Below, in pieces: positions 1 through 11,808 of a stretch of DNA of 11,808 nt (positions are counted from its first letter, which is position 1; each line of letters opens with the position of its first letter). Both the position numbers and the translations under genes were made by a program. The stretch comes from a virus (Monodnaviria; Loebvirae; Hofneiviricota; Faserviricetes; Tubulavirales; Inoviridae): the IMG/VR virus record IMGVR_UViG_2563366858_000001; one strand, given 5' to 3'. Under the pieces are notes generated by a model. That model searched no databases. It was given only the letters and a program-made list of their open reading frames with translations, and was not told the DNA's origin.

Positions 1-480
1 GTGCCACGTAACGTGGATAAACCTGCGAATCGTATTGAAGATATCCACGGTATGGCTGATTTCATCAGCCAGTATCCTGGTGTTGATAGCACCCGTATTG
101 GTTTGCTGGGGATTTGCGGGGGAGGAGGGTATTCACTTGCTGCCGCCGAGACGGACAAACGATTCAAATCGATTGCAACCATTAGCATGTTTAATTCAGG
201 ACTTGTACGGCGCAATGGTATGCAGGATTCACAGTTGGATACTATTCAACAACGTCTTCAGCAGGCTTCAGATGCACGAGCTCAGGAAGTCGCCGGTGGC
301 GAAGTGCTTTACTCCGGTGATGCCAACCTGACTGATGAACAGATCGCTAAATTACCTTTTGCGTTATATCGCCAGGGCTACGAGTACTACTGGAAAACCC
401 ACGCACACCCAAACTCAACGTTTAAATACACCACGAGCAGTTTGTTAGACTTGATGAACTCAGAAATCACAACGTATTGA
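1..480 (+). CDS. Dienelactone hydrolase family protein (alpha/beta hydrolase), 5'-truncated by the window edge; stop TGA at 478-480
   Basis: Open frame from position 1. Translation contains a G-I-C-G-G-G-G-Y-S nucleophile-elbow-like motif with Cys, typical of dienelactone hydrolase-type enzymes, and a C-terminal His-containing region. Family assignment is from memory of motif style, not a search. Confidence 0.55.
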   Translation: MPRNVDKPANRIEDIHGMADFISQYPGVDSTRIGLLGICGGGGYSLAAAETDKRFKSIATISMFNSGLVRRNGMQDSQLDTIQQRLQQASDARAQEVAGGEVLYSGDANLTDEQIAKLPFALYRQGYEYYWKTHAHPNSTFKYTTSSLLDLMNSEITTY

Positions 481-529
481 TTTATCTGTGTGTGGATGTG
501 AATGGTGAAGTAAAGGACCTTCACAGTCA

Positions 530-557
530 ATTTAACATAATATACATTATGCGCACC
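530..557. other. dif: dif site (XerC/XerD chromosome dimer resolution site); functions as prophage attL
   Basis: The sequence ATTTAACATAATATACATTATGCGCACC is the exact reverse complement of the 28-bp E. coli dif core GGTGCGCATAATGTATATTATGTTAAAT as I recall it (XerD arm, 6-bp central region, XerC arm). Confidence 0.8.
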
Positions 558-697
558 AATGGTAAGGATGGCAGAATCTGGCGGGAATCGTTGACACTGG
601 CCGTCAACTGGCTACTATCGACAGTGATTCAAAATCATCCGTTTCTCCAAACGAATCAGAATCAAATGTCTGTCAGCAGTAAGTGAACGGCCTGACC

Positions 698-946
698 TCA
701 CCAATCAGGCCTGTTCATCCAGTTAGTTGGTAAATCTGTACCTGATACACGAGAATCAAACACCACTTCTTCAGTGCCATCACCATGATGCCGGATAATC
801 TGGTAACCGGATTGCGGGTTCTGGCTCTCAGCTTCATAAGCAGCCCGGAATGCTGGATCTTTGAGAAGCATCACTTTCAGCTCCTGATGTGTCATGAATT
901 TTTCCATGATAAGCCCCGATGAATGCTGCCGCGCCGAATCAGCCAT
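698..946 (-). CDS. Hypothetical small protein (about 65-82 aa depending on start; possible starts at 946, 907 or 895)
   Basis: Six-frame ORF inside the prophage between attL and the secretin gene. No strong Shine-Dalgarno before any candidate ATG. A 7-bp inverted repeat (689-695 / 705-711) straddles its stop codon. Function unknown. Confidence 0.3.
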   Translation of the reverse strand: MADSARQHSSGLIMEKFMTHQELKVMLLKDPAFRAAYEAESQNPQSGYQIIRHHGDGTEEVVFDSRVSGTDLPTNWMNRPDW

Positions 947-1091
947 AACGCTGAAAATGGAAACTGTACGGCTTGGCCAACCCCGGACAGCAACAAAACA
1001 AGTTTTGTCACTGACCGGCGTTATCTTTCAAAACAGACAGTTAACGATTTTTTGTCTGGTGTTTATGCGTGAAATTTCGTGCGTACGAAAT

Positions 1092-1340
1092 TCACCACCA
1101 ATAAACAAACGGACGATGACTGACCGGAAAAGCAATGCCGTCAGCATCATGACCACGCATTACCTGATTGAGAAGCCTTCTGACTTCACGACGCTCAGGC
1201 CTGGTCATCATCATATTGCGATACCAGGACGGCGATTTATCAAACCATCTGGCACAACTGGCAAAATGTGAACCTACACGACGATAAGACTTAAGGCGTC
1301 CACCGGGAAGTCGGTCACGCGCCTTATTTTTTACAGACAT
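1092..1340 (-). CDS. Hypothetical small basic (Arg-rich) protein, 82 aa
   Basis: ATG at 1338-1340 is preceded on the minus strand by GAGGA with a spacing of about 6 nt (a strong RBS). The protein is rich in Arg/Lys, compatible with nucleic-acid binding. It lies immediately downstream of the secretin gene. Confidence 0.4.
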   Translation of the reverse strand: MSVKNKARDRLPGGRLKSYRRVGSHFASCARWFDKSPSWYRNMMMTRPERREVRRLLNQVMRGHDADGIAFPVSHRPFVYWW

Positions 1341-1428
1341 AATAAATCCTCTAAGTAACTGAATACCTAGAAGATGTCGTACTGTTCATACCCCATAAAA
1401 GTTAACGCCATAATAAAAATCCATACAA

Positions 1429-2673
1429 TCAGTTCAGGTTGTCCCGGAACAGTTCACCGCTCCTCGCGGCGCTGCGGGGCGTCGCCCTGCTCCGGTCAAC
1501 CTTTCTGACCTGAAGCATCACCATAATATCAGTCTTGTTGCTTTCACTGGTACGGGAACCGAAGAAGCTCCAGCCGGAACTGGCCTTACTGTCTTTCTGT
1601 TCAGCAAGGCCACCAAGTAAAATAATATCACCATCTGCAAGGCTGACTTCGGTTGTTACATCACGCTTGATAAGGGTTGGCGAGTTATTGACGCCGGTTT
1701 CAGTGGTCACAAAGTTGGAAAGCTGCTGCTGAATCTTGAGATCCATTGTCCGACTTTTGATTGATGGCGTCACGTTAAACAAAACACCGCTGGAACGATA
1801 TTCAACGGATTGCGTTGTCGTATTGTTATTCACCGTAACACTGCCCAGTACTGGCACATCAGAGCCGACTGAAAAAGACGCTGAGGCATTATTTTTTACC
1901 CGCAGTCGTGGCGCACTGACAACAGTAAAACGACTGTCGGTTTTCAGCAGATTGAAAATGGCATCAATGGAGCCGGTTCGAATATTGATAAAATTATCCA
2001 GTCCGGCAGCACCAACTGAAATATTGAATTTATCAGACAGAATTTTAGCCGCTAAAAGAATGCCGGAGCCGTCAGACTGCGAGGTCTGAACCTCAAAAAC
2101 ATAACCAGAAACAACCACTTCATCACTCATCGTATCCAGCGAAGTGACCAGTGTTTTCAGGATGGCGATATCCTCTTTCGTACCATAATAAACCAGAATA
2201 TCACCGGTTCGATTGATGTAGTTGCTTGCCCCTGATGAACCTTTTAGCGAATCGTCAGAAATCACGGCTCCACTGTTATTGAAGGAGCCTGAAACGTAGC
2301 CGCCAAGAATATCAGACAGGTAAGCAACAGAACGGTACTGAGGCGTATAAGTCCATGTATAACGTGGCTTAACCGGCTCTTTCGGCGTATAGGGCGCGAT
2401 AAAATCAACACCCTTTTTCGTCCATATTCGAATGTTCATATTGCCAAGATAACGGGTTACAAATTCCCGTTCATCAATATCAGGTGTTAACCTGAATGTA
2501 ATCATTCGTTCATCATTAACAAGCTGTGGATCTAGCATATACGGGACTTTAAGCACCTCACTGTAAATAAGAGAAATAGCCTCCGGTAGCTTGACTTTAT
2601 TTAATTCAAGCTCTGACCCTGCGAAAGCACATGAAGAAAATAGTAGCGTTAATGCGAGTAAAATCTTTTTCAT
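1429..2673 (-). CDS. Filamentous phage pIV-like outer-membrane secretin (virion export channel), 414 aa
   Basis: N-terminal signal peptide (MKKILLALTLLFSSCAFA) and a C-terminal secretin-type domain rich in Gly/Ser/Thr/Val beta-strand repeats (e.g. VVSAPRLRVKNNASASFSVGSDVPV, ILLGGL). The length is typical of phage pIV rather than T2SS GspD. Its ATG overlaps the stop of the upstream Zot-like gene (TAATG at 2671-2675), with a GGGGA RBS. Confidence 0.85.
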   Translation of the reverse strand: MKKILLALTLLFSSCAFAGSELELNKVKLPEAISLIYSEVLKVPYMLDPQLVNDERMITFRLTPDIDEREFVTRYLGNMNIRIWTKKGVDFIAPYTPKEPVKPRYTWTYTPQYRSVAYLSDILGGYVSGSFNNSGAVISDDSLKGSSGASNYINRTGDILVYYGTKEDIAILKTLVTSLDTMSDEVVVSGYVFEVQTSQSDGSGILLAAKILSDKFNISVGAAGLDNFINIRTGSIDAIFNLLKTDSRFTVVSAPRLRVKNNASASFSVGSDVPVLGSVTVNNNTTTQSVEYRSSGVLFNVTPSIKSRTMDLKIQQQLSNFVTTETGVNNSPTLIKRDVTTEVSLADGDIILLGGLAEQKDSKASSGWSFFGSRTSESNKTDIMVMLQVRKVDRSRATPRSAARSGELFRDNLN

Positions 2674-3698
2674 TATTTTTTCCCCGTATAAAGCGTCACA
2701 CGCTCACCATCAATAATTCCGCTCATCAACATCCCTTTGTAATTAAAACTGGATGCAGGAACGGCACGCAAAACACCGGCACCGTTAACAAGAATCACAA
2801 ACGCCCTGCCTTCACTGGTCATTCTCCCTGATATACGCCACTCGGTTGAAAGTGGCGGTTCAGCTGGTTCTGAGGGAGTATCTGGTGCTGGAGTAGCAGC
2901 GGAAGAACGAAACATGGCCGCATCACGTACATCTGTTGTAGTCAAATCTGGCGAGGGATCGCTTCGGCCAAACGTGCTGAAAAATGAGTAAATCAGCCAG
3001 CCTGACCCGATAAACATCAATGGAAAAAGCACAAGAAAGAACCTGACTTTGCCAGAATTCCAGATGCTCTGGCGTTTATCTGTCTGCTTTTCATTACCGT
3101 TATTTCCTTCATAACTTTTGTAAAGTTCAAAAATATCAGGGTTATATTTATTGCGATAACTGGTGACGAGGTTGCTTTTATAGATTTTGTGGCCTGAATA
3201 TACGTCAATGCAATAATGATTATTCAGGCCCAACGCTTTCAGCTTGCGCATCCGGTAAGTTGTTTCTATTTTGTCTTTCAGAAAGCGAGCAATATTAGAA
3301 AGTGACTGATTTACAATAACCAAATCACAGCTAATACCCGTTTCAGGGTGCGTAAAATGACGATGTTCAGCAATAAATGATTTCTTCTCAGCCGTCATAT
3401 CCTTATCGCTACCGAAGATTCGCCATGCTTCATCAATAACAATTAAATCACCAAACTGGCAAAAGCTCCCTTCCCCACCTTTAAAAGGAAAGAAATCTGC
3501 TTTAAGCACATCATCATTATCCACAACAATAATTTCTCCCGTTGCATCAGGATAACGTTCGGTGATTTTATCTTTTTGTAAACCATAAATGTTCGTCACA
3601 ACTCTCCGGCCGCTGGTAAATGCCGGAATAATGACATTGTAAACGGCTTCATAACTTTTTCCTGAGCCGGGTATGCCAATATATGCAGAAATAGCCAT
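2673..3698 (-). CDS. Zot-like / pI assembly ATPase (filamentous phage morphogenesis protein), 341 aa
   Basis: Walker A motif GIPGSGKS near the N-terminus, Walker B-like LIVIDEAW, and a hydrophobic membrane-spanning segment (FFLVLFPLMFIGSGWLIYSFF) followed by a periplasmic C-terminal region. This is the architecture of pI/Zot. Confidence 0.85.
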   Translation of the reverse strand: MAISAYIGIPGSGKSYEAVYNVIIPAFTSGRRVVTNIYGLQKDKITERYPDATGEIIVVDNDDVLKADFFPFKGGEGSFCQFGDLIVIDEAWRIFGSDKDMTAEKKSFIAEHRHFTHPETGISCDLVIVNQSLSNIARFLKDKIETTYRMRKLKALGLNNHYCIDVYSGHKIYKSNLVTSYRNKYNPDIFELYKSYEGNNGNEKQTDKRQSIWNSGKVRFFLVLFPLMFIGSGWLIYSFFSTFGRSDPSPDLTTTDVRDAAMFRSSAATPAPDTPSEPAEPPLSTEWRISGRMTSEGRAFVILVNGAGVLRAVPASSFNYKGMLMSGIIDGERVTLYTGKK

Positions 3699-3701
3699 AA
3701 C

Positions 3702-3989
3702 TCACCCTATAACAGGAATACGTCGAATAATAAAACGAGTAGCCATTGCGGAGATAATCATACTAATCCCCTGTGGTAATTTACTCAGGTTAATGAAGTA
3801 CCAGAATCCGTCTGATAAATTGGCAAACAGCGATGAGAGATTGCTTGAATCTGGCAGTAACTCAACAAGGATTTCAACGAAGCCCTGGACTACAAAATAC
3901 AGCGCAAAGAATACGACGAATTTAATAATCAATGACCGGAATACAAAACCTAACAAAGTATTTAATGCACTAATCAGAATCCCAAACAT
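3702..3989 (-). CDS. pVI-like minor coat protein (hydrophobic, 95 aa)
   Basis: Small, very hydrophobic protein in the Ff gVI position (between the pIII and pI genes). AAGGAG RBS about 8 nt upstream of the ATG at 3987-3989. Confidence 0.55.
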   Translation of the reverse strand: MFGILISALNTLLGFVFRSLIIKFVVFFALYFVVQGFVEILVELLPDSSNLSSLFANLSDGFWYFINLSKLPQGISMIISAMATRFIIRRIPVIG

Positions 3990-4001
3990 AGTTGCACTCC
4001 T

Positions 4002-5714
4002 TTAGGCACTCAGAATAATACGGAGCGCAACAAATCCCCATATAATCAGAAATATGGTTTCTACGGCGCTTCTGTTCTGCTCAATTAACGGACAATGGGA
4101 GTCAATTCTGTACTGGTGATTAAACACGCTGAATTCAACAACGGGGCAGGATGCTGAACGAGAGCCGATGTTAAATTCGTTTGTAAAAGGCAACAAGTTA
4201 ATAATTGGCGTTAAAATATCTCTTGCCGTTGGCGTTTCTTCAAGCTCAGGCTCTTTTACACCGGGATCTTCTCCCAAATCTATATTGCCATTATTTCCAG
4301 TGTCAGATCCTGAGTTGTTATTAATGGTAATATCAATATTGACGTCAGCCCCTGCACTGTCAGATACAGGTGAAAGCATATCTAATAACGTTGGAGATAG
4401 CCTAAGTTCCGACATCGCAGAAGTTACTTCAGCCGGTGAAACCTCTTTAAACGGTAAGCCGTTATAATCGGCATTAACGGCAGCTTCAGACCACAGCTCG
4501 TTAATCATGTCGGCAAGAAGTGCTGGCGATACACTAACACTATCAAGATACTCCAGATAATCAATCATGGACTCAATATTTCCGGCCTCCAGTACTTCCG
4601 TCATGGCTTTATATTTGGTATTGGTCCAGATAGTAAGCTCACTCTTTTCATCAATATCTTTTGCGGTGTAATCCTCTTTTTCAGGAACGGCGCAAATCGT
4701 CGAATATCCACCATTTGACTGATTAGTCGTTTTACAAGGCGTGTTGTGATACTGATATTGCTTTCCTGCTGTTAAATAAGCAACGCTGTAATACATGGGA
4801 AGCCCTGCTACATTTTCATACATGGGAATACCTGCGGGAAATGAAGATGCGGCCGGGTTGCTATACAAGTGTGTAATCTCAGGTATTTCATAAAATGAGG
4901 AAGGATAAGTAAACTTATAATTCTGTTCAGTAAAGGATACATCTCCATTACTGTTGACAACTTTATTCGTCACAGTGCGTTCAAAATTCGTTAGTGTTTC
5001 AGTATAAGTACGCGAGTTATAGTCATTAAGATAATTTCTGGCAATTTCAGTTGGATTATCACCATAGTAATAAATTAGCTCTTTCGAATCCTGATAATAA
5101 TAAAGTGCATTATCTGGCGTGGAATATCCTGTTTCAACACCTACAACTGGAGAACCCGCATCCACATTATTACGACTAACATGAAGGATTACCGGACTTA
5201 ATTCCTGTGGTTCAAAATTAACGGTTATCGTCTTACTTTCACCACTTTGACCACTGTACGTTACTTCATATAAATTATCGGAAATCTTTTTACCGTTAGT
5301 CATTACCATTACCGAGCCGTCAGATGAACTCAAAGAAGACGGAACAAAAGATGATACAGCAGCAGCAATACCCGCCCACGTTGCAACACCGCTCATTTTG
5401 TATGATGAGGCAGCAGGCAAGTATTCGGCAGCATTAGCCGCAGCGCGGCCAACAAAAACACGGGTTGCTGTAAGCTGTGATGCCGTATAAATCGCATCAT
5501 TGGCAGCAAAGCGACGAACAAGCACCCGGCCAACGACTTTAGGAATAACAGCCCGCGCAGCCACTGCTGCAATTGCTGGTACAAATGAATATGAATATCG
5601 GGGAAAGGAAACCCAGAGAAAGGAAAAAATAAAGGAATAAACCGTCAGCCTCTTAGCCCAAGAATAACGACATAAGCTGAGACGATCCCCCATAAAAGGG
5701 AACCCAATTTCCAT
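4002..5714 (-). CDS. pIII-like minor coat / adsorption protein (570 aa as called; true start may be internal)
   Basis: Large protein in the gIII position with Gly/Ser/Asn-rich linker regions (e.g. NNNSGSDTGNNGNIDLGEDPG), Cys pairs, and a C-terminal hydrophobic anchor (TIFLIIWGFVALRIILSA). GGAGA RBS 8 nt upstream of the ATG at 5712-5714. An alternative signal-peptide-like start exists at M107 (ATG 5394-5396). Confidence 0.6.
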   Translation of the reverse strand: MEIGFPFMGDRLSLCRYSWAKRLTVYSFIFSFLWVSFPRYSYSFVPAIAAVAARAVIPKVVGRVLVRRFAANDAIYTASQLTATRVFVGRAAANAAEYLPAASSYKMSGVATWAGIAAAVSSFVPSSLSSSDGSVMVMTNGKKISDNLYEVTYSGQSGESKTITVNFEPQELSPVILHVSRNNVDAGSPVVGVETGYSTPDNALYYYQDSKELIYYYGDNPTEIARNYLNDYNSRTYTETLTNFERTVTNKVVNSNGDVSFTEQNYKFTYPSSFYEIPEITHLYSNPAASSFPAGIPMYENVAGLPMYYSVAYLTAGKQYQYHNTPCKTTNQSNGGYSTICAVPEKEDYTAKDIDEKSELTIWTNTKYKAMTEVLEAGNIESMIDYLEYLDSVSVSPALLADMINELWSEAAVNADYNGLPFKEVSPAEVTSAMSELRLSPTLLDMLSPVSDSAGADVNIDITINNNSGSDTGNNGNIDLGEDPGVKEPELEETPTARDILTPIINLLPFTNEFNIGSRSASCPVVEFSVFNHQYRIDSHCPLIEQNRSAVETIFLIIWGFVALRIILSA

Positions 5715-5746
5715 AATTCAATCTCCATAATAACCTCAAGTAAAAC

Positions 5747-5765
5747 GGGCGATATTGCATCGCCC
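5747..5765 (-). terminator. Putative rho-independent terminator after the major coat gene
   Basis: Perfect 7-bp stem GGGCGAT / ATCGCCC with a 5-nt loop, located 14 nt downstream (minus strand) of the pVIII stop and followed on the minus strand by GTTTTA. Ff phages have a strong terminator after gVIII. Confidence 0.45.
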
Positions 5766-5778
5766 ATGAATAATGAAT

Positions 5779-6012
5779 TTATGCGGATTTAACGGTACGC
5801 AATACCCAGCGAACGCCAGCGACACCGGCATAAAGTGTTACCAGTGAAGCAGCAACGGCCATAATCGCAACCAGAACTGTACTGAAATCAATGCTGTTCG
5901 TCAGCGGCGATAAATCAACACCACTTGATGCCGCTCCTTCTGCAGCGAAAGTCGCGCCAGAAACAGCCATTAATGCAGGTACAGCCAGAAAATTAACGTT
6001 TTTTTTAAACAT
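5779..6012 (-). CDS. pVIII-like major coat protein precursor, 77 aa
   Basis: Classic architecture: signal peptide (MFKKNVNFLAVPALMAVSGATFA), short acidic mature N-terminus (AEGAASSGVD), hydrophobic core (VLVAIMAVAASLVTLYAGVAGV), and a basic C-terminus (RWVLRTVKSA). GGAGA RBS 8 nt upstream. Confidence 0.8.
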   Translation of the reverse strand: MFKKNVNFLAVPALMAVSGATFAAEGAASSGVDLSPLTNSIDFSTVLVAIMAVAASLVTLYAGVAGVRWVLRTVKSA

Positions 6013-6046
6013 AACTCTATCTCCATTACATTTTAAAGGTTCGCAT

Positions 6047-6298
6047 TCAAGCAGTACGAACCATCTTTATTACCTGTCCCACACCTACAGAAAAAAGCCA
6101 GAGCAGCAGGACAGAGCCAAAACCTAATGTCCAGTAATTTCCCATTGCAGAATAATCAATTTGATGAAATGGTTCAGAACGTACCATTATTGCCTGACAT
6201 TCTTTTGCATTGTTCGCATTACATAAATAACCTTCAATACGGTAACCATTTTCAGGAATATGATTATCAAACTGAATATCGAAACCTGATGTATCCAT
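6047..6298 (-). CDS. Hypothetical small protein with C-terminal TM helix (possible minor coat protein in the gVII/gIX position), 83 aa
   Basis: Start is 2 nt after the stop of the upstream ssb-like gene (translational coupling). Hydrophobic C-terminus (LGFGSVLLLWLFSVGVGQVI). Position corresponds to Ff gVII/gIX but the protein is larger. Confidence 0.4.
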   Translation of the reverse strand: MDTSGFDIQFDNHIPENGYRIEGYLCNANNAKECQAIMVRSEPFHQIDYSAMGNYWTLGFGSVLLLWLFSVGVGQVIKMVRTA

Positions 6299-6300
6299 AA

Positions 6301-6618
6301 TCAGCCTTTTATTTCAGTAATGCCGCCATCTGATGAAATGTTATAAGTTACTCCTTCCCTCCCCTCCATTGACCAGACGCGAACATATACAGGTATCTGG
6401 ACTAACTTACCGATAAAATTATTTGCCTGATTCATTACACCGGCATTAACAAGAGCCTGAGATACACGAATAATAATCTGGTCTTGCTTAGTGCCGCCAA
6501 AACCATCAGGAATCTCTAAGCCAACACCAATTTCATTATAGTATCCCTGACCATTGACCTTATTACGCTGGCGAGCACCAAGCATTTTACCTTTTACAAA
6601 AAGACCATAATTAGACAT
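6301..6618 (-). CDS. Putative ssDNA-binding protein (pV-like), 105 aa
   Basis: Small protein immediately downstream of rep, in the Ff gV position. Strong AAGGAG RBS 7 nt upstream of the ATG at 6616-6618. Assignment is by position and size, not by recognised motifs. Confidence 0.5.
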   Translation of the reverse strand: MSNYGLFVKGKMLGARQRNKVNGQGYYNEIGVGLEIPDGFGGTKQDQIIIRVSQALVNAGVMNQANNFIGKLVQIPVYVRVWSMEGREGVTYNISSDGGITEIKG

Positions 6619-6629
6619 ATCACTCTCCT

Positions 6630-7682
6630 TTAATGCCAGTTACTGGCATGTGAAATACGGTTATAATCGAAAATTAAACCTTTCTCATAAACCCATGATG
6701 GAATTTTGGCTGGTTTGGCTTCAAGAGTACGAACCAACGGAACAACGTTATTAGAATCCGGTGACTCACAATAAAAGTTAATATCTATTCCGAAAGAAAG
6801 TAATTCTTTACGGTGTCGGTAGAATGTAGGTTTCGGTAACATCTCTTTCATGTTCGCGCCCTGCTTCCACAATAAATATGTAGACTGTATTTTTCTTGGG
6901 AGATTAATTATTTTTTCATCAGTTAATATAGTATTTTGATTCATTTCTATTCTCCCTACATAGTCAGAGAATAATTTATTGGGCGTCTCAATATTCCAGC
7001 TATTACCAAGCGTAAGATTCAAATCAATTAATTCAGTTGTTCTTAATGTTAATTCAATGCGTAATTTATCTTTTGACCAGTCCAGTAAACCAGCTTTAAC
7101 GAATTCGTCTGCCATCTGGTGCCCTTTTTTGCCAGATGTATGCTCATCATATTTTGAATAAAATTTCAGGCTCCAACGACGGGAGTTTTTCCCTAAGTAA
7201 ACAGTGCCACCTTTACCACAGGCGCGACCGTGGCGAGTTTTAGCTTTAAATTCTGCGGCATATAACCATGCGCGGACATTTTCTAATGTTGACAATGAAT
7301 ACATGTAATTGATATCGATGCGCGAGATCTTAAATTGCCCTTCCATGACCTGCCGATAGGATGGTAGATCATGAGGAATATGCAGTAATGCCAATATTCT
7401 GGCGTAAGCTGTTAACACCAACCCTTGCAAATCGTCGGAACCGATAACAGAGTGACCTTGCAAAAACTTTGATGGATTACCGTCAATGTAGAGATGTGTT
7501 GCCCGACCTTCACCATCAGATCCAACAGACCTTACTTTCATTGTGGACTCATGCGAACCGCGAACGGTCAACCGTTTTACTGTTTCCCACTCCACTGCAC
7601 CGTCAGCATCGACGCTGACGACACTACCAGCCGGTAACGGTCGGTGTGTGCAAGGCAGGATTCCGGTAAACCAGTCGATCAT
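6630..7682 (-). CDS. Rolling-circle replication initiation protein (pII / RstA-like), 350 aa
   Basis: First gene of the minus-strand operon, divergent from an HTH repressor. Size and position match the filamentous phage replication initiator. Contains His-rich (LHIPHD) and Tyr-containing (KFYSKYDEH) segments that could be HUH-type motifs. No search was run. Confidence 0.7.
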   Translation of the reverse strand: MIDWFTGILPCTHRPLPAGSVVSVDADGAVEWETVKRLTVRGSHESTMKVRSVGSDGEGRATHLYIDGNPSKFLQGHSVIGSDDLQGLVLTAYARILALLHIPHDLPSYRQVMEGQFKISRIDINYMYSLSTLENVRAWLYAAEFKAKTRHGRACGKGGTVYLGKNSRRWSLKFYSKYDEHTSGKKGHQMADEFVKAGLLDWSKDKLRIELTLRTTELIDLNLTLGNSWNIETPNKLFSDYVGRIEMNQNTILTDEKIINLPRKIQSTYLLWKQGANMKEMLPKPTFYRHRKELLSFGIDINFYCESPDSNNVVPLVRTLEAKPAKIPSWVYEKGLIFDYNRISHASNWH

Positions 7683-7853
7683 AAGTAGTCACACCCATCA
7701 AAATATGTGTCAATAGTCATTTGTGAGCAGATTGAATGGTCACAATGTAATATGCTCAGATCTGACAGTCAATACATTTGCAATGTTTAAATTGTCAAAA
7801 ATGAGCATCAAATCTAACTATTGAAAAACCACTGTTAAGATGGAGCCAAGTAG
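7683..7853. promoter_or_regulatory. Divergent promoter/operator region between rep and the repressor gene
   Basis: A 171-bp AT-rich intergenic region between divergent genes. Contains repeated GTCAATA / TGTCAA motifs (7709-7715, 7768-7774, 7793-7798) and an inverted pair TGAGCA (7723-7728) / TGCTCA (7753-7758). GGAG RBS at 7842-7845 for the repressor. Confidence 0.5.
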
Positions 7854-8300
7854 ATGGGCAACAATGAGCATGAAGTTATGGCGGACAAACAGAGAGCAGA
7901 ACGTATCAAAAAGGTAATTCTGGAACACTCGACTTATGAAGAACTGGCCGAGAAGACTGGCATTAGCGTGAGTACGCTGGTCAGGATAGCGTCCGGCAAA
8001 ACTGAACCTAAATTCAGTGACATCATTCAGATAGCTAAAATTACGGGTGCAGACTTAAACACCTTAGCTTATGGCTATGCTCTTGATGTTAAAGAAGAAG
8101 CTACCGAGCGGAAGCTAATCACTTCTGCGGATGGATATACTGATGAAGAAACCACTAACGCACATAATTTCATCGTGTGGAACATCAGGACACTGGAAAA
8201 ACAAGATATTCTGGCACTCGCAAGGCAGGTTTCTGCCTTAAGTTCATACACTTACAGTACTAAAATGTTTATGAAAAAAGCGGTGTCTGGAGAAGAGTAA
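7854..8300 (+). CDS. XRE-family helix-turn-helix transcriptional regulator (phage repressor, RstR-like position), 148 aa
   Basis: HTH segment STYEELAEKTGISVSTLVRIASGKTEP is typical of Cro/C1-type regulators. Divergently transcribed from rep, as in CTX-type and other inoviruses. RBS GGAG 8 nt upstream. Confidence 0.8.
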   Translation: MGNNEHEVMADKQRAERIKKVILEHSTYEELAEKTGISVSTLVRIASGKTEPKFSDIIQIAKITGADLNTLAYGYALDVKEEATERKLITSADGYTDEETTNAHNFIVWNIRTLEKQDILALARQVSALSSYTYSTKMFMKKAVSGEE

Positions 8301-8311
8301 AAGGATTAACA

Positions 8312-11808: not shown

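Follow-up and report, generated by a model that had tools for sequence, protein, structure and literature searches.

The closest described counterparts of the genes considered here are YPO2280a and YPO2281 of the Yersinia pestis filamentous phage YpfPhi, which, like their CUS-1 homologues in Escherichia coli O18:K1:H7, occupy the slot that separates the secretin gene from the regenerated dif site and are credited with 'no predictable functions' in a published review (PMC4266046). The attP of YpfPhi is a CTX-like folded hairpin, thought to use XerC catalysis only, and stable integration is found in one Y. pestis branch only, the cause being left open (PMC4266046). The same review does not mention the start of the second gene, a leader ORF, hairpins or a wider family of the first gene. 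Two further small proteins invite comparison: XafT, encoded next to attP in the dif-integrating element TLCphi and possessing both HTH and DUF3653 domains, and PSB15, the ORF112 product of the integrative filamentous phage phiLf of Xanthomonas, a basic accessory protein that binds the packaging signal and whose N-terminus is a DUF3653 hairpin carrying the motifs LTG/WAGFxF/TPE. In CTXphi, the variable slot between the morphogenesis genes and attP carries ctxAB as cargo.

The window analyzed here (the whole stretch of inovirus DNA, 11,808 nucleotides) is a filamentous prophage of the CUS-1/YpfPhi type, inserted at dif, with the gene order pII-pV-pVIII-pIII-pVI-pI-pIV in agreement with the known phage. 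The features used below are as follows:

530..557, minus strand: chromosomal dif as re-formed where the prophage ends; 28/28 exact versus GGTGCGCATAATGTATATTATGTTAAAT, with the XerC arm on the phage side
698..907, minus strand: ORF69, YPO2281 homologue; 69 aa, acidic, pI 5.2 (the mechanical ORF reaches 946)
927..977 (approximate), minus strand: second intergenic stem, GGCCAAGCCG ... CGGCGCGGC, seen in folds
979..1022, minus strand: conserved 20-bp hairpin between ORF82 and ORF69, with 21-nt arms; candidate packaging-signal or minus-strand-origin element
1092..1340, minus strand: ORF82, YPO2280a homologue and core gene that immediately follows the secretin gene; 82 aa, 9.9 kDa, pI 11.5
1346..1375, minus strand: 12-bp mRNA hairpin, with the ORF82 Shine-Dalgarno AGAGGA in its 3' arm and the mini-ORF stop codon in its 5' arm
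1367..1411, minus strand: upstream mini-ORF, putative leader peptide for ORF82; 14 codons, MALTFMGYEQYDIF-stop, ending GYEQxDIF-stop
1429..2673, minus strand: pIV secretin gene, last morphogenesis gene and upstream neighbour of ORF82 (Pfam Secretin, E 1e-24; phrog_1012, E 8e-138)
10025..10125, minus strand: phage attP(+) region, at the opposite end of the prophage; a pair of inverted dif-like sites is predicted to form a forked hairpin

The dif match was absent from 200/200 shuffles. At the opposite junction, the XerC arm TTATGCGCACC was recovered exactly at 10115..10125, and the attP region folds with a free energy of -30 kcal/mol (z -7.5), with XerC- and XerD-like arms both present; a tandem-copy junction in strain SCU-101 joins position 10125 to 558. 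Gene order at the Y. pestis NCTC5923 loci is the same as in the window, and ORF82 and ORF69 are 100% and 97% identical, respectively, to the NCTC5923 prophage copies of YPO2280a and YPO2281. Among deposited phage genomes, a DNA search with positions 480..1500 returned zero matches, and tblastn returned one weak match to ORF82 and none to ORF69. We regard both ORFs as genuine CUS-1/YpfPhi genes, ORF82 being a leader-gated core gene and ORF69 optional cargo, with a hairpin region between them, and assign this reading a probability of roughly 0.6.

ORF82 was originally predicted as an 82-aa basic protein and is one, with 18 K+R versus 6 D+E residues, a net charge of +12 and the pI given above. 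Its length is fixed at 82 codons in all 27 distinct alleles, drawn from six genera, and the median dN/dS is 0.145 (294 pairs); for the ORF69 core, pairs with measurable dS gave 0.09-0.25. Judged from these substitution ratios, both ORFs are under purifying selection, with dN/dS about 0.15. ORF82 comes next after pIV in every inovirus locus, and its stop codon lies 534 nt from dif here and between 35 bp and about 2.4 kb from it across related inovirus loci. Where pIV identity falls to 26%, ORF82 is still 80-84% and pII still 96% identical, and a pI relative was undetected in those same loci. In Pantoea and Zobellella, ORF82 persists alone by dif, its mini-ORF and hairpin intact and the upstream inovirus genes gone; a search of both for a second dif-like site, as a mini-element would have, yielded a weak XerD-arm-like match in Zobellella only. 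The AF2 model of the protein is of medium confidence (pLDDT 77, pTM 0.5), places a long helix at residues 38-61 and matched zero known folds; the predicted fold comprises a short N-terminal beta element, a single long helix and an aromatic C-terminus. Because ORF82 is strongly basic, nucleic-acid binding is plausible and, going by charge alone, is most likely what the protein does. To this extent the idea of a small basic DNA-binding protein is supported, whereas the analogy with XafT that accompanied it is unsupported, and ORF82 would likely be a nucleic-acid binder rather than a Xer-specific factor.

The 'strong' ribosome-binding site attributed to ORF82 is present, as AGAGGA 7 nt before the ATG, but is paired inside a conserved hairpin. 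Across 20 distinct sequences, 95% of cells in this hairpin (1346..1375) are paired, with 2 compensatory pairs, and its RNA free energy is about -14 kcal/mol. The mini-ORF occupies positions -72 to -27 relative to the ORF82 start in 24/25 distinct loci listed, the offset of the exception being an extraction artefact. Its residues G-Y-E-Q-x-D-I-F are retained against roughly 50:50 variation at third codon positions; since the terminal I-F and stop are also constrained by the hairpin, clear evidence of selection on the peptide comes from G-Y-E-Q-x-D only. In E. coli, the Shine-Dalgarno preceding the leader ORF is weak, and Rfam gave zero matches over 450..1500. On anatomy only, the arrangement is that of leader-ORF control, the mini-ORF stop lying inside the hairpin that masks the ORF82 Shine-Dalgarno. 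Because this hairpin ends the leader ORF and buries the ribosome-binding site, ORF82 should need a ribosome on the leader for its own translation; a ribosome reading or pausing there would open the hairpin and allow ORF82 to be translated. Synthesis of ORF82 is thus most likely tightly limited and gated at translation by the leader ORF, as far as sequence can indicate, and the protein may be needed, or tolerated, in small regulated amounts only.

Short upstream ORFs that end in a hairpin pairing with the Shine-Dalgarno are likewise found in the erm/cat leader peptides, mok-hok, and the iraD and mgtA uORFs. The conserved C-terminal residues of the ORF82 leader peptide fit the ribosome-pausing type of leader, and the ...GYEQxDIF ending matches no arrest peptide known to us. 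Unlike the classic leader systems, neither an antisense RNA nor an inducing ligand is evident, and the device accompanies one protein family through phages, plasmids and islands.

A profile search placed 149 cluster representatives (50% identity) in the ORF82 family, which shares the motif P-x-WW..RP-x-RR..G-x-D-x-D..KPHxYYW. Zero members have a Pfam, NCBIfam, PADLOC or PDB assignment, and comparison of the family with PDB sequence profiles gave a chance-level match only (Prp4). Searches of ORF82 and ORF69 against Pfam, NCBIfam and PADLOC gave zero meaningful matches (PADLOC best E 0.004), and both proteins matched PHROGs families of unknown function only. Family members were found in integrase/ParA islands, toxin-antitoxin-rich islands, a contig with an endolysin gene, and IncFIB and MOBQ plasmids; the viral contigs carrying them span 5-260 kb and are mostly >30 kb. 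No conserved neighbour gene was found across the family. For 30/53 family genes versus 32/501 controls (Fisher p 2e-18), a short, Shine-Dalgarno-preceded ORF was present upstream, its end 12-32 nt from the start codon; the 2-4-codon versions of these mini-ORFs can be likened to the lambda bar minigenes. When the inovirus leaders were turned into a covariance model, it matched the leader of a family gene on an endolysin-carrying contig (E 0.016). As this was the one distant locus found, most distant leaders share the layout rather than the sequence. ORF82 belongs to this large and as yet unnamed group of small basic proteins carried by phages, plasmids and integrative islands. We hold it about an even bet that ORF82 is the inovirus representative of an undescribed family of small, very basic proteins ending in ...KPHxYYW, with at least 149 clusters in many kinds of mobile element (filamentous phages, large viral contigs, plasmids and integrative islands), and that the family travels with a portable mini-ORF switch of 2-14 codons, often ending in ...D-I-F-stop, the stop codon lying in a hairpin that masks the Shine-Dalgarno.

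The second ORF (698..946), predicted to end about 140 bp from dif, is present with a stop-to-dif distance of 140 nt. It is a real gene; its start, on the other hand, is most likely at 907, giving 69 aa, because the PHROG profile and all homologues begin at residue 14 (MEKFMTHQ.../MKKF...). The profile in question, phrog_6642, matches from that residue on at E 1e-53, and the RefSeq call is 698..895 (65 aa). Homologues are 54-96 aa long, and every one with a named source organism is from Enterobacterales. PDB sequence profiles gave a chance-level match only (RNA polymerase beta'), and the N-terminal helix resembles the N-terminus of HTH_37/XRE proteins. Most ORF82-bearing loci are without ORF69, as are most dif-integrated relatives, and in many relatives the gene is missing, frameshifted or internally deleted. 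The acidic ORF69 protein is optional cargo, encoded in the variable zone by attP, the same slot that holds ctxAB in CTXphi; this 69-aa protein resembles no toxin. ORF82 and ORF69 are two unrelated units rather than a pair.

A packaging signal or origin had been expected in this interval, and conserved hairpins of the inovirus-intergenic kind, with that candidate role, were indeed found. The minus-strand fold of 947..1091 has a z of -3.8. The 979..1022 hairpin is shared by 10 distinct enterobacterial phages, with 92.5% of cells paired and compensatory changes at 2 pairs, and it begins 24-90 nt past the ORF82 stop. The sequence GGCCAAGCCG of the second candidate stem, identified from folds, is kept in 8/10 aligned sequences. 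Downstream hairpins differ in the Xenorhabdus relatives, and a search for a consistent downstream hairpin in distant ORF82-family members returned ordinary terminators only. The intergenic hairpin region is likely a packaging signal and/or minus-strand origin.

The original prediction proposed, with a regulator or packaging factor as the alternative, that one of these ORFs encodes a XafT-like Xer activator. Both do lie in a dif-integrated element near attP and dif, and related loci share this arrangement. However, a search for DUF3653 (PF12375) at E values up to 1-10 detected the domain in neither ORF, nor in 18 close and 129 distant ORF82 relatives, nor in the rest of the prophage, although the library recovered the positive control, phiLf PSB15, at E 1.7e-8. 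Profile-profile alignment (hhalign) of the two ORFs with PSB15 gave probabilities of 0.2% (ORF82) and 0.1%, the LTG/WAGFxF/TPE motif is absent from ORF82, and the HTH domain of XafT, like its DUF3653 domain, is missing from ORF82 and ORF69. ORF82 runs in the same direction as the morphogenesis genes; the marker pair zot and xafT of Vibrio CTX-I phages, by contrast, is described as oppositely transcribed. The attP, too, is of the CTX type, a folded hairpin with both arms, unlike the TLCphi element of XafT and its need for XerD-first catalysis, and we know of no requirement for a XerD activator at CTX-type folded single-strand attP hairpins. A XafT-type identity is rejected for both proteins. 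Neither absence of conservation nor clear homology to another function, either of which would have told against any Xer role, was observed: both ORFs are conserved with low dN/dS and lack such homology. A Xer factor of a new, non-DUF3653 family aiding XerCD at dif (ORF82, less likely ORF69) is therefore left as improbable. The XafT authors allow for activators from other superfamilies, and a dif-related role would also account for ORF82 adjoining dif as the last conserved gene before it in every inovirus locus, and for the intact mini-ORF, hairpin and ORF82 by dif in the Pantoea and Zobellella remnants. Yet the gene order pIV-ORF82-cargo-attP is enough to bring ORF82 close to dif, and remnants beside an essential site naturally retain the nearest gene. 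The two-armed attP, thought to use XerC catalysis alone, argues against such a factor, as does the wider family, which is not concentrated next to dif and, unlike XafT, extends past dif-integrating elements to tyrosine-integrase elements, plasmids and large viral contigs.

Two other roles for ORF82 are unlikely, if less so than a Xer function. The somewhat stronger candidate is a dose-sensitive effector (toxin-like, host-takeover or anti-defence), possibly with ORF69 as partner or modulator in CUS-1, which would explain the tight translational gating. Relatives occur in islands with many toxin-antitoxin and Fic genes and, on plasmids, near traI with ParB/PAPS-reductase genes; the mini-ORF and Shine-Dalgarno hairpin resemble in layout the control of hok by mok; and ORF69 has a charge opposite to that of ORF82 and an N-terminal helix common to HTH_37/XRE antitoxin-type proteins. 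Set against this, most ORF82 loci lack ORF69, the two genes lie 184 nt apart (taking 907 as the start) with structured DNA in between, a partner gene conserved across the family was not found, the best PADLOC match was non-significant, and an antisense promoter over the leader, in the style of type I toxins, is not predicted. A type II toxin-antitoxin pair of ORF82 and ORF69 was rejected: Pfam toxin or antitoxin matches are absent, and tight linkage and co-occurrence were not seen, the gap ranging from 184 nt (with 907 as the start) up to about 350 nt and including hairpins. The other, marginally less credible role is that of a PSB15-like factor recognising the adjacent intergenic hairpin as packaging signal or minus-strand origin. 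ORF82 adjoins a conserved hairpin, placed shortly after its stop in the ten enterobacterial phages; the gene and hairpin stay with the replication gene upon exchange of the morphogenesis module, and a basic protein with a predicted N-terminal beta element and long helix is loosely like the description of PSB15. Sequence and profile similarity to PSB15 are nevertheless absent, the Xenorhabdus hairpins differ, and remote family members have no consistent downstream hairpin and reside in elements without filamentous packaging. Finally, the ORFs could be non-functional leftovers hitch-hiking with the prophage, as deleted or frameshifted ORF69 alleles might suggest, but the strong purifying selection on both ORFs already contradicts this, as do the fixed length of ORF82 over six genera and its conserved leader, making it highly implausible.

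A leader-gated core ORF82 followed by a hairpin region and optional cargo gives experimental handles on two long-standing unassigned genes at the dif-proximal end of CUS-1/YpfPhi: the gated gene itself, its relatives across elements, and the conserved hairpin just downstream. Excluding a XafT-type role leaves fewer options for how integration is controlled in these phages, which have been linked to the fitness of E. coli K1 and the plague bacillus in the host. If the mini-ORF switch is real, it would be a compact regulatory device overlooked by annotation pipelines, because the 14-codon ORF is annotated in none of the records examined. Should it hold family-wide, many mobile elements would be expected to share a function for which dosage is critical, and the leader peptide could be a new one of the ribosome-pausing kind.

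The two small minus-strand genes between the pIV secretin gene and dif are read here, with a probability of about 0.6, as independent genes. ORF82, which encodes a very basic 82-aa homologue of Yersinia pestis YPO2280a, would be a core gene with its dose restricted by a leader-ORF switch and a product that probably binds nucleic acid; ORF69, an acidic YPO2281 homologue, would be optional cargo, and the hairpins between them would be intergenic cis elements of the phage. Both belong to a filamentous prophage, complete in the window, that occupies the chromosome dimer resolution site of E. coli between host genes, an acetylxylan-esterase-like gene to its left and hipA/hipB to its right. The plus strand of the prophage carries an HTH repressor and two proteins without known function; the minus-strand genes and the elements discussed are, in minus-strand order followed by the far junction:

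6630..7682, minus strand: pII replication protein
6301..6618, minus strand: pV
between pV and pI/Zot, minus strand: 83-aa membrane protein, then pVIII, pIII and pVI
2673..3698, minus strand: pI/Zot
1429..2673, minus strand: pIV secretin
1367..1411, minus strand: leader ORF, 14 codons, MALTFMGYEQYDIF-stop
1346..1375: 12-bp hairpin, 5' arm with the leader stop codon, 3' arm with the AGAGGA of ORF82
1092..1340, minus strand: ORF82
979..999 and 1002..1022: arms (21 nt each) of the main intergenic hairpin
698..907, minus strand: ORF69
530..557, minus strand: dif (exact match)
10025..10125, minus strand: attP(+) at the far junction, a forked hairpin with two inverted dif-like sites (free energy -30 kcal/mol, z -7.5)

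The element was found in ~96 complete E. coli genomes (>80% coverage), often as tandem copies, and the same organisation has been described in Y. pestis YpfPhi and E. coli K1 CUS-1 (PMC4266046). There, YPO2280a and YPO2281 adjoin the regenerated dif, at the site where CTXphi has ctxAB, and "have no predictable functions" (PMC4266046). ORF82 was 100% and ORF69 97% identical to their counterparts in Y. pestis NCTC5923 (L003), and the pair is therefore a rediscovery of known, unexplained genes.

Other parts of the element vary among its relatives. The attP is flanked by plus-strand genes for a 140-aa membrane protein (8397..8819) and a 367-aa protein (8921..10024), which matched only function-unknown PHROGs and nothing in Pfam or PADLOC; YpfPhi carries YPO2271/YPO2272 in place of these cargo genes. 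A circular E. coli "plasmid" record of 9.6 kb (L053; NZ_CP128883.1, 9565 bp) is the phage's replicative form, with the same genes and an ORF82 100% identical to that of the window. A tandem CUS-1-like prophage resides within a 248-kb Klebsiella pneumoniae IncFIB/IncHI1B plasmid (L094; NZ_CP132684.1), where the repressor-side cargo differs, three small ORFs replacing the 367-aa gene. In E. coli SCU-101 (L001), a deletion fuses the Zot and secretin genes into a single 378-aa product in both tandem array copies (12950..14086 and 21383..22519), and the dif-side host flank, comprising a partial LysR gene and the acetylxylan-esterase gene, is tandemly duplicated (9665..11898).

ORF82 is present as in the original prediction, which had noted a strong ribosome-binding site: AGAGGA lies 7 nt 5' of the ATG, and the 82-aa product has 18 K+R against 6 D+E (pI 11.5). 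All 27 distinct alleles (Escherichia, Yersinia, Pantoea, Brenneria, Xenorhabdus and Zobellella) are exactly 82 codons long, and the median dN/dS is 0.145 (294 pairs; mean dS 1.29). Across 38 related loci from genomes and viral contigs, ORF82 stands directly 3' of a secretin gene whenever the locus has inovirus genes, and in the related loci it is always the last conserved gene ahead of dif, at a stop-to-dif distance of 35 bp in Zobellella, 129 bp in Pantoea, 349 bp in Brenneria, 534 nt in the window (stop 1092, dif end 557) and roughly 0.7–2.4 kb in Xenorhabdus. Five mosaic relatives that share the dif site (L002, L033–L036) have a pIV only 26% identical to that of the window, yet their ORF82 is 80–84% and their pII 96% identical; no pI relative was detected in them. 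Since ORF82 and pII are kept while pIV diverges, ORF82 belongs modularly to the replication/intergenic side rather than to the morphogenesis module. These relatives also have a 140-aa membrane protein 99% identical to that of the window, a repressor only 40% identical, an exchanged coat/assembly module and, where ORF69 stands in the window, an 81-aa ORF on the opposite strand. An AlphaFold model of ORF82 from a deep alignment, of medium confidence (pLDDT 77), shows a predicted short N-terminal beta element, a long helix at residues 38–61 and an extended aromatic C-terminus; a structure search with this model returned no match.

The leader ORF and a hairpin fall within the 88 nt that separate ORF82 from pIV. 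The leader spans -72..-27 relative to the ORF82 start, in the same place in the 25 distinct loci listed, Zobellella included (a differing offset in L036 is an extraction artefact), and the final eight residues of its peptide are G-Y-E-Q-x-D-I-F. At five of these eight the third codon base is split ~50:50 with the residue kept (GGG/GGA, GAA/GAG, CAG/CAA, GAC/GAT, ATC/ATT), which reads as the signature of selection on the translated peptide. As RNA, the hairpin at 1346..1375 folds with a free energy near -14 kcal/mol, and across 20 distinct sequences 95% of its cells are paired, with many G-U pairs and two compensatory pairs. From this geometry we infer that ORF82 translation is leader-gated: a ribosome ending or pausing at the leader stop would cover the 5' arm and release the ORF82 Shine-Dalgarno, and ORF82 would be translated solely as a consequence of leader translation.

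Distant relatives of ORF82 repeat this layout, with MHYLDQDIF-stop in an integrase island, MNYMSYDIF-stop in an endolysin-gene contig, M(Y/N)Y(Y/F)AEDIF-stop in two viral contigs and MDIF-stop in a TA island, and many viral contigs have 2–4-codon mini-ORFs (MT-stop, MRL-stop, MLF-stop) that each have a Shine-Dalgarno of their own. Under strict criteria an upstream mini-ORF precedes 30/53 family genes against 32/501 other genes at the same loci (odds ratio 19, Fisher p 2e-18), a conservative count because most inovirus copies carry the ORF yet fail the strict Shine-Dalgarno criterion. A covariance model built from inovirus leaders only gave, in 573 kb searched, a single significant distant match (E 0.016), exactly ahead of the family gene in the endolysin-gene contig. 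The family-gene mini-ORFs of L041–L093 end mostly in TAG, in the context TAG(G/A)TA, with few TAA or TGA, although of the three stop codons these bacteria use TAG least.

When 1.8 billion cluster representatives were searched with a profile, 149 ORF82 relatives (E up to 1e-3) of 49–146 aa were returned, sharing the motif P-x-WW...(T)RP-x-RR...G-x-D-x-D...P...KPHxYYW at the C-terminus; none was assigned by Pfam, NCBIfam, PADLOC or PDB. They occur in an island with tyrosine integrase, ParA, lytic transglycosylase and AlpA-like HTH genes, in islands crowded with Fic, HicB, ParE and HigB genes, in one contig with an endolysin gene, in 38 viral contigs of 5–260 kb (most >30 kb), in Salmonella IncFIB plasmids close to traI and ParB/PAPS-reductase genes and in a Proteus MOBQ plasmid. 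No neighbour gene conserved across these islands, plasmids and viral contigs was found. As such varied mobile elements have the family in common, a function confined to Xer or to filament assembly is unlikely for ORF82. The restricted dose and the toxin-rich islands would also suit a toxin-like or anti-defence effector sensitive to dose, which ORF69 might modulate; the PADLOC search gave no assignment, and we regard this explanation as unlikely.

Hairpins typical of a packaging signal or origin had been expected in this interval, and one was found. The viral strand at 947..1091 (minus) folds strongly (z -3.8), and the main hairpin, at 979..1022, recurs 24–90 nt beyond ORF82 in ten distinct enterobacterial phages, in which 92.5% of its cells are paired, two pairs have compensatory changes and several one-sided changes convert mismatches or G-T pairs to Watson-Crick pairs. 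It is not a standard terminator, because no T-run follows it. Another stem, about 927..977, appears to be conserved too, and in Xenorhabdus relatives this position is taken by different long hairpins. The region has the position and kind of structure expected of an inovirus packaging signal and/or minus-strand origin. Its adjacency to a basic protein gene allows that ORF82 recognises the hairpin for either purpose, a specific role that is improbable beside the breadth of the family.

The small ORFs had further been proposed as analogues of XafT, the Xer activation factor of TLCphi, which is defined by DUF3653 (PMC6744903). This analogy did not hold. DUF3653 was absent from both ORFs, from 18 close and 129 distant ORF82 relatives and from all other prophage proteins, whereas the positive control, phiLf PSB15/ORF112, matched it at E 1.7e-8 in the same library; profile-profile comparison with PSB15 gave probabilities of 0.2% for the ORF82 alignment and 0.1% for that of ORF69. 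The CTXphi type of attP integrates by XerC catalysis on folded single-stranded DNA and has no known requirement for a XerD activator. The attP of the window is of this hairpin type: its XerC arm is exact at 10115..10125, its tip resembles the terminator of the 367-aa gene, and the tandem-copy junction in SCU-101 confirms the joining of 10125 to 558 in the circular form of the genome. A CTXphi-like arrangement was noted before for YpfPhi (PMC4266046).

A Xer factor of a new family would fit Pantoea piersonii (L005 5930..6402) and Zobellella aerophila (L018 5938..6308), where leader ORF, hairpin and intact ORF82 lie beside dif and the upstream genes are all of the host (cytochrome c, MFS, XdhC, MobA; arginase, HAD hydrolase). 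The only XerD-arm-like site found in the two loci is a weak one (L018 5063..5073). Most simply, these copies would be prophage remnants that retained the gene nearest the indispensable site; otherwise they would be minimal dif-linked elements. With the missing DUF3653, the attP type, the spread of the family over varied mobile elements and the patchy presence of ORF69 all against it, a new Xer factor is very unlikely.

ORF69 ends at 698, 140 nt from dif, as predicted; the start at 946 proposed for it is probably wrong. Because phrog_6642 matches the longer frame (698..946) from residue 14, all homologues start MKKF/MEKF, and a G-rich Shine-Dalgarno-like stretch lies 5' of that ATG, we call the gene 698..907 (RefSeq, 698..895). 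The protein is acidic (pI 5.2), with homologues of 54–96 aa, from Enterobacterales throughout where the source names an organism; behind their core, MKKFxTHxELKxxLLKDPAFRAAYEAESQNPxxDYQIIRHHDDGTEEVVFDS, the tail varies. A match to the N-terminal extension of HTH_37/XRE-type regulators covers the first ~26 residues of ORF69 (E 1e-5 to 7e-3), and a short, probably beta, segment stands in place of the HTH domain; Pfam, NCBIfam, PADLOC and PDB gave no match. ORF69 is optional, since most ORF82-bearing phages lack it, two Xenorhabdus loci (L008/L009) have it frameshifted and, in some E. coli copies (L027 5842..5955; proteins P0044 and P0046), an in-frame internal deletion takes out the centre of the protein. 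Its behaviour is that of cargo in a variable zone beside attP, comparable to the hypervariable regions of Vibrio inoviruses (PMC12715192). In its conserved 52-codon core dN/dS is 0.09–0.25 (pairs with measurable dS), and with the ORF82 values this indicates that both ORFs are conserved as proteins, the opposite of what would have refuted the original prediction; despite the broken ORF69 copies, it is scarcely credible that the two are non-functional leftovers.

The genes had thus been published before without an explanation, and the XafT analogy fails on the domain that defines XafT. Within the literature searched, the proposed mini-ORF switch across the family, the wide spread of ORF82 relatives and the conserved downstream hairpin appear to be new.

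Follow-up and report, generated by a model that had tools for sequence, protein, structure and literature searches.

A predicted immunity switch of the CTXphi RstR/ig-2 kind, with three regularly spaced dyads, in a CUS-1/YpfPhi-type filamentous prophage

The sites recognized by RstR, the repressor of the filamentous phage CTXphi, are long and non-palindromic, and the operators of lambdoid phages follow one another at about 20-24 bp. RstR has three binding sites in the CTXphi intergenic region ig-2 and is reported to bind and repress its own promoter (PMC4762005). In the Shewanella filamentous phage SW1, the repressor FpsR binds the promoter of the replication operon and not its own, and the 5' UTRs are long and overlap in a gap of 621 bp (PMC4762005). 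For YpfPhi, the gap between the two directions of transcription is believed to take part in transcription initiation, and the RstR-like protein YPO2273 is the presumed repressor, its regulatory role being still without experimental demonstration according to a review (PMC4266046). The same review indicates that resident YpfPhi gives partial protection against superinfection and that CUS-1/YpfPhi prophages have a modest effect on fitness in the host (PMC4266046). A search of the searchable literature returned no description of an operator sequence, a promoter assignment or a specificity residue for CUS-1/YpfPhi.

The stretch of DNA analyzed here (11,808 nucleotides, hereafter the window) is a CUS-1/YpfPhi-type filamentous prophage (inovirus) at dif, beside hipBA. 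The dif site is where such prophages are found in extra-intestinal pathogenic E. coli as well as in pandemic Y. pestis. The minus strand encodes, from 7682 to 1429, a gene II-type Rep, a G5P-like single-strand-binding protein, coat proteins, a Zot-family protein and a secretin. The rep gene, annotated in UTI89 as a II/X-family replication protein, heads this leftward operon and is divergent from an HTH_3 gene on the plus strand, with which it shares a 171-bp gap (7683-7853). Gene coordinates and Pfam domains (Table 1) thus bear out the original prediction that a control region lies here between divergent rep and repressor genes. In UTI89 and other E. coli, the chromosome carries the rep-to-repressor stretch at 99.7-100% identity; matches were present in 137 of 5,426 complete genomes, 97 of which reached at least 80% query coverage. 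YpfPhi, the prophage of Y. pestis, encodes a repressor with 100% identity to that of the window. A blastn search of the region against our phage collection, which is without CUS-1/YpfPhi DNA, gave no match, and no Rfam family was matched in the window. We consider it likely that the gap is the immunity/lysogeny switch of this inovirus, with the dyads described below as putative operators; that it carries operators of the adjacent XRE-type repressor is very probable. This assignment builds on observed motif statistics, conservation pattern, covariation and cassette behavior.

By layout and logic, this is a switch of the CTXphi RstR/ig-2 kind, with binding to the dyads predicted from the sequence. 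CTXphi and the prophage both have divergent repressor and rep genes around a compact shared gap (138 bp in CTXphi, 171 bp here), three sites (RstR sites in ig-2, predicted dyads here), a TTGACA/T-run leader element before the rep start, and heteroimmune variants in which repressor and gap are swapped together and the replication gene is kept. In contrast, the repressor itself is remote from RstR, with an hhalign probability of 77% (E = 2e-5) and 25% identity over 61 residues of the helix-turn-helix (HTH), so that the RstR-like repressor of the original prediction is RstR-like only distantly and only in its HTH. A tblastn search with the repressor at 1e-3 found Vibrio cyclitrophicus inoviruses and no CTXphi match, though CTXphi is in the collection. 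Furthermore, the repressor has 148 amino acids, as opposed to 112 for RstR, and an extra C-terminal helical region; Rep is of the pII type (PF05144) and not of the RstA type; the gap has no LexA box; and the predicted operators are short 4-N4-4 / 7-4-7 dyads.

The lambdoid OR regions (lambda, 434, P22) resemble this locus in their Cro/C1-type HTH, in having three dyads between back-to-back promoters (predicted here), and in drawing specificity from the first residues of the recognition helix, helix swaps being predicted to change immunity. They differ in that the sites here are 39 bp apart center to center instead of adjacent and the gap is without a Cro partner gene. Moreover, a Pfam search of the repressor returned no S24 peptidase domain, and self-cleavage mediated by RecA is accordingly not anticipated. 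The best LexA-box match in the gap (7762-7777) has two mismatches and is not conserved in relatives, and matches of this quality occur window-wide as expected by chance (49 found versus 42 expected). With neither a peptidase domain nor a credible LexA box, induction probably differs from that of lambda and CTXphi. The repressor shares with FpsR of SW1 a protease-less HTH protein encoded divergently from the phage operon (PMC4762005), whereas the gap here is compact and has one dyad on its repressor-proximal side. The feature is real, non-random and ordinary in kind, a switch of the expected type and no surprise.

Table 1. Features of the rep-repressor gap and of the two genes that border it, in window coordinates; sites and promoters are predictions
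Feature	Position	Strand	Remarks
rep, gene II-type rolling-circle initiator	6630..7682	minus	PF05144 E=1e-73, PF05155 E=4e-34
Conserved rep-leader element	7695..7716	minus	CTATTGACA + CAT + ATTTTGATGG on the rep strand; includes GTCAATA copy 1
O_L, rep-proximal dyad	7713..7730	plus	ATAGTCA-tttg-TGAGCAG; core 7716-7727, exact GTCA-N4-TGAG
P_rep -10	7744..7749	minus	TACATT; promoter scan 9/12
O_M, central dyad	7752..7769	minus	plus strand ATGCTCA-gatc-TGACAGT; core 7755-7766, exact match
P_rep -35	7767..7772	minus	TTGACT; reverse complement of AGTCAA, overlapping GTCAATA copy 2
Candidate repressor promoter A	7786..7814	plus	TTTAAA, 17-nt spacer = O_R, CAAATC; inferred; weak -10
O_R, repressor-proximal dyad	7791..7808	plus	ATTGTCA-aaaa-TGAGCAT; core 7794-7805; TGTCAA copy 3 = weak half
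Candidate repressor promoter B	7833..7841	plus	extended -10 TGtTAAGAT, then GGAG (7842-7845); 12 nt before ATG
XRE/Cro-C1-type HTH repressor candidate	7854..8300	plus	148 aa, YPO2273 homologue; PF01381 (HTH_3) E=1.6e-9
Possible fourth, weak site	7856..7871	plus	GGGCA-acaa-TGAGCAT; over repressor codons 1-6, start codon included

The repeated unit of the gap is the dyad (T)GTCA-N4-TGAGCA(T). Its core, GTCA-N4-TGAG, is present three times in the 11.8-kb window, each time within the gap, where 0.31 copies are expected window-wide and none of 200 shuffles reached three; the start-to-start steps are exactly 39 and 39 bp. Because the pattern was picked after viewing the sequence, these statistics are not decisive alone, and the comparative data that follow are independent of that choice. 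Extending the motif to TGTCA-N4-TGAGCAT gives perfect matches at 7752-7767 (minus) and 7793-7808 (plus) and matches with two mismatches at 7715-7730 and at 7856-7871, the latter being a 79% direct repeat of O_R whose conservation is inseparable from coding constraint. The window-type dyads are asymmetric, each with one strong and one weak half, and O_M and O_R face each other, which produces a 27-nt imperfect inverted repeat centered on 7780. Since 39 bp corresponds to 3.7 helical turns, neighboring sites lie on different faces of the helix, and simple cooperative contacts between them are not favored.

The strings on which the original prediction was built are all present, namely, GTCAATA at 7709-7715 and 7768-7774, TGTCAA at 7708-7713 and 7793-7798, TTGTCA at 7792-7797, TGAGCA at 7724-7729, and TGCTCA at 7753-7758. 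However, the three GTCAATA/TGTCAA copies presented there as one repeated motif are three different things: the first is a piece of the rep-leader element, within TGTCAATAG, which reads CTATTGACA on the rep strand; the second overlaps the -35 of P_rep; and the third is the weak half of O_R. Neither word is enriched by itself (four GTCAATA in the window versus 2.1 expected, and eight TGAGCA versus 6.7), and two TGAGCA copies in this region, at 7802-7807 and 7865-7870, had been overlooked. The spacing, described as irregular, is regular once the dyads are taken as the unit. Separately, 7721-7745 contains an inverted repeat, TTGTGAGCA / TGGTCACAA, with 9-nt arms 7 nt apart, which overlaps the predicted start site of rep as well as the right half of O_L. 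A CRP-like sequence, TGTGA...TCACA at 7722-7744, was rejected as a CRP site by inspection, the spacing being 13 versus 6.

A promoter scan gave the leftward layout TTGACT-17-TACATT upstream of rep. At the equivalent place, all 16 scored loci, which take in other repressor types and phages from Vibrio, Photobacterium and Aeromonas, have a TTGAC-like -35, a spacer of 16-17 nt and a TAnnnT -10, matching 9-10 of 12 positions. As a promoter of this layout recurs in all 16 loci whatever the repressor type, TTGACT-17-TACATT is very probably P_rep, a predicted conserved sigma-70 promoter of rep with a start near 7737. O_M occupies its 17-nt spacer and is specific to window-type cassettes, the P_rep spacer of other cassette types being without a dyad; in L007, O_M is a perfect 14-bp palindrome, GGTCAGATCTGACC. 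Relative to the predicted rep start, O_L spans about +8 to +25, and in all relatives this position holds a dyad of the type that matches the local recognition helix. The P_rep spacer also carries a GATC (Dam) site at 7759-7762, which is found in the equivalent spacer of L005-, L042- and DA33137-type cassettes and is lost in L024 and L027.

The comparison with related inoviruses that had been proposed as a check was made with 11 distinct close relatives, whose divergence reaches about 20% and which align across the gap without indels. Among the 171 columns of the gap, 62 vary; only one of these is among the 24 half-site columns, the other 61 being spread over the remaining 147 (Fisher p = 1.7e-4). 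The half-sites also differ from their own N4 spacers, in which 6 of 12 columns vary (p = 0.003). For O_R, both half-sites and the CAT extension are invariant among the close relatives and the spacer varies; O_L likewise has invariant half-sites around a variable spacer. The Y. pestis copy of the gap differs from the window at just two positions, both in spacers.

In the AlphaFold2 model of the repressor, three helices have pLDDT of 80-87 (residues 12-25, 28-35 and 39-46, the last being the predicted recognition helix); a helical hairpin follows at the C-terminus (98-145), where confidence is low. The residue at position 2 of the recognition helix, serine or arginine, covaries with the half-site. 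Repressors with x-S-T accompany TGAG and those with x-R-T accompany TGTC or TGGC, with no exception in 25 loci, many of which are close relatives, so that they represent about six independent S-type and four R-type lineages. Repressors with the helix G-I-S-V/I-S-T always come with two or three ..CA-N4-TGAG dyads and none of the other kinds. The helix I-x-V/S-R-T is found with GACA-N4-TGTC in L005, L008, L029, L043 and the isolated Vibrio phage L047, and with GCCA-N4-TGGC in L042; loci with arginine at helix position 2 have no TGAG dyads. The more distant regulator of E. coli DA33137, 40% identical to that of the window, is accompanied by three xACA-N4-TGTx dyads. Perfect 18-bp palindromes, ATGCTCA-N4-TGAGCAT, are present in L030, L038 and L041, and this palindrome stands at the O_R position in distant relatives with the same helix. 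The 4-N4-4 geometry is kept throughout, with one dyad beside the leader element and one 68-81 bp away beside the repressor gene. Scans of genomes and metagenomes added few lineages, only L064 and L074 being useful. If the dyads are operators, they offer a sequence-based way of sorting enterobacterial and vibrio inoviruses into immunity groups.

Paralogues of the repressor are also carried by plasmids. The HTH-coding part of the gene (7893-8027) has, with 93% DNA identity, a counterpart on plasmids of about 41-45 kb in E. coli and Salmonella; this gene (L004 / L046, plasmid pEC27-5, 36370-36738) lies beside a resolvase gene, at the protein level the identity is 55-69%, and the pEC27-5 copy carries trfA and korB. 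On the plasmid of about 45 kb whose paralogue has an identical HTH, five dyad-like sites are scattered at chance level and form no cluster, so an identical helix is not always accompanied by nearby sites, and the plasmid paralogues lend the operator reading no independent support.

Repressor and gap also move together. In E. coli DA33137, rep is 97% identical to that of the window, the similarity ends exactly at the start codon of rep, and gap and regulator have been exchanged as one. L005-type cassettes combine a 75% identical repressor with different dyads. Conversely, L038, which has a PF05144 Rep, and L039, which has a PF02486 Rep with RstB, carry a near-identical cassette with the same dyads, and this pairing with different Rep families points to an exchange of modules at the rep start. 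Together, these patterns indicate that the dyads travel with the repressor and not with Rep. Half-site conservation, helix/half-site covariation and cassette swapping thus agree with the proposal that operators of the lysogeny switch lie here, with the correction that the putative operator is (G/C)TCA-N4-TGAG(CAT) and not GTCAATA.

From these comparisons, we infer how binding, start sites, repression and cooperativity may be arranged. Repressor dimers would bind the three 18-bp dyads, each composed of a weak half (xxxGTCA), N4 and a strong half (TGAGCAT), with centers 39 bp apart; specificity would be set by V39-S40-T41, the first turn of the recognition helix, together with half-site positions 3-4. 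P_rep would drive rep and, by extension, the downstream phage genes leftward, and because O_M fills the P_rep spacer, a dimer bound there would keep RNA polymerase out. O_L follows closely on the predicted rep start and could serve as a roadblock or as a cooperative partner. O_R, at or beside the repressor's own promoter, could mediate autoregulation of either sign. Now that an operator can be proposed as ATG[C/G]TCA-N4-TGAGCAT, a promoter assigned and S40 predicted to set specificity, the role of the repressor becomes directly testable.

The sign of any autoregulation would depend on the promoter of the repressor gene, for which there are two candidates. Candidate A mirrors P_rep about 7779-7780 and occupies the same position as TTGATA-17-GAAAAT in L030 (9/12); having O_R as its spacer, it would imply negative autoregulation. 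Candidate B is nearly invariant in close relatives, and TA..AT is found 9-14 nt before the start codon in all loci except those of the L003 type; this stretch is a candidate -10 or a candidate part of the ribosome-binding region. As a promoter, it would yield a near-leaderless mRNA and place O_R near -48, and the conserved GGAG that follows it directly argues for an mRNA start further upstream. The suggestion that TTGTCA (7792-7797) could act as the -35 of the repressor promoter fared less well: paired with a -10 located 18 nt downstream it matches 8 of 12 positions, and that -10 is lost in L007, L027 and L028.

The rep-leader element forms a second conserved feature of the gap, and only one of its eight TGTCAATA columns varies among the close relatives. 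On the rep strand, CTATTGACA is followed by a T-run and then by a G-rich stretch; counted from the predicted P_rep start, the element falls at about +21 to +29. TGTCAA[T/G][A/G]G or close variants adjoin the rep-proximal dyad in every cassette type examined, whatever the dyad sequence; in L077 the element is at 1384-1404. In CTXphi, TTGACAGGTTTTTGAAGGCTA stands directly before the rstA ATG and is identical at 17 of 17 positions to that of the Photobacterium phage L040, and divergence between heteroimmune CTX variants begins just upstream of this leader TTGACA. CTATTGACA with its T-run is therefore common to all cassette types, to two Rep families and to CTXphi. The rep-proximal TTGACA was also considered as a second rep promoter and rejected, most loci having no usable -10 at 16-18 nt and the start site in the window falling inside rep. 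We regard as unlikely the proposal that CTATTGACA/T-run is a distinct inovirus rep control element acting on rep translation or early elongation and that, separately, O_R-bound repressor activates its own near-leaderless transcript from candidate B. If true, activation of this extended -10 from O_R would represent a lambda-PRM-like, positively autoregulatory switch in a filamentous phage.

Other explanations of the dyads were weighed against repressor binding. In Ff phages, the origin is just upstream of gene II and the f1 nick region includes AATAGT. The position of the dyads upstream of rep and the AATAGT within copy 1 would accordingly fit Rep (pII) binding sites, iterons or a plus-strand origin, and the original prediction had allowed for replication control elements in the gap. 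This reading is very doubtful and already largely refuted, as DA33137 combines a 97% identical rep with an unrelated gap, L039 has the same dyads and leader element next to a Rep_trans-family Rep, and AATAGT is on the non-viral strand; furthermore, CTXphi has its ori(+) in Ig-1, past rstR as seen from this gap (PMC8265649, PMC4439123). Another reading, that short AT-rich words of the intergenic sequence recur by chance, would agree with GTCAATA and TGAGCA each occurring at chance frequency and with the composite having been defined after seeing the data. It is nevertheless scarcely credible, since conservation and covariation in sequences outside the motif definition contradict it.

The facing arrangement of O_M and O_R raises another alternative, in which the large imperfect palindrome (arms 7752-7778 and 7782-7808) would be selected as a single-stranded DNA hairpin, for example, a promoter-like minus-strand origin, and not as a pair of protein sites. 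Its 27-nt arms are 74% complementary, and in L027 the central and right dyads with their spacers (CTTC, GAAG) make up a perfect 16-bp inverted repeat, the region equivalent to window 7745-7815 (2392-2462) folding at -18.8 kcal/mol (z = -6.1). In the window, however, the predicted folding is weak (z about -1.8, -9.2 to -9.5 kcal/mol), and 6-10 of 200 shuffles fold equally well; the hairpin is gone in L007 (z = -1.2) though the half-sites are kept, changes between relatives are not compensatory outside L027, and O_L and the recognition-helix covariation are left unexplained. We thus consider the hairpin improbable. Rather remote as well is the possibility that the dyads are sites of a host regulator, such as RovA/SlyA or, as in CTXphi, LexA, instead of the phage repressor. 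RovA binding to the YPO2274 promoter region in Y. pestis is reported in a review (PMC4266046, citing Cathelyn 2006), and RovA may well bind here in addition to the phage repressor. Against a host factor, the dyad sequence tracks the helix of the phage repressor within the same host group, which would not be expected, and for LexA the best match in the gap is of chance quality.

The surroundings of the switch show further features of the prophage. A perfect E. coli dif is present at 530-557, and hipA/hipB are on the right. Two dif-like sequences in opposite orientation (10032-10059 and 10087-10122) flank a GC-rich hairpin/terminator (10060-10095) at the right end; this pair is probably a prophage junction or attP remnants, which would place the prophage at about 558-10100. 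Two accessory ORFs lie 3' of the repressor, at 8397-8819 (a 140-aa predicted membrane protein) and 8921-10024 (367 aa); their products gave no Pfam match, and both ORFs are kept in UTI89 and in the hybrid phage L002. The latter, from E. coli SCPM-O-B-12142, occupies the same dif/hipA site and has rep and repressor genes about 90% identical to those of the window, with structural genes (attachment protein, DUF5455) unrelated to the window's. It fits the UPphi group, which has genes II and V in common with YpfPhi (PMC7307601).
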